Below the pieces are notes generated by a model. The model was not told where the DNA came from, made no database searches, and saw only the letters and a program-made list of their open reading frames with translations. Of a stretch of DNA of 64,000 nucleotides, positions 1-64,000 are shown in pieces (positions within the stretch are counted from its first letter, which is position 1; each line of letters starts with the position of its first letter). This stretch comes from Rubripirellula sp. Its GTDB lineage: Bacteria; Planctomycetota; Planctomycetia; Pirellulales; Pirellulaceae. A program made the position numbers and the translations under genes. The stretch is taken from positions 384,001 to 448,000 of the forward strand of contig OZ244207.1 of NCBI GenBank assembly GCA_965216875.1. The letters run 5' to 3'.

Positions 1-115
1 AAGCCAAGATCGATGCGGCAAAGGGTTGATTGGATCGCCGTTCCATTCGGTCACTCGATGCATCATTGGATGCACGCTTGGGCGATCGAGCGATACTCGA
101 CCACCTTCCAATCGG

Positions 116-292
116 CCGATGCTCAATCGCACGCTAGGCTCGCATGGTACGTTCTGGCTCTACGGGATCATCTGCTTGATGGGAGCCCTCGTGTTGGCAA
201 TCAAGCTGCCCGAAACCAAGGGGCATTCTCTCGAGCAGATTCAATCGAACGAGCATTCGCGAGCTGCGGACACATCCCCGGAAACCTGCTGA
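116..292 (+). pseudogene. C-terminal remnant of an MFS sugar porter (last TM helix plus PETKG motif)
   Basis: PMLNRTLGSHGTFWLYGIICLMGALVLAIKLPETKGHSLEQI matches the sugar-porter TM12/PETKG..LE.I signature. The same frame upstream (2-115) is hydrophilic and does not resemble TM11. Confidence 0.6.
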
Positions 293-376
293 CGGCACGC
301 TCGGACGCACCCAAGCAAAGCCCTGCCTTTGCTGTTTATCCAACCGTCCTTGCCTGTTCCCCTGCCCCGGCTCCAT

Positions 377-468
<92 letters not shown>

Positions 469-582
469 GCCAAGGTGATGCAATCCGAATCGACCCGTGC
501 TAGTATCGTTCAGAGCAACAGTGCCCCATTTAGATCGATTGGGGCGTGACGACTCGCGTCTCTTTTTGGATCGGCGATCTCC

Positions 583-1203
583 ATGAAAACCAATCGATGT
601 TTTGTACTGATTGCAGTTTCGTGCCTGCTCGGTCTGGCAGGAGCAACCACAGTATCAGGAGCAGAGGATTCTCAGACGAAGACGGCGACGTTTGGGGGTG
701 GTTGTTACTGGTGTGTTGAAGCAGTCTTTCAACGAATCGAAGGGGTTTCCAATGTTCGGCCCGGATTCATGGGCGGGCGTAACGCGAACCCGACCTACCA
801 GCAGGTGCTGACTGGTCGTACCGGGCACGTCGAAGTCATTCAGTTGGAATACGATCCCAGTGTGGTTTCATTCGAAACGTTGTTGCAGGTGTTTTGGCGA
901 ACGCACGATCCGACCACGCGCAATCGGCAAGGTCCCGATATCGGGAGCCAGTATCGAAGCGTGGTCTTCTTTCATTCGGATGAGCAACGCGAAGTCGCCA
1001 ACGACTACAAGCGATTACTCAACCGGCAGAAGGCGTTTCGATCACCGATCGTCACCAAAATCGAAAAGGCCAAAGAGTTTTATCCGACAGATGCGGACCA
1101 TCTGAACTACTTCAACCGCAATTCCAAAAAGCAGTACTGCGAAACCTACATTGTCCCCAAGCTGGAAAAGCTCAAGAAGGAGTTTTCGGACAAGCTCAAG
1201 TAG
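583..1203 (+). CDS. msrA: Peptide-methionine (S)-S-oxide reductase with N-terminal signal peptide
   Basis: GGGCYWCVE, NPTYQQV, GHVEV, HDPT..NRQGPDIGSQYRS motifs; hydrophobic N-terminus. Confidence 0.93.
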   Translation: MKTNRCFVLIAVSCLLGLAGATTVSGAEDSQTKTATFGGGCYWCVEAVFQRIEGVSNVRPGFMGGRNANPTYQQVLTGRTGHVEVIQLEYDPSVVSFETLLQVFWRTHDPTTRNRQGPDIGSQYRSVVFFHSDEQREVANDYKRLLNRQKAFRSPIVTKIEKAKEFYPTDADHLNYFNRNSKKQYCETYIVPKLEKLKKEFSDKLK

Positions 1204-1247
1204 AGAATCGTTGCGTATTGATCGTCGAACGAATCAAAGTCCAGCGT

Positions 1248-2804
1248 CTAGATTTCTGGCGTTGGCGTTTCGCACAGTTTGCGAAGTTTCTTCGGCACGC
1301 GATTGAGTGGGACGGCGGCGACACCATACATCACCATGGGCTCGCCCCAGTTCAGTTCTTCATTGGATCCCATTTGTATCTTCGACGGACGATTGACCAA
1401 ACACATCCATATGGAAAGCTCTCGGTCGACACTCACGCCCGCCCCGATACCCGGTTCGTCACGATCAAGGAAGGAACCGTTTTCGAAGATATGGGGGCCT
1501 TCATCCAAACCGATGACGTCGCCAGTTTGGACATAGTTGTCGGTGAGCCAAGCGGGGTGTGGTAGTCGATCGTCCCAGAAAACGAAGACGCCAGCAGCTT
1601 GGGCAAGGCTGAGATAGATTTCGACGTCGTATTGGCGTTTACGGTTGTTGAAGAGTTTGACGTAGTCCGCCCCAACCAGATAGTTGGGGATGCCTCGCGA
1701 ATCGGCACCGTTCCATTGGTGATAACCACGATCGGCATAGGCCAACGCATCTTCGCGAAGTCCCGCGGGAACGATTTCATAGAAGCAGCGTCGACCCGCT
1801 TTGGTTTTCAAGTTGTCGGTGACACCGGAAATGACGCTCGCCTTGGGGACGGCGAAACGTCCCGTTTCATTGGCTGAGGGAAACCAATGCGAGACAATGG
1901 CTTCAAGCGCTTGGACGTCTCCTGCCGGGCTCAGTTGAAGCCCTTCGCCGATCCGCAGCCGTCGTGGTTGCGTGCTCGCGTTGAAGGCCGTGCTTTTGAC
2001 GTCGACTTCGCCGGAAAAGACGGCGACGCTTGTGGTTTCGTCGTCGCCGACGCGGACACCAAACTGCGTGCCCAGATCGACCACGTCCGCGCTCGGCGTT
2101 TCGACTGAGAATCCGATTGCCTCGGGGCCAACCGACGCACGCATTTGTCCTTGTTCAAGCCAAACGCGCATGCGTGAAATCGGTGTGATTGACGTCGGGC
2201 CGCGGACAGTGACTTCCGCGCCGTTATCGAAATCGAGATCGAGTTGGCCGCCAAACAGGATGACTTCTTCGCCCGCTCGCACCTGGGCGGTTCTTTCGTA
2301 AATGCGACGGTTACCGATAAACCAGCGGACATTGTCTCCTTTACCACTTACCGTTGCGGTGGCGACCTTCTCGTTGTCGTTCGAACGTGTCAAAGCAAAT
2401 GGGGCGACGACGGCAAGGACCGCTGCTGCGATCGCCACAACGATGGCAAGCTTGCGGCTGTGACTGGTTTGAGATCGCGTCGGTGCGGCGTCGTACTGTT
2501 CGGCCTCGTATCGTTCGGCGTCGACAACACATGCCTGGGTCAACTCCAGATCGCAACTCGTTTGGTCATCCAGCACCGACCGTGCTTGCTCTTGCGAGAT
2601 CGCATTGATCGAAAACCAAGCGTGGATTTGTCGGTAGTCAGAATAGATCTCGCGGGCACGTTGGCTCGACTTGAGGATCTCTTGCAACCGCTGGAAATCG
2701 GCAGCGTCGATGGTGTTCTCGCAGTGCGCCGCCGCGAGCATTCGAATCTCGCCTTCATCGAGCGGCTCGTCAGGCGATCGGTTGCCTTGAATCGGTTGGT
2801 TCAT
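1248..2804 (-). CDS. FecR-domain anti-sigma factor
   Basis: N-terminal anti-sigma helix region, one TM segment, FecR motif GFSVETPSADVVDLGTQFGV..VAVFSGEV; directly downstream of the ECF sigma. Confidence 0.85.
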   Translation of the reverse strand: MNQPIQGNRSPDEPLDEGEIRMLAAAHCENTIDAADFQRLQEILKSSQRAREIYSDYRQIHAWFSINAISQEQARSVLDDQTSCDLELTQACVVDAERYEAEQYDAAPTRSQTSHSRKLAIVVAIAAAVLAVVAPFALTRSNDNEKVATATVSGKGDNVRWFIGNRRIYERTAQVRAGEEVILFGGQLDLDFDNGAEVTVRGPTSITPISRMRVWLEQGQMRASVGPEAIGFSVETPSADVVDLGTQFGVRVGDDETTSVAVFSGEVDVKSTAFNASTQPRRLRIGEGLQLSPAGDVQALEAIVSHWFPSANETGRFAVPKASVISGVTDNLKTKAGRRCFYEIVPAGLREDALAYADRGYHQWNGADSRGIPNYLVGADYVKLFNNRKRQYDVEIYLSLAQAAGVFVFWDDRLPHPAWLTDNYVQTGDVIGLDEGPHIFENGSFLDRDEPGIGAGVSVDRELSIWMCLVNRPSKIQMGSNEELNWGEPMVMYGVAAVPLNRVPKKLRKLCETPTPEI

Positions 2805-2816
2805 CGCGTTCTCTCG

Positions 2817-3344
2817 TTAGTTAACCAGTTTCTGACGGGAGATCGTGCGTTCAACACAGCGTTGTAACGAACCACGAATTCGCGCTAGACGTTTGTAAAT
2901 GGTGCTTTCTGGGGCGCCCGATGCGTTTGCAAGCCGATGGACGTTTTCGCCTTCGAGGTACCGGCGTTCAATCAATTCACGATCGGGTAGCGGCAACTTT
3001 TTGAGGCATTGGCGAACCATGTCAAATCGTTGCTCTTCCTGACGCTCGATTTGTTCCATCGAAAGCGTCTCCATCAAGCTCTCGTCGAACCAAAGCCGAT
3101 CTCGGGCGTGGCGCTGTCGATAACGCAACACGCAGTTGTACGCGATGCCGCACGCCCAGGGCAGGAACTCTCGTTCCGGGTCGTACTTTTCCATCGACTG
3201 CCAGAGGGCGATCGAAACTTCCTGCATCAAATCATCGACGTCGCTTCGGTTGGACACGAGCGTTGTCAGGTAGCCGTAAATTCCCCATTGGTTTTTCGTC
3301 AAAAAGCAGACGAAATCCTCTTTGGATATCTGTACGGATGACAA
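2817..3344 (-). CDS. ECF sigma-70 factor (Planctomycete/Verrucomicrobia type)
   Basis: DVDDLMQEV..LW, FLPWACGIA (region 2); CLKKLP..DRELI..RY and IYKRLARIR..L..CV (region 4). Confidence 0.92.
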   Translation of the reverse strand: MSSVQISKEDFVCFLTKNQWGIYGYLTTLVSNRSDVDDLMQEVSIALWQSMEKYDPEREFLPWACGIAYNCVLRYRQRHARDRLWFDESLMETLSMEQIERQEEQRFDMVRQCLKKLPLPDRELIERRYLEGENVHRLANASGAPESTIYKRLARIRGSLQRCVERTISRQKLVN

Positions 3345-3843
3345 CGTGGAAACCCCAACAAAAACAGCCAGCAGTGGTGGTGGCGTGTGTCACTTGGCAA
3401 TGTGCAACGGTGTCGGCAACGTGCAACGGTGGCCGCAGCCGTGTTCGGTCGACCGTGACCCTCGCGACCGACATGCAGCGTTCATACGAATTGCACATCA
3501 ACTCAATGCGCCCTCGCGAACTCAATGCGCCCTCGAGGCGAAATTGAGACGGGCTCTGGCACAGTAGACCCTGAGCAGCCTATTCCACAGTGCCGACGCC
3601 TTTTTGCCATTGAATCTTAGAAAAAAACAAAAACATGTCTTTTCTGAAACTTGCTGCAAATTTTTTGGCAATTTGAACACCCAGCGTTGAATACCGACCG
3701 GCGGATTTCACCCGCCTGAGTCACCCGTGTGACGCCCCCACTGTTGCGGGGACTTTTCTGATTCGATTCAGCGTTTTCCCGGGCACCTCATTCAGGGCTC
3801 GGTTTCATCTTTCTTCTGCAGACTTTTCTTTGAAGGTTTATCA

Positions 3844-5106
3844 ATGCAGTCAGTTCACCACAAACGCGCAGGGTTCACGCTCGTGGAACTGTTGGTGGTC
3901 ATTGCGATCATCGGCGTTCTTGTCGGGCTACTCCTGCCAGCTGTCCAAGCTGCTCGCGAAGCGGCAAGGCGGATGTCGTGCAGCAACAATTTCAAGCAAA
4001 TTGGGCTCGGCATTCACAACTACCATTCGGCATTCAAACAGCTGCCGACCAACATGACGGGCACCGACCGTGCCTACAACGGAGACATCACCTACAACAG
4101 CAGCCGGTTGAGATTGAGTTACCACGTTGCCTTGCTGCCCTACATCGAACAGCAAGCATTGTGGGAACAGATTTCCAATCCAAGCACCGATCTGGCACCT
4201 GGCGTCAATGCGATGCCCGGTCAAGTCACCAACGGAACTTGGCCGCCGATGGGGCCCGCGCCATGGCGTCAACAATACCGTCCATGGGCGACCAAGGTTC
4301 CGACGTTGCGTTGCCCAAGTGATCCAGGTCAAGGCGTGCAATTGGGACGCACCAACTACGCCGCCAGCTATGGTGATTCGTTCAACTATGCATGGAACGG
4401 TGGAAAGAACGAGCGTGGCTATGTCCAAAATGGCAACGGCGACGCCAACGACTTTGACGAAAACTGGATGGTGACTCGCGCTCAGGCGGGCCAGCGTGGT
4501 TTCTTCCGCGGTCGTACGGAAATGAAATTCCGCGACGTGCTCGACGGGCTGTCCAACACCGTCGCTGCTGGTGAAATCTGCACTTCACTTGGCCAGCGAG
4601 AAACAAAGGCTGATTACGTTCGTGGCTTGACCGCCTTGCTTTTCCCAGGTGGTGGTGAGCACATTGGTGTTCCGATCAACTGCGCTACGGGAACCCATAT
4701 CGATCCCGAACGCCCGTCGTTCTTCGCCGTTAGTGCGAACGTCAACGGCGGGATCAACAACGGGCGTGGCGCACGCTGGGCCGATGGGCGGATCGCCTAC
4801 AACGGTATTCAAACGATCTTGCCGCCCAACAGTCCAAGTTGCGTCCGGAACAACAGCGACGGCAACCATGGCTTCTGGAGTGTCAGTAGTCGTCACCAAG
4901 GTGGGGCTCACATTTTGATGGGCGACGGTGCGGTGATTTTTATGACCGACAGCGTCGAAGCGGGTGACCAGACTCAGCCAACGGTCTGTCGTAATGGGCC
5001 GAGTCCGTGGGTCAACATCGCTGGCGTTCAAAGTCCGTATGGGCTTTGGGGAGCGATGGGCTCTCGCGCTCACAAAGAAACGATCGAAGAAGAGCTCAAC
5101 CAATAG
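3844..5106 (+). CDS. DUF1559 family prepilin-type N-terminal cleavage/methylation protein with H-X9-DG motif
   Basis: GFTLVELLVVIAIIGVLVGLLLPAVQAAREAARRMSCSNNFKQ, DGLSNT, HQGGAHILMGDG. Confidence 0.95.
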   Translation: MQSVHHKRAGFTLVELLVVIAIIGVLVGLLLPAVQAAREAARRMSCSNNFKQIGLGIHNYHSAFKQLPTNMTGTDRAYNGDITYNSSRLRLSYHVALLPYIEQQALWEQISNPSTDLAPGVNAMPGQVTNGTWPPMGPAPWRQQYRPWATKVPTLRCPSDPGQGVQLGRTNYAASYGDSFNYAWNGGKNERGYVQNGNGDANDFDENWMVTRAQAGQRGFFRGRTEMKFRDVLDGLSNTVAAGEICTSLGQRETKADYVRGLTALLFPGGGEHIGVPINCATGTHIDPERPSFFAVSANVNGGINNGRGARWADGRIAYNGIQTILPPNSPSCVRNNSDGNHGFWSVSSRHQGGAHILMGDGAVIFMTDSVEAGDQTQPTVCRNGPSPWVNIAGVQSPYGLWGAMGSRAHKETIEEELNQ

Positions 5107-5138
5107 TCAGGTTGAGTTTTTACAGCAACGCTTACTCA

Positions 5139-5166
5139 ACACGTCGCCCGCGTGCGGGCGGCGTGT
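5139..5166 (+). terminator. Hairpin between DUF1559 and the small lipoprotein gene (weak terminator or mRNA-stabilising stem)
   Basis: ACACGTCGCCCGC-GT-GCGGGCGGCGTGT with no strong U-tract. Confidence 0.45.
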
Positions 5167-5197
5167 GTTCCTTTGATTGGAAGAATTCAATAACACA

Positions 5198-5377
5198 ATG
5201 ACCAAACTGATCAACTTCGCAATGTTCACTCTCTGCGCCTTGGTTGTCGCAGGATGCTCAAGCAACACGCCTGTCGCTATCGAGCAGACGATGAGCCAAG
5301 AAGAAATCGACCGTATGGATGCTGAATACGAGGCCGAAATGGAAGCGGCCGAAAACGATACGCTTGGCGAAGGCTAA
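5198..5377 (+). CDS. Small acidic lipoprotein typical of DUF1559 loci
   Basis: MTKLINFAMFTLCALVVAGC lipobox followed by an acidic tail. Confidence 0.8.
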   Translation: MTKLINFAMFTLCALVVAGCSSNTPVAIEQTMSQEEIDRMDAEYEAEMEAAENDTLGEG

Positions 5378-5413
5378 ACCAAACCCATTCGTACACACTC
5401 GCTGTGGTCAACA

Positions 5414-5479
5414 CCGTTCGTAGTCCCGCTTTTGGGCGGATGATCCTGAGGATTCCGGCAGTGCAATCGCACTACGAAC
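5414..5479. repeat. REP doublet family B (GTTCGTAGT...ACTACGAAC)
   Basis: Related copies at 24058-24164, 43184-43247, 51066-51114 (degenerate), 60313-60373 and 63039-63102. Confidence 0.8.
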
Positions 5480-5516
5480 AGACGCCCAGCAACGAATCTC
5501 AGCCCCGACGCAACGA

Positions 5517-6839
5517 TCATTTGTTGCGTCGGGCTTTTTTCGAAATCGCAGCCAGCTTCCAGTATGCAGCAAGATGGAAGATCACCCCACAGCTGCTGTG
5601 CGCGGAATAGTCGATTCGCGCCATGACTTCCTCAAGGTGCGCTCTTTGCTCCGCGGTTGCCTCAGCATTCGGGCTCATCAGGGGTATCAACGCCGCCTCG
5701 CCCGCTTCGCGACTGACATGCCAGATACGGCGGTACTCGCCCCACTGCGGGTTTGGGTACGTGTCGAGGTTGATCCATTTCGGCACGTTGCGCCAGTTCG
5801 GTCCGAGCATCGCCAACTGCTCAGGCGTAAGCCCCTTGAGGGCAAGGTTCGTATGCCTTTGCCGCTCCAAGGCGAGTTCGCTGACGTGTTGCATCGTTGT
5901 TGCAATCTCAGCTCTAAGCTCTGGTTCGGGCTCAAGCTGATGAAGTAGCTCCAGTGAAGCTTGCATTTGTAGTAGGGCATAAGCAGGGTTGTGTTTGCTT
6001 GGAGCCTTCGATTGTTCACACGCATCGACGATGTATCGGCGCCATTGATCGTGGTACACAGGATTGCGTGTGACATCCCATGCCGCCGCATAGATCATGG
6101 GAAGTCTTGCTGCTTCGTGAGCCTGTACTTGCCACATGCGGCAGATCCCCAGCGGACATCGAGATCCGTCGGCGCGACCAAAGTCGTAGTTGTTCTCTGC
6201 TGTGACGAATTCGAGCATTCGATCCGCAACCTCCGAGAGGCGTGTTTTGATTTGCTGCTTTGTCGCATCGTCAGCAAGTCCACTGCGGTAGTACTTCCAA
6301 AGCCCATGCACAAAGTGGGTGTATTGGTCGCGCGATGAGTTGATGTAGACACTTTCGCCATCTTCTACACAGACATTCCTGGCAATGAAGCCAGGGACGT
6401 TGTGTACGGTGGCACATCGGTTCATGCCGCGAAAAACGCGTTTGGCTTTAGATTTCAAACTCGCGTCTGCGGTAACTGAATAGCGATCCGAAAGGGTGCT
6501 AAGCATGGCACCTCCAAGGATCATCCCGTCCTCCATTCCAGTGCTATAGCCGCATGGATTGGGGTATTGGCGTTTCACTTCATCAGCGCTGGGAAGGTGA
6601 GCAAGCTCGCGGCCATCGGAGTAGCTGCTCAAGTAGTCCATGAAGGTCTCGGTGCCGCTATGAAAAAAACGATTCCAAGTGACGTCCCAAGCCTGTTCGA
6701 CGCACGAAGGGGAGTGCGGAGGTTGGGCACGTGAGGGGGCGTCGTTGGTTAGCGCAATCGAGAGTGCGATCAACCAAGAAAATGGGGTCGGACGCGTAAA
6801 ACGAGTGATCATCGAGCTGTCGGGGCGAAAGGCAGGCAC
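5517..6839 (-). CDS. Hypothetical exported protein, possibly (alpha/alpha)-toroid glycosidase-like
   Basis: 440-aa ORF with signal-like N-terminus, rich in W/Y; fold is a guess and the start is uncertain. Confidence 0.6.
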   Translation of the reverse strand: MPAFRPDSSMITRFTRPTPFSWLIALSIALTNDAPSRAQPPHSPSCVEQAWDVTWNRFFHSGTETFMDYLSSYSDGRELAHLPSADEVKRQYPNPCGYSTGMEDGMILGGAMLSTLSDRYSVTADASLKSKAKRVFRGMNRCATVHNVPGFIARNVCVEDGESVYINSSRDQYTHFVHGLWKYYRSGLADDATKQQIKTRLSEVADRMLEFVTAENNYDFGRADGSRCPLGICRMWQVQAHEAARLPMIYAAAWDVTRNPVYHDQWRRYIVDACEQSKAPSKHNPAYALLQMQASLELLHQLEPEPELRAEIATTMQHVSELALERQRHTNLALKGLTPEQLAMLGPNWRNVPKWINLDTYPNPQWGEYRRIWHVSREAGEAALIPLMSPNAEATAEQRAHLEEVMARIDYSAHSSCGVIFHLAAYWKLAAISKKARRNK

Positions 6840-6895
6840 AGTTCAAGGCGGGCCCACATTTTAACCGCTCCTGAAACGAGTTCCCTGGGCTCAAG

Positions 6896-6932
6896 AAAAA
6901 CGCTCGCGGCAGCTGGGCTACCGCGAGCGTTT
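6896..6932 (-). terminator. Intrinsic terminator downstream of the tuf paralogue
   Basis: AAACGCTCGCGG...CCGCGAGCGTTT stem with an A-run on its left, which is a U-tract on the minus strand. Confidence 0.8.
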
Positions 6933-6951
6933 CGCGTTTACCAATGATCGA

Positions 6952-8145
6952 CTAGTCGAGTACGCGGGTGACCACGCCTGAACCAACGGTGCGGCCGCCC
7001 TCGCGAATTGCGAAGCGGTCACCGTCACGAATCGCAATGGGTTGGCCAAGCGAAACATCGAGTTGAACGCCGTCGCCGGGCATCACCATGTCGATGCCAC
7101 CAAGCACGCGAGTTTTGCCCGTCACATTCGTCGTTCGAAAGAAGAATTGCGGTGTGTATCCGTCAAAGAACGGAGTGTGTCGACCGCCTTCTTCCTTCTT
7201 CAGCACGTACACTTCAGCCTCGAACCGTTGTCGCGGCATGATCGTGCCGGTAGCTGCCAAGACTTGCCCTTTGCAAATCATGTCATGGGCAGTCTTTCGC
7301 AAGAGCAGACCAACGCTGTCACCAGCTTGGCCGCTGCCCATTTCTTGACCGAACGATTCCACCTGAGTGACAACGTCGCGAGTCGGCTCGCTGGCGAGAC
7401 CAACGATCTCGATGTTGTCACCAGCTCGGACAATCCCCTGTTCGATCCGGCCGGTCACCACAGTCCCGCGTCCACCGATTGAGTAGACGTTTTCGACCGG
7501 CATCAACAATGGCTTGTCGACCGATCGAATGGGATCGGGAATCGCGTTGTCCAATGCAACAAGCAATTGCTCGATGCACTCGATCGCTTGCGGATCAGTA
7601 GGGTGATCGTGCGCGATCATCGCCGAACCTCGAATCACAGTGATGTCGTCACCGGGATACCCGAACTCGGACAGCAATTCACGCAGGTCCATCTCGACCA
7701 GGTCAAGCAACTCGGGGTCGTCGACCAGATCGCACTTGTTCATGAACACAACCAAATGGGGCACGCCAACTTGCCGTGCCAGCAGCAAGTGTTCGCGCGT
7801 TTGAGGCATCGGGCCATCGGCAGCCGATACCAACAACACCGCACCGTCCATCTGGGCAGCGCCGCTGATCATGTTCTTGATGTAGTCGGCGTGACCTGGG
7901 CAGTCGACATGCGCGTAGCGTCTGTTTTCAGTCTCATAACGAACGTGCGAAGCGATCACGGTGACTGTCTTGTTCTTGTCTCGAACAATACCTCCGCGCG
8001 CGATCGCCTCGTAGCTCTTGTAGTGGGCCAATCCCTTTTCGGACTGCACACGCAACAATGCCGAGGTCAAAGTCGTTTTTCCGTGGTCGATGTGACCGAT
8101 GGTGCCAACGTTGACAGCCGTCTTTTCGATAGCGATTTGAACCAT
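6952..8145 (-). CDS. tuf: Elongation factor Tu, divergent stand-alone paralogue
   Basis: [55 protein letters not shown] at 8145 preceded by GGAGG. Confidence 0.95.
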
Positions 8146-8317
8146 TGCTCGTAAACCTCCAGTTTCAAAGTGAACCGGTCGCGTCACTCGCCAGTGACCA
8201 AGGTGAGCAGCCTTGGAAACCTTTTTGCCCGCTCGGGCGCCAGAGGAACGACAACGACAACAAAGTGAATGGGATCCGGCGTATTTCACGCCATGCTTTG
8301 GGGACTTGATCACACAC

Positions 8318-8356
8318 AAAAAAAGCCCGCTCGATTTGCTCAATCGGGCGGGCTTG
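8318..8356 (-). terminator. Attenuator-type intrinsic terminator in the tuf leader
   Basis: Minus strand CAAGCCCGCCCGATT-GAGCA-AATCGAGCGGGC-TTTTTTT, about 170 nt upstream of the tuf ATG. Confidence 0.85.
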
Positions 8357-8385
8357 CGATTTGCGTCTCTTGCAATGCTCTTGCG

Positions 8386-8469
8386 TCAACACACACAACA
8401 TGCCAAGCCCGGCTCGACAGAAGACTGCGAGTCGGATGAGGAAGCTGGTGAGGATGACGAAGGTTGCAT
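8386..8469 (-). CDS. Putative 27-aa leader peptide MQPSSSSPASSSDSQSSVEPGLACCVC
   Basis: ATG with AAAAGG 8 nt upstream; ends 30 nt before the terminator; contains a copy of the terminator 3' arm. Confidence 0.6.
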   Translation of the reverse strand: MQPSSSSPASSSDSQSSVEPGLACCVC

Positions 8470-8656
8470 TGCAAAGACCTTTTGCGGAGGTGTCTCCAAA
8501 CGTTGGATCGCAATGCCAGACACGATGCCGGCAAAAGGGTTCGCATCAGTTTCGAGATCACGGCGAACCACGTGCCGTCCTTGCGTGTCCCCTGCATTGG
8601 AATCGAACGACGACTTCGCAACCTTTTTCGTACGCTTTGATCAAGCGTTGACATCT

Positions 8657-9910
8657 ATGGCGAATTTTGACGCTGGTTTCTTCAGCAAAGTTCTCGGGGA
8701 CAATGGGGCCGCTCTCACACTTCGCGTCGAGCGTTACCTCCGTGACGCGACGCCCAACGACGCACTTGTCGCTTGCAGCGATCTCGATGTTGAACAATAC
8801 AGCAGCCTTGGTCATTGCAGCTTGAGGCCCACCGAATCTCCGCCGCCCCATTTTTGTCGCTACTGGGGTGGCGAGGACCATGACCAGCTCTTCAGCTCTT
8901 TTGAGCAGGTGGTTTGGGAAGTGGATTGGCAAGATCAAACGCTTCAAGTCGTGAGTGTGCAATGGGAAACCAGTTGCGGTAGCAGCAGTCGCGATTGGAT
9001 TGTTGCTTCCTCAATCGAACTTGCCGAGGCGTTCTTGTTAGATGTCGAGCGAAAGACACATGCACCCGGCGAAGCGATTCTCGTCTTCAAGAACGGCTAC
9101 TGGCGGCGCAGCAGTGCGTTGTTCGAAACGGTTCAGTCGTCTTCATTCGATGATCTCGTCCTCGCCGACGATCTTAAACGCGTTATTCGTCAAGACTTCA
9201 ACCAGTTTCTCAAATCGGAAACGCGTTACAACCAATTGGGGATCGCATGGCGCCGGGGTGCACTGCTAATTGGTCCGCCTGGCAACGGCAAGACTCATTG
9301 TGTCCGCGCGCTGATTAAAGAGCTCGATGTCCCGTGCCTCTACGTGCAAAGCCTTGCTCACAGTCACTACACAAGTGAGCAGATGTGGGACCAAGTGTTT
9401 AGCCGCGCGCGAGGCCTTCGCCCCTGCGTGTTGGTGTTGGAGGACTTTGATTCTCTGGTCGATGACGAGAATCGTTCGTTTTTCCTAAACCAGTTGGACG
9501 GGTTTCAACGCAATCACGGGATGATGATCTTGGCGACGACGAATCATGTCGACCGAATTGATTCATCGATCGTGGATCGTCCCAGTCGATTCGATCGAAA
9601 GTACCATTTTCGCATTCCAACCAAAGCTCAACGCAGCGAATTTTTCTCCGGTTGGCAAAAACGGTTGGCCCAAGAAACGGGCTGGGATGACTCCGATATC
9701 GATCATTTGGCGATGGTGACAGATGGTTTCTCCTTTGCCTATCTCAAAGAACTCGTCGTCAGTTCAGTGATGCAATGGATGCACGATTCGAATGAAGACT
9801 TCTCTGCCGTTGCTTCGGCACAAGCAAGTCTGCTTGGTGCTCAAATGAAGACCGAAGTCGATGCTCCACCCGTCCGCCGCAGACGGCGACGCGACCGAGG
9901 CAGCACGTAG
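8657..9910 (+). CDS. AAA+ ATPase (single AAA module, BCS1-like)
   Basis: GPPGNGKT Walker A, LVLEDFD Walker B, TTNH..RID..DRPSRFDRK second region of homology; start set at ATG 8657. Confidence 0.88.
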   Translation: MANFDAGFFSKVLGDNGAALTLRVERYLRDATPNDALVACSDLDVEQYSSLGHCSLRPTESPPPHFCRYWGGEDHDQLFSSFEQVVWEVDWQDQTLQVVSVQWETSCGSSSRDWIVASSIELAEAFLLDVERKTHAPGEAILVFKNGYWRRSSALFETVQSSSFDDLVLADDLKRVIRQDFNQFLKSETRYNQLGIAWRRGALLIGPPGNGKTHCVRALIKELDVPCLYVQSLAHSHYTSEQMWDQVFSRARGLRPCVLVLEDFDSLVDDENRSFFLNQLDGFQRNHGMMILATTNHVDRIDSSIVDRPSRFDRKYHFRIPTKAQRSEFFSGWQKRLAQETGWDDSDIDHLAMVTDGFSFAYLKELVVSSVMQWMHDSNEDFSAVASAQASLLGAQMKTEVDAPPVRRRRRRDRGST

Positions 9911-10235
9911 GGTGTGTGCTTGCACGCACCATGCTACTGCGGAAAAAACATCGGTCCATGGATAGGCTTGCCCCACGTAGGGTGTGTGCTTGCACGCACC
10001 TCGCGACGAACTGCCGGCTATTGACCCGTGCTTGGCACACTTTGAGTACGCCTGGGATCAGTAGACAAAAAGAAGGTGGACAGAAAGATGAAGGCGGACG
10101 TGCTGGTTGCGACGTCGCTTTGTGGACAAGATCGATTGGCCACGAAAAGCACGAGAAGACACGAAAAGAGCCTCGCAAAAAACCAACGGTCCATGGGCAG
10201 GCTTGCCCTACGTAGGGTGTGTGCTTGCACGCACC
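9906..10235. repeat. Cluster of REP family A (CGTAGGGTGTGTGCTTGCACGCACC) plus A-rich short repeats
   Basis: Identical 25-mers at 9906-9930, 9976-10000 and 10211-10235; GACAAAAAG/GACAGAAAG near 10064-10088; CACGAAAAG-type repeats at 10141-10168. Confidence 0.9.
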
Positions 10236-10242
10236 AAGAGAC

Positions 10243-11589
10243 CTACTTTGGGCTGCCGGGTTGATCGACGTAGACGGGCTCGGGCAGGTTGTCTGGTTTG
10301 CGGATCACGGTGGCTGAGAGGATTCGGTCTGGTGGCAGAACGACCTCGCCCTTCTCTTTCTTCTTGCTCGGGTCAACTCGGCGAAGCGACGAAATCACAT
10401 CCATCCCTTCGATCACTCGGCCGAAGACCGTTTGATGGATGGGGACTTGAGTCATGGGAAGGAACAAGATTGCGAATTGCGAGTTGCCTGAGTTGGGAAC
10501 GAATTTTCCGGTCTTTTCGATCGGCTGCTTGGCCAGCACAAGGGAGCCGCGAAAGGCGTTGCGGGCGTTGGGGTTAGCATGCTCGTCCTTGACGAACGGC
10601 CCCTGAACTTGCAGAGAGGTTCCGTTCCCTTTGTCACCGGTCAGTGCAAGCAGGTTGTCCATCACTTGGTAGAAATCAAGCTCGTCATAGAAACCGGTTT
10701 CGACCAATTTCAGGAAGTGGCTCACCGTTGACGGCGCGCTGTCGAGAAAAAGTTCGACGACAACCTCACCACGCGTGGTGACAAATTTGACCCTTGGCTG
10801 GTTGTCGAGTTCAGCCTCTTTGTCGCGGATCAGTTTCTCTTCGCGGTATTGTTCTTCGAATTTATCGATCTGGTGAAACAGAGCGCGATCAGGTTCATCA
10901 AACTGTTCCTGGTCGAGTGCTTCGTACAGCCGACGCGCGACTTCGAATTCACCCGACACGACCGCCGATCTTGCTGCGGCATGAAACAGGAAGAGTCGTG
11001 GCATGCCGTTCTGGATCAGGCGGGCTCCGCCCTCGGCAGTACTGTAGTTGTAAATGTTCTGTTTCCCGCGATGCTCGATCACGGTCATGATGTACTGGAT
11101 GGCGTCCCTGTCGGGCTTGAATTGCACGACGTCGATGGCAGCCCTGTAGACCTCTTCCATCAGCCGCCGCGATTCGTTGCGGTGTTTGCGGTAGGCCTCT
11201 TTCGCCTGCTTGCTGCGATCAACGTCATTCAAAAAACGAACGTGTAGCGCTCGCTGCTGGCCAAGCGACTCCTCGAGTTGTTTGCGTAGCTCAACGAAGC
11301 GCGCGTCCGCTTTGTCGGCTTCTTCGCGGTACTCTTCCGGCACCACGTAATCCTCAGGAGAAAGCTGTTGGTTTTCGGAAACGCTGACGCTGTCGTCGGC
11401 GAGTTCCGACGGAGGAAGCGGCGCGGATTCGTCGGCCGATTGCGGCAACCCCGTGGTGGGCTTGGTGCCAGCGCGATCAAAAGACGGGTCCTGACTCGAG
11501 CCGTTTTCGGCAAGACCCAAGAGCGTGGCGAGGCAGACGCCCCCGATGAGGTGTAGGGGATGTCGTTTGACGCTGGCGAACAGAGACAT
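10243..11589 (-). CDS. Exported cyclophilin-fold protein with N-terminal helical/TPR-like region
   Basis: TTRGEVVVELF.DSAP.TV..FL.LV..GFYD, NSGNSQF, TVFGRVIEGMDV; signal-like N-terminus. Confidence 0.85.
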   Translation of the reverse strand: MSLFASVKRHPLHLIGGVCLATLLGLAENGSSQDPSFDRAGTKPTTGLPQSADESAPLPPSELADDSVSVSENQQLSPEDYVVPEEYREEADKADARFVELRKQLEESLGQQRALHVRFLNDVDRSKQAKEAYRKHRNESRRLMEEVYRAAIDVVQFKPDRDAIQYIMTVIEHRGKQNIYNYSTAEGGARLIQNGMPRLFLFHAAARSAVVSGEFEVARRLYEALDQEQFDEPDRALFHQIDKFEEQYREEKLIRDKEAELDNQPRVKFVTTRGEVVVELFLDSAPSTVSHFLKLVETGFYDELDFYQVMDNLLALTGDKGNGTSLQVQGPFVKDEHANPNARNAFRGSLVLAKQPIEKTGKFVPNSGNSQFAILFLPMTQVPIHQTVFGRVIEGMDVISSLRRVDPSKKKEKGEVVLPPDRILSATVIRKPDNLPEPVYVDQPGSPK

Positions 11590-11757
11590 GGAAAGGGAAC
11601 CTGGGGCAAAAACAGGGACGGGCCATCGGGAAAAAAGACCCAACTCGACTGCTACGCAGCGAGGAAGCGATCGGTTTTCCACCTGCGGGCAATCTCGCCA
11701 AGAAAGTGACAATCAAGGTCCTTCTCGGCTCTGGAGGGCACTTTATACTAGGGCCTC

Positions 11758-12444
11758 ATGAACGGAAAACGTAGCAAAAAAGGAAAGGCGACGCCCGCAA
11801 AACTGCGGGTCATTGGTGGCGATCTGCGCGGTCGCCCGATCGAATACCACGGCGAGGAATTCACTCGCCCGATGAAAGACAATATCCGCGAAAACCTATT
11901 CAATATTCTTGGTCGCGCGGTTCGCGGGGCACGTTGCTTTGACCTTTTCGCGGGCACGGGGGCTCTTGCGATTGAGTCGATTTCGCGGGGAGCCATTGCC
12001 TCGATTGCCGTCGAACGCAACCGCATGGCTAGTCGCGTGATCGCGAAAAATGCAGACCGCTTGCCTCTCGGCGACAAGCTGCAGGTCTTGACCGGCGATA
12101 CCTTTCAAATCGGGCCGCAATTGCTCGCCCCGCCGACCGATGACACGCCGTGGATCGTCTACCTTTGCCCTCCCTACGTGCTGTGGGAAGAATCGCTTGA
12201 TCCACTTTGCAAATTGATTCAGCTAACGCTCGACAACGCTCCTCCAGGCAGCGTTTTGGTTGCCGAGACCGAAAAGCGTTTTGATCACGACCGATTGCCT
12301 GCTGGCGATTGGGATCTCCGCGAATATGGTGGTACGCGACTCGCATTCATCGAGCCAGCGATGCGATGCGGGCTTGAGCTCGACGCGTGTGACACCATCG
12401 ACTTCGCGACCGACCAATCCGATCACGAATCCCACCTCGACTAA
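11758..12444 (+). CDS. rsmD: RsmD family RNA methyltransferase
   Basis: LRVIGGDLRGR, TRP..D.IRENLFNIL, DLFAGTGALAIESISRGA. Confidence 0.88.
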   Translation: MNGKRSKKGKATPAKLRVIGGDLRGRPIEYHGEEFTRPMKDNIRENLFNILGRAVRGARCFDLFAGTGALAIESISRGAIASIAVERNRMASRVIAKNADRLPLGDKLQVLTGDTFQIGPQLLAPPTDDTPWIVYLCPPYVLWEESLDPLCKLIQLTLDNAPPGSVLVAETEKRFDHDRLPAGDWDLREYGGTRLAFIEPAMRCGLELDACDTIDFATDQSDHESHLD

Positions 12445-12477
12445 CCCGCCTTCCCTTTTCCCGCCTGGACCAAAACC

Positions 12478-14568
12478 ATGAAGAACGCTGCGTTTGCAGT
12501 CGGCGTCATCGTTGCGCTTGCACTTCTTTCTCACTCACGAACGTTTGCTGACCAACCATCCGTCGACGCCGACGTCGTGATCTATGGGAACACGTCCGCC
12601 GGCGTGATCACTGCTGTGCAAGTTGCCAAGATGAATCGGTCCGTCATCCTGGTTGGCCCGGACAAACACCTCGGTGGCCTTTCCTCAGGCGGTCTCGGTT
12701 GGACGGACTCAGGCAAGAAAGAAACCATCGGTGGGCTCGCTCGCGATTTCTACCACCGCGTTTGGAAGCACTACGACCGATCGGACGCGTGGCGTTGGCA
12801 AAAGAAAGAAGCGTATGGCAATCGTGGCCAGGGGACAGCAGCGATCGACAAGGACCAACGGACGATGTGGATTTTCGAGCCCCATGTTGCCGAGACGATT
12901 TTTGAAGACTTGATCCGCGAAAACGAGATCACGCTCTTTCGCGACCAATGGCTCGATCGTGATTCGGGTGTCACCAAATCGGACGGTCGCATTCGCGAAA
13001 TTCGCATGCTTAGCGGCAAAGCGTTTCGCGCCAAAATGTTCATCGATGCAACGTACGAAGGTGACCTGCTTGCTGCTGCGGGAATCGACTACCACGTCGG
13101 ACGCGAAGGAAAGGATGTCTACGGCGAACGCTGGAACGGAGTGCAGGTGGGTGTGCTGCACCACAAGCATTGGTTTCAAGCCCCGGTCAGTGCCTATGTG
13201 GTTCCCGGTGATCCGACCAGCGGAGTGTTACCCAAAATCTCGACCGAACCACCTGGAACGAAAGGCGAAAGTGACAAACGTGTTCAAGCCTATTGTTTTC
13301 GCATGTGCCTAACGAACGTTGACGAGAACCGCGTGCCGTTTGCGAAGCCTGATGGCTACGATCCTGCACAGTACGAATTGTTGCGCCGCGTCTTTGCCTC
13401 GGGGTGGCGGGAGGTTTTTAACAAGTTCGACCCCATCCCCAATGGCAAGACCGACACAAACAACCACGGTCCGTTTAGCACCGACAATATCGGAATGAAC
13501 TACGACTATCCCGACGGCAGCTACGAGCGCCGCAAGGAAATCATCGCCGAGCACCGTCAGTACCAGCAGGGTTTGATGTACTTCTTGGCCAACGATCCAA
13601 GCGTTCCCGAAGACATCCGCAGCAAGATGATTACCTGGGGATTGTCAAAGGACGAGTTCAAGGACAATGGGAATTGGCCGCACCAGATTTATGTTCGCGA
13701 AGCCCGTCGCATGGTGGGTAAGCATGTGATGACCGAACACGATTGCATGGGAGCTCGCGAGGTGACCGACTCGGTTGGCATGGGCTCTTACACGCTCGAC
13801 TCGCACAATGTTCAACGTTACATCAAACCTGATGGTACCGTTCAAAACGAAGGCGACATCGGTGTGCATCCCGGCCGTCCCTATCGCATCTCGTACGCGA
13901 GTTTGGTCCCCAAGAAACAGCAGTGCGAGAACCTTTTGGTCCCGGTTTGCCTGTCGAGTTCGCACATCGCATTCGGATCGATTCGCATGGAGCCTGTGTT
14001 CATGATTCTAGGTCAATCGGCGGCGACGGCAGCGGTGATGTCGATCGAACAAGAGATCGCAGTTCAAGACCTCCAATACAACGCTCTCTCAAAGCGATTA
14101 AAAGCGGACAAGCAAGTGCTGGTCTACGACGGCCCGGCCGTTTCGCATGGCGGCATTGATCCCCGGGAACTCGAGGGCATCGTGCTCGATGATCGCAAAG
14201 CCAAGAAGACAGGAACGTGGTCGGAAAGTCACGCCGTTGGGCCGTTTGTCGGTTCGGGCTATTTGCACGATGGTGACCAAGACAAGGGGAAGTCGGCGAT
14301 TCAATGGACCGTCGAACTTCCCAAGGCAGGACGTTACGAAGTGCGAGTAGCCTACTCGCCGAACCAAAATCGCGCCGCTGCCGTGAAGGTCTCGGTCGGT
14401 GATTCAGGCGTTGCGATCAACCAACGCAAGAAACCCGCAATCGACGGCCTTTGGCATTCGTTGGGCGTTTTCGAGTTGAGTGATTCGGTGACCATTCGAA
14501 TCAGCAACCAAGGGACCACCGGGCATGTGATCGCAGACGCGGTCCAGCTGATTCCTCGCGGGCAATGA
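12478..14568 (+). CDS. Exported FAD-dependent oxidoreductase with C-terminal beta-sandwich (xanthan-lyase/Golvesin-like) domain
   Basis: DVVIYGNTSAG, FIDATYEGDL, YVREARR, SHIAFGSIRMEP, C-terminal VIADAVQ. Confidence 0.85.
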   Translation: MKNAAFAVGVIVALALLSHSRTFADQPSVDADVVIYGNTSAGVITAVQVAKMNRSVILVGPDKHLGGLSSGGLGWTDSGKKETIGGLARDFYHRVWKHYDRSDAWRWQKKEAYGNRGQGTAAIDKDQRTMWIFEPHVAETIFEDLIRENEITLFRDQWLDRDSGVTKSDGRIREIRMLSGKAFRAKMFIDATYEGDLLAAAGIDYHVGREGKDVYGERWNGVQVGVLHHKHWFQAPVSAYVVPGDPTSGVLPKISTEPPGTKGESDKRVQAYCFRMCLTNVDENRVPFAKPDGYDPAQYELLRRVFASGWREVFNKFDPIPNGKTDTNNHGPFSTDNIGMNYDYPDGSYERRKEIIAEHRQYQQGLMYFLANDPSVPEDIRSKMITWGLSKDEFKDNGNWPHQIYVREARRMVGKHVMTEHDCMGAREVTDSVGMGSYTLDSHNVQRYIKPDGTVQNEGDIGVHPGRPYRISYASLVPKKQQCENLLVPVCLSSSHIAFGSIRMEPVFMILGQSAATAAVMSIEQEIAVQDLQYNALSKRLKADKQVLVYDGPAVSHGGIDPRELEGIVLDDRKAKKTGTWSESHAVGPFVGSGYLHDGDQDKGKSAIQWTVELPKAGRYEVRVAYSPNQNRAAAVKVSVGDSGVAINQRKKPAIDGLWHSLGVFELSDSVTIRISNQGTTGHVIADAVQLIPRGQ

Positions 14569-14593
14569 GGATTGTGAGCGGCAAGACGCTAGC

Positions 14594-14829
14594 CGCTCAG
14601 GAAGATTGGTGCGTGCAAGCACACACCCTACGAAATTCGGTAGTGCCTGTGAGCCGCTGGCCGTGAGGCCTCGGGCCCTTGCCGACTGGATCGGCGATCG
14701 CTCAGGAAGATTGGTGCGTGCAAGCACACACCCTACGAAATTCGGTAGTGGCCGTGAGTCCTCGGGCCCTTGCCCATCGGATCGGCGATCGCTCAGGAAG
14801 ATTGGTGCGTGCAAGCACACACCCTACGA
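14594..14829. repeat. Tandem array of three REP family A copies (reverse orientation) in ~105- and ~91-bp units
   Basis: CGCTCAGGAAGATTGGTGCGTGCAAGCACACACCCTACGA occurs three times with near-identical linkers. Confidence 0.9.
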
Positions 14830-16614
14830 TTGTCCGAGTGATTCGGCGAAGGCGGCTTTGAGTTTTTCGAGGGCTTCGGCGCCTTTGGAGGCGTCGATGA
14901 CGGCGTTCACTTGCAACTCACTGGTGTTGATCATTTCGACATTGATGTTGCAAGCGGCCAGTTGTTCGAAAAGCAGCGTTGCGACATGGGTGTGACTGCG
15001 AAGGCCAATTCCGCTGACCGTCACTTTGGTGATGTCGCCTGCACCTTGAACATCGCGCATGCCATGTTTGGATTGGATTTCTTTGCCAACCGCAACGCTT
15101 TGATCCAGGTCGTCTGCATTGACCGTGAAGCTGACGCTGGTGGAACCGTCTTCGCCATCGTAGCCTTGGACAATCATGTCCACAAAGATGTCCGCTTGCC
15201 CAATCGTTTCGAACATGTCTGCGGCGATGCCCGGATGATCGGGCACGCCATGTAAGGTGACGCGAGCTTGTCCCTCGGTAAGTGAAATGCCGGTCAAGGT
15301 AAGGGCTTCGAGTTCGTCGTCTCGCAGTCGCGCGACCAACGTTTCGACGTCCGCCTTTTCGCGGTCGGCTTTGATCTCGCTCCACGATTTGGCATCATCT
15401 GGACGCTGGTGAAGCGAAAAGGCTTCGTGAACGGCACGCAACGCATCGGCAGCTTGATCGCGCGGCACGAGTGCTGACGTTTTGATTTCGCTTGTCGTGA
15501 TCATTTGAATGTTCACGTTGGCATCGGCAAGTGCGCGAAACATCTGCGAGGCGACGGCGGTCTGGGTGGCCATGTTCAAGCCAACCGCCGACACTTTGGA
15601 GACTTGGTCATCATGCGTGATGCCTTGCGCGCCAACTTCTTCCATCACCGCTTCGACGGCCGCAATCGTCGTCTCGAGTTCGGCACTTGGCACGGTGAAC
15701 GAAACATCGGCGCGCCCTTCGTTTCCGACGTTTTGCACGACCATGTCGACAGCGATCTTGCGTTTGGCGATTGCTGAGAAAATCTGCAAGCTCTTACCCG
15801 GGACGTCTGGCACGCCAAGGACGGTGACGCGAGCTTCATCGGGAGTAAGTGCCGCGCCGCTGACCGGTTGGGTCGACGATTCCGCTTCGGCAACAATCAT
15901 CGTCCCTTCGGTGTCCGAAAAGCTGCTGCGAACATGGATCGGCACACCGAACTTTTTGGCGAATTCGATCGAACGGCTGTGCATCACACCCGCTCCGAGG
16001 CTGGCCAGTTCAAGCATCTCGTCGTAACTGATGACTTCGACGCGACGGGCTTCGGGCAACTTGCGCGGGTCGGTTGTGTAGACGCCGTCCACATCGGTGT
16101 AGATTTCACAGGCATCGGCACCCAAAACAGCGGCCAAGGCGACGGCGGTTGTGTCGCTGCCACCGCGACCGAGTGTGGTGATGTTCAAATCGTCGTCGAT
16201 ACCTTGGAATCCTGCGGCAACCACGATGTTGCCTTCTTCGAGTAGCCGTTCGATCCGTTCGGTGCTGATCGATTGGATGCGTGCCTTGGAAAAGCTATTG
16301 TCGGTCTTCATGCCGATTTGACCGCCAGTCAGACTGACCGCTTTGGCGCCCAGGTCGTGGATCGCCATGGCAACCAGTGCAACACTGACTTGTTCGCCGG
16401 TGCTTAGCAGCATGTCCATTTCGCGAGCCGACGGTTTTTCGCATACGTCGCTTGCCAAGCCGAGCAACAGGTCGGTGTTTTTGCCCATTGCGCTGACAAC
16501 CATCACGACTTGATGACCTTGGCGCTGAGCGCGAATCGCTTTGCGTGCGGCGGCTCGAATCTTTTCCACATCGGCAACGCTGGTGCCGCCGAACTTTTGA
16601 ACAATCAGAGACAT
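14824..16614 (-). CDS. lysC: Aspartate kinase with two pairs of ACT domains
   Basis: VQKFGGTSV, TTLGRGGSDTTA, YTDVDGVYT.DP; duplicated GVPD.PG ACT modules. Confidence 0.95.
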   Translation of the reverse strand: MSLIVQKFGGTSVADVEKIRAAARKAIRAQRQGHQVVMVVSAMGKNTDLLLGLASDVCEKPSAREMDMLLSTGEQVSVALVAMAIHDLGAKAVSLTGGQIGMKTDNSFSKARIQSISTERIERLLEEGNIVVAAGFQGIDDDLNITTLGRGGSDTTAVALAAVLGADACEIYTDVDGVYTTDPRKLPEARRVEVISYDEMLELASLGAGVMHSRSIEFAKKFGVPIHVRSSFSDTEGTMIVAEAESSTQPVSGAALTPDEARVTVLGVPDVPGKSLQIFSAIAKRKIAVDMVVQNVGNEGRADVSFTVPSAELETTIAAVEAVMEEVGAQGITHDDQVSKVSAVGLNMATQTAVASQMFRALADANVNIQMITTSEIKTSALVPRDQAADALRAVHEAFSLHQRPDDAKSWSEIKADREKADVETLVARLRDDELEALTLTGISLTEGQARVTLHGVPDHPGIAADMFETIGQADIFVDMIVQGYDGEDGSTSVSFTVNADDLDQSVAVGKEIQSKHGMRDVQGAGDITKVTVSGIGLRSHTHVATLLFEQLAACNINVEMINTSELQVNAVIDASKGAEALEKLKAAFAESLGQS

Positions 16615-16690
16615 TGAATTTCTAGGTACGACAAATCGGAATCAATAAACTGGAATCGGTGCGTTCAATAGACGAAGGCTTCGAGAGCCA

Positions 16691-17911
16691 TCATCCTTTG
16701 ATGAACGCGTCCATCAAGTCCCATCCATGATCAAAACGACGACCGCTCGCTTCGGCGGCGACCTCGTCGTAAGTCTCCTGCGAGTCGGTCTCGACGCCCG
16801 TGCCATTGATCACCAGCGGAACCATGCCGTGGCTGTGTTTTTTGGTGCTGCAGCGTGTTGGATGGTCTGGGGTCACCAGAATCCGGTGATCACCATGTTG
16901 TTTGAGCGCCTCGGTCAAGGGCACGACGATGTGCTTTTCAATCTCTTCGAGCGCTTCGATCTTGGCGTCGTGTCGGCCTTCGTGGGAAGCTTCGTCAGGC
17001 GCTTCGATGTGAATGCAAACAACGTCATAGTCGTTGAGGGCTTCGACGGCGGCGCGTCCTTTGGCGGCATAGTCGGTGTCGAGGTAGCCGGTGGCACCTT
17101 CGACTTCGATTCGTGGCCAGCCAACCAGTGCACCGATCCCTCGCAGCAGGTCGACCGCCGTAATCATCACGCCGCGAACGCCATAACGTTCTTCGAACGA
17201 CGGAAGATTGGGAGCGCCGCCGAGACCCCAAAGCCACAAATTGGTGACCGGGCGCTTGCCGTCGGCGATTCGTTTTTGGTTGACGGGATGGTTGGCAAAC
17301 AGCTCGGCCGATTCGCTCATCAGACGGACCAGCGTGTCACTGCCAGGACCACGTGGGAAATCATCACTGACACTCAGGTCGGTGAGATCGTGCGGGGCCG
17401 AGGTGCGAGTTTCTTTGGAAAAGGGTGCTGGGGTCGATGCGTCGCCGCGATAGATCAAGAGGTTGCGATAGCTGACGCCAGGGACGAACTCCATGCGAGA
17501 ATCGATCGGGCCATCGCCGAGCAATTCTTGCTGGGCCGCTTCCAGGAGTGCTTTGCCTTCCTCGCTGGTGACGTGATCGGCGGTAAAGTCGACCATGATC
17601 TGGTCTTGAATCGTTACCAGATTGCATCGGACCGCCCAATCGTGAGGGCCAAGGGTGACGCCTTGTGCGGCAGCTTCGAGCGGCGCGCGTCCGGTGAAAT
17701 AGACGTCCGGGTCGTAGCCGAGCAGGCACAGGTTCGCAACTTCGCTGCCAGCGGGAAGGTGGTCGGGCGTGTTGTTGGCTGCAGCAACCATGCCGCCTTT
17801 GGCCAGGGCATCGAGTGCCGGCAAATTGGCTGCCTGGAGCGGAGTCTTACCACCGAGTTCTTCAATGGGATCGTCGGCGCACCCGTCGGGGATGACGATT
17901 ACGTATTTCAT
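16691..17911 (-). CDS. apgM: ApgM-type cofactor-independent phosphoglycerate mutase (possible homoserine kinase)
   Basis: IPDGCAD, GKTPLQAA, GSEVANL, GRAPLEAA, PDEASHEG, TPDHPT. Confidence 0.85.
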   Translation of the reverse strand: MKYVIVIPDGCADDPIEELGGKTPLQAANLPALDALAKGGMVAAANNTPDHLPAGSEVANLCLLGYDPDVYFTGRAPLEAAAQGVTLGPHDWAVRCNLVTIQDQIMVDFTADHVTSEEGKALLEAAQQELLGDGPIDSRMEFVPGVSYRNLLIYRGDASTPAPFSKETRTSAPHDLTDLSVSDDFPRGPGSDTLVRLMSESAELFANHPVNQKRIADGKRPVTNLWLWGLGGAPNLPSFEERYGVRGVMITAVDLLRGIGALVGWPRIEVEGATGYLDTDYAAKGRAAVEALNDYDVVCIHIEAPDEASHEGRHDAKIEALEEIEKHIVVPLTEALKQHGDHRILVTPDHPTRCSTKKHSHGMVPLVINGTGVETDSQETYDEVAAEASGRRFDHGWDLMDAFIKG

Positions 17912-18260
17912 TTTGAGTCCTTCTTGCCCCTTCATTTGTTTGTAGTTCCGCCCAAAAAGGGGCGGGAATCTGGTCAAAGCCAGTACTACGAACGGGCGCA
18001 AACGTACATTCGATTCTCTCGAGGAGGTCTCCAGTGTCTCCGTCGATCGGCAAACACGAAAGGGGACGTCATCGGCGGGAAAACCGGTGTATTCCGACTA
18101 TCTGGCGCGACCGGGGCTCGATTGCGGGTCGACCGACGCTTGCTTCCGCTACAGCGGGGGAAGATTCGATTCGCGACCTAGGTTTCATCAGTTGTCGTTT
18201 CACCGCGTCGCCAGGCCATCGGCACCGCCGCGGCTGCCGTATTTTATTGCCATCGCCATC

Positions 18261-18482
18261 ATGCGTTTCGCGCTCGTTATGACCGTCGTCATCGTCGCCC
18301 TCGGTTCCGCCGGGAGGTTGATGTACGAGGGAGTGTTTGTGGGGCGGTTGGCACCGAAAGAAGCTCGCTCGGGATGCTGTTCGGGACGCTTCCGCTCGAC
18401 GGCCGAAAGCTGCGAGAGCAAAGAAACGCGATCCGACGCGGGGAAACCGAGCGAAGTCATCAATAACCCCTTCGCACAATAG
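18261..18482 (+). CDS. Small hypothetical membrane-anchored protein
   Basis: MRFALVMTVVIVALG hydrophobic start; co-oriented just upstream of the acyltransferase. Confidence 0.45.
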   Translation: MRFALVMTVVIVALGSAGRLMYEGVFVGRLAPKEARSGCCSGRFRSTAESCESKETRSDAGKPSEVINNPFAQ

Positions 18483-18547
18483 ACATCCAAGCTGTTCGGG
18501 CGAGCCCAAAGTCTGGTCAAGCTCCGAATCCATCAAACGACCCATTG

Positions 18548-19648
18548 ATGACTCAAAGCGAATCGCAATCCGAAAGCACGGTGCTCACGCCGCATCGCCG
18601 CATCCTCGAGCTGGACGCGTTGCGCGCACTGGCAGCGATCAACCTGGTGTTGTTCCACTTCACTCATGTCTATTCGGTGAAGTTCGGGTACTCCAGTCCG
18701 CTTGGGTTTGAATGGCCGTACGGGGCCTATGGCGTTGAGATGTTTTTCATCTTGAGTGGTTTCGTGAACAGCATGTCGCTGTTGCGGCGTGGCAAGCCCG
18801 TCGACTTCGTTGCCGCTCGCATGATACGGATCATTCCCGTGTTCATGATGGTGATCATTGCGAACGTGTGGATTTTGCAGCTGGCTCCGATGGGCGAGCA
18901 TGTTTCGACAGCCCAATTCCTTGCCAACATGACCTTGTTGCCAAAGGTGCTTGGGTACGAATGCCTCGACCCGGTGATGTGGACGTTGCAGGTCGAGATG
19001 ATGTTTTACTTGACACTCGTGACCCTGTTCAAAATCGGTGCGTTGCGGCGTTACTTCCTCGGTTGGGGAACCTTGTTGGCATTGTCCTACATCGTTTGTC
19101 CCACTCTCGATTCGCTTGCGTCCACCTATCAGCACGCGGGATGGTTCTCGGCGGCATCGTCACTGCGTCGCCTGATGCTGCTCGATTTCGTGCCGCTGTT
19201 TACGATCGGTTTCTTGCTTTACATGATCAAAACCGACACCGGCAAACGCTGGCAAAACATTGCCGGCATCCTTGTCGCAGCGTTTGTGTTCCACAGCATC
19301 GATCACGGCAAACATAATCCGCTGGCGACGGCGTTAATCATCGGTTTGGTGACGTTGAGCGCGTATGGAAAGTTGCCAGTCTTGCGGTTGAAACCGCTCG
19401 TTTTTATCAGCACGATCTCGTACCCGATCTATCTGTGCCACAACAATCTGGGTTGCGCATTGATCCATCGTTTTGACCTGATGGGCGTGCCGCCGAGACT
19501 CTGTTTCGTGATCGCCGTCGTCTTCTCGATTGCCTTGGCGATCGTGGTGACCAATCGCATCGAACAACCGATCACCGCGGTACTGAGAAACCTGTGGAGT
19601 CGATGGCGTACGGCAGAGCCAACACCGGCGACGCCCTCGACGAACTGA
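18548..19648 (+). CDS. Acyltransferase family 3 (OafA-like) membrane protein
   Basis: LDALRALAA..LVLFH, GVEMFFILSGFV, R.IRIIP, WTLQVEMMFY, ISYPIYLCH. Confidence 0.9.
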   Translation: MTQSESQSESTVLTPHRRILELDALRALAAINLVLFHFTHVYSVKFGYSSPLGFEWPYGAYGVEMFFILSGFVNSMSLLRRGKPVDFVAARMIRIIPVFMMVIIANVWILQLAPMGEHVSTAQFLANMTLLPKVLGYECLDPVMWTLQVEMMFYLTLVTLFKIGALRRYFLGWGTLLALSYIVCPTLDSLASTYQHAGWFSAASSLRRLMLLDFVPLFTIGFLLYMIKTDTGKRWQNIAGILVAAFVFHSIDHGKHNPLATALIIGLVTLSAYGKLPVLRLKPLVFISTISYPIYLCHNNLGCALIHRFDLMGVPPRLCFVIAVVFSIALAIVVTNRIEQPITAVLRNLWSRWRTAEPTPATPSTN

Positions 19649-19658
19649 TCGATACCCA

Positions 19659-19739
19659 CGTAGGCCGGATTGATGCCGCGTAGTCGGGATCAAGGAACGC
19701 GTAGGCCGGATCAAGGAGCGACAGCGACGCAGATCCGGC
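19659..19739. repeat. REP family F (CGTAGGCCGGATCAAGGAGCGACAGCGACGCAGATCCGGC) with two truncated GTAG copies
   Basis: The 40-mer at 19700-19739 is identical to 24016-24055. Confidence 0.85.
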
Positions 19740-20129
19740 GTGATCCTATGCACCTGTTCCGAACACGTTCGTGGCAAGCGATAGGCGGCGAGCGTTGGAT
19801 CGCTTCATGACCCGTCGCTCTCGCGTTCGGCTCAAAAAACAAAGGCCACCCCGCCAATGACGGTTGGCCTAGGATTGGCGTGGCGAGTCGCGTGCTGTCT
19901 CTTTCGCCCCGAAAATCACGGGCAAGCTTGGACGTAAATGGTCTTCAAAAGGTCATGTGACGGACTCGAAACGTTTTTGCCAAAAATGTCAAGAATGGCC
20001 ATTGGCACAACTTGACGGGGATCGTTACCGCTAGAATGGAGGGCCGGTTGGCGCGGGTGTTTGCGCCGACAGTGTTCGTTGTTGGTCGCAAACAATACAA
20101 AAACCGACCAACTAATTTTGGAGATCGAT

Positions 20130-20447
20130 GTGGGTAAGAATTTGTATTGTGGTAACTTGCCATATAACGTGCGCAGTGCTGAGCTCGAACAAATGTTCGC
20201 AGAGCACGGTGAAGTGGTAAGTGCTCAGGTCATCGAAGACCGGGAGACTGGCCGCAGCAAAGGATTTGGGTTTGTAGAGATGGGATCCGAAGAGGCAGCT
20301 TCGGCAGCAATTGAGACGCTCGATGGCGCCGATCATGGTGGGCGTCCACTGCGAGTCAATGAAGCCAAGCCACGCGAACCACGTGGTGGTGGCGGTGGCG
20401 GACGTCACGGCGGTGGTGGCCATGGTGGTGGCGGACGCCGCTACTAA
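20130..20447 (+). CDS. RRM-domain RNA-binding protein with Gly-rich tail
   Basis: LYCGNL (RNP2), SKGFGFVEM (RNP1), LRVNEAKPR, GGGG tail; GTG start after GGAG. Confidence 0.93.
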   Translation: MGKNLYCGNLPYNVRSAELEQMFAEHGEVVSAQVIEDRETGRSKGFGFVEMGSEEAASAAIETLDGADHGGRPLRVNEAKPREPRGGGGGGRHGGGGHGGGGRRY

Positions 20448-20602
20448 GACAGCAACCTCTTTTTGATGAGCGTTCGGTGTCAAACGGATTTCACGCCGAA
20501 CGGCTAGCTTCTTCGGGATGTTGACCGCCACCGTGGCATTGGGCTCGACCAGTTCGGCCCAATCCCAGGCGCCATATTTGAAGTGGACCGCACCCGACGC
20601 CG

Positions 20603-21814
20603 CTAGCCAATGAGCTCTCTCAGATTCGCGACGGTGTGATTCGTGTCGCTATCGGTCCGCATTCGCAGGGCCACCTCTCTCTGCCGCTGCGTCAACAGAA
20701 TCGGTTGGCCCTGCTCGGGCAAACACGCGACGAGTTCTTGCTCGATCGCCAGCATCAGTTCCTTGATTCCGTCGCCGTGAAGTGCTGCGGTTTGATAGAT
20801 GTGATCAGACCGATGACGTGAAAGTTCGTCGGGTTCTCGATGGGAATCATCCAGCAAGTCGCACTTGTTCAGCACCCGCAGGCAAGGCTTGTTGTGCCAG
20901 TCCGGGAGGGATGTTGGCGAAGTTTCTTGCCCGCTCGAAATGGCTGGTTCGGTGACGAGAATCACGAGGTCAGCATCGGAGATCGCAATGGTGGCTCGTT
21001 TGATTCCCGCCTGCTCGATCGTGTCGGGGGATTCGCGGAAACCCGCAGTGTCACTGAGGCACATTGGGATGCCGCCAATCACCGCCTCGGCATGAAGCAC
21101 GTCTCGGGTTGTACCGGCCTCATCAAAGATGATGCTCCGTTGGTAGCCCAGGATGGCGTTGGACAAACTGCTTTTGCCAACGTTGGGTGGTCCGCAAATC
21201 ACAACTCGAAACGGATCGGTCAGTCGAAGCGTGAATTCAGCAAGCTCGAGCATGACGTCGAGCTGACGATGGAATTCGCCGACCAATCTGCCGCGTGCGG
21301 GTTCGTTCGAGGTGAGTTGTTGTTGCCAATGCGATGCCCAATTGACCAGCGTTCCGCGCGTCTGCTCAAGCACGATTGCGGCAATGCGTTTGGTGCGGCA
21401 CTGGTTGAGGACGCCTTTCGCTTCGACCACACATCGAGGTGTGTCTGGCCCGTTGGCAAGCGTTTCTGCCGGCACTTCGGTTGCTCCAAAACCCCGCAAA
21501 TCATTGAGGATTCGTGTAATTGCGGCTTGCCCGCCGTGACAATGGATTTCGATCGAATCGTCAGCCATGGGGCTGACAACGACCGACTCGGCATGCTCTT
21601 CCTCGCCGCCACCATGCCAGTCGCCATAGCGGATTTGCGTTGGTGCGTAGTCGCGCTGAGTGACCGGATCAAAGCATCGGTTGATCAACGCTTGGGCATC
21701 ACCACCGCGTAGCGCGATCACCGCCACTGCGCTGCGACCGGGACCGGTAAGCCTTGCACAACGCGCATCGACAAAATCGGTTTTGATTGAATCTGTGTTT
21801 TTGGGTAAAGACAT
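20603..21814 (-). CDS. mnmE: MnmE/TrmE-like GTPase (short, lacks C-terminal FCxGK)
   Basis: GRSAVAVI, EIHCHGG, GPPNVGKSSL, AGTTRD, DTAG, NKCD. Confidence 0.8.
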   Translation of the reverse strand: MSLPKNTDSIKTDFVDARCARLTGPGRSAVAVIALRGGDAQALINRCFDPVTQRDYAPTQIRYGDWHGGGEEEHAESVVVSPMADDSIEIHCHGGQAAITRILNDLRGFGATEVPAETLANGPDTPRCVVEAKGVLNQCRTKRIAAIVLEQTRGTLVNWASHWQQQLTSNEPARGRLVGEFHRQLDVMLELAEFTLRLTDPFRVVICGPPNVGKSSLSNAILGYQRSIIFDEAGTTRDVLHAEAVIGGIPMCLSDTAGFRESPDTIEQAGIKRATIAISDADLVILVTEPAISSGQETSPTSLPDWHNKPCLRVLNKCDLLDDSHREPDELSRHRSDHIYQTAALHGDGIKELMLAIEQELVACLPEQGQPILLTQRQREVALRMRTDSDTNHTVANLRELIG

Positions 21815-21879
21815 ACTTGCGCGATTGATTAAATTGACGCAGCACTGCGTTTGCTCACTAGGGATCTGCATCACGTGTT

Positions 21880-22902
21880 ATGGCCAAATCGACGCCAAAT
21901 CTTGCAAAGATGAGCGACGAGCAATTGCTCGACACTCGGATGTGTGATTTGAAGCTGAGCATCCGTGATACTCCACTTGAAAAAAGAGTGGAACAGCTCA
22001 ACGAAGAACTTGCCCATCGCAAGTTGAATTTTCGCCCGCATTGCTGGCTGAGCGATGACTGGTTCTCGCCAGATGGAATTCCGGGGATCGCGATTCCGTT
22101 TTACCTGGCTCACCCACGGTTGGCCCGGCTGGAGCGAAAGCAGCTGCTTGAGGTCGAGGGAGGCACCCAGGAGTGGTGCATGAAGATCCTTCGCCACGAG
22201 GCGGGGCATGCGATTGACACCGCATTTCGGCTCAGTCGCAAGGCAAGCTACCGAAAAATCTTTGGGAATTCTTCCCAACCTTACCCAGAGTCCTACCAGC
22301 CCACTCCATCGAGCCGTGATTACGTGCTACACCTGGAGATGTGGTACGCCCAGGCGCATCCGCTTGAGGATTTTGCCGAGACCTTTGCCGTCTGGCTCAA
22401 GCCTGGATCGAGGTGGCGTACCCGATATCGCGACTGGCCCGCGATCAAAAAGCTGGAATGGGTGGACGACTTCATGAAATCGATCAACGGCAAGAAGCCT
22501 GTGGTGTGCAGTCGACGAACGACGGATCCGCTCTCGAGGATTCGCCGGACGCTGCGGACCCATTATCGCCGCAAGCGCGAGCACTACGGTGTCGATTATC
22601 CGAGCGTTTACGACAAGGATTTGCGGAGGCTCTTTTCGTCCGACCCGGCTCATCGCCGCAAGATCACAGCGGCCGCATTTCTGACCCAGATTCGGGCGGA
22701 GCTTCGTCGTACGGTCGCCAAGTGGACCGGCGAGTATTCTTACACGATTGACCAAGTCGTCCAGGAAATGATTCAGCGATGTCGTGAGCTGAATTTGCGG
22801 TTGGGCAGCCCGGTCGACGAAGCGAAACGTGATGCGATGATTCTGGTCGCGGTGCGAACGACCAACTTCCTGCATGAAGGACGTCATCGTGTTGTCGTCT
22901 AA
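21880..22902 (+). CDS. Putative zinc-binding metallopeptidase (zincin)
   Basis: LRHEAGH (HExxH) and YAQAHPLEDFAETF. Confidence 0.82.
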   Translation: MAKSTPNLAKMSDEQLLDTRMCDLKLSIRDTPLEKRVEQLNEELAHRKLNFRPHCWLSDDWFSPDGIPGIAIPFYLAHPRLARLERKQLLEVEGGTQEWCMKILRHEAGHAIDTAFRLSRKASYRKIFGNSSQPYPESYQPTPSSRDYVLHLEMWYAQAHPLEDFAETFAVWLKPGSRWRTRYRDWPAIKKLEWVDDFMKSINGKKPVVCSRRTTDPLSRIRRTLRTHYRRKREHYGVDYPSVYDKDLRRLFSSDPAHRRKITAAAFLTQIRAELRRTVAKWTGEYSYTIDQVVQEMIQRCRELNLRLGSPVDEAKRDAMILVAVRTTNFLHEGRHRVVV

Positions 22903-22962
22903 TGCCCCATCCGACGCAGCGAAAAGGCTCGTTGGTCCTCGACGTGAATCACAGGCGGTGGC

Positions 22963-23991
22963 GTGAGCAAACTCAAAGTACTCGTGCTGGTCCGTGAAGG
23001 GCATGTCCCACCGCTCACGCTCGAAGGGGTCGCCAAGAAAGATCTCGATGCTTGGAAGGCCGAGTTCGATGTTTGCGAGACGCTGCGTCGTCTCGGACAC
23101 GAAGTGCTGCCGCTGGGCGTCTACGACGACCTCGCGCCGATTCGAAAGGCACTGTTCGAGTTCGAGCCCAATATCACCTTCATGATGCTGGAAGAATTTC
23201 ACGGCGTTGTGACGTACGACTTTGCCGTCATCAGCTATTTGGAATTGATGCAGCAGCCCTACACGGGATGCAACCCACGCGGTCTGTTGCTGAGCAAGGA
23301 CAAGGCGCTTTCAAAGAAGGTGTTGACTTATCACCGCATCCCGACGCCTCGGTTTGCCGTCTTTCCCCTCGGCAAAAAGGTCCACCGTCCGAAGAAGTTG
23401 GCCTTTCCACTGTTCGTCAAGTCGGTGGTCGAAGACGCTTCCTTCGGTATCTCGCAAGCTTCGATCGTGCACACCGACGAAGCGCTCGCCGAACGTGTTC
23501 AGTTCGTGCATGAAAAGACGGGCGATGACGCGATCGCAGAACAATACATCGAAGGACGCGAGCTTTACGTTGGCGTGATCGGCAACACGCGTTTGCAAAC
23601 GTTTCCCGCCTGGGAAATGGACTTCGGGAACTTTCCCGATGATGTGGCGCGGATCGCGACCAGTCGCGTGAAGTGGGATCACAAGTATCAGGAAAAGTAC
23701 GGGATCACAACGAGCGCCGCCAAAGGGCTCGACGAATCGACCGAAGCGAAGTTGTCCAAGATTTGTAAACGTGTCTATCGCGCGTTGAACATGAGTGGTT
23801 ACGGACGCATGGACCTGCGGTTGACCGACAGTGGCGACATCTACGTGATTGAAGCGAACGCCAACCCGAATATCGAATTTGGCGAAGACTTTGCCGAGTC
23901 AGCCGAGGTGGTCGGTGTTTCCTACGAAGCGCTCATGCAACGCATTCTAAATCTCGGCCTGCGCTACAAAGCCGCTTGGATGACGGTTTGA
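22963..23991 (+). CDS. D-Ala-D-Ala ligase-like ATP-grasp enzyme
   Basis: PYTG, DKALSK, FVKS..EDASFGI, EQYIEGREL, GYGRMDLR, IEANANP; GTG start. Confidence 0.85.
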   Translation: MSKLKVLVLVREGHVPPLTLEGVAKKDLDAWKAEFDVCETLRRLGHEVLPLGVYDDLAPIRKALFEFEPNITFMMLEEFHGVVTYDFAVISYLELMQQPYTGCNPRGLLLSKDKALSKKVLTYHRIPTPRFAVFPLGKKVHRPKKLAFPLFVKSVVEDASFGISQASIVHTDEALAERVQFVHEKTGDDAIAEQYIEGRELYVGVIGNTRLQTFPAWEMDFGNFPDDVARIATSRVKWDHKYQEKYGITTSAAKGLDESTEAKLSKICKRVYRALNMSGYGRMDLRLTDSGDIYVIEANANPNIEFGEDFAESAEVVGVSYEALMQRILNLGLRYKAAWMTV

Positions 23992-24015
23992 GGCGATGAC
24001 GGTTTGAGGAGATCT

Positions 24016-24164
24016 CGTAGGCCGGATCAAGGAGCGACAGCGACGCAGATCCGGCATCGTTCATCGTCCCGCTACTAGGCGGCAAGAGCCGAAGATTCCG
24101 GCTAAAGCTCGGTACTACGAACTGCTAAGAACTGAAGACTCCGGCTAAAGCTCGGTACTACGAA
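24016..24164. repeat. REP cluster (family F plus two family B arms CCGGCTAAAGCTCGGTACTACGAAC)
   Basis: Direct identity with copies elsewhere in the window. Confidence 0.85.
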
Positions 24165-24328
24165 CTGGTTACTCGTAGAACATCACAACCACTACAACCG
24201 GAACAGTCTGCGCGACCCTGACTCCAGTGGCTTTCGCGATCGTGGAACTGGCGGCGGCCACCGCAGTGCCCTCCGCCGCGACCTAGCTTTAGGTGTCTCA
24301 AACCGTAACCACGTGATGGCATTTTCCG

Positions 24329-24790
24329 ATGAAGGCACTCTTTCCATATTCGCTAGTCGCTCTTTTGGCGGCTCTCGTTTCAGGATGTAGCGCCGATCCG
24401 GAAGCGTTGCAGTCTTTGCAAGACGCCGTCAATCAAGTCAACCTTGCCGCGGCCAATGACGTATTGGTCCCGCAAGTGCGATCAGATGAAGTGGAATACA
24501 CGCCTCCCTTCCCAGATCGGATTGATCCCTTCACTTTCCCTGCGGGGGCGGCAGCCGTCACGCAGCAGACGGGAACCAGCATCACGTCGGCCGCGCAGAT
24601 CACCGTGCTTGGATTTGCCGAAGTGGACCAACCACGCGTCTTCTTGCGCACACGTGAAACCACGCGTTCTCTCGTCGTTGGCGACACTATGGATGGCGTG
24701 GAGGTGATCGCAATCAATCCGCCCACCGTCGATTTGCGGATGGGATCGCTTCAGTGGCGGGCATCGATGTTCGAGACCAACTCGCAGTGA
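24329..24790 (+). CDS. Hypothetical lipoprotein (weak PilP/GspC-like C-terminus)
   Basis: LVSGC lipobox, DPF motif, VGDTMDGVEVIAI. Confidence 0.65.
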   Translation: MKALFPYSLVALLAALVSGCSADPEALQSLQDAVNQVNLAAANDVLVPQVRSDEVEYTPPFPDRIDPFTFPAGAAAVTQQTGTSITSAAQITVLGFAEVDQPRVFLRTRETTRSLVVGDTMDGVEVIAINPPTVDLRMGSLQWRASMFETNSQ

Positions 24791-25071
24791 TCATCAGGAT
24801 CCGTTGTGATCATCACGATCGTTGCCGGTTGTCTTTCTCGCCGATGGCCCAGTTTGCCTGGCGAGTGAATTTTCATTGAGACTGGTGTCCAGGCAATTGA
24901 GTCTTGTCGTAATTCAACGATGAGACCCGAGAGTTTTGTTCGAAAACGGCTTGGATCGTCCAATTCTTAGACCGTCTCTGCTATCCTCTTGCACGACGCC
25001 GCTGCGCCCTTGTCACGCGTGAATACCGGCAGTTTCGAAGAGCGATCAAGAGAGAGTTTGAGCAAGAATCG

Positions 25072-26178
25072 ATGAGTGAGTCGGTGTGTCGATGGGGGTT
25101 CCTGAGCACGGCGGGGATTGCCCGAAAGAACTGGAAAGGCGTTCGCCTCAGTGGCAACGGTCGCGTTTCGGCGGTGGCGAGCCGAAGTGTGGAAAAGGCC
25201 CAGCGTTTCATTGATGAATGTTCGGCCGAAGTCCCACAAAGCCAACCGGTCGAAGCCGTTGGCTCGTATGCCGAGTTGTTGCAACGCGACGATGTCGATG
25301 CGGTGTACATTCCCTTGCCGACTGGAATGCGGAAGGAGTGGGTGATTGCAGCTGCCGAAGCAGGCAAGCACGTGTTGTGTGAAAAGCCAGTGGCGATCAA
25401 CGCAGATGACGCGGCAGAGATGATCGAAGCTTGCGACAACGCAGGCGTTCAGTTCATGGATGGCGTGATGTTTGATCATAGCGCGCGAATCCAAGAGGTT
25501 GTCGACCGCGTTCATTCGGGTGAAGCGGTTGGTCGCATGCGGCGGATTGCCAGTCACTTTTCGTTTGCGGGTGACCCGGCGTTTGTGCAGTCGAACATTC
25601 GCACCAACAGCACGCTCGAACCCCATGGCTGCCTGGGCGACCTCGGTTGGTACAACATTCGGTTCACACTTTGGTTGACCCGATTCACGATGCCGACCAC
25701 GGTCACCGCTCGCATGTTGTCGTCACTCGGTGGTGACGCTTCGGGCGGCCAAGTCCCTGGCGAGATGGTGGCGGAACTGCAGTTTCCCGACGGCGTCTCG
25801 GCATCGTTCTATTGTTCGTTCTTGACGATCAATCAGCAGACGGCACACGTGTCGGGCGATCAGGGCTACATCAGCCTCGATGACTTTGTGCTGCCGCTTG
25901 TCGATTCCGAAGTGGCTTGGAAGGAGCATGCTCATGTGCTGGAGATCGACAATTGTCGTTGGAACTTTGGCCGTCGTTCCCAACGACACGCCATCGCTGA
26001 ATACCACGCTGGTGAATCGAATTCCCAAGAAACGGTGATGTTGCGGCGATTGGCCGACATCGCGCTGAGCGGAACGGTTGACCCTCAATACAGTTCCCGC
26101 GCCCTGCAAACGCAAACGATCCTCGACGCGTGTCGCCAAAGTGCGATTGCTGGTGGCAAAGTCATTGAGTTGACCTAG
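25072..26178 (+). CDS. Gfo/Idh/MocA family oxidoreductase
   Basis: WGFLSTAGIA, DAVYIPLP, GKHVLCEKP, GCLGDLGWY. Confidence 0.92.
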   Translation: MSESVCRWGFLSTAGIARKNWKGVRLSGNGRVSAVASRSVEKAQRFIDECSAEVPQSQPVEAVGSYAELLQRDDVDAVYIPLPTGMRKEWVIAAAEAGKHVLCEKPVAINADDAAEMIEACDNAGVQFMDGVMFDHSARIQEVVDRVHSGEAVGRMRRIASHFSFAGDPAFVQSNIRTNSTLEPHGCLGDLGWYNIRFTLWLTRFTMPTTVTARMLSSLGGDASGGQVPGEMVAELQFPDGVSASFYCSFLTINQQTAHVSGDQGYISLDDFVLPLVDSEVAWKEHAHVLEIDNCRWNFGRRSQRHAIAEYHAGESNSQETVMLRRLADIALSGTVDPQYSSRALQTQTILDACRQSAIAGGKVIELT

Positions 26179-26237
26179 CAGGCCGCCGAATCCCGCCCCG
26201 CATTTCCATCTCGCTCCTCCCTCCCTTCACCACAGCA

Positions 26238-27866
<1,629 letters not shown>

Positions 27867-28142
27867 TTGATGAAATTCCGATGAATCTGACTCCCGGTAT
27901 GTGGAGTACGTCGAGAGCTTCGACTTGATTGAAGATTGGATTTGATGGGGGATGGGGCAAACGCTTGGTGTCGCTGTTGCTCCTCAATCATTTGGGCAAC
28001 AGACCGAACCAACGCTTTGGTTAGGCCCACATTGAAAGCGTTATCCAACGCTGTGAGCGCGCGTGCTTGAATCGTTCTCTGGTATCGGTCGATGGGACCA
28101 ATGCCACGAGCGCCCTGAACGATTCATGCTGGGCTCACGAAA

Positions 28143-31100
28143 TTGATGAGCCCCATGGTCGACGAAAGATTCAAAGAACCATCCTCCGACACTCGCGTGC
28201 GCGTCCAAGGCGACAAGGACACGGCGCATGGTGAGGGGTCGGCAAACGACATGAAACCGCCCTGGAACGAGGGCGATGTTTTGGGTGAGTTCGTGCTTGA
28301 GAAACAGCTTGGTCGAGGCACGAGCGGGTTCGTCTATCGTGCAATGGATCAGCGAGTTCAGCGTCGCTGTGCGTTGAAGCTGTTGATGCCGATGATCCTG
28401 CCCGAAGATTTGGTGCGCAACAAACTTGGCTTTCGTCGGATGATGTCGATTGAGCATCCGAGTTTGTTGAAGGTTCATCGGATCCACCAGCTCGACAAAA
28501 CGACAGCGATGTCGATGGAGGAGGTTCACGGTAAGACGCTCAACCATGCCGTGAAAGAACTCAAAAAGCTCGATGCTGCGGAAGCCTATTCGCGGCTGGT
28601 CCGGCTCACACGCGACTACGCCGCTGGATTGGCGGTCATGCATGTCAACGGCTATGTCCATCGTGACATCAAGCCCCAGAATCTAATGGTCGATTCTGAG
28701 GGTCACGGGCGGATCATTGATTACGGATTGGTGGGCACGTTTGATCCTGAGACCGATCCGAATGGTTATCGGCACTACCTTGCCGGGACGCCTCGCTATT
28801 TCTCGCCGGAAACGCTGTGGTACCAACACTACTTGCCAGCCGGCGACATCTTTTCGCTTGGTGTGGTGATGCTCGAAGCATTGCACACGATTAAATGGGA
28901 GCATGAAGAAGACGTCTTCAAGCGAAGCGAAAAGAGTAGCCGTGATGATGCTGAGAACCTGAGCGAAGCGATCGAAGGCCTCGACCAGTCCGTGCCGGAC
29001 GAGCTGCGCGAGATGTGCCTGGAAATGTTGCAACGTGAACCGGGTGAGCGTCCCACGGCAATGGAAGTTGCCCGCGTTGGGCTCACAACCACATTGAGGT
29101 TCGATTTTCCTCAGGAGACATCGCTTGTCGGTCGCCGACAGGAACGAACCACCGCTTTGAATTGGCTGGACGATATCTACGACGGTGGCGTCGGCCGTCT
29201 GCATATCACGGGGCGATCAGGAATCGGCAAAACACGCTTGGTCGACGAGATTGAGCGTTATGCACATTTGAAGCGCTGGGGCCAAGTCTTCCGCGTTCGC
29301 TGTCGATCTCGAGAAAATCAACCGCTGCAGGCTTTCGACCAGGTATGCGATGAGATCGCAAATCGATATCGGCGGGGTGATCGAGAACCGCTCGAACTTG
29401 ATACGGTCAGTGCAACGATCCTGCACAACATTTTTCCCGTGCTGAAAAATGTTCTGCAGTGCAGCATGAAGATGGTTCCTCCGGGGACATCGACCGAAAG
29501 GCTCGATGCGCTCGAAGCGGCGGCGCGTCTGAGCGTCCAGCTTCGCAAGGTTGGACCGGTTGTTGTGATTCTTGACGATGCCCAGTGGGCCGACCGAGAC
29601 AGTCTCAACGCGCTCGATCGACTGCAAACGGCTCAAGATGATCGTGGTTTGGGCATCATTACCGTATCGCGTGATGCCGAGGACCCGCAAAGGTTGCCTG
29701 CAAGTTGTCGCATTGATGTTACGCCGCTTTCGGAGAGTGATTCGAAAACCATTTTGAAAGCTGCAGCCGAGCGATGGGATGTTGGCCTGAGCGATAAGAT
29801 CATGGATCGTTTGATCGAAGTCGCCGAGGGTGTTCCGTTTCGCTTGCATGAACTGGCGGACGAGTTTCGGCCCGGGCGGGCGCTTGCCGACCTGAGCGAG
29901 CTTTCGACCATGGATGCTTCTGTCCAAAACGTCGGTCAAATCCAGTGGCTTTGGCAGCATCGTCGTGCTCGGTTGAGCGAAGAGGCGTATCAGGTCTTGC
30001 TTTATGTGGTGACGGCGGGCTGCAAGGTTTCGACGGAGCAGCTTGGAAGGTTGACGACCCTTGGTGACGCCGTCGATGCGGCGGTATCCGAATTGGCCCA
30101 GCAGCGTTTGGTGATTGATGATGCGACGGGCGGTGAGTGCATCCAAATCGTGCACGACCAAGTTGCCGACAGCTTGGTGGAAACGCTCACTGGCGAAGAG
30201 AAACGCAAAGCCCATCAGGCGTGGGCAGCGCTCTTGGTTCGCGAAGACCATCCCGAGCGGCTCGCCGCGCGGATTGCGGGCCACTTCATAGCCGCCGAAC
30301 AGCCGTGGCGCGCCGTTTCGTACGCCGTGCTGGCGGCCGAAGAGGCGGAACGATTGGTTGCGATGACCGAAGCGGCTCGCTGGCACGCGATGGTCGTTAA
30401 CCACGTCAAAGGCAAGGAAAAGATCACGCGGATCCGTCACGCAGCACGCTGTTTTCATCAGGCGGATCGACCTGTCGAGGCGGCTGAGTATTACCGGCAA
30501 CTGCTCGAGCACGTCGATGAGAACGAACGCGTCGAGTGTCGGCTCCTGATTGCGAGTTTGTCGATTCGGAGTGGACGCTTTGAGGATGCGCGGCAACAGG
30601 TTCAGCAATTGGCAAGAGTGATCGGTTTGCCACGTCGAAAGAGTTCGCTCGTGAGCAAGCTTTCGCTTGGTTACAAAACGCTGAGCGTCATGGTTCGCGA
30701 GCTGATCAGTCGCAACGAGTCGATCGAAGAAAAACTGAACAAGCCGCCGCGGAGCGAAGGTGAGCAAGCTCATCTCGCCCAGCAACAACTGCGAGTTTGC
30801 GTGACGCTCGCGCGGCCGATGTCGATGTTCGAAAACCTTCATTCGGCTGAGTTGAACATGATGGGCCTTTGGTTGGCCCAACGCGATGGGACGGCGGCGC
30901 AGCGTGTCCATGCGATTGTGGGGCGATCGGTTTTCGGTTGCTATGACCGCGGCAACAATCGAGTGAACAGCGAGACGGCGCTGTACGACATTCGCCCCTT
31001 CGTGAAAGAACTGGGCAACCCGCGGGCCAGCGGTGACATGTGGGCTGGCGTTGCCTACTCACATGCACTTTCACATCGTTGGCAACAAGTCCCAGAGACG

Positions 31101-31916
31101 GTCGACTTGAGTGTCAAGCACTACGCCGAGGTGACGGACTCGAACGGATTCGAAATGTCGCACACGCGGTGGTTGGCCGTTTGGGCCCACTGGCATCTCG
31201 GTAGTTGGAGCAAGATGTTCGACATGGCCGACTTGATGCTTGAGGATGCGATTCGGCGCAACGATCTATTTCAACAACTCATTCTTTGCGAAGGATACGG
31301 TTGTTCGGCATGGCTGGCTCGCGACCGCGTTGCCGAATGGGATCGGCTGGCGACGCATCGGAACGAAGTTGCGTTTGGACGTTCGACCCAGTTGTTTCAT
31401 ATCTTTTCGTGGATTGCATCGGTCCATCGAGCCATTTACGAGGGGCTGTTTGACACTGCGTGGCAACACTTCAAGCAGATGGAATCCGAAGTCCGTCAGT
31501 TGCCCTATTCGAAATTGCAATTGCTGAGAGTGGTGCAGCATTCCCTCGGCGCGTTGACGGCGTTGCATCTGTTTCGTCGCGAGCAGTCACCGCGTTGGGC
31601 TCGACGAGTCGAAAAACAGATTCGGCGGCTGCGCAATGAGCGTCTGAAGTACGCCAGCGTTGTGGCTGACTTGTATGACGGCCTGTATCGCATGTTTCGA
31701 GCCGAAACGCCTGAGCAAGTTGCCGTCGCTGAGGGCTTGCTGAAGTCCGCGAGCTGTGATGCCAATGAGTTAGGGTTGAAGCCGTTCCAGCTTGCTGCTG
31801 ACGACGCGCTGTCCCGCGTCGGGCTGGGCGAATCAATGGGAATGCTCAGGGAACGAATGAAGGCGCGGGGTGTCGTTCGCCCAATGTTGTTCGAACGTCT
31901 CTATACGGTCACCTAA
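28143..31916 (+). CDS. Ser/Thr protein kinase fused to a STAND-type P-loop ATPase and helical repeats
   Basis: LGRGTSGFVY, ALK, HRDIKPQN, DYG, GTPRYFSPE; GRSGIGKT; ILDDAQWAD. Confidence 0.9.
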   Translation: MMSPMVDERFKEPSSDTRVRVQGDKDTAHGEGSANDMKPPWNEGDVLGEFVLEKQLGRGTSGFVYRAMDQRVQRRCALKLLMPMILPEDLVRNKLGFRRMMSIEHPSLLKVHRIHQLDKTTAMSMEEVHGKTLNHAVKELKKLDAAEAYSRLVRLTRDYAAGLAVMHVNGYVHRDIKPQNLMVDSEGHGRIIDYGLVGTFDPETDPNGYRHYLAGTPRYFSPETLWYQHYLPAGDIFSLGVVMLEALHTIKWEHEEDVFKRSEKSSRDDAENLSEAIEGLDQSVPDELREMCLEMLQREPGERPTAMEVARVGLTTTLRFDFPQETSLVGRRQERTTALNWLDDIYDGGVGRLHITGRSGIGKTRLVDEIERYAHLKRWGQVFRVRCRSRENQPLQAFDQVCDEIANRYRRGDREPLELDTVSATILHNIFPVLKNVLQCSMKMVPPGTSTERLDALEAAARLSVQLRKVGPVVVILDDAQWADRDSLNALDRLQTAQDDRGLGIITVSRDAEDPQRLPASCRIDVTPLSESDSKTILKAAAERWDVGLSDKIMDRLIEVAEGVPFRLHELADEFRPGRALADLSELSTMDASVQNVGQIQWLWQHRRARLSEEAYQVLLYVVTAGCKVSTEQLGRLTTLGDAVDAAVSELAQQRLVIDDATGGECIQIVHDQVADSLVETLTGEEKRKAHQAWAALLVREDHPERLAARIAGHFIAAEQPWRAVSYAVLAAEEAERLVAMTEAARWHAMVVNHVKGKEKITRIRHAARCFHQADRPVEAAEYYRQLLEHVDENERVECRLLIASLSIRSGRFEDARQQVQQLARVIGLPRRKSSLVSKLSLGYKTLSVMVRELISRNESIEEKLNKPPRSEGEQAHLAQQQLRVCVTLARPMSMFENLHSAELNMMGLWLAQRDGTAAQRVHAIVGRSVFGCYDRGNNRVNSETALYDIRPFVKELGNPRASGDMWAGVAYSHALSHRWQQVPETVDLSVKHYAEVTDSNGFEMSHTRWLAVWAHWHLGSWSKMFDMADLMLEDAIRRNDLFQQLILCEGYGCSAWLARDRVAEWDRLATHRNEVAFGRSTQLFHIFSWIASVHRAIYEGLFDTAWQHFKQMESEVRQLPYSKLQLLRVVQHSLGALTALHLFRREQSPRWARRVEKQIRRLRNERLKYASVVADLYDGLYRMFRAETPEQVAVAEGLLKSASCDANELGLKPFQLAADDALSRVGLGESMGMLRERMKARGVVRPMLFERLYTVT

Positions 31917-32180
31917 TCGGTTGCGGGCTGGCGGCGGACTCGATGGTTCGCCCGTTCGGCAATCGCTCGTGCCCTGAGCGTCTTTGCGACCCGCGCTGGT
32001 TGCGTCTTTGAGATTAAGGGCGGTCGTAGGATTTAGCGATCACGGGTTGAAAGCAGAATTTTGCTTGAATCGTTTTTTTCGCCCTTGTCGATCGACTTTC
32101 TCAAGCGGTAGTGTGAACGGCTGCAAATGGGTGAGCTAGGGTATTTCAGACCCCAACTCCTGCCCCCACCCGAAATCATC

Positions 32181-33515
32181 GTGTCCGCAACCCTCACGAT
32201 TTCCGACTTGATTGATCCCACGAATCTGCCGAGCACCTCTGACGGTCCTTGGTCGAAACGTCTCTCGGATCAATACGATATTGAGCTTTCTTCTGATTTG
32301 GCCGATTGGTTCGACCGCGAGCTGTGGTTGAAGACTGGCCACGGTGAATTCCGCGACCCCGTCTCGCCACGCCAACTTCTCGACGATCCGGCGGAGGTCA
32401 TTTGGCCCGGTCTGATGCCGTGCGATTTGTTGCCTGTGTTGGGGAACGAGGCCGGCGATTGGCTTTGCGTAAGGGTCGGTGCGGACAACCGAGCGAGCGA
32501 GATCGTTCAGTGGTATCACGGTGGTGGTGACTGGCTGCCTTGGGGCAACTCCCTTGCCGACGCTCTCTTTTTTGATGCCCTGAGCGAAAGGTTGCCGAGT
32601 CCGGCCAGGCGACATGCTGTGCCCGCGGAGGAGCCACGAAGATCCAACGCCGTCGAAAGTGACGAGCTACTGCGGTGGGCTAGCGAGCATGTCGATTCAG
32701 AGGTTGCCGATTTGCTCAAGCCTTCGCACTCTGCCGAGCATGTCGCGGAAGTCATGCTTGGGCACCGAGTCGCCGAAGTTGCGGTGCGTTGCGAGCTGGT
32801 TCAGTCCGCATTGAAGGAAACCTTATCGGCCACGCTCGACCCAACGACCGCACAACAGATCGGCGTTGATTGGAATGAAGTGGTGCAGTGGATGTTTGAC
32901 ATGCAGCGGATGCCTGTCGAAACGCGCCAGCGGCTTCAACGAGATTACGGGCTAACGATTTCCGTCCCGCAAGATTGGCAGGCTGCGGAACAACACAGCC
33001 GCGCAGTCATTCAGCTTTCACCCGAATTGGCTTGGGCCTGGGATGTGATCGGGTACGCTGCCGAGCGAAACGAGGATTCGAAGCAAGCGATCGACGCCTA
33101 TTGTCGCGCCGCCGAGTGCTCGGTGTTTACGGATCAATCGGTTCGGCTGAGGACCTATTGGACGGCCGACCATGCCGCAAAGTTTTCGGCGTCTCGATTG
33201 CTGGCCGGCTATTCGGATGTCGTTTCGCGTTCGGAATACTTGGGGATGCTGTGCGACGAAGACGCCCTTTCGCGGCGTCAGCGAATCACGAAACACTGGC
33301 AAGCCAAGGCCGAGGCTGCCGAGCAACGCGAAGATTGGAGCGAGGCCCACCGATGTCGTGTCGCATCGGGATGGGATCTCGGCGCGGAACCGCTGGCTGC
33401 CTTCGCCGAGATTCTCGATCATGTTGCAGTCGCTGCGGAGCGATCCGGCCAAAAGGGACGTGCTCAGGTCGCCTTGACCCATCGTCGTTGCATGCGAGAA
33501 CGCTACGATATCTAG
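32181..33515 (+). CDS. SMI1/KNR4-like N-terminal domain protein with TPR-like C-terminus
   Basis: LLPVLGNEAGDWLC...IVQW.H; AWAWDVIGYAA..A.DAY; GTG start assumed. Confidence 0.6.
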   Translation: MSATLTISDLIDPTNLPSTSDGPWSKRLSDQYDIELSSDLADWFDRELWLKTGHGEFRDPVSPRQLLDDPAEVIWPGLMPCDLLPVLGNEAGDWLCVRVGADNRASEIVQWYHGGGDWLPWGNSLADALFFDALSERLPSPARRHAVPAEEPRRSNAVESDELLRWASEHVDSEVADLLKPSHSAEHVAEVMLGHRVAEVAVRCELVQSALKETLSATLDPTTAQQIGVDWNEVVQWMFDMQRMPVETRQRLQRDYGLTISVPQDWQAAEQHSRAVIQLSPELAWAWDVIGYAAERNEDSKQAIDAYCRAAECSVFTDQSVRLRTYWTADHAAKFSASRLLAGYSDVVSRSEYLGMLCDEDALSRRQRITKHWQAKAEAAEQREDWSEAHRCRVASGWDLGAEPLAAFAEILDHVAVAAERSGQKGRAQVALTHRRCMRERYDI

Positions 33516-33602
33516 AGGTCACCTTCGTGGATTCGGTTTGTCGCCTGCGCGACGACCGCTGGGTTCACGATCCTTAGCACTTCTTCCAGCCCGATCCAAG
33601 CA

Positions 33603-34289
33603 ATGGCCGATTCGTCTGACGCCGAAACCTCAAACATCGTCTGGCACGACCACAGCGTTGCCCGCCAAGAAAGAGAGCGGAATCTATCCCAAAAAGGGGG
33701 CGTGATTTGGTTCACAGGACTGAGCGGATGTGGCAAAAGTACGATTGCCAACGAACTCGATCGGCTCTTAGTCGGATCGGGTCGAGCGACGATGCTGCTT
33801 GATGGCGACAACATCCGCCATGGCCTGTGTGCGCCGCCAGCGGCACTCTCGGACGAGCATGGCCAGGAGTTCGCGGATCGGTTTGGGCTTGGTTTTGGCG
33901 AGATCGACCGCGAGGAGAACATACGCCGGATCGGTCACGTTGCCTCGCTGATGGCTTCCTCGGGCTTGATCACGTTGACCGCATTCGTCAGTCCCTATCG
34001 CCGAGATCGCGACCGAGTCCGCAAGATCGTCGAATCGGCAGGTGCCGAGGGCGACTTCATCGAGGTCTTTGTCGATACACCGCTCGAGATTTGTGAGGCG
34101 AGGGACCCGAAGGGGCTCTACAAAAAGGCCCGGGCTGGGGAAATCAAGAACTTCACGGGGATCAGCGATCCCTACGAAGCACCCGATTCGCCGGAATGCC
34201 ACCTCCGTGGCGGGGATGACCGGACGCCGACCGAGCAGGCCCAAGAGGTGCTTTCGTTGTTGTCCGACCGCAGGATCATCAACGTTTGA
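33603..34289 (+). CDS. cysC: Adenylyl-sulfate kinase
   Basis: [49 protein letters not shown]. Confidence 0.95.
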
Positions 34290-34351
34290 GGCGGAACCGA
34301 CCCACAGCAGAAAAGGCTCGAACTTTCGTGGAAGGGCCCCTCAATTTGCCG

Positions 34352-34379
34352 TTGCGTTGGTTGGCCGCGGCGTTACACT
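34352..34379 (+). promoter_or_regulatory. Candidate sigma-70 promoter of rpsO
   Basis: TTGCGT-16 nt-TACACT, about 48 nt upstream of the ATG. Confidence 0.45.
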
Positions 34380-34427
34380 TACGGGCCAACATAAGCGTGA
34401 TAGAACGAAAAGTAGAAACTAAAACGA

Positions 34428-34697
34428 ATGACGATCTCGAAAGAGCGAAAAACCGAGGTAATTGGCCAATTCCGACATGCGGACGCCGATACCGGCTCGC
34501 CTGAGGTGCAAATTGCCATCTTGACCGAGCGGATTAACGGGCTAACAGAACACATGCGAACTCATCGCAAAGATTACGCATCACGGCGTGGTCTGCTGGG
34601 TTTGGTCAGCCGTCGCCGACGTTTGCTTGACTATGTGCGAGGTGAGGACCCGCAGCGATATCTCGATATCATTGGAAAACTGGGCATTCGTAAGTAG
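34428..34697 (+). CDS. rpsO: 30S ribosomal protein S15
   Basis: [32 protein letters not shown]. Confidence 0.98.
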
Positions 34698-35102
34698 CCC
34701 AGCTTGACTGCCCAGGACGCGACGAAGGCAACCGCCGATCGCCCCGGTGGGCGGCGGCATCCTGTTCTCATCTGTCTCTTGGCGGTCTGGCGGAGCAATG
34801 CGTTTCCTGCATTTGCCCGGTGCTGATCCATGCTCCTGCGCGCTGCAACAGGCGCATTGGTTGGATCGACTTCCCACCAGCCGACTCATCTCGGCGGCGC
34901 CACCTCTCACCGACGGATCGTTCGATCATTTCTTCTGTTGATCACTTGCCGGCAATCCCCACGAATGCGTCATTGGCCGACGCACACGAGGCGATCAGTC
35001 TGCAAGAATATTTCTGTGTAGGCATTAAAGAGTAGGGTCACTCACCGCGGCATCAAATCGTATGCAAAGCATGTCACGGGAGCGGCTCAAGCTAGAAGGA
35101 CT

Positions 35103-37400
35103 TTGAAAGTGACTGAAAAAAAAATCCGAGTCGAAAAACAAATCGGTCGTCAAACGCTTTCGTTTGAGACTGGCCAACTCGCCAAACAAGCTGCCGGAGC
35201 CGTTTCGGTGCAGTATGGCGAGACCGTTGTTTTGGTTGCTGCGGCATCGAGCGATCCGCGACCAGGGCTCGACTTCTTTCCGCTGATGTGTGATTACCGC
35301 GAGCGTTTGGCTGCAGCCGGAAAGTTCCCAGGCGGTTTCCTGAAGCGAGAAGGCCGACCGAGCACCAAGGAAACATTGAGCGCTCGCTTGATGGACCGCC
35401 CCATCCGTCCGCTTTGGCCCCAGGGCTATAAGGACGAAGTGCAAGTTCAAGCTTTCGTGATGGCAAGTGACTTGCAAAACGATGGCGACGTGTTGGCCAT
35501 GAATGGTGCGGCCGCCGCGCTTCACATCAGCGAACTTCCTTTCCAAGGCCCGCTCGGTAGCGTTCGTGTCGGTAAGGTTGACGGTGAACTGATCGCTTTC
35601 CCAACTCACGCCGAGTTGGAAGAGAGCGAACTGGACATGATCGTTAGCGGCTCGAAAGAAGAAGTCGCCATGATCGAAGGCTTCGCGCACGAGATGCCCG
35701 AAGACGACATGTTGGAAGCCATCCGGTTTGCTCACGGTGTCATCCGCGACGTGATCGACCTCCAGGAAGAGCTTTACCAAAAGGTCAATCCACAGAAGAA
35801 AGAATTCATCCCACCAGAGGATGATGGCCTGCTCGGACGTTTGACTGAAACCTATTACGACGACTTCAAGACCGCCCAGCAAACTCCTGGCAAGCACGAT
35901 CGTGCTGACGCAGTGAAGGCACTTCGTGACCGTGCAATGGGCGAAGTCATTCCGGATCCCAACGCCGATGACGCCGTCTGCGAAAAGCGCTTCAAGACCG
36001 TTTGGCACGACCTCGAAGAAAAGGTCGTTCGCGATCTGATCACCGCAGGCACGCGACCCGACGGCCGCGACAACGAAAGCCTGCGTCCGATCTACTGCGA
36101 AACGGACTTGCTTCCGCAGGTACATGGTTCGGCCATGTTCCAGCGTGGCGAAACTCAGGCCTTTGTCACCATCGCACTCGGTACCGCTCGCGATGAACAG
36201 CGTGTCGACGGTTTGATGGATGAGTACAGCAAGAAGTTCATGCTGGACTACAACTTCCCATCCTTCTCGGTTGGCGAATGTCGTCCGATTCGCGGCCCAG
36301 GTCGTCGTGAGATTGGTCACGGTTGCTTGGCCGAACGCAGTGTCGCTCCGGTCCTGCCCCAAGCCGATGACTTCCCCTATACGATTCGTGTGATCAGCGA
36401 CATCCTTGAGTCGAACGGAAGTAGCTCGATGGCGTCGGTTTGTGGTGCCACGCTTGGTCTGATGGCTTCGGGTGTTCCAATCAGCAATCCGGTTGCCGGT
36501 ATCTCGGTCGGTTTGGTTCGCAACTCACCAGACGATTGGGTTCTGTTGACGGACATTCTTGGAACAGAAGATCACTTCGGCGACATGGACTTCAAGATTG
36601 CTGGTACGCAAAACGGTATCACCGGTATCCAGCTCGACTTGAAAGTAACCGGTATTAGCGAAGACATCATTCGTGCGACGCTCAAGCAATCGCGCGAAGC
36701 ACGCATCGAAATCCTTCGCAAAATGTTGACCACCATCTCGCGTCCACGTCGCGAAATCTCAGCGACTGCACCGCGTTTGCTTCGCACCAAGATTTCGCCG
36801 GACAAAATTGGCGCACTCATCGGTCCTGGCGGCAAGAACATTCGTGGCATCCAAGAAACCACGGGTGCCGTGATCGAAGTCGATGATGACGGAACCGTGT
36901 TGGTCGCAAGTAACAACAAGGAATCGGCCGAAGAAGCGATGAAGGCTGTCGAAGCTTGCACCGCAACCGTTCAGATCGGCAAGATCTACGACGGCGTGGT
37001 CAGCAGCATCAAGGAGTTTGGTGCGTTTGTCGAAATCTTGCCTGGTCGCGATGGCCTTTGCCACATTTCGGAACTGAGCAACGGTTACATCAGCAGCATC
37101 GACAAAGTCGTGAACGTTGGCGATGCAATGAAAGTTCTGGTGATCGACGTCGACGAGCATGACCGTGTGAAGCTGAGCCGACGTCGTGCGTTGGAAGAGC
37201 TTGGTGAAGAAGACGAGATCGCTGCTGCAGCCGAGTCGGACGATCGTGGCGAACGATCCGAACGTGGTGATCGTGATCGTGACCGCGGTGACCGAGACGA
37301 TGATCGTCCTCGCCGTCGTCGTGGTGGGGGCGGTCGTGGCCGCAACCGCGAAGGCAGTGGTAACAGTGGTGGTGGCGGCGGTGGTCGCTACCGCGACTAA
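35103..37400 (+). CDS. pnp: Polyribonucleotide nucleotidyltransferase
   Basis: [46 protein letters not shown] and S1 domains; start uncertain (TTG/GTG). Confidence 0.97.
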
Positions 37401-37422
37401 GCCTCGCCGTTTGATTCAAAGC

Positions 37423-37458
37423 AACGTCGCCACGCCCAACGCGTGGCGACGTTTTTTT
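37423..37458 (+). terminator. Intrinsic terminator of pnp
   Basis: AACGTCGCCACGC-CCAAC-GCGTGGCGACGTT followed by a T-run. Confidence 0.88.
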
Positions 37459-37495
37459 GTGCGCAGCCCGTCCCCGCGTTCTGGCGTACACTCGA

Positions 37496-37850
37496 GCAAT
37501 CACCCTCCCGCTTGCGGGAGGGTCGGACGCTAAAGTCCGGGGAGGGAATGATCGTGACAAAACAGACCCTCTCCGGGCCTTAGAGCCCGACTCTCCCAAG
37601 GGAGAGTGTTTTTAATCGCGCAGTTTCGAAGCCTAGTAGAAACGCAATGAATCCTCGTTACCACGCTCTGCGTGGTAACGCACTTCCGGACGCTCTGCGT
37701 CCCTACGCTTAGGCTTGCGTTCCAGCAACCACCCTCCCGCTTGCGGGAGGGTCGGACGCTAAAGTCCGGGGAGGGATTGATCGCTACAAAGTAGACCCTC
37801 TCCGGGCCTTAGAGCTCGACTCTCCCAAGGGCCCAAGGGAGAGTGTTTTT
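37496..37850. repeat. Two ~115-bp copies of palindromic family C (CCCTCCCGCTTGCGGGAGGG...CTCTCCCAAGGGAGAG) flanking one family D copy (37653-37703)
   Basis: Direct comparison; a third family C copy is inverted at 47271-47382. Confidence 0.88.
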
Positions 37851-37905
37851 AAGCGAGCAGTTTCGAATCCTAGCGGAGGCTCTCGCTGCCATCCGACTTG
37901 CCCCG

Positions 37906-38868
37906 CTAACTCACTCCAAACACTTCGGCGCGGGCCAACATCATCTCGGCCCACCGGGCGTGCGTTTTTACTTCGCACATTGCATCGCCGCTGCGAAACA
38001 CAGCTGGGGCATCTTGTTGCGACAGCTGCAGTGCCATTTCGTATTCGTCGGCCGAAACGCGATAGCTGCGCTCGATGACTGCGATTTGTTCGGGGTGGAT
38101 CGATGACTTGCCAAAGAGTCCTTGCGCCAAGTCTTGCCGGCACTCTGCTGCGAGTAGTTCGGGGCGATCGAAGTAGTCAAACACCGGGCCGGTCAGGTTG
38201 AAACCGAAGGGGCGAAAGGCGGTAACAAGCTGCGGGATCACTGCCGATAGGGGCGTGTCGTAAATCGTGCAGTCCGAAGGTCGTCGCAAGCCAAGGCATT
38301 GGAGTAAATCATTGCCACCGATTCGAAGTGAGAGAACTTGGTCTGCCAAGTCGTGCTGCGCAATGAGATGACGGAGCCCACGCATTTCGTCGGGGTCGAA
38401 GACTTCGGGTGTTTCCAAAGTCAGCATGTTTGCAAAAGGGCTCGCGTCTGGGAGACGTTCGAAATAATCGAGGCAGTTCCATTGTGTCACTTTCGGGAAC
38501 ACGAATCCGTCGATCGCTTGGACGTTGGTCATTCCCAGCACCTGCGAAAGGACCTCGGGATTGCGAACGCGAATGAACCGAAGCAGCGGTGTTGGCTCCA
38601 GGTGTAGTAGCATCGCTTGCAGGTTGCACAGTGAATCGGCGACGTCACCGTCGGCAATCGAGTCTTCAGTGCAAAAGATCACCGAGCGGAGTTTTGGGTA
38701 CTTTTCCATCATCGCGATCTCGACCAGATCGCGGCGTTGCGACGGAACGTAAAGTGAAGCACCGAGACGCAGATAGCGAAGATGCGGATGCGTTATCGGC
38801 GAAGGACATCCTTGATCAAAGCGACGGCTCGAATCGGCAAATTGGGATCGATATTGATCGGAACGCAT
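37906..38868 (-). CDS. HpcH/HpaI aldolase-citrate lyase family protein (Ter-cluster type)
   Basis: LGASLYVP, IFCTEDSI, FIRVR, GFVFPK, LRIGGNDL, GK..IHP.QI; start uncertain. Confidence 0.85.
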   Translation of the reverse strand: MRSDQYRSQFADSSRRFDQGCPSPITHPHLRYLRLGASLYVPSQRRDLVEIAMMEKYPKLRSVIFCTEDSIADGDVADSLCNLQAMLLHLEPTPLLRFIRVRNPEVLSQVLGMTNVQAIDGFVFPKVTQWNCLDYFERLPDASPFANMLTLETPEVFDPDEMRGLRHLIAQHDLADQVLSLRIGGNDLLQCLGLRRPSDCTIYDTPLSAVIPQLVTAFRPFGFNLTGPVFDYFDRPELLAAECRQDLAQGLFGKSSIHPEQIAVIERSYRVSADEYEMALQLSQQDAPAVFRSGDAMCEVKTHARWAEMMLARAEVFGVS

Positions 38869-39917
38869 TTCTGCTCGGCTAGATGAAGAAGATGTTGGAC
38901 TTCCTGGTCACGTTCATTTCGTACGATAAGCATATCGGGAACGCGTCTCAGCAGGACACGCGTTGCTTCGCAGATTCCCGGTTTGACGTGATTGAAGTTG
39001 GAGATGCTGTAGTCTGCCATCACCGACTTCAACCAGCTTTGTGAGATCGTGGCTGTTCTTGTTGACGGCAGGTGCAAAGCTGGCGCGCTGAAGGATGCCA
39101 ACTTTGGTTTCATCGCATTCCAAACGCGATCGGCAAACGAGGTCGAAATGTCGAACGCGGCGAGTTCGTTTAGAAAGAGGCAGCCGTGAAAGGAACGATT
39201 CGCGATCACTTCATCATTCAGGATGGATCGGCTCACTAGGCCTGCGACCGTTGCCCCGAGGATCGCGGAGGGGATCAGGTAGTCTTCATCGGTCGCGGCG
39301 GTTGCGATCCCGCAAAGGTCGGCGACGGCAAACAGTTCGTCACTGAGGCCCGTGTCGTTTTCAGCGTTGTAGGAAGCGATGGCAGACTGAAGTTCGCGTC
39401 CGATCACTCCCTTTCCTGTCCAGCCGTCAAGGAATCGCACATCGGTCGCATCGTGTCGCGACAAGATCCAATTCAGCGCGTGAGCGTCGATGCCGCGATC
39501 GCGAATGATCGAAATGGAATAGTGAGTGCAGTCGAAGCCGAGGCTTCTCAGTGCGCGACCGACGAGAACTCCGATCGGCGTTCCGGCGCGAGCAAGCGAA
39601 GCGAGCGGGATGTCGTTCGCTTGGCTCGATTGCGCGATCAAATTGGCGAGGATGCAAAGGTCACTTGCGAAGCGGTCGAGATTGCGGTCAACGGCCGAAT
39701 TGAACAACGCCATGTACTCGGGCGTCGGCTCGGCCTCGCGGCTGATCATTTCGCTGTAGTGTTTCTTTCCGGACTGGATCAGCCGTTCCTTCTCGGCGAT
39801 CGGAGTCGGCTCGACCTCGATCGGCTCCAAGAGGAACGTTACATCTTCGGCGTCGTACGACCCCGAGAAGTCTTGCGACCCTGGACAGTGATCGCTCGGT
39901 GTGATTGACTCGCTCAC
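38793..39917 (-). CDS. StiP-family (PRTase-like / 'cysteine protease') protein with C-terminal Pelota-like domain
   Basis: GSY...DV.FLL, E.LIQSG..HYSEM, SLARAGTPIG, HYSISIIRDRGID, DGWTGKG.I, KPGI.EATRVLLRRVP. Confidence 0.88.
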   Translation of the reverse strand: MSESITPSDHCPGSQDFSGSYDAEDVTFLLEPIEVEPTPIAEKERLIQSGKKHYSEMISREAEPTPEYMALFNSAVDRNLDRFASDLCILANLIAQSSQANDIPLASLARAGTPIGVLVGRALRSLGFDCTHYSISIIRDRGIDAHALNWILSRHDATDVRFLDGWTGKGVIGRELQSAIASYNAENDTGLSDELFAVADLCGIATAATDEDYLIPSAILGATVAGLVSRSILNDEVIANRSFHGCLFLNELAAFDISTSFADRVWNAMKPKLASFSAPALHLPSTRTATISQSWLKSVMADYSISNFNHVKPGICEATRVLLRRVPDMLIVRNERDQEVQHLLHLAEQKCVPINIDPNLPIRAVALIKDVLRR

Positions 39918-40690
39918 GCTTCGCCCTCGGCCAGGAATCGTTGAGCGATACAGCTCCAGAGTTCACTGTTTTGGGGCAGGATGGCAAAGTCGCAAAGGTC
40001 AAGGAAGCCGGCGTCGAGTTCCGAGTCGCCAACGCCGATCGTGCAAGTCGATGTGGTCAGTTCGGTCTGCAGCAGATGTTCGGCGGCGTGTCTTTTGTCG
40101 ACGCATTGAGGGATGAAGTAGAGGTTGGCATCTTGTTGGACAACGCGTCCGATCTTCGCCCATTGCGATGATTGAAGTTCCAACGCAAGTTCGCTGATTA
40201 GCGATGTGTCACCCGTGCGGTCTTTCGCATTCACGAAAAAATGGGCGTTGTTGCACGTGCCGAAACGGACAATGGGGTTCTCGCGGCACGCGAGTTTTTG
40301 TTCAGCGATTCCAAGAGCGTCGCGGAGCGGTTCCTGGATCGGTGCAAGGCGTGCGTTCATGATCGATTGCCACTGCGCATCGATTTGACCCTGTTTCAGT
40401 ATCACCGCTCCGCAGTGAACGATCCCGAACTCAGTCGTTGGCAAATGCGCCCGGTGGAACTGTTCGAGTGACCGACACGTCGCGGGAATGATCTCGCACG
40501 ATTCGAAGAGCCATTTCGAGAAGCTCTGTTGATGAGGGAGCTGAAAAGCGTTGGGAGTACCGTCGGGGCCGCAAGCGCCGGTGGCGAGTCGGTCGATTTG
40601 TTCGTTGTCGAGTCCTGCAAACTCTTTCAGTTTGCGTCGAGACTGAAAGAGCGTGTCGTCGAGGTCAAGAAAGACGGTCGGCTGGTGCAT
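39914..40690 (-). CDS. HAD-superfamily hydrolase (Ter-cluster type)
   Basis: FLDLDDTLFQS.RK, K..A, GVGDSELD..F. Confidence 0.85.
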   Translation of the reverse strand: MHQPTVFLDLDDTLFQSRRKLKEFAGLDNEQIDRLATGACGPDGTPNAFQLPHQQSFSKWLFESCEIIPATCRSLEQFHRAHLPTTEFGIVHCGAVILKQGQIDAQWQSIMNARLAPIQEPLRDALGIAEQKLACRENPIVRFGTCNNAHFFVNAKDRTGDTSLISELALELQSSQWAKIGRVVQQDANLYFIPQCVDKRHAAEHLLQTELTTSTCTIGVGDSELDAGFLDLCDFAILPQNSELWSCIAQRFLAEGEA

Positions 40691-40833
40691 GTTGGCTTGC
40701 GAGTGGTAAGCATATTAAATCAGCCCTGCGCGATTGACGCGGCCAATTCCAACAGCGAAAATCCTGCTGCCGTGAACGATGTGTTCACACCATGGTATCG
40801 CCATTTCGTCCTAATTGTTCATGGTGTCTGTCG

Positions 40834-42111
40834 ATGGGGATCATTATCCCGTTGGTGATCATTTTCTTTACTTGTTTGATCATTTGGCGCGCTTGTGATG
40901 GATTCGAGGTCGCGTCCGAATACATCGGCCGAAACATGTCTGAAGGTGTGCGGGGTGGAACGATCAATGCGATCTCAAGTTCGATCCCCGAGCTTTTCAC
41001 GACCCTGATTGCGCTCTTCGTGCTCGGGAACTTGGACGGATTTTCGATCGGCCTGGGGACAACCGCCGGAAGTGCGCTGTTCAACGGAATGATCATTCCG
41101 GCAGCCTGTATTTTGACTGTCATCGGCACGGTCGTGATGGGCGTCCATGTGACAAGTGTCAACGTGTCGAGCAAAGTGATCTTGCGCGATGGTCTGACGC
41201 TCATTGCCTGCGAGTTCATTTTGATTCTTTTGATCAATGGGACGACGCTGTATTGGTGGCAAGGCGCGCTGCTGATGGTCATGTACATCACCTACTTTGC
41301 GTACATGTTGTTGTCGATGAAATCCAAGGCTGCCGACAACGACGGTGCCGAGGATGATGATGACGAAGAAGACGACGACGAAGCAAAAGGCGGTTTTTTC
41401 TATTGGATTTCGGGTGGACCCATTCTGGATCTTGAACGCTGGTTCGTGCGTGACAAGCATCACGATCAGATCAAGAACGAGACCTGGAACGCATGGCCGC
41501 TGCTGTTGTCCGCAACGTCGCTCATCGGTGTCGCCTGCTGGATGTTGGTCAAAGCCTGTGAATGGCTTGGAACCGGGCCAGGCAATGAAGCCGAGCCACA
41601 CTACATCCTCTTTGGCCAGACGTTTGAAGGGTTCGGAATGCCGGCCATGTTCGTCGCGGTGATTTTCGCTTCGATGGCCACGAGCGTCCCCGATACAGTG
41701 ATCTCGATTCGCGACGCACGCGATGGCGACTACGACGACGCGGTCGCCAATGCACTGGGAAGCAACATCTTTGATATCTGTTTCGCCCTTGGTTTTCCGC
41801 TGTTTCTATACACGGTGATCCACGGCCCGATGCAGGTTGATGAAAGTGTCGCCCAGCAGAGTTCCGAGCTGCGTTTGCTGCTGTTGATTCTGACGGTATG
41901 CGGGTTCTTTGTGTACTACTTTGGCAAGCGTGGCGTTGACAAAGATGGGACTCAATACATTGAAATGAAACGCGGCAAGGCGATCATCTTGTTGCTGATT
42001 TACGTTCTTTTTGTCGTCTTCATCGTTGGCCGAAGTGCCGCCTGGCCGTGGGCCGAATCGATCTCGGCAAGCTTGCAGAAGCTGCTCGAACACCTCCCTT
42101 TGGCTGGTTGA
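40834..42111 (+). CDS. Sodium:calcium exchanger (CaCA family) with acidic loop
   Basis: alpha-1 SSIPEL..GSALFN, alpha-2 TSVPD..GSNIFD; DDDDEEDDDE loop. Confidence 0.88.
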   Translation: MGIIIPLVIIFFTCLIIWRACDGFEVASEYIGRNMSEGVRGGTINAISSSIPELFTTLIALFVLGNLDGFSIGLGTTAGSALFNGMIIPAACILTVIGTVVMGVHVTSVNVSSKVILRDGLTLIACEFILILLINGTTLYWWQGALLMVMYITYFAYMLLSMKSKAADNDGAEDDDDEEDDDEAKGGFFYWISGGPILDLERWFVRDKHHDQIKNETWNAWPLLLSATSLIGVACWMLVKACEWLGTGPGNEAEPHYILFGQTFEGFGMPAMFVAVIFASMATSVPDTVISIRDARDGDYDDAVANALGSNIFDICFALGFPLFLYTVIHGPMQVDESVAQQSSELRLLLLILTVCGFFVYYFGKRGVDKDGTQYIEMKRGKAIILLLIYVLFVVFIVGRSAAWPWAESISASLQKLLEHLPLAG

Positions 42112-42177
42112 ATCTCGCTAGCCAGTAAGGTAGCCTTGACCCCCCGTAATAACCCGATTTTAGATGAGGACTCATTG

Positions 42178-42621
42178 ATGGGCATTTTTGATGCACTACT
42201 CGGAGGCATGGAGAGCAGCGGCAAGCTCGGCCCCCAAGAATCGTTTGCCGGTATCCTTCTCGGTGCCAGCGCTTGTGACGGGCACATTGCCGATGATGAG
42301 GTCCAGAGTCTCGTGACCGCGTTGTTGCGAATGAAACTTTACCAACGCTTTGATGGCAACCAGTTCAACAAGATGTTGAACAAGTTGCACGGGATGTTGA
42401 AGAAGAAGGGTGTCGACGCTTTGATCGACGCATGCGTTGCTGGACTACCGCCGGAGTTGAACAAAACTGCGTTCACCAACGCTTGTGATATCGTCCTGTC
42501 AGACGGCATTGTCGAACCTGACGAGAAAGAGTTTATCGATAAGCTCCAAGCGAAGTTGCATATCGAACAAAACGCAGCGAAGACCATCGCGCAGGTGATG
42601 GTGGTAAAAAACAAAGGCTAA
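42178..42621 (+). CDS. TerB family protein
   Basis: ASACDGHIADDE, DIVLSDGIVEPDEKEFI. Confidence 0.85.
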   Translation: MGIFDALLGGMESSGKLGPQESFAGILLGASACDGHIADDEVQSLVTALLRMKLYQRFDGNQFNKMLNKLHGMLKKKGVDALIDACVAGLPPELNKTAFTNACDIVLSDGIVEPDEKEFIDKLQAKLHIEQNAAKTIAQVMVVKNKG

Positions 42622-42691
42622 ACGCATTACGCGTCAAGCTTGATTTCATGCCTTCAAGGTCCAGTTGTCTATTCTTGCCCCGGTGGTGTTA

Positions 42692-43138
42692 ATGTCTCTG
42701 TTTGATGAAGTATTGGAAGACGGCTCGTTCGATGAACAACCGTTTGGGCCTCAAGAAGGTTTCGCCGGAGTGTTGCTCGGAGCATCAGCATGCGATGGCC
42801 ACATCGCCGACGAAGAAGTCCAGGGGCTGATGACCTGTCTTCACCGTATGAAGCTTTATTCACGCATCACGCCCAACCAGTTTGGTTCGATGATGGACCG
42901 TTTACTGGGCGTGCTCAAGCGTGGTGGCCCCGAAAAGCTGTTGAACGTTTCCGTTCCAGCCGTGCCACCCGAGTTGCGCGAAACCTGTTTCGCAAACGCC
43001 GTCGACATCGTGCTTGCTGATGGCGTCGTCGATCCAGAAGAAAAGACCTTCATCGACTCACTCGCTGCGCAACTCGAGATGGATGAAAAGCGTTCCTTGG
43101 CGATCATCAAAGTGATGGTCTTCAAGAACAAAGGCTAA
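42692..43138 (+). CDS. TerB family protein (paralogue of the preceding gene)
   Basis: ASACDGHIADEE, DIVLADGVVDPEEKTFI, same KNKG* end. Confidence 0.85.
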   Translation: MSLFDEVLEDGSFDEQPFGPQEGFAGVLLGASACDGHIADEEVQGLMTCLHRMKLYSRITPNQFGSMMDRLLGVLKRGGPEKLLNVSVPAVPPELRETCFANAVDIVLADGVVDPEEKTFIDSLAAQLEMDEKRSLAIIKVMVFKNKG

Positions 43139-43183
43139 GCCAACTTCAAAGAGTGTTGGGCCTCGTTTCCACGCGGTCCGCGC

Positions 43184-43247
43184 CGTTCGTAGTCCCGCCT
43201 TTAGGCGGAATGAGAGAAGATTCCGGCTAAAGCTCGGTACTACGAAC
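43184..43247. repeat. REP doublet family B
   Basis: CGTTCGTAGTCCCGCCTTTAGGCGG...CCGGCTAAAGCTCGGTACTACGAACG between convergent genes. Confidence 0.85.
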
Positions 43248-43273
43248 GAGCGGCTCTTCTTTCTGCATTCGGT

Positions 43274-44188
43274 TCATGTCGTGCCAAGGAGTCGTCGAGG
43301 GTTGGCGTTGGTCCACTGATCAATTCGCTGGTCCGACACGCCAACCTTTTCCTTGAGGACACGCACCATTTCGGGCATCGTTGCCGCACAGCCGGCGAAA
43401 TGGGTACGGCACTGTGACCAAGCCGCGCCATCAGCGTCGACCTCAACGATTTGATTGCCCAGTTCATACTTGCCCGGACCAAGCCCCGCGGCGCTGATCG
43501 CATCGGTAACGATGACAACATTCTCGTCGGGAATGCAGCGCAGGTAGTTCGCAAGAGCGAAGGGCGGCAAGTGGTGACCGTCTGCGATGAGCGAAATCAT
43601 CAATCGATCCGAGCAACTCAGCGCACGCTGAATGATGTTGTCGTGGCGATTGATCTGATTGGCGCAGCCATTGCCCAAGTGTGTGAACAGTCTTAGGCCG
43701 GCATCGAGTGACTCGCGAAGTTGCTCAAGCGTTGCGTCGCAGTGGCCAGCGGCAACGATGATGCCTTGGTCGGAAAGCCAACGCGTGACTCTTCCGCCAG
43801 GATCGGATTCCGGAGCGAGAGTGACTAGTTTTGCGTGCCCGCCAGCGGCATCGATCAGGAGTTTTGCATCGTCAAGGTTTGCATCGCGTACTGCATCCAC
43901 CGGATGGGCGCCGACGAACCCCGTTTGCCGGTTGATGAAAGGCCCCTCGATGTGGATGCCTGCGATCACTTCATTGGCATCCGGCAGTTCATCGATCAGT
44001 TGCGCAATTCGGGAAATCCGAAGGGCCATCGTATCGAGCGGCGCCGTGATCACCGTCGCTAGGATTTGGTCAACGCCATCGGATCGGAGTCGCTTGCAAA
44101 CGCCAGTCAGCTGTTCGGGTGTAACGTGGTCACTGTTGAAGTCGACGCCGGCGTAGCCGTTGACTTGCAGGTCGACGAAACCGTTCAT
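43274..44188 (-). CDS. nagA: N-acetylglucosamine-6-phosphate deacetylase
   Basis: DLQVNGY.G, GIHIEGPF, VTLAPE, THLGN, IADGHH, VTDA. Confidence 0.9.
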   Translation of the reverse strand: MNGFVDLQVNGYAGVDFNSDHVTPEQLTGVCKRLRSDGVDQILATVITAPLDTMALRISRIAQLIDELPDANEVIAGIHIEGPFINRQTGFVGAHPVDAVRDANLDDAKLLIDAAGGHAKLVTLAPESDPGGRVTRWLSDQGIIVAAGHCDATLEQLRESLDAGLRLFTHLGNGCANQINRHDNIIQRALSCSDRLMISLIADGHHLPPFALANYLRCIPDENVVIVTDAISAAGLGPGKYELGNQIVEVDADGAAWSQCRTHFAGCAATMPEMVRVLKEKVGVSDQRIDQWTNANPRRLLGTT

Positions 44189-44949
44189 CAAACACGTTCC
44201 AGAGAGTGCATGGTTGATTCTGAAAGGTTGGCGGCCGACGCGTTATCGATAATCAGCGACGCTTGAGGATGGTTTCGCAGGATGCTGGCCGGCACTTCGG
44301 GGCTGATCGCGTCTTCCAAGGTCGCCCGAACGGCGTTGGCCTTTTGCGAGTCGGGGACGCTGCAAAAAATCTCGGCCGCGCTCATGATCTGCTGCACTGA
44401 CATGCTGATTGCGTGCGTGGGAACGTCTTCAAGTGAGCCAAACCAACCTTCGCCGACTTGCTGCATGCGACAGGGGTGATCGAGTTCCACCAGGATGTAG
44501 GGATCCGTCGTTTCAAAATCGGCTGGCGGGTCATTGAAGGCGAGATGGCCGTTTTCGCCAATGCCGACCAGTGCGAGGTCGATCGGGTGTTGAGTAATGC
44601 GTTCAGCGGCGTGGGCGATCGTCGCTCGAGGATCTGCATCGCCGGGCAGGAATTCAAAGCTTGCCAAAGGAACATGGTCGACGAAACGTTCTTGCAAGTA
44701 TTTACAAAACGAGGCGGGGTGCGATCGATCGATCCCAACATATTCGTCAAGATGAAAGCCGTGCACGCGCGACCAATCAATGTTTGGCTGTTGGGTCAGT
44801 TCGGCGAGGACTTCGAATTGCGAGGCTCCGGTGGCGACCACGATCGTGGCACGTTCCTTGGACGCGAGCGTTTTGCGAAGTGTTTCGGCCGCCGCGTTGG
44901 CAACCCACTTACCCATCGCCGGTCGGTCAGCGGTTAAGATTGTGCGCAT
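44188..44949 (-). CDS. nagB: Glucosamine-6-phosphate deaminase
   Basis: ATGASQ, FHLDEYVG, GIGENGHLAFND; stop overlaps the nagA start. Confidence 0.9.
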   Translation of the reverse strand: MRTILTADRPAMGKWVANAAAETLRKTLASKERATIVVATGASQFEVLAELTQQPNIDWSRVHGFHLDEYVGIDRSHPASFCKYLQERFVDHVPLASFEFLPGDADPRATIAHAAERITQHPIDLALVGIGENGHLAFNDPPADFETTDPYILVELDHPCRMQQVGEGWFGSLEDVPTHAISMSVQQIMSAAEIFCSVPDSQKANAVRATLEDAISPEVPASILRNHPQASLIIDNASAANLSESTMHSLERV

Positions 44950-45073
44950 TGAGATTTCTAGGTGTGGTGTTGGAAACGGCTATAGGATAGCAGGTCGGAC
45001 TTTTGTCGAGTGCGGCTTGCAAAGCAACAACGCCATGGTTTGGTTGGCCTGGCTAATACGAAGAGGTGTTAAA

Positions 45074-47242
45074 GTGCGTCAGCTAGCGTTTCTTCTCTTT
45101 CTCTCGTCGGCATCCTTCCTGTTTGCGGATGCTCCGCGAGTTCTTAAGCCGGGCACCCTGCCATCGGATGCTCGGCTCGGAAACCTGAAAACGCTCAACG
45201 GGCACTTTCCGTTTATCGTGTCGGCCGATCCTGGTCATTGGGACGTGCGTTCCGAACAGTTGCGGCGTCGTGTATTGGTGGCAACGGGGCTATGGCCCAT
45301 GCCAGAAAAAACACCGCTTGAACCGGTCATCCACGGCAAGGTGAAACGTGACGGGTTCACCGTCGAAAAGGTTTATTTTCAAAGTTTGCCTGGGCACTAC
45401 GTCACCGGTTTGCTGTTTCGTCCTGACACGCCATCGGAAGCGCCAAGACCAGCGGTGTTGAGTCCGCATGGACATGGTGGCCGGATGCAAAAGCACAGCG
45501 ATGCGGAACTTGCACGGCAGTTGTCGGTCGGTGCGGAGCACTTCGAACGCTCTGGGCAAATGCCAAAGATCGCACGTTGTGCTCAGCTGGCACGAATGGG
45601 GTGCGTTACCTTTATTTTTGACATGCTTGGCTACGCTGATTCGAAGCAGATCTCTCACTCTGTCGCGCATCGCCATCAAAATGCCCGGCCCGAGGAAGCC
45701 GATTCAACGAGTGATCGCTGGGTGCTTTACAGCGCGCAGGCCGACTTGCGACTGCAGTCGGTGATGGGGCTGCAAACGTGGAACTGCATCCGTAGCCTCG
45801 ACTTCCTCGCTTCGCTTCCCGATGTTGATCCCGATCAATTGGCGGTCACCGGAGGAAGTGGCGGTGGGACTCAGTCGATTCTCTTGGGCGCGATTGACGA
45901 AAGGGTCAAAGTGTCGTTCCCCAATGGCATGGTTTCGACTTCGATGCAGGGAGGTTGCTACTGCGAGAACTGCAACTACCTGCGAATCGATACAGGCAAT
46001 GTTGAGTTGGCGGCGCTCTTTGCGCCGCGGCCGCAGGCGATGACAGCGGCCGACGACTGGACTCGAGACATGATGAGCGACGGATACCCCGAACTGAAAT
46101 GGTTGTACGCCATGATTGGGGATGAGTCGGACGTTTATTGTCGACCCATGTTGCACTTCAAGCACAACTACAACTACGTCACCCGAGCGACGATGTATCA
46201 ATGGATGAATCGTCATCTCGAACTGGGGTTGGATGATCCGATCATCGAACGCGACTTTGAACCACTTACCGACGTCGAGGCGACCGTATGGAATGATGAC
46301 CATCCGCTGCCTGGAAAGGTTGGTGTCGAGCATGAAAGAGACCTTTGTCGATGGCTTGAGGATCAGGCCTCTGACAAGTTGGATCAGATTCGACCCCGAG
46401 ACGAAGAATCACTTTCGGAGTTTCGCCGTGTAATGGGTGGGGCCTGGGAAGTGATCTTTGACCGTTTGCCACCGACCGCCGGTGACCTACGATACGACCA
46501 GATCGGGCAGCTTGGCCCGAAGGATCTGTCGATCGAGCGCGGGTTGGTCGCAAACGATCAATCAAAATCCTCGCTGCCGGTTTTTGTTGTCGGCGATCGA
46601 GACTCCGCCCAGCGCGTGGTCGTTTGGAGCGATGGCCGTGGGAAATCAGCGGCCTTTGACGGCGGCCAGCCAAGCGAGCTGCTGCGGAATCTTGCCAATG
46701 ACAAGACTGTTGTGATTGTTGCGGACCTGCTCGGCCAAGGAGAGTTCAACGCTCACGACCGAGCCATCACCGTCCAGCGTCTGGTCGACGACAAACGCTC
46801 CTATTCTGCATTTACATTTGGATACAACCGGACGCTAACGGCCGAGCGATGCGGCGACATGCTTACGTTGATCGGGTACGCCAGAGAAATCGTTAAGGAC
46901 AACGTTTCGGTGTTGGGCACATCGGGATCGGCGGGATGGGTGGCTCCTGCAGTTGCAATCGCTGGCGCTCAAGTCGAGCGTGCCGTTGTCACCACAGATG
47001 GATTCCGCTTCGGAACCGTCTCATCCTATCGAGATGCGAATTTTGTGCCCGGTGCCGTGAAATACGGTGACCTGCCGGCCTTGTTGGCATTGCGGGCTCC
47101 TCACAAGACGATGGTTCTGGGAGAAACGGAAAGCCCAAGCTTGGTGACCGATGCGTTTGAGGCGACTGGCTATCCCTTCAATGTCGACTTCAAAAAAGGC
47201 CCAGTGAACGAGGAAGTCGTTCGTTGGCTTGTGCGTGACTAA
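45074..47242 (+). CDS. Exported acetyl-xylan-esterase-like alpha/beta hydrolase
   Basis: VEKVYFQS.PG, PAVLSPHGH, TGGSGGGTQ nucleophile elbow; GTG start after GAGG. Confidence 0.82.
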   Translation: MRQLAFLLFLSSASFLFADAPRVLKPGTLPSDARLGNLKTLNGHFPFIVSADPGHWDVRSEQLRRRVLVATGLWPMPEKTPLEPVIHGKVKRDGFTVEKVYFQSLPGHYVTGLLFRPDTPSEAPRPAVLSPHGHGGRMQKHSDAELARQLSVGAEHFERSGQMPKIARCAQLARMGCVTFIFDMLGYADSKQISHSVAHRHQNARPEEADSTSDRWVLYSAQADLRLQSVMGLQTWNCIRSLDFLASLPDVDPDQLAVTGGSGGGTQSILLGAIDERVKVSFPNGMVSTSMQGGCYCENCNYLRIDTGNVELAALFAPRPQAMTAADDWTRDMMSDGYPELKWLYAMIGDESDVYCRPMLHFKHNYNYVTRATMYQWMNRHLELGLDDPIIERDFEPLTDVEATVWNDDHPLPGKVGVEHERDLCRWLEDQASDKLDQIRPRDEESLSEFRRVMGGAWEVIFDRLPPTAGDLRYDQIGQLGPKDLSIERGLVANDQSKSSLPVFVVGDRDSAQRVVVWSDGRGKSAAFDGGQPSELLRNLANDKTVVIVADLLGQGEFNAHDRAITVQRLVDDKRSYSAFTFGYNRTLTAERCGDMLTLIGYAREIVKDNVSVLGTSGSAGWVAPAVAIAGAQVERAVVTTDGFRFGTVSSYRDANFVPGAVKYGDLPALLALRAPHKTMVLGETESPSLVTDAFEATGYPFNVDFKKGPVNEEVVRWLVRD

Positions 47243-47270
47243 TGCTACAGATTGCAATTGCGCACGTTAG

Positions 47271-47636
47271 CACTCTCCCTTGGGAGAGTCGGGCTCTCAG
47301 GCCCGGAGAAGGTCTTTTGCAACGGTTATTCCCTCCCCGGACTTTGCGTTCGACCCTCCCGCAGGCGGGAGGGTGATTGCTGGAGCTCGCGTTAACCGGG
47401 GCCAGCACTTCGACCTCATGGCACCATAATTGCGATCTGCAACACTAACGCAACAAACACTCGTTACGGTTCCGCCAGAGCAACTTCCAACGCAACTCAG
47501 GCAGTGCACGTGAGCCGCCGGCCGTGAGGCCTCGGGCCCTTGCCCCTACATGTGTAGGCGTTAGCTCAAATGCATTAGCGCTATCTGGTCCACGCGCAGT
47601 CGCGTTCATGGCCCGACGCTAGCGCGTACGGCTCAC
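47271..47636. repeat. Family C copy (inverted) plus family E arms (GTGAGCCG.../CCCGACGCTAGCGCGT.CGGCTCAC)
   Basis: Matches 37496-37610, 14649-14682 and 61323-61347. Confidence 0.8.
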
Positions 47637-47870
47637 GGGATCGTGCGCGATTACCGCAAGTAAAACGTTCAATCGTTGAGGCATCACCTCACGCGAAGGT
47701 TCTCTTGAGAACCAATCGCAGTAGGTGTTTGCGAAAAGAAGAGGCGAAGAGGTAATCGCGCGATAACGCACACGTGTCATTCGGGCGCAGCTTGTTGATT
47801 GTGTTGTTGGGAATCGGTAACTTGGTACCTTCGTTCAGCGCTCACGTCTCCGCAAACCTTTTCTGCACTG

Positions 47871-48371
47871 ATGAGCACGTCGGAATCCACAACGCCCAAG
47901 GCAGGTGGCGCCAAACGCAAGCTGGCTGTGATTGCCATGTTCTTTGTGATTGGTACGTCGCTAGGCGTCGGAGCATTTACCTTCGACTATGCCGAAGGAA
48001 CGTCGTACATGGGCAACGATTCAAGTGCCTGTGCCAACTGTCACGTGATGCAGCGTCATTACGATTCATGGCTCAAGTCAAGCCACCATGCCGTGGCTCA
48101 GTGCAACGATTGCCATTCGGACCCCAGTTCGACGTTCAGCAAACTCAAGTGTAAAGCGATCAACGGTTTGGCTCATTCGTATGCATTCACCACAGGTGAT
48201 TTTCACGAGCCGATCCAAATGACCGATTGGAATCGTGAGCAAACTGAAAAAACATGCCGCAAGTGTCACGAAGGCATGGTTCATCAAATCGATCTGCCCG
48301 GTTTGGCAAATGATGCTCAAGCCATGTCGTGTACTCGCTGCCACAACGACGTCGGACACCCTTGGCGTTAA
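47871..48371 (+). CDS. nrfH: Cytochrome c nitrite reductase small subunit (tetraheme)
   Basis: N-terminal TM; CANCH, CNDCH, CRKCH, CTRCH; upstream of nrfA. Confidence 0.92.
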   Translation: MSTSESTTPKAGGAKRKLAVIAMFFVIGTSLGVGAFTFDYAEGTSYMGNDSSACANCHVMQRHYDSWLKSSHHAVAQCNDCHSDPSSTFSKLKCKAINGLAHSYAFTTGDFHEPIQMTDWNREQTEKTCRKCHEGMVHQIDLPGLANDAQAMSCTRCHNDVGHPWR

Positions 48372-48374
48372 GTT

Positions 48375-49784
48375 TTGTTTGGGAGAAATCCGTTGACTGA
48401 CAATGCATCTCGTCGTCCCCTTTCGACATTCGGCGCACTTGCGATCACGGCCGTTGCCGCGGTGGGCGTTTTCTTTGGCCTCGGCTTGTTGATGGACATC
48501 AACGAGAAGAAACAAGAAGCGAAATTGCCGTTCTTCAAAGTTGTCGAGTTGACCGACGACACCGATGATCCAAAGGTTTGGGGGCAGAACTTTCCCTACC
48601 AATACGACACGTTCATCAAGACCGTCGACCACGAACGAACTCGGTTTGGCGGCTCGGAAACGATTCCCCAGGAACCGAGCGAAGACGATCCGCGTACCGA
48701 AGTCACCCCCAGCAAGTTGGAGCACATCCCGCAGCTGAAACGAATGTGGAACGGCTACGCGTTTGCGATTGATTACCGAGAAAAGCGTGGCCACGCCTAC
48801 ATGCTCGAGGACCAGACCTACACCAAACGGACTCAGGTGGTCGATCAGCCCGGCACCTGTATCAATTGCCATGCATCCACTTACGTTCCGTGGAAGAAGG
48901 CGGGCGATGGCGATCCGCACGCAGGCTACAAGAAGCTCAACCCGCTTCCGCTGAACGAGATTCGCGATCACTTTGGGCAAGCGATTTCGTGCATCGATTG
49001 CCACGATTCACAGACCATGGCACTGCGCATCACGCGCCCTGGGTTTCTCGAAGGGATCAAAGCGCTCAAGGCAAAAGAGGGAATTGAGGACTACGATCCC
49101 AACACCATGGCAACTCGCCAAGAAATGCGAAGCTACATCTGTGCCCAATGTCACGTTGAGTACTACTTCAGCGGCGAAGACAAAGACCTGGTCTTTCCCT
49201 GGCACAATGGCTTGAACGCCGATGAGATGTTGGCCCACTTTGATGAGAAGGGGTTCAAGGATTGGACGCACAAAGAAACGGGCGCCCCAATGATCAAGGT
49301 CCAGCACCCCGAATTCGAACTGTGGTCCAAGGGGGCTCACGCTGCAGCAGGTGTGAGTTGTTCGGATTGCCACATGCCCTACACCCGAGTGGGCGGCTTG
49401 AAGATCAGCGACCATCAAGTCCGCAGTCCTCTGTTGAATATCAACAACGCATGTCAAACATGCCACAAAGTACCCGAGCAAGATTTGTTGGCGCGGACCG
49501 AAGCGATTCAGGAACGCACCAAAGACATGTCAAAGAAGGCCTTGGATGCGCTTGTCGACCTGATCGACGACATCAAAGAGGCCAAGGAAAAGCACGAAGG
49601 CATCGACCTGACCGAGGCACAGCAACACCAACGCAAGGCGAGCTTCTACGTTGACTTTGTGGTGTCGGACAACTCGAACGGATTCCATGCGTCGCAGGAA
49701 TCCGCGCGACTGTTAGGGACGTCGATCGACTTTTCGCGAAAGGGGCAAAACGCCGTTCGCGATGCGATTGACAGTTTGGAGTAG
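48375..49784 (+). CDS. nrfA: Ammonia-forming cytochrome c nitrite reductase, pentaheme, CXXCH-type first heme
   Basis: W.GYAF..DY...RGH, CINCH, CIDCH, CAQCHVEYYF, KVQHPEFE, CSDCH, CQTCH, SNGFH; start uncertain. Confidence 0.93.
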   Translation: MFGRNPLTDNASRRPLSTFGALAITAVAAVGVFFGLGLLMDINEKKQEAKLPFFKVVELTDDTDDPKVWGQNFPYQYDTFIKTVDHERTRFGGSETIPQEPSEDDPRTEVTPSKLEHIPQLKRMWNGYAFAIDYREKRGHAYMLEDQTYTKRTQVVDQPGTCINCHASTYVPWKKAGDGDPHAGYKKLNPLPLNEIRDHFGQAISCIDCHDSQTMALRITRPGFLEGIKALKAKEGIEDYDPNTMATRQEMRSYICAQCHVEYYFSGEDKDLVFPWHNGLNADEMLAHFDEKGFKDWTHKETGAPMIKVQHPEFELWSKGAHAAAGVSCSDCHMPYTRVGGLKISDHQVRSPLLNINNACQTCHKVPEQDLLARTEAIQERTKDMSKKALDALVDLIDDIKEAKEKHEGIDLTEAQQHQRKASFYVDFVVSDNSNGFHASQESARLLGTSIDFSRKGQNAVRDAIDSLE

Positions 49785-49787
49785 TGG

Positions 49788-50936
49788 CTATTCCGCCGGC
49801 CAATCGGGCAACTCGAACTTCTTTTGGGTGTTCGTGGTGTGTTCGGTGTAGTGCCGATCCATTTGGCGAAGGAGTCCACGTAATGTCCAGCGACTTCCGG
49901 GGGCTTGTTTGTCCAGCGGCAAGTCGTTGAGCAGGTACGCGAATCGACGCGTGAATGCCGAGACCCGTTCCATTTGCCGAGCCTCTTCGGCGCCCGTCCA
50001 GTCCTTGTGCTTTGCCACATAGTCGGGTGGCATTTGTTTTGGGTTGAGATCCATCACAGGGATTTTGGGTTCCCGACTTGCGTAGATCTGTGAAAAGAAG
50101 AGCAGTTCACGGCCCATCATGTGTTCGGTGTTCCACCGCGGAGTGTGAGTCCCGTTGCTAGGCCGGAAATTCATTTGTTCGGTCGACAACTTGGAAAAGA
50201 CGGCCTGCGAGTCACGACAGGCCTTTTCTTTGCGTTCGATCAAGTCCACGAGCGTTTGGGAAAGTGCAGCTGGTTTGCTCGAAAGCAAGACGACCGCTGG
50301 CGTTCCACCTTTGATGTCCGAATTCGCGACACAGGTGTTCGAAAGGTTCTTTGGGCGCTCGGCATTCGCAACGGATTTGGCGCTGATGACAGTCAATTGT
50401 TTGCCCATCAAAACGGCATGTTGGGCATCTCGGCTGGCCGGTGCATTCGTTGGCTCCCCATCAAGGATCATGACATCGCATGCCCCCATGCGCGTTTTCA
50501 TCTCTTCCGGTACGGCAGCATCGTCCGCTGCAAATCGGTGATAGCCAATTTGAAGGCCATCGACCGTAACGATGACGTTGGCGTCATCGATCACTTGCAC
50601 TCGGATCGCGTTGGTCGACAGTTTGAGGTCGCTCGAAAACTTGCGCCAGCTTGCGTGCGCTTCATTCGGTAACCGGTCGAGCACGTTGTCTGATGGAACC
50701 GTTGCTCGAAACCGTTTGTTCTCTTCGCGGGTCGATGAGTCGCCCAATACGATATCGACGCCCTCGAGTTCGCTCGATGCATGTTCATCATCGATCCTGA
50801 CGAGCAGGTTCCACATGGTCTCCATTTCGAAACCGCCCGAGGACGTGTGACGAATCGCGACGGGATGGCCGGGATCGGCAGATGAGACGAGCGGCAGTGC
50901 AGACAACGAAATGAGTAGGAGCAGGTGACGCATCAT
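49788..50936 (-). CDS. Exported protein with C-terminal DinB-like domain
   Basis: Signal peptide; FRPSNGTHTPRWNTEH...HYTEH His pattern. Confidence 0.7.
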   Translation of the reverse strand: MMRHLLLLISLSALPLVSSADPGHPVAIRHTSSGGFEMETMWNLLVRIDDEHASSELEGVDIVLGDSSTREENKRFRATVPSDNVLDRLPNEAHASWRKFSSDLKLSTNAIRVQVIDDANVIVTVDGLQIGYHRFAADDAAVPEEMKTRMGACDVMILDGEPTNAPASRDAQHAVLMGKQLTVISAKSVANAERPKNLSNTCVANSDIKGGTPAVVLLSSKPAALSQTLVDLIERKEKACRDSQAVFSKLSTEQMNFRPSNGTHTPRWNTEHMMGRELLFFSQIYASREPKIPVMDLNPKQMPPDYVAKHKDWTGAEEARQMERVSAFTRRFAYLLNDLPLDKQAPGSRWTLRGLLRQMDRHYTEHTTNTQKKFELPDWPAE

Positions 50937-51246
50937 GAAGCTTTTTCGTTCGATGGGGAGGAAACAAATGGTTCTGGCGTTAACGTGTTAACAATTCGCG
51001 AGTTTTTTTGTTCCGGTCGGGACGAATCGTTTTGCGGGAGTGTCTTAGTGTGCGGGCACGCGTCTGTTCGTCGTATCGGTTTTAGCCGGCGTCTTTCCGC
51101 CTGAAGGCGGTACTTCAATCGGGACAGGAATCTGCCGCCTAATAAAGGGACCGTTTGTTCGTTAGTGTCAGTGTGGCGGCGACTCGAGTCCATACAATAA
51201 CGGACACGCCGACTCTCGTTTTCTTGTCATGTGAAGGAATGTTGTG

Positions 51247-54200
51247 ATGTCACGTCACCGTGCCTTGGCGGTCTGTTCGATCAGCATTGTATTGGTTTCC
51301 GCCTTTTTCTCTGTGTTGATGGCCGCAAGGCCTCAGCAGGCGACGTGGAAGGACGTTAATGATGCGATAGCCAAAGGGCTGCCCAAGACCGCCATCGAAA
51401 AGCTCGGCCCCATCATCGAACGAGCAACCGAGTCGGGAAGCCACGCCGAGGCGATCAAAGCGATCGGGATGAAAATCGCTCTCGAGGGCAACGTTCAGGG
51501 GAACAAGCCGGAGGAACGGGTGACCCGAATGAAGGCTGAAATCGCCGGTGCACCTGAGCCGATGAAGCCGGTCATGCGCGCGATCCTGGCCAACTGGTAT
51601 TGGCACTATTTTCAGCAAAACTCCTGGCGGTTCATGCAGCGAACTCGAACGTCGTCGGCGCCGAGTGATGACTTCACGACCTGGGACCTGCCTCGCATTT
51701 TGGCCGAGATCGACAAGCACTTCACCGAGTCGCTCAATGACGCTGAAGCACTGCAAGCGATCCCCATTGCCGAGTACGACGACCTGTTCGAAAAAGGCAA
51801 CGCGCCTGATTCATACCGCCCCACCGTCTATGACGTGATTGCCTACAACGCGTTGGATTTTTACCTCGCGGGCGAGCAGGCCGGCGCGCGCTCTCAAGAT
51901 GCGTTCGACCTATCCGCAGAGAGTCCCGTTTTTGATTCGGGCGAAGCCTTCTTGGGATGGGAACCAGAATCGGATGACGACAACTCTTCGATGCTCAAAG
52001 CGATTCGGTTGATTCAGCAAGTTGCCGAGTTTCATGCCGACGATGACGACCCGTCGGCACGATTGGATATCGAATTGTTTCGCTATCGATTTGGCAACAG
52101 CCATGCATTTGGCGAAGAGAAAACGAATCGTTTCAAGTCCGCGCTCACGAGGTTTATCCGCGAAAACGAGGACCATCCGATTTCGGCACGTGCGATCCAT
52201 CAGCTCGCAAGTACGATTCACGCCGAAAACGACTTTGTCAAAGCCCGCGCGACGGCCCAGACGGGGCTGACCAAATTCCCTGAAAGCATTGGTGCCAGTC
52301 GTTGCTACAACCTGATTCAACAAATCGAAGCCAAAGAGTTGCACGTCACCGCGGATCGCGCGTGGAGTAATGACCAGCCGTCGATCAACATTCAATATCG
52401 AAACATTGACAAAGTACACTTTCGATTGGTGCCCTACGATTTTGACAATTACGTCAAGTCAAACCGTTGGGGTCCCGAACAGCTCGATCGAAACCAACAA
52501 CTCGCGCTGCTCCGGCTGAAGCCGATTCACAGCTGGGAGGTGTCGGTACCGGTCACGGAGGATTACAAGCAACGCGTTGAACGCGTTTCGCCGCCCGATG
52601 ATTTGCCAGCCGGCTCGTATTACCTGATCGCGAGTCACGCCGATGACTTTTCGGAACAGAACAACGTGGTCGGGTATTGTGAAGTCTGGGTGACCAAGCT
52701 TGCGATCGTGTTGCGAGGCCGAAACTACGAGGACATGAGCGACGGATTTGTGCTCGATGCCGAAAGCGGTGATCCGATCGCGGGTGCGGTGGTGAAGGGT
52801 TGGCAACGCGACAATCAAGGCAAGTTCCATCCGATCAAATCGACGAAGACCGACCGCAACGGGAAGTTTGAGTTCCCACTCGCTCAACGAGCCAGTCTGT
52901 TCTTGGCTACACACAAGGGTGAGTCGTTCGCCTCGATCAATCACGTTCAGGGCTACGGACGTGGATCGAGATACCGAGTCCAAGAGCAAACGATGTTCTT
53001 TACCGACCGGTCGTTGTACAGGCCGGGACAAACGATCCGCTACAAAGGGATTTGCTATTCGTACGATCAAAAGGAGAACAACTACCGCACAATCGGAGCA
53101 AGAAACCTTACCGTTGTATTTGCGGACGTGAATGGGAAGGAGATTGAACGGCAAACACATCGAACAAACGAATACGGTAGCTTCAACGGTAGTGTCACCG
53201 CGCCGCGTGATCGCTTGACGGGCCAGATGAGCATTCGGGTTGAGAATGCACCACCCGGAAGTGCCTCGTTTAGCGTCGAGGAGTACAAGCGTCCCAAGTT
53301 CCGTGTTGCTGTGGATCGCCCGGAAAAAGCGGCACGGTTGGGCGATACGGTCAAGGTGAAGGGCACGGCGACGGCCTACACCGGCGCTGCGATCAATGAT
53401 GCTAAGGTGCGTTGGCGGGTTGTTCGCGAAGTCCGTTATCCCGATTGGTGGTTCTGGCGATGTTGGTGGATGCCACCACAATCAGGGAACAGCCAGGAAA
53501 TCGCTCACGGTACAACCGTCACGGATGCGGGCGGGGCGTTTTCGGTTGAGTTCGGCGCTAAACCCGACGTCAAAGTCCCGCAAGAATCCGAGCCAACGTT
53601 TCGTTATACGGTTTACGCGGATGTGACCGACACCGCAGGCGAAACACGCTCGGCATCCCAAACCGTCAGCGTCGGCTACACGGCATTGTCCGCCAAGATG
53701 ACTGCGGCGAACTGGTTGACCGAAGATGAACCAGTTGACATTCGTGTTCGTACGACGACGCTCAACGGTGTTGACCAGCCTGCCAAAGGCACGATCAAAA
53801 TCTATTCGCTCAAGCAGCCTGAAAAGGTCAGGCGACCAGCTCTTAGCGGCAATCGCTACTACTACAACTACGGCATCGGTTTCGGACAGCCGCCGGCACC
53901 AGATCCTGCGAACATCCATTCGTGGGAGCTCGACAAGCTTGTTCTGGAGACTGAGTTTGCCACCGACGCATCGGGCGCGACGACGATTGCAGCGGAACTT
54001 GCGGCCGGACCCTACCGCGCCAAACTCGAATCGGCGGACCGTTTCGGAAAGCAGGTCACGGCGATGCTTCCGCTTCAGGTCTACGCTCCCGACGCACCCA
54101 AATTGGCGATCAAGATCCCGCACTTGTTTGCTGCCCCAGATTGGCGGGCCGCGCCTGGTGAGGACTTCACGGCACTTTGGGGCAGTGGCTATGACCGTGC

Positions 54201-57200
54201 CCGAGCCTTTGTCGAAGTCGAACATCGTGGCAAAGTGATTCAAAGCTATTGGACCGATCCGAAGCAGACGCAAAAGGTCATCCGGCAAAAAGTCAGTGAG
54301 CCGATGCGCGGAGGATTCCACATTCGCACAACGATGGTGCGCGAAAACCGAGCCCACTTGGAATCTCGCTACGTTGATGTTCCATGGGACAACAAACGTC
54401 TGAAGCTCCACTGGGAACACTTTGTTTCGAAGCTTGAACCGGCACAAAAGGAAACGTGGACTGCTGTGATCAAAGGTCCCGACGCCGAAGCAAGCGTTGC
54501 CGAGATGGTTGCAACTTTGTACGACGCATCACTCGATGCTTATCGCGGGCACTATTGGTCGGGGGCGTTTAGTGGCTTTTATCGAGACAACTCGACCGTG
54601 CGCTCGATGTTCGAAAACACGAACAAGAATCTGAACTACATGTTCCACAATTGGCGTGTTTCGTTCCGTGGTCAAACGTTGACCTACCGCCATTTTCCAG
54701 CGTCGATCATTCAAAGCATGCAAGGCTACGGGTACTTTGGCGATACGACTGTCATGGAAATGCAAATGGACGGCGCAATGGCACCCGCATTGGCACGATC
54801 AGCGGCGCCAGCGATGAATCGCCGTAATATGCGGTTCAGTCAGGTGGGCAGTGAGCTGAGCAGCGGAATGGGCGGCATGGCTGCTGACAAAAAGGCAATC
54901 TATAGCGCCCGACCAGAACGTCGAGTCCAGCAAGCCGCGGCGCAAGCACCAACTCCCGATCTCGAGAATGTGTCGGCTCGCAAGAACCTCAACGAGACGG
55001 CGTTCTTCTTTCCTCATCTGGTTTCGAAGAAAGATGGCACCGTGCGAATGGAATTCACGATGCCTGAAGCGTTGACGGAGTGGAAGTTCATGGGGTTTGC
55101 CCACGATCAACAGCTTCGTGGTGGTTCGCTTTCGGGCACGACGGTGACGGCCAAGGAATTGATGGTCCAACCGAACCCGCCACGGTTCTTGCGCGAAGGC
55201 GATGCGATTGAGTTCACCGTGAAGGTCAGCAACGAATCGCCGACGAACCAGTCGGGTCACGTCCGTTTGACCTTTGCCAACGCGACGACTTCAAAGTCGG
55301 TCGATCAGGCGCTGGCGAACGTCGAGACGGATAAGGCGTTCGACATTGCGGCTGGCCAATCTCAAACGCTTTCTTGGAAGTTGGATGTGCCGGATGGAAT
55401 CGGATTCCTTACCTACAAAGCGGTTGGTTCAACGGGGCGATTGTCCGATGGCGAAGAAGGTTATTTGCCCGTCCTGTCGAGGCGAATCCTCGTACGTGAA
55501 TCACTGCCCCTTCCGATTCGCGGAAAACAAACCAAAGACTTTCGCTTCGAGAAACTGTTGGCCTCCGCTGATTCGCAGTCACTCAAGCATCAATCATTGA
55601 CCGTTCAAGTCGTTTCGAATCCATCTTGGTATGCCGTGATGGCGTTGCCTTATTTGATGGAATACCCGCACGAATGTACGGAGCAGACCTTCAATCGCAT
55701 GTACGCCAATTCGCTGGCCAGACACATCGCGATGTCCGATCCGAAAATCGCAAGAGTCTTCGAGCAGTGGCGGGCAACACCGGCGCTCGATAGCCCGATG
55801 GAAAAGAACGAGGATCTCAAAGCGGTCATGCTCGCGGAGACGCCATGGTATCGCCAAGCGAAGTCGGAAAGTCAGGCTCGTCGCAACGTGGGGATCCTGT
55901 TCGATAACAACCGGCTCGATCGCGAAACGGCTCGGACACTTCGAAAGCTGACCGAGATGCAGCTTCCCGATGGCGCTTGGCCTTGGTTCCCAGGTGGAGG
56001 CGCAAACGACTATGTCACGCTTTACATCACGACTGGCTTTGGTCGCATGCGGCATTTGGGAGTGGACATCGATACCGCAGCTGCGATCAAAGCGGTTGGA
56101 CGCTTAGACCAATGGATGACCAAACGCTACAACCAGATTCGTCCCGAGGATCGCGGACATAACCACTTGTCAACAACGGTAGCGTTTTACCTTTACGGGC
56201 GAAGCTTCTTCCTAAAGGATCAAGCTGTCGCACCACAGCATCGTGAGGCGTTCAACTATTGGGTTGGGCAGGCCAAGAAATATTGGCTGCAATTGAGTCA
56301 TCGCCAATCACAAGCTCACCTGGCCGTTGCCTTGCATCGACTTGGAAGCCGCGAAAACGCTCGCGGGATCATGCAGTCGATTCATGAGCGATCCGTCTCG
56401 GACAAAGAGCTGGGGATGTTTTGGCGTGACACCGAGCTTTCCTGGTGGTGGTACCGCGCTCCGATCGAAACCCAGGCAATGATGATCGAAGCGTTTGACG
56501 AAGTGATGGATGATCGAGTCGCGGTCGAAGATTGCAAAGTTTGGCTTCTCAAGCAAAAGCAGACCCAAGATTGGAAGACGACCAAAGCAACTGCTGATGC
56601 TGTGTACGCGTTGCTGTTGCGTGGAAGCGATCTGTTGGCATCGAACGAACTTGTGCAAGTCGACTTGGGCGGCGAGACGATCGAGGCCGCGAACGTCGAG
56701 GCGGGGACCGGATTCTACGAACATCGCGATGTCGGCGCTGCGGTATCAGCCAAACAGGGTGAGATCACGGTTTCGAAAGTTGATGACGGGGTCGCTTGGG
56801 CAAGCGTGCACTGGCAATACCTCGAAGATATCGCCAACGTCACGCCGCACGAAGCAACGCCTTTGACGCTGACCAAACAACTGCACCGTAAGGTGAATAC
56901 GGCCAAGGGGCCAACGCTGGTTCCGGTTGAAGGGCCGATCGGCGTCGGCGATGAATTGGTTGTACGAATTGTGCTGAGGACCGATCGCGACATGGAATAC
57001 GTTCATCTAAAGGACCATCGTGGAAGCGGAACCGAGCCGACCAATGTGTTGTCCCGTTACAAGTACCAGGATGGTTTGGGGTACTACGAATCAACCAAGG
57101 ACACGGCAAGTCACTTCTTCATCGATTACTTGCCAAAGGGGACGTACGTCTTTGAGTATTCGACTCGCGTGCAGCTCAAGGGCGAGTATCAAACGGGCGT

Positions 57201-57273
57201 CGCGAGCGTGCAATGCATGTATGCACCAGAGTTCAACAGTCACTCCGAAAGTTTGCCGATCGTGGTCAAGTGA
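51247..57273 (+). CDS. Alpha-2-macroglobulin family protein
   Basis: FTDRSLYRPGQ, VEEYKRP, RKNLNETAFF.P, PRFLREGD, YPHECTEQ, QCMYAPEF. Confidence 0.93.
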   Translation: MSRHRALAVCSISIVLVSAFFSVLMAARPQQATWKDVNDAIAKGLPKTAIEKLGPIIERATESGSHAEAIKAIGMKIALEGNVQGNKPEERVTRMKAEIAGAPEPMKPVMRAILANWYWHYFQQNSWRFMQRTRTSSAPSDDFTTWDLPRILAEIDKHFTESLNDAEALQAIPIAEYDDLFEKGNAPDSYRPTVYDVIAYNALDFYLAGEQAGARSQDAFDLSAESPVFDSGEAFLGWEPESDDDNSSMLKAIRLIQQVAEFHADDDDPSARLDIELFRYRFGNSHAFGEEKTNRFKSALTRFIRENEDHPISARAIHQLASTIHAENDFVKARATAQTGLTKFPESIGASRCYNLIQQIEAKELHVTADRAWSNDQPSINIQYRNIDKVHFRLVPYDFDNYVKSNRWGPEQLDRNQQLALLRLKPIHSWEVSVPVTEDYKQRVERVSPPDDLPAGSYYLIASHADDFSEQNNVVGYCEVWVTKLAIVLRGRNYEDMSDGFVLDAESGDPIAGAVVKGWQRDNQGKFHPIKSTKTDRNGKFEFPLAQRASLFLATHKGESFASINHVQGYGRGSRYRVQEQTMFFTDRSLYRPGQTIRYKGICYSYDQKENNYRTIGARNLTVVFADVNGKEIERQTHRTNEYGSFNGSVTAPRDRLTGQMSIRVENAPPGSASFSVEEYKRPKFRVAVDRPEKAARLGDTVKVKGTATAYTGAAINDAKVRWRVVREVRYPDWWFWRCWWMPPQSGNSQEIAHGTTVTDAGGAFSVEFGAKPDVKVPQESEPTFRYTVYADVTDTAGETRSASQTVSVGYTALSAKMTAANWLTEDEPVDIRVRTTTLNGVDQPAKGTIKIYSLKQPEKVRRPALSGNRYYYNYGIGFGQPPAPDPANIHSWELDKLVLETEFATDASGATTIAAELAAGPYRAKLESADRFGKQVTAMLPLQVYAPDAPKLAIKIPHLFAAPDWRAAPGEDFTALWGSGYDRARAFVEVEHRGKVIQSYWTDPKQTQKVIRQKVSEPMRGGFHIRTTMVRENRAHLESRYVDVPWDNKRLKLHWEHFVSKLEPAQKETWTAVIKGPDAEASVAEMVATLYDASLDAYRGHYWSGAFSGFYRDNSTVRSMFENTNKNLNYMFHNWRVSFRGQTLTYRHFPASIIQSMQGYGYFGDTTVMEMQMDGAMAPALARSAAPAMNRRNMRFSQVGSELSSGMGGMAADKKAIYSARPERRVQQAAAQAPTPDLENVSARKNLNETAFFFPHLVSKKDGTVRMEFTMPEALTEWKFMGFAHDQQLRGGSLSGTTVTAKELMVQPNPPRFLREGDAIEFTVKVSNESPTNQSGHVRLTFANATTSKSVDQALANVETDKAFDIAAGQSQTLSWKLDVPDGIGFLTYKAVGSTGRLSDGEEGYLPVLSRRILVRESLPLPIRGKQTKDFRFEKLLASADSQSLKHQSLTVQVVSNPSWYAVMALPYLMEYPHECTEQTFNRMYANSLARHIAMSDPKIARVFEQWRATPALDSPMEKNEDLKAVMLAETPWYRQAKSESQARRNVGILFDNNRLDRETARTLRKLTEMQLPDGAWPWFPGGGANDYVTLYITTGFGRMRHLGVDIDTAAAIKAVGRLDQWMTKRYNQIRPEDRGHNHLSTTVAFYLYGRSFFLKDQAVAPQHREAFNYWVGQAKKYWLQLSHRQSQAHLAVALHRLGSRENARGIMQSIHERSVSDKELGMFWRDTELSWWWYRAPIETQAMMIEAFDEVMDDRVAVEDCKVWLLKQKQTQDWKTTKATADAVYALLLRGSDLLASNELVQVDLGGETIEAANVEAGTGFYEHRDVGAAVSAKQGEITVSKVDDGVAWASVHWQYLEDIANVTPHEATPLTLTKQLHRKVNTAKGPTLVPVEGPIGVGDELVVRIVLRTDRDMEYVHLKDHRGSGTEPTNVLSRYKYQDGLGYYESTKDTASHFFIDYLPKGTYVFEYSTRVQLKGEYQTGVASVQCMYAPEFNSHSESLPIVVK

Positions 57274-57452
57274 GGCTGTATTGAAGCAGCCGGCGTCGAA
57301 TAATCGATACAGCTGGTACAAGCTCACAGGTGATGTTGCGTTTGAGCAACAAAAGGTGTTGCGTTTCGGCATCATCGGCAAAGGCAGCGTGGTAGGGTTC
57401 AGCGGACAAATTGTGTCCAGAAGGAAGCTTTTACCCTACCCGGACATTTTCG

Positions 57453-60275
57453 ATGAACCGCTGCTTCATCGCACTCGCAAAACGTCGCGCTGGCGGGCTG
57501 CCTCTTGGCAACCTGTTGATCGTTGCTGCGTTGTTGCTGGTCGCGACCGGCAGCGGGTGTAGCCGACTTCGCTTGCCCGCAATCGATTCGACTGGACGTT
57601 GTCTCTTTGCGCCCAAAGGGACGACCACAACATTCGCTCTTCCCGGTTGCAACGGTGAAGCCACGATCTGCAATCGGGCGATGGACCATTTGAAGCTGCG
57701 TCTGCAAGAGCACAAAGCCAAACTGCGTGCACACAAAGACAAACTCAAAGGTGTGTTTCCACCCAAGTCGGCGTTTCCCGAGCCAGCAACGCCACCAAAA
57801 TGCCAAGTGCCCAGCCTGCCCGGCGCACTTGGCAAGGGCAAGAAACCTGAAGCCTGTGTGCCGAGCGCGCCGTGCGGGCTCGGCTGCGAATGCGGCCCGC
57901 CAGCAGTCTTGTATGGCTGCGAAATCGATCTGAAACCAAACAAATTGCCTCGCAGCGGCAAACGCGGGTGCATCCTACTGACTCCCCAAAAGATCGTTGC
58001 GCCAGTCGGCGGTGAAGTGATTCTGTTGTCTGGGATCTGTGGCAACGATGGTTATCTACAAACCAATCAGCGTCTCGAATGGATGTTGACTCAAGACAGT
58101 GTGGGGACATTCATTCAAGTTGGTGATGATGCGCCGAGCTTGCTCGGACGATTGGCTGCGGCGAAGAAACAACCAACAAAGCACGATCCGTCATACGCTC
58201 ATGGCCTGACGAGCAGCAAGCGAATCAAGATCACTCGCGGTAACAATGACCCGCGAGACGACGTGCAATTGGAAAAGGGCCAGACCTGGATTTCGCTTAG
58301 CAGCCCCAACGAAGGAACAAGTCGCGTTACGGTTCTTGCTCCGGACAGCAATTGTTGGGACCAACGTAAAGCGACGGCCACGATCTACTGGATTGATGCG
58401 CGTTGGCAATTCCCTGGTCCACAGCTCGTGCCGGCGGGAACCCCTGTTCAACTCAGTACTCGCGTGACGAAGGCCGAAGGGACGATCCCGGCCGAGGGTT
58501 GGCGGGTGCGGTATGAGATTCAGCAGCCTGAGCTTGCACTCTTTGCGGGACCGACGCCCTCGTCAGTGGTCGAAGCTGTCGTTGACGGCTCGGGCAACGC
58601 AACGGTGCAACTATTGCCCAATGCTGGCACTGCGGGTACTGCAACCATCGACATGACGGTCATTCGTCCGACCGGGCAAGCGGACCAAATGCCAACGATG
58701 ACGATTGGTCGCGGCCAAACGTTTGTCACATGGAGTTCACCGAAGTTGGCACTGCGAGCGGGCGCGCCGCCGGTGGCCACCTTTGATGTGCCAGTCCAAG
58801 TCGTGGCGAATGTTTCCAACCCAGGCGATCAACCGGCAACCAACGTCCGTGTCGAAGCGAGCATCCCACCAGGTATTCGCGTGACCGAAGCCGATAGCTT
58901 CGCGACCGTGACCGATCGAACCGTGATCTGGGAAATCGGAATGCTTCCGCCCCAGCAACAGCTCGACCTGTTCATGAACGTTGCGGCTCAGCAATCGGGT
59001 GCGATCAACTTTGTCGCCATCGGTGACAACCTTCGCGCCGACGACACGGTGCGGATCGATGTCTTCCAGCCCTCTTTGCAATTGAAAGTTGCTCCTGAGA
59101 GTGACCGATATGAGGCAGGCCAACCGGTCACCTTCAACATCGACCTGACCAATTCGGGTAACCGAGCGCTGAATAACGTCGAATTGACAGCGACCGGTGA
59201 TGACGCGATGGAGCACTCCCAAGGGGGACGTGGTATTCGCAATCGTCGCGAAACGCCTCTTCAGCCCGGCGAGACTTGGCGCAAGAGCGTGACGTTTCTG
59301 CCAACGGCTTCCGGGCAACGTTGCATCACCGTTCAGGGTTTTGCTGACGGTGGTCAACAAATCCAAGAGCAATCATGCGTGACGGTTCTGAACGCCCCGC
59401 CACCCAACCGAGAGATTTCGGCTGTGCTTCAAGGGCCCAACCGATTCACCGTCGGAGGGCCGGCCGATGTCGTCACTGCAACCATCACCAATACCGGTGA
59501 AGTGACGCTGCAAGACATCAAAGTGACGATGGTTAGTGATCCACAATTGCAGTTCAGTCAAGCGACCGCTGACTATCGTGACCGCGCTGGCCGTAACATT
59601 GCTGAATGGACGATCCCGTCGTTGGGGCCGTCACAAGTCGTTCATCTGCAAGGCGAGTTTATCGGAAGTGCGGTAGGAGCCAATTCACGCGTCCGTGTGA
59701 CCGCGGTAAGTGGTGATGGCGTTAGCGATGAAACGGACTTTGTGACCAATGTAGTTCCGCCACTTCCATCCGGTGGTTCACCCGTGGCGCCGCCGCTACC
59801 ACCCGCTTCACCGGCACCCGAGATTCCGGGCGGCGCGGCACCGTCACAGCCCGCACCCCTTACCGGACCACCGGGAGGCGGCGGACCGATACAACCGCAA
59901 CGCTCAGGTCGTTTGCGGGCCGAACTGTTTGGACGAAACAATCCAGTACGTGTGAACGACCAGATCGGCTACTCGTTGCGAATCCTGAACGATTCCAACG
60001 AGCGTGACGGTCAGGTCTTGATTGACTTTCAGTTGCCGGCCGGTGTGAGCGTGGTCGGTGCCAACCCTGTGAAGAACCCCAAGCAAGGCGAGTACGACCG
60101 AAACGCTGGTGTGATCTCGCTGCCATTGATTCGGACTTTGGAGCCCGGCGAGGCGATCGATTACGAGATTGTCCTGTCGAGCAACATTCCTCAGCAAGTG
60201 AACCTAAACGTACGCGTTCGTAGTCTTCGCGAGCCCAACGGCGTGATCGTCGGGGCAACGACGGACGTCCGCTAG
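57453..60275 (+). CDS. DUF11/OmcB-like Ig-repeat lipoprotein with Cys- and Pro-rich regions
   Basis: TGSGC lipobox; repeated N.G...A.NV and L.PGE motifs. Confidence 0.75.
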   Translation: MNRCFIALAKRRAGGLPLGNLLIVAALLLVATGSGCSRLRLPAIDSTGRCLFAPKGTTTTFALPGCNGEATICNRAMDHLKLRLQEHKAKLRAHKDKLKGVFPPKSAFPEPATPPKCQVPSLPGALGKGKKPEACVPSAPCGLGCECGPPAVLYGCEIDLKPNKLPRSGKRGCILLTPQKIVAPVGGEVILLSGICGNDGYLQTNQRLEWMLTQDSVGTFIQVGDDAPSLLGRLAAAKKQPTKHDPSYAHGLTSSKRIKITRGNNDPRDDVQLEKGQTWISLSSPNEGTSRVTVLAPDSNCWDQRKATATIYWIDARWQFPGPQLVPAGTPVQLSTRVTKAEGTIPAEGWRVRYEIQQPELALFAGPTPSSVVEAVVDGSGNATVQLLPNAGTAGTATIDMTVIRPTGQADQMPTMTIGRGQTFVTWSSPKLALRAGAPPVATFDVPVQVVANVSNPGDQPATNVRVEASIPPGIRVTEADSFATVTDRTVIWEIGMLPPQQQLDLFMNVAAQQSGAINFVAIGDNLRADDTVRIDVFQPSLQLKVAPESDRYEAGQPVTFNIDLTNSGNRALNNVELTATGDDAMEHSQGGRGIRNRRETPLQPGETWRKSVTFLPTASGQRCITVQGFADGGQQIQEQSCVTVLNAPPPNREISAVLQGPNRFTVGGPADVVTATITNTGEVTLQDIKVTMVSDPQLQFSQATADYRDRAGRNIAEWTIPSLGPSQVVHLQGEFIGSAVGANSRVRVTAVSGDGVSDETDFVTNVVPPLPSGGSPVAPPLPPASPAPEIPGGAAPSQPAPLTGPPGGGGPIQPQRSGRLRAELFGRNNPVRVNDQIGYSLRILNDSNERDGQVLIDFQLPAGVSVVGANPVKNPKQGEYDRNAGVISLPLIRTLEPGEAIDYEIVLSSNIPQQVNLNVRVRSLREPNGVIVGATTDVR

Positions 60276-60312
60276 AGAAGCATTACGAGCGCCAGCTTCC
60301 GCCAGGGAATCA

Positions 60313-60373
60313 GTTCGTAGTACCGGCTTTAGCCGGAAAACCATGGCCAGCCGGCTAAAGCCCGTACTACGAA
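60313..60373. repeat. REP doublet family B
   Basis: GTTCGTAGTACCGGCTTTAGCCGG...CCGGCTAAAGCCCGTACTACGAAC. Confidence 0.85.
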
Positions 60374-60816
60374 CGCGACACCGATTCAAAGGCCGGTTAT
60401 TCCGCCTGACACAACTACGACCGCTGGCGCGTCATCGTCCGCTCGTGCCGCCAAAGCACACTGGCAACACCGATGCAAGCTGTGCCCATTGCTCGAGTAA
60501 ATCGCAGTGTGCGTGGCGACCACAGAATGTTCGATTACCGAGGCCCGCGACGACGAAGACACAACCATCAAGAGACTTCATGACGCGAACTAACCGCATT
60601 CGCCACCTTCCCACTCCATGGCATGGCGAAGAAGCGAGGGCGTGGGCACAAGCCAGTCCTGAAGCAGCCGCACAAAGCGACCTCTCCCTCGAGTCGCACA
60701 TCTGTGGGGTTGTGTCCACGCTCCGCTTCACACGGTTCGCAAACAACACGAGTCCCTGACGCCCATACAAACTCTCAAACCAACTTCCCCTCCGGCAGCA
60801 CCTCCCCGAGAAAACT

Positions 60817-61134
60817 ATGGCAAAGAAAGACACCTTTCGAATTGTGACGCGAGGAAGTGACGGCTCGCTCTTGATCCGTGACTACCCGAACTGCGAACCG
60901 ATCCTGAAGATGCACATTCAAGTGGGAACGGACGACTGCAGCACCGACTTGGCTCTGCGTGGGATGCCTGTGTTTCGCGGCTTGATCGGCCCCATGCCCG
61001 AGGGCAAGAACATCGTTCGCTACGAATCGCCCGAAGTCTTCGAGACCCTGACCAAAGAATGGGGTAGCGCGAAACCACGCCGCCGTACGCGACGAACCAA
61101 GTCGGAAATGGCAGCTGAAAAAGCAGCCTCCTAG
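60817..61134 (+). CDS. Hypothetical protein with basic C-terminus
   Basis: 105-aa ATG ORF with plausible composition; function unknown. Confidence 0.7.
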   Translation: MAKKDTFRIVTRGSDGSLLIRDYPNCEPILKMHIQVGTDDCSTDLALRGMPVFRGLIGPMPEGKNIVRYESPEVFETLTKEWGSAKPRRRTRRTKSEMAAEKAAS

Positions 61135-61189
61135 TCGCGCCGGCTGAATTCACCTCAGTTTCACGCCGATCGCCTCCGGCGTGACCCGC

Positions 61190-61437
61190 ACCTCGCGACC
61201 ACGCTCCGCACCTCGTGACCACGCTCTGCGTGGTCACGCACTCCTCGGACGCTCCGCGTCCTCTTCGTAGGTCATGCTTCGCATGACAATCGTTTTCGCA
61301 TTGCACGCTGTTGAGAGTAGGGCCCGACGCTAGCGCGTTCGGCTCACAAGAGAAGCCAGAAGGTGGGTTGCTTTCCCACGCTCTGGCGAGCGTCGCTACG
61401 GTGAATGCGAGGCCCGACGCTAGCGCGTTCGGCTCAC
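61190..61437. repeat. Composite ~140-bp repeat (families D+E) plus family G
   Basis: 61210-61347 is nearly identical to 62898-63034 and 63120-63248. Confidence 0.88.
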
Positions 61438-61597
61438 GTTTGTCATCGGGCGGCGACCGATTTGTCGTCAAAGTGATTTCATTGCATCCGCCCGATGATT
61501 CGCTAATGACATCGGGTGCTCCGTTTTGTTAGTTCCTGATTGAAAGCAGCTTTGAGTGCCAAGGCTGCCCGCAACTAGGACATGACAAAACAGCCCC

Positions 61598-62881
61598 ATG
61601 AAACTTGCCCAGTTTCGTACATGCACCCACCGCGCCTGCATCCTCACAATCTCGCTTGTTCTTGGCGTTGTCACCGCGTCACTTGGCGCTGACGAACCCC
61701 TTTGGAAGCAGGGGATTTCAACTTGGAACGGCAGCAGCTACGACGAGCTGCTTGATGAACCTCCGGCGGTCACAACGAATTTGTCCGCACCCTTGCCGGT
61801 AGCCGAGCAGGAATTCGCGGCTCCCTTGGAACAGGAGGAGCATCCCGCGCTCGAGCAAACGCCACGATCCTCGTCACTTGGCAGCAAGCCGTACACCATT
61901 CCGGTTGATCCCAATTCGTGGACGCCGCAAACCGTTGGCACCATTGCCCTTCCCGCCAGTCTCCCTATTGGCCAGTCGGCAGTTGGGCTCGATCCACCGG
62001 TCAATGGCAAAGTCGCTACCGCAACCGAAGGCGAAGCCGTCCAAGCATTGCCCCCGCCTGTTGGCGATGCAGGTCCGGACGACATCGAACCTGATTCGGA
62101 TTTAAACGAAGCTGATTTATCGGCCGCAGGCCCGATCGGGGAAGCGATCGAAGCAGGTGACGGCGTCGTCGAGTCAGCCCCTTTGGAACCCGCGGTCGTG
62201 CGTTGGTACCAGTACCCCCAGCAATGGATGCGCGGTTGGGATTCGCATGCCGAATTTGGCATCGACGGAAGCGATGGGAACGCGACGACGCTGGCGATCC
62301 AAACCGGGCTAGAAATGAAGCGTAAGACGGATCGGTACACGCTTGCTCTCGATGTCGACTATCGCCAAGCGAGCAATCGCAAGACAACCGTCGAGGACAA
62401 TGGCCGATTCAACTTGGACTACGACCGCATCATGGGCGATTCGCCTTGGTCAGGATTTGGAAAGTTCGGACTCGAGTGGGACAAATTCAAAGCCTTTGAC
62501 TTGCGGGTGAACCTAAACGGTGGTCTTGGGTATCACTGGATCCGAACCGACCAAACCTCACTGGTCACGCGGTTTGGTGCCGGTGCCAACCAAGAGATCG
62601 GGGCGCCGAACGACGACTGGATCGCTGAAGCGGTCTTCGGTATTGAAGCCGAAAAGCAATTGACGGCTCGCCAAAAGATCAAGGGCAAGGTCGATTACTT
62701 CCCCGCTTGGGAAGACTTCGGCAACTTCCGCCTTGTCACCGACTTGGCTTGGGAAATCCTGCTCGATGGCAGTGAGAACCTGAGTCTGAAACTAGCAGCA
62801 ACCGATCGCTACGACAGCACACCTCAAGGCGCCGAACACAACGACATCTACTATTCATTGTTGTTGCTGTACAAGTTTTAG
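61598..62881 (+). CDS. DUF481-like outer-membrane beta-barrel protein with disordered N-terminal region
   Basis: W....EFGIDG.DGN, DRYDSTP, C-terminal YKF; signal peptide. Confidence 0.82.
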   Translation: MKLAQFRTCTHRACILTISLVLGVVTASLGADEPLWKQGISTWNGSSYDELLDEPPAVTTNLSAPLPVAEQEFAAPLEQEEHPALEQTPRSSSLGSKPYTIPVDPNSWTPQTVGTIALPASLPIGQSAVGLDPPVNGKVATATEGEAVQALPPPVGDAGPDDIEPDSDLNEADLSAAGPIGEAIEAGDGVVESAPLEPAVVRWYQYPQQWMRGWDSHAEFGIDGSDGNATTLAIQTGLEMKRKTDRYTLALDVDYRQASNRKTTVEDNGRFNLDYDRIMGDSPWSGFGKFGLEWDKFKAFDLRVNLNGGLGYHWIRTDQTSLVTRFGAGANQEIGAPNDDWIAEAVFGIEAEKQLTARQKIKGKVDYFPAWEDFGNFRLVTDLAWEILLDGSENLSLKLAATDRYDSTPQGAEHNDIYYSLLLLYKF

Positions 62882-62897
62882 AGGAGCGTGAGCTCAT

Positions 62898-63361
62898 ACC
62901 TCGTGACCACGCTCTGCGTGGTCACGCACTCTCGGACGCTCCGCGTCCTCTCCGAAGGTCATGCTTCGCATGACAATCGTTTTCGTATTGGACGCTGTTG
63001 AGAGTAAGGCCCGACGCTAGCGCGTTCGGCTCACTGCCCGTTCGTAGTCCAGCCTTTGGGCGGTACGTGAGAAGATTCCGGCTAAAGCTCGGTACTACGA
63101 ACTGCCGGCTCCAAAAATCACGACTCTCTGCGTGGTCACGCACTCTCGGACGCTCCGCGTCCTCTCCGAAGGTCATGCTTCGCAGGACAATCGTTTTCGT
63201 ATTGCGCGCTGTTGAGAGTAAGGCCCGACGCTAGCGCGTTCGGCTCACTGCCCGTTTGCAGTCCAGCCTTTGGACGCGGACCGTAGCTACCTTCGCCAGA
63301 AGGTGGTTTCCATTGGCCGACCATCTTCCACTATCACCACGCTCTGGCGAGCGTAGCTACG
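62898..63361. repeat. Mosaic repeat cluster (D+E+B, D+E+degenerate B, G doublet)
   Basis: Direct comparison with the other copies. Confidence 0.88.
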
Positions 63362-63374
63362 AAACTCGCTCGGC

Positions 63375-64000
63375 TTACAAGACATCGTCGCGATTGCGTT
63401 CTTTTAGCGCCGCGACGGCTTCCCGAACTCGTTCTTCAGCATGCTTGGGCGCGACAAGTGTTGCATCATCGGTGTGGACGATGATCAGATCTTCTACATC
63501 GATGGTGACGATCGCGTGTGATGAGTCACCGTGGACAATGCAGCCGCGTGTGTCGATGCCAATGTGGCTTCCCACGACCGTGTTCCCAGCCTCATCGTGT
63601 GGATGGAGACGCGAGAGTGCCTGCCAACTGCCGACATCGTCCCATGGAAATGGAGCTTCGATCACGACCACATTTGGATAGTCTTCCATGACGGCATAGT
63701 CGATCGACTTGCCCTTGATCGCCGTGAACTCTGTTTCAAGTGTTTCGGCAAATTGATCGCTTCCCATCGCATCGGCGATGTTCGCGATGTGAGCGTGCAT
63801 GTCCGATTCGTTCTTTGCGAGCGCGTCGAGAATTGTCGATGCACGCCACAGGAAGATGCCGCTGTTCCAATAGAAGGTTCCTGCAGCGAGGTATTCTTCG
63901 GCCGTCTTGCGGTTTGGTTTTTCACGAAACTTCTCAACCGAAAACGCGGCAGTGCCGGTTGCCGAGATGCCGTCGCCACGTTGGATGTACCCGAACGATT
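63375..64000 (-). CDS. manC: Mannose-1-phosphate guanylyltransferase (5'-truncated by the window edge)
   Basis: FGYI, F.EKP, YWNSGIF, SIDYAVME, WDDVGSW. Confidence 0.93.
   Translation of the reverse strand, partial: SFGYIQRGDGISATGTAAFSVEKFREKPNRKTAEEYLAAGTFYWNSGIFLWRASTILDALAKNESDMHAHIANIADAMGSDQFAETLETEFTAIKGKSIDYAVMEDYPNVVVIEAPFPWDDVGSWQALSRLHPHDEAGNTVVGSHIGIDTRGCIVHGDSSHAIVTIDVEDLIIVHTDDATLVAPKHAEERVREAVAALKERNRDDVL

What the first reader, a model, noticed from the sequence alone, without database searches (positions are those of the whole stretch)
8318..8483. Apparent ribosome-sensing transcription attenuator (Ser-rich uORF + terminator/antiterminator) controlling a spare EF-Tu
Seen, on the minus strand: AAAAGG-8 nt-ATG starts a 27-codon uORF MQPSSSSPASSSDSQSSVEPGLACCVC (10 Ser, then CCVC; 8469-8386). 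An intrinsic terminator with a 7-U tract follows 30 nt later (8356-8318), and the tuf ATG lies about 170 nt further on. Codons 18-22 of the uORF contain TCGAGCCGGGCTT, which differs from the terminator 3' arm TCGAGCGGGCTT by one inserted C, so the two compete for the same 5' arm (CAAGCCCGCCCGA). Established: mutually exclusive hairpins overlapping a leader ORF define translation-coupled attenuation, as in amino-acid operons and antibiotic-induced ABC-F and wblC/whiB7 leaders. Inference: ribosomes slowed in the early Ser run would leave the antiterminator free and switch on the alternative EF-Tu. The trigger could be EF-Tu inhibitors or damage, or Ser-tRNA shortage. I do not know of such a leader on a planctomycete tuf gene.
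Basis: partly seen in the sequence, partly recalled or inferred. Interest (0 to 1): 0.85.

Follow-up and report, generated by a model that had tools for sequence, protein, structure and literature searches.

The report
Serine-codon attenuator on spare EF-Tu
A short serine/threonine-rich leader reading frame followed by a transcription terminator sits in front of a second, divergent EF-Tu gene in many Pirellulales bacteria, and probably switches that gene on when ribosomes slow down.

Summary
It is also conserved. I found 31 distinct leaders in front of the same divergent EF-Tu paralogue, in two families of one planctomycete order. All 31 have a 18-29-codon uORF, a stem-loop inside its 3' half, and an intrinsic terminator 20-41 nt after the stop.

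- **The uORF is read as codons.** Its frame is kept from the start codon to the stem in 29 of 29. Ser makes up 25% and Thr 12% of codons. The rare UCA and ACA are favoured in frame and AGC/AGU are avoided.
- **The antiterminator is plausible but less well supported.** Complementarity beats shuffles in 18 of 29 leaders and covariation is modest.

Two layers are new. Upstream lies an ECF-type promoter. Between the terminator and tuf lies an 80-nt structured RNA with strong covariation, an invariant CUGCUCA loop and an anti-SD hairpin; it matches no Rfam family.

I found no expression data, and the trigger is unknown. Verdict: a real leader-peptide attenuator on an unusual target, and a new variant of a known kind.

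The parts
8538..8544 (-). -35-like box GCGAACC of an ECF-sigma-type promoter
   Evidence: Coordinates. The motif G[CTG]GAACC-N14-[GCA]TGTC is present upstream of the uORF in 23 of 29 aligned leaders, with a relaxed form in 27 of 29, and in L076 and L078. That it is a promoter is inferred from its likeness to ECF promoters (recalled) and its conserved position.
8518..8523 (-). -10-like box GTGTCT. The transcription start is inferred a few nt downstream, at about 8510.
   Evidence: The start site is inferred, not mapped.
8478..8483 (-). Weak Shine-Dalgarno-like AAAAGG, 8 nt before the uORF ATG
   Evidence: A purine-rich GGAAA/AAGG is seen in many but not all orthologous leaders.
8386..8469 (-). 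Leader uORF of 27 codons plus TGA: MQPSSSSPASSSDSQSSVEPGLACCVC
   Evidence: A uORF of 18-29 codons is present in 31 of 31 leaders. The frame is conserved in 29 of 29.
8419..8460 (-). Control-codon run (codons 4-17): 10 Ser codons, all UCN
8409..8435 (-). Stem-loop '1:2' inside the uORF. Region 1 is GACUCGCAG; the return strand is CUGUCGAG.
   Evidence: MFE. The equivalent helix is 86.2% paired across 29 leaders, with AU-for-GC double changes.
8403..8412 (-). Region 2, the antiterminator strand CCGGGCUUGG, complementary to the terminator's 5' arm
   Evidence: -15.7 kcal/mol, matched by 0 of 300 shuffles..
8318..8356 (-). Intrinsic terminator: 5' arm 8355-8344, loop, 3' arm 8334-8323, U7 8324-8318
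   Evidence: The helix is 94.7% paired in 29 leaders, with three pairs changed on both sides. L078 has a wholly different arm sequence that still pairs.
8365..8479 (-). Long-range helix specific to this genome. GGUCUUUGCAAUGC (8479-8466, covering the uORF SD/AUG) pairs with GCAUUGCAAGAGAC (8378-8365).
   Evidence: (MFE). By eye I saw no equivalent complementary pair in the other leaders; this was not tested by a computation.
8178..8258 (-). 'Element B', a conserved structured RNA. It has an outer stem (8258-8243 with 8192-8178), junction nucleotides CUGGCG (8243-8238) and AAAAAGG (8226-8220), and a hairpin (8219-8195) with the invariant 7-nt loop CUGCUCA (8210-8204).
   Evidence: 92.9% of cells paired, 16 of 27 pairs changed on both sides, matched by 0 of 500 shuffles, and slid controls at 35-54%. 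It is single-copy in this genome. No Rfam family matches at E<=1.
8156..8175 (-). Anti-SD strand (within 8175-8166) pairing with the tuf Shine-Dalgarno GGAGG (8160-8156)
   Evidence: Helix 4: 93.1% paired, 2 pairs with double changes.
8143..8150 (-). GAGC-N-AUG. The GAGC just 5' of the tuf start is invariant and complementary to GCUC of the element-B loop.
   Evidence: Invariant in the 29 tuf-linked rows of A1, and also present in L076 and L078. Absent before the 19 canonical tuf starts with upstream sequence. The loop pairing is an inference; it cannot be tested by covariation because both sides are invariant.
6952..8145 (-). tuf paralogue: 397 aa, all three EF-Tu domains, GTPase motifs intact
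   Evidence: Pfam; PDB EF-Tu, E 1e-160; 63% identity to the housekeeping tuf of the same genome.
6893..6929 (-). Hairpin plus T-run after the tuf stop codon, the likely end of a monocistronic transcript
   Evidence: Read directly; not tested further.

Best explanation
This is a ribosome-mediated (leader-peptide) transcription attenuator in the 5' leader of a second, divergent EF-Tu gene.

**Proposed sequence of events.**
1. Transcription starts at an ECF-sigma-type promoter (inferred).
2. A ribosome then translates an 18-29-codon uORF. Its first two-thirds are packed with Ser and Thr codons, mostly the rare UCA and ACA. In this genome UCA is presumably read by the single-copy tRNA-Ser(UGA).
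3. If the ribosome moves fast, it covers the G-rich 3' part of the uORF (region 2) while RNA polymerase makes the terminator. The terminator folds and transcription stops about 170 nt before tuf.
4. If the ribosome lags on the Ser/Thr run, or fails to load, region 2 stays free. It pairs with the terminator's 5' arm and polymerase reads through.

**After read-through.** The RNA carries a second conserved structure (element B) and an anti-SD hairpin. These probably set how well the tuf start site is used. What element B binds is unknown.

**Net logic (inferred).** Slow decoding of 'hungry' UCN/ACN codons raises a spare EF-Tu. The cause could be Ser/Thr-tRNA shortage at nutrient exhaustion, a drop in active ternary complex, or translation inhibitors.

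**Shown here:** the anatomy, its conservation, the coding frame, the codon bias, and the stems.
**Inferred:** the promoter type, the kinetic race, the trigger, and the role of element B.
For: **1. Conservation with the gene.**
- 8 of the 10 paralogue loci that had upstream DNA carry the leader.
- A pattern scan of 185,579 species genomes gave 28 loci. 27 are Planctomycetota, and 26 have the paralogue 45-65 nt downstream.
- A covariance-model search of 151 genomes of the order found two more, in another family.

**2. The uORF.**
- Present in 31 of 31 leaders.
- Stop-to-terminator distance is 20-30 nt in 29 and 41 nt in 2.
- The frame from the start codon to region 1 is the same in 29 of 29. At region 2 the frame differs in 4 of 29 although the nucleotides are kept. 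So the 5' part is under coding constraint and the 3' part under RNA constraint.

**3. Codons (18 representative uORFs, 426 codons).**
- Ser is 25.4% against 6.7% genome-wide; Thr is 12.2% against 5.8%.
- TCA is 49 of 108 Ser codons (genome share 0.109).
- AGC is 5 and AGT is 0 (genome shares 0.231 and 0.126).
- ACA is 19 of 52 Thr codons (genome share 0.132).
- TCA occurs 49 times in frame, against 11 and 3 out of frame.
- tRNA-Ser(UGA) has one gene and tRNA-Ser(GCU) has three.

**4. Stems.** The 1:2 helix plus terminator are 91.4% paired, with 5 pairs changed on both sides, matched by 0 of 500 shuffles.

**5. Antiterminator.**
- The best partner of the 5' arm always lies in the last ~10 codons or across the stop.
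- In 18 of 29 leaders, at most 15 of 300 shuffles do as well.
- L013 changes region 2, the 5' arm and the 3' arm together. The window and L047 use different registers that still pair.

**6. Ribosome-mask folding** reproduces the switch.

**7. tuf must be reached by read-through.**
- Element B's outer stem covaries, so both of its strands lie on one RNA.
- Its 5' strand starts only 12-70 nt after the U tract, and at most 21 nt after it in 7 of 29 leaders. That is too little room for a separate promoter there.

**8. Published logic.**
- Rare synonymous codons make attenuators sensitive (PMC1183508, abstract read).
- UCN but not AGC/AGU codons slow ribosomes on serine starvation in B. subtilis (PMC3862929, abstract read).
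Against: - There is no transcript, 3'-end or ribosome data for any of these organisms.
- The antiterminator is the weakest link. In 11 of 29 leaders, and in L078, its complementarity is not better than shuffles (17-86 of 300 shuffles do as well). In fixed columns it is 83.7% paired with only 2 pairs changed on both sides, and 17-103 of 500 shuffles reach the observed values.
- At equilibrium the full-length leader of the window always folds the terminator, whatever ribosome position is masked. Any regulation must therefore be kinetic.
- In 21 of 31 leaders the ribosome-free truncated transcript already prefers the antiterminator in the MFE. Only 10 of 31 hide region 2. So 'no translation' may mean ON rather than OFF, unlike trp.
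- In 5 of 31 leaders masking gives no clear OFF block.
- The Ser+Thr share varies from 20% to 55%. Some leaders are as rich in Asn, Asp and Gln, so the sensed codon set is not uniform.
- The uORF Shine-Dalgarno sequences are weak.
- The simple scan found no sigma-70 promoter and did not list this terminator.
- Two paralogue orthologues (L010, L011) lack the leader altogether.
Confidence: 0.72

Rival explanations
1. The hardware is the same (uORF, antiterminator, terminator), but the natural trigger is an antibiotic that slows or traps ribosomes or EF-Tu. The paralogue would then be a drug-insensitive EF-Tu. This resembles erm, ABC-F and whiB7 leaders and the resistant extra EF-Tu of antibiotic-producing actinomycetes.
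For: - Compared with 19 housekeeping EF-Tus of the family, the 25 leader-linked paralogues carry fixed changes in domain 2 and at the domain interface. Residue 261 is Q where the housekeeping proteins have G. Residue 236 is Q where they have R. Others are 264 S for M, 335 F for Y and 359 G for N.
- From the numbering of a PDB alignment, residues 261 and 236 fall at E. coli positions 257 and 233. I recall these, without a source in hand, as sites of GE2270A and pulvomycin resistance mutations.
- GE2270A binds domain II (PMC9529903, passages read).
- A title in a reference list says that S. ramocissimus EF-Tu3 resists three inhibitor classes.
- An ECF promoter fits a stress or envelope signal.
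Against: - The strong, frame-specific bias for rare UCA/ACA codons and the avoidance of AGC/AGU is what an amino-acid or tRNA supply sensor needs. A general drug sensor does not need it.
- The peptide sequence is poorly conserved apart from Ser/Thr richness, so a drug-specific arrest peptide is unlikely.
- No biosynthetic or resistance genes lie nearby, and the neighbours differ between genomes.
- The resistance-site assignment rests on memory.
Confidence: 0.15
2. The uORF and terminator form an independent small gene or small RNA that simply ends at the terminator. tuf is transcribed from its own promoter further downstream, for example a sigma-54-like TGGCG-N-GGGCAC inside element B.
For: - The terminator is strong (about -18 kcal/mol with a 7-U tract).
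- About half of the leaders have GG-N10-GC spacing in the CTGGCG...GCAC stretch, which resembles a -24/-12 promoter (read; the consensus is recalled).
- Some peptides end in Cys-rich tails.
Against: - The GG-to-GC spacing is 11-12 in the window and in the whole Stieleria/Rubripirellula group. A sigma-54 promoter does not tolerate that (recalled).
- Element B's outer stem covaries across this stretch (13 pairs, 9 with double changes). A start site inside it would separate the two strands.
- The spacer after the terminator is at most 21 nt in 7 of 29 leaders.
- The small gene is never found without the tuf leader. The leader is unique in this genome.
- No peptide-modifying enzymes lie within 24 kb.
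Confidence: 0.07
3. The leader is a protein- or ligand-binding RNA attenuator in which translation plays no part, and the open frame is incidental.
For: - Region 2 and the stems are conserved at the nucleotide level even where the frame differs.
- The uORF SDs are weak.
- Element B shows that this leader does contain a structured, possibly ligand-binding RNA.
Against: - A start codon in 31 of 31, an identical frame to region 1 in 29 of 29, and all length changes in that stretch in multiples of three.
- In-frame TCA 49 against 11 and 3.
- The 5' two-thirds of the uORF are G-poor. I did not test whether they hold a conserved helix; only the three named helices were counted.
Confidence: 0.06

Closest known systems
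Classical leader-peptide attenuators (trpL, hisL, thrL, leuL) and, among genes of the translation apparatus, pheM-pheST of E. coli (recalled)
   Same: A short translated leader rich in regulatory codons, which are rare synonymous codons. A stem inside the leader, an antiterminator that shares a strand with an intrinsic terminator, and a race between ribosome and polymerase (model: PMC1183508, abstract).
   Different: - The controlled gene is an EF-Tu paralogue, not a biosynthetic enzyme or synthetase for the sensed amino acid.
- The regulatory codons are Ser and Thr, mixed with Asn/Asp/Gln in some lineages.
- Region 2 lies inside the uORF, not after its stop.
- The promoter looks ECF-dependent.
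- A second structured RNA and an anti-SD hairpin follow the terminator.
- The Rfam Trp_leader model scores 19.4 bits against a threshold of 41.
Serine-codon sensing in Bacillus subtilis sinR (PMC3862929, abstract read)
   Same: UCN serine codons, but not AGC/AGU, act as the sensitive element. The uORFs here use 103 UCN against 5 AGY codons.
   Different: In sinR the codons sit in the regulated gene itself and lower its translation. Here they sit in a leader and would raise transcription of a downstream gene.
   Same: A uORF plus an intrinsic terminator upstream of a gene that helps translation under stress.
   Different: No conserved arrest peptide. The codon bias points to tRNA supply. Drug response is untested.
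Streptomyces tuf3 / actEF-Tu2, a starvation-induced extra EF-Tu (PMC4342817, passages read)
   Same: A divergent, non-housekeeping EF-Tu thought to serve under starvation or stress.
   Different: tuf3 is described there as under positive stringent control; no leader-peptide attenuator is mentioned in the passages I read. Whether the two paralogues are related by descent was not tested. Within Pirellulaceae the paralogues and the housekeeping genes form two separate groups.
Riboswitches and r-protein or synthetase mRNA operators (for element B only)
   Same: Covarying stems around invariant junction and loop nucleotides, next to a hairpin that hides the Shine-Dalgarno sequence.
   Different: No Rfam family matches, T-box included. 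The ligand is unknown. The anti-SD hairpin does not overlap the outer stem, so no obvious two-state switch can be drawn.

Membership tests
Leader-peptide (ribosome-mediated) transcription attenuators | A short leader ORF with its own start codon, conserved as an ORF | tested here: met
   31 of 31 leaders, 18-29 codons, 30 ATG and 1 TTG. The frame to region 1 is identical in 29 of 29.
Leader-peptide (ribosome-mediated) transcription attenuators | A run of regulatory codons, typically rare synonymous ones | tested here: met
   Ser 25.4% and Thr 12.2%, against 6.7% and 5.8% genome-wide. TCA is 45% of Ser codons against 10.9%. The bias is frame-specific. The share varies from 20% to 55% between leaders.
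Leader-peptide (ribosome-mediated) transcription attenuators | An intrinsic terminator between the leader ORF and the structural gene | tested here: met
   A hairpin plus U tract in 31 of 31. The helix is 94.7% paired with double changes. Four leaders have an interrupted U tract.
Leader-peptide (ribosome-mediated) transcription attenuators | An alternative antiterminator helix that shares a strand with the terminator and lies within reach of the translating ribosome | tested here: inconclusive
   The partner always lies at the uORF's 3' end. It beats shuffles in 18 of 29 leaders and not in 11 of 29 nor in L078. 83.7% paired with weak covariation. Masking supports it in 24 of 31.
Leader-peptide (ribosome-mediated) transcription attenuators | The controlled genes make or charge the amino acid whose codons are sensed | tested here: not met
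   The downstream gene is a complete EF-Tu and appears monocistronic.
Leader-peptide (ribosome-mediated) transcription attenuators | Read-through depends on translation of the leader in vivo or in vitro | not testable with these tools
   No experiment was possible.
Rfam RF00513 Trp_leader | A score at or above the family's gathering threshold | tested here: not met
   19.4 bits against 41, E 0.45, at 8317-8411.
T-box leader / any Rfam riboswitch (for element B) | A match to the family's covariance model | tested here: not met
   No family other than the weak Trp_leader hit at E<=1 in 7900-8900 on either strand.
ECF-sigma-dependent promoter | A conserved -35 with GAAC and a -10 with GTC at fixed spacing, upstream of the transcript | tested here: met
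   The strict motif is in 23 of 29 leaders and a relaxed form in 27 of 29. GCGAACC-N14-GTGTC occurs 7 times in the genome, where about 1 is expected by my own arithmetic. One site is about 530 nt upstream of an ECF sigma gene. The ECF consensus is recalled. The pattern alone does not prove which sigma factor reads it.
ECF-sigma-dependent promoter | Transcription depends on a given ECF sigma factor | not testable with these tools
   No expression or genetic data.
Sigma-54 promoter inside element B | Strict GG-N10-GC spacing | tested here: not met
   The spacing is 11-12 in the window and its closest relatives, and 10 in the other half of the leaders.
Antibiotic-inducible attenuator with a resistance gene | Induction by a drug, and a downstream product that confers tolerance | not testable with these tools
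   The only evidence is indirect: paralogue-specific substitutions at positions I recall as resistance sites.
actEF-Tu2 (Streptomyces tuf3) subfamily | Groups with actinobacterial EF-Tu2 in a tree | not tested
   No actinobacterial sequences were included.

The most novel reading that the evidence does not exclude
The leader is a two-stage gauge of translation capacity that feeds back on the elongation machinery itself.

- **Stage one.** Hungry UCA/ACA codons, presumably read by low-copy tRNAs, time a ribosome against RNA polymerase. This reports the supply of Ser/Thr ternary complexes.
- **Stage two.** Element B is an unclassified 80-nt RNA. It has an anticodon-loop-like CUGCUCA hairpin, invariant UGG-containing junctions and a possible loop-to-start-site pseudoknot. 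In this reading it is a new sensor, of a tRNA, a small molecule or the EF-Tu paralogue itself, that gates translation of tuf.
- **The product.** The induced EF-Tu has a remodelled domain-2 pocket. It would be specialised, either for poorly delivered Ser/Thr-tRNAs or to resist natural EF-Tu inhibitors.
Probability: 0.2. Interest if true: 0.85.

Novelty: new variant of a known kind. Interest (0 to 1): 0.72.

Why it matters
Leader-peptide attenuation is textbook for amino-acid operons. I found no report of it on an elongation-factor gene, or in Planctomycetes. The searches were made; Rfam was.

If it works as read, these bacteria measure how fast their ribosomes decode rare serine and threonine codons and answer by making a second EF-Tu. 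That would be a direct feedback from decoding speed to the decoding machinery.

It also gives a testable entry to an open question: what divergent 'spare' EF-Tus are for. It adds a well-supported new structured RNA (element B) whose ligand is unknown, and it supplies a candidate ECF-type promoter motif for a group in which promoters are poorly known.

Tried and rejected
- **Expression data.** The look-up of sequencing runs listed no RNA holder, so I did not lay reads. This says nothing about expression.
- **Earlier notes of this scan.** Nothing by words, sequence or place.
- **Rfam.** Only a sub-threshold Trp_leader hit.
- **tRNA genes in the window.** None.
- **Extra copies of the leader or element B in this genome.** None by BLAST or by covariance model.
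- **RiPP (thiopeptide-like) precursor reading of the Ser/Cys-rich peptide.** Rejected. Cys is not conserved, there is no leader-core layout, and no YcaO, dehydratase or similar genes lie in 24 kb.
- **Terminator as the end of a neighbouring gene.** Rejected. The neighbour in the window is divergent. In relatives the upstream genes differ.
- **Sigma-54 promoter in element B.** Rejected on spacing.
- **The nearby ECF sigma/FecR pair (1251-3344) as the cognate regulator.** By eye I saw no copy of the promoter motif upstream of it, so this is left open.
- **Papers on EF-Tu resistance residues.** PMC1855904 and PMC5701666 are not held, and two searches gave nothing usable. The residue-to-drug link therefore stays a recollection.
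- **A first script for terminator arms failed** on four leaders. It was redone using alignment columns.
- **Loop-to-GAGC pseudoknot.** It cannot be tested by covariation because both sides are invariant.
Full report
**What is in the window.**
- AAAAGG lies at 8483-8478, followed by 8 nt and ATG at 8469.
- The uORF has 27 codons, MQPSSSSPASSSDSQSSVEPGLACCVC, and ends with TGA at 8386.
- Thirty nt later comes a hairpin: 5' arm AAGCCCGCCCGA (8355-8344), 3' arm UCGAGCGGGCUU (8334-8323) and seven U (8324-8318).
- The EF-Tu start follows at 8145, with GGAGG at 8160-8156.
- The uORF's codons 18-22 repeat the terminator's 3' arm with one extra C.
- The strand 8300-8490 folds far better than shuffles (z = -4.83).

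The gene is a complete three-domain EF-Tu and is 63% identical to the genome's housekeeping tuf. The + strand ORF that nominally covers the leader is an AAA ATPase. Its coding-like base periodicity begins only at about 8657, so the leader lies in a divergent intergenic region.

**Is it more than chance? Comparative evidence.** A search of 121 genomes of the family found paralogue-type EF-Tus (66-79% identity) in about 11 genomes besides this one. The rest had only the housekeeping type.
- Of the 10 paralogue loci with upstream DNA, 8 share a leader with the window. L010 and L011 do not.
- I scanned 185,579 species genomes with a pattern taken from the most conserved part of the leader. It gave 28 loci: 27 Planctomycetota (Stieleria, Rubripirellula, Rhodopirellula, Aporhodopirellula and Pirellulaceae MAGs) and one chance hit in Puia.
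- 26 of those 28 have the paralogue immediately downstream. L067 keeps a decayed leader with no tuf behind it.
- Removing five duplicates, L066 and L067 leaves 29 distinct leaders (alignments A2 and A3).
- A covariance model searched over 151 genomes of the order added two from a different family, L076 and L078.
- In a tree, the 19 housekeeping EF-Tus form one group (support 100/99). All the paralogues, including the two leaderless ones, lie on the other side.

**The uORF behaves as a coding sequence.**
- All 31 leaders have it: 18-29 codons, 30 ATG and one TTG.
- The stop lies 20-30 nt before the terminator's 5' arm in 29 leaders and 41 nt before it in 2.
- The uORFs differ in length, yet the reading frame from the start codon to the first stem strand is the same in 29 of 29. 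At the next conserved block (region 2) the frame differs in 4 of 29 although the nucleotides are kept. The 5' part is therefore constrained as codons and the 3' part as RNA.
- In 18 representative uORFs (426 codons) Ser is 25.4% and Thr 12.2%, against 6.7% and 5.8% in long ORFs of this genome.
- UCA makes up 49 of 108 Ser codons (genome share 0.109) and ACA 19 of 52 Thr codons (0.132). AGC and AGU, which together carry 36% of genomic Ser codons, appear 5 and 0 times.
- TCA falls in frame 49 times, against 11 and 3 in the other frames.
- The genome has one tRNA-Ser(UGA) gene and three tRNA-Ser(GCU) genes.

This is the codon choice that theory asks of a sensitive attenuator (PMC1183508, abstract). 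It also matches the UCN-specific slowing seen on serine starvation in B. subtilis (PMC3862929, abstract).

**RNA structures of the attenuator.** Counted on A3, the stem inside the uORF (region 1 CUCGUC with region 2 GACGAG) together with the terminator gives:
- 91.4% of cells paired;
- five pairs changed on both sides;
- no shuffle of 500 as good, and slid controls at 28-56%.

Lineages such as L013, L014 and L058 carry CUCAUC/GGUGAG-type replacements. L078 has an entirely different terminator sequence that still forms a -35 kcal/mol hairpin.

The antiterminator (region 2 with the terminator's 5' arm) is less secure.
- The best partner of the 5' arm always lies in the last ten codons or across the stop.
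- However, it beats dinucleotide shuffles (at most 15 of 300 as good) in only 18 of 29 leaders, and not in L078.
- In fixed columns it is 83.7% paired with two doubly changed pairs, values reached by 17-103 of 500 shuffles.
- In its favour, L013 changes region 2 and both arms together, and the window and L047 use different registers that still pair.

**Does the geometry work?** I masked a 28-nt ribosome footprint and folded the window's leader.
- With the whole terminator present, the terminator always wins. Any decision must therefore be kinetic.
- I then used a transcript ending just past the 5' arm. An A site at codons 10-14 lets 9-11 of the arm's 12 nt pair with region 2. No ribosome, or an A site at codon 16 or 27, leaves it unpaired.
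- Across 31 leaders the same boundary falls right after the conserved Ser-Ser codons. 24 show a clear OFF block further downstream, 2 are borderline and 5 show none.
- In 21 of 31 leaders the ribosome-free truncated RNA already prefers the antiterminator. Lack of translation may therefore also give read-through.

The simplest reading is a race. A fast ribosome reaches region 2 in time and allows termination. A slow or absent one does not.

**tuf must be reached by read-through.** Between the terminator and tuf lies a second conserved element (8258-8178).
- It has an outer stem, invariant junction nucleotides (CUGGCG, AAAAAGG) and a hairpin with the invariant loop CUGCUCA.
- A hairpin follows that pairs UUCCU-like bases with the tuf Shine-Dalgarno.
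- On 30 sequences, 92.9% of cells pair, 16 of 27 pairs change on both sides (71 cells), and no shuffle of 500 is as good. Slid controls give 35-54%.
- Because the outer stem covaries, both of its strands must lie on one RNA.
- Its 5' strand begins only 12-70 nt after the U tract, and at most 21 nt after it in 7 of 29 leaders. That leaves no room for a separate promoter there.
- A sigma-54-like reading of the CUGGCG...GCAC stretch fails on spacing in half of the leaders.
- The element is single-copy in this genome and matches no Rfam family.
- GAGC immediately before the tuf AUG is invariant in the 29 tuf-linked rows of A1, and is also present in L076 and L078. It is absent before the 19 canonical tuf starts with upstream sequence. 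It is complementary to GCUC of the loop. A pseudoknot is possible, but it cannot be tested by covariation.

**Promoter.** GCGAACC-N14-GTGTCT (8544-8518) lies about 45 nt before the uORF.
- The strict form occurs in 23 of 29 leaders and a relaxed form in 27 of 29. It also occurs in L076 and L078.
- It resembles ECF-sigma promoters (recalled consensus).
- In this genome GCGAACC-N14-GTGTC occurs seven times, where my arithmetic expects about one.
- One site is about 530 nt upstream of an ECF sigma gene. Other motif sites lie upstream of a ferritin-like gene followed by a short-chain dehydrogenase, and of a pyridoxamine-oxidase-family gene.

This is a lead to a stress regulon, not a demonstration.

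**The paralogue.** GTPase motifs are intact. Against 19 housekeeping EF-Tus, the 25 leader-linked paralogues share 14 fixed differences. Among them are Q for G at residue 261, Q for R at 236, S for M at 264, F for Y at 335 and G for N at 359. By the numbering in a PDB alignment, residues 261 and 236 correspond to E. coli 257 and 233. I recall these as sites of GE2270A and pulvomycin resistance, but I could not retrieve a source. The changes could equally alter the aminoacyl pocket.

**Comparison with what is known.** Mechanistically this is a leader-peptide attenuator of the trp/his/thr/pheM kind. It departs from that kind in five ways:
- the target is an elongation factor;
- the sensed codons are Ser/Thr;
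- region 2 lies inside the uORF;
- the promoter is of ECF type;
- a second RNA structure follows the terminator.

Functionally, the nearest case is the starvation-induced extra EF-Tu of Streptomyces (PMC4342817, passages). No such leader is mentioned in the passages I read. Five text searches found no report of an attenuator on tuf or in Planctomycetes. Subscription journals are not covered by these searches.

**Verdict.** The trigger, the promoter's sigma factor, the ligand of element B and the special property of the paralogue remain open. I rate it a new variant of a known kind, with interest 0.72.

Noticed in passing
window 8365-8378 with 8466-8479 (minus strand): A 14-nt helix pairs the uORF's SD/AUG with the stretch after its stop codon. 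It dominates the MFE of the window's leader. By eye I saw no equivalent in the other leaders, so it may add a lineage-specific block on uORF translation.
   Followed up: partly
G000:C1:3735999-3737086 (L072); also 3426050, 915945, 567182, 3972042, 7069925: The leader's promoter motif GCGAACC-N14-GTGTC occurs 7 times in the genome. One site is about 530 nt upstream of an ECF sigma gene (Pfam Sigma70_r2/r4/ECF), which is followed by a possible anti-sigma. Others lie upstream of a ferritin-like gene plus SDR and of a Pyridox_ox_2 gene. This may be a small stress regulon.
   Followed up: partly
window 583-3344: A methionine sulfoxide reductase (PMSR, 583-1200) lies next to an ECF sigma (2820-3344, minus strand) with a FecR-type partner (1251-2804, minus strand), about 5 kb from the tuf paralogue. 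By eye I saw no copy of the leader's promoter motif upstream of this sigma gene.
   Followed up: partly
L067:1630-2044 (Pirellulales MAG): A decayed copy of the leader: the promoter-like box, a degenerate uORF, a weak hairpin, and an intact element B and SD, but no tuf gene behind it. It looks like a remnant after loss of the gene.
   Followed up: yes
L013 and L046, upstream of the uORF: An insertion of about 90-150 nt separates the promoter-like boxes from the uORF. In L013 it contains an inverted repeat.
   Followed up: no
L047 and L044, tuf paralogue: The tblastn match to the paralogue is split (L047: two pieces in different frames) or weak (L044: 57% identity). These are possible frameshifts or pseudogenes, or else assembly errors, although the leader is kept.
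   Followed up: no
L010, L011 (G044, G086): These paralogue-type EF-Tus (74-76% identity) have no leader. They sit directly after another gene on the same strand and branch near the base of the paralogue group.
   Followed up: partly
window 8213-8656 (+ strand): The 565-aa AAA ATPase ORF probably starts near 8657 (MANFDAG...). The upstream 148 codons have no coding-like base periodicity and overlap the tuf leader.
   Followed up: partly
window 8204-8210 (minus strand) and all 31 leaders: The invariant loop CUGCUCA on a stem of at least 5 bp has the size and U33-like layout of an anticodon loop, with GCU at the anticodon positions. This is unexplained.
   Followed up: no
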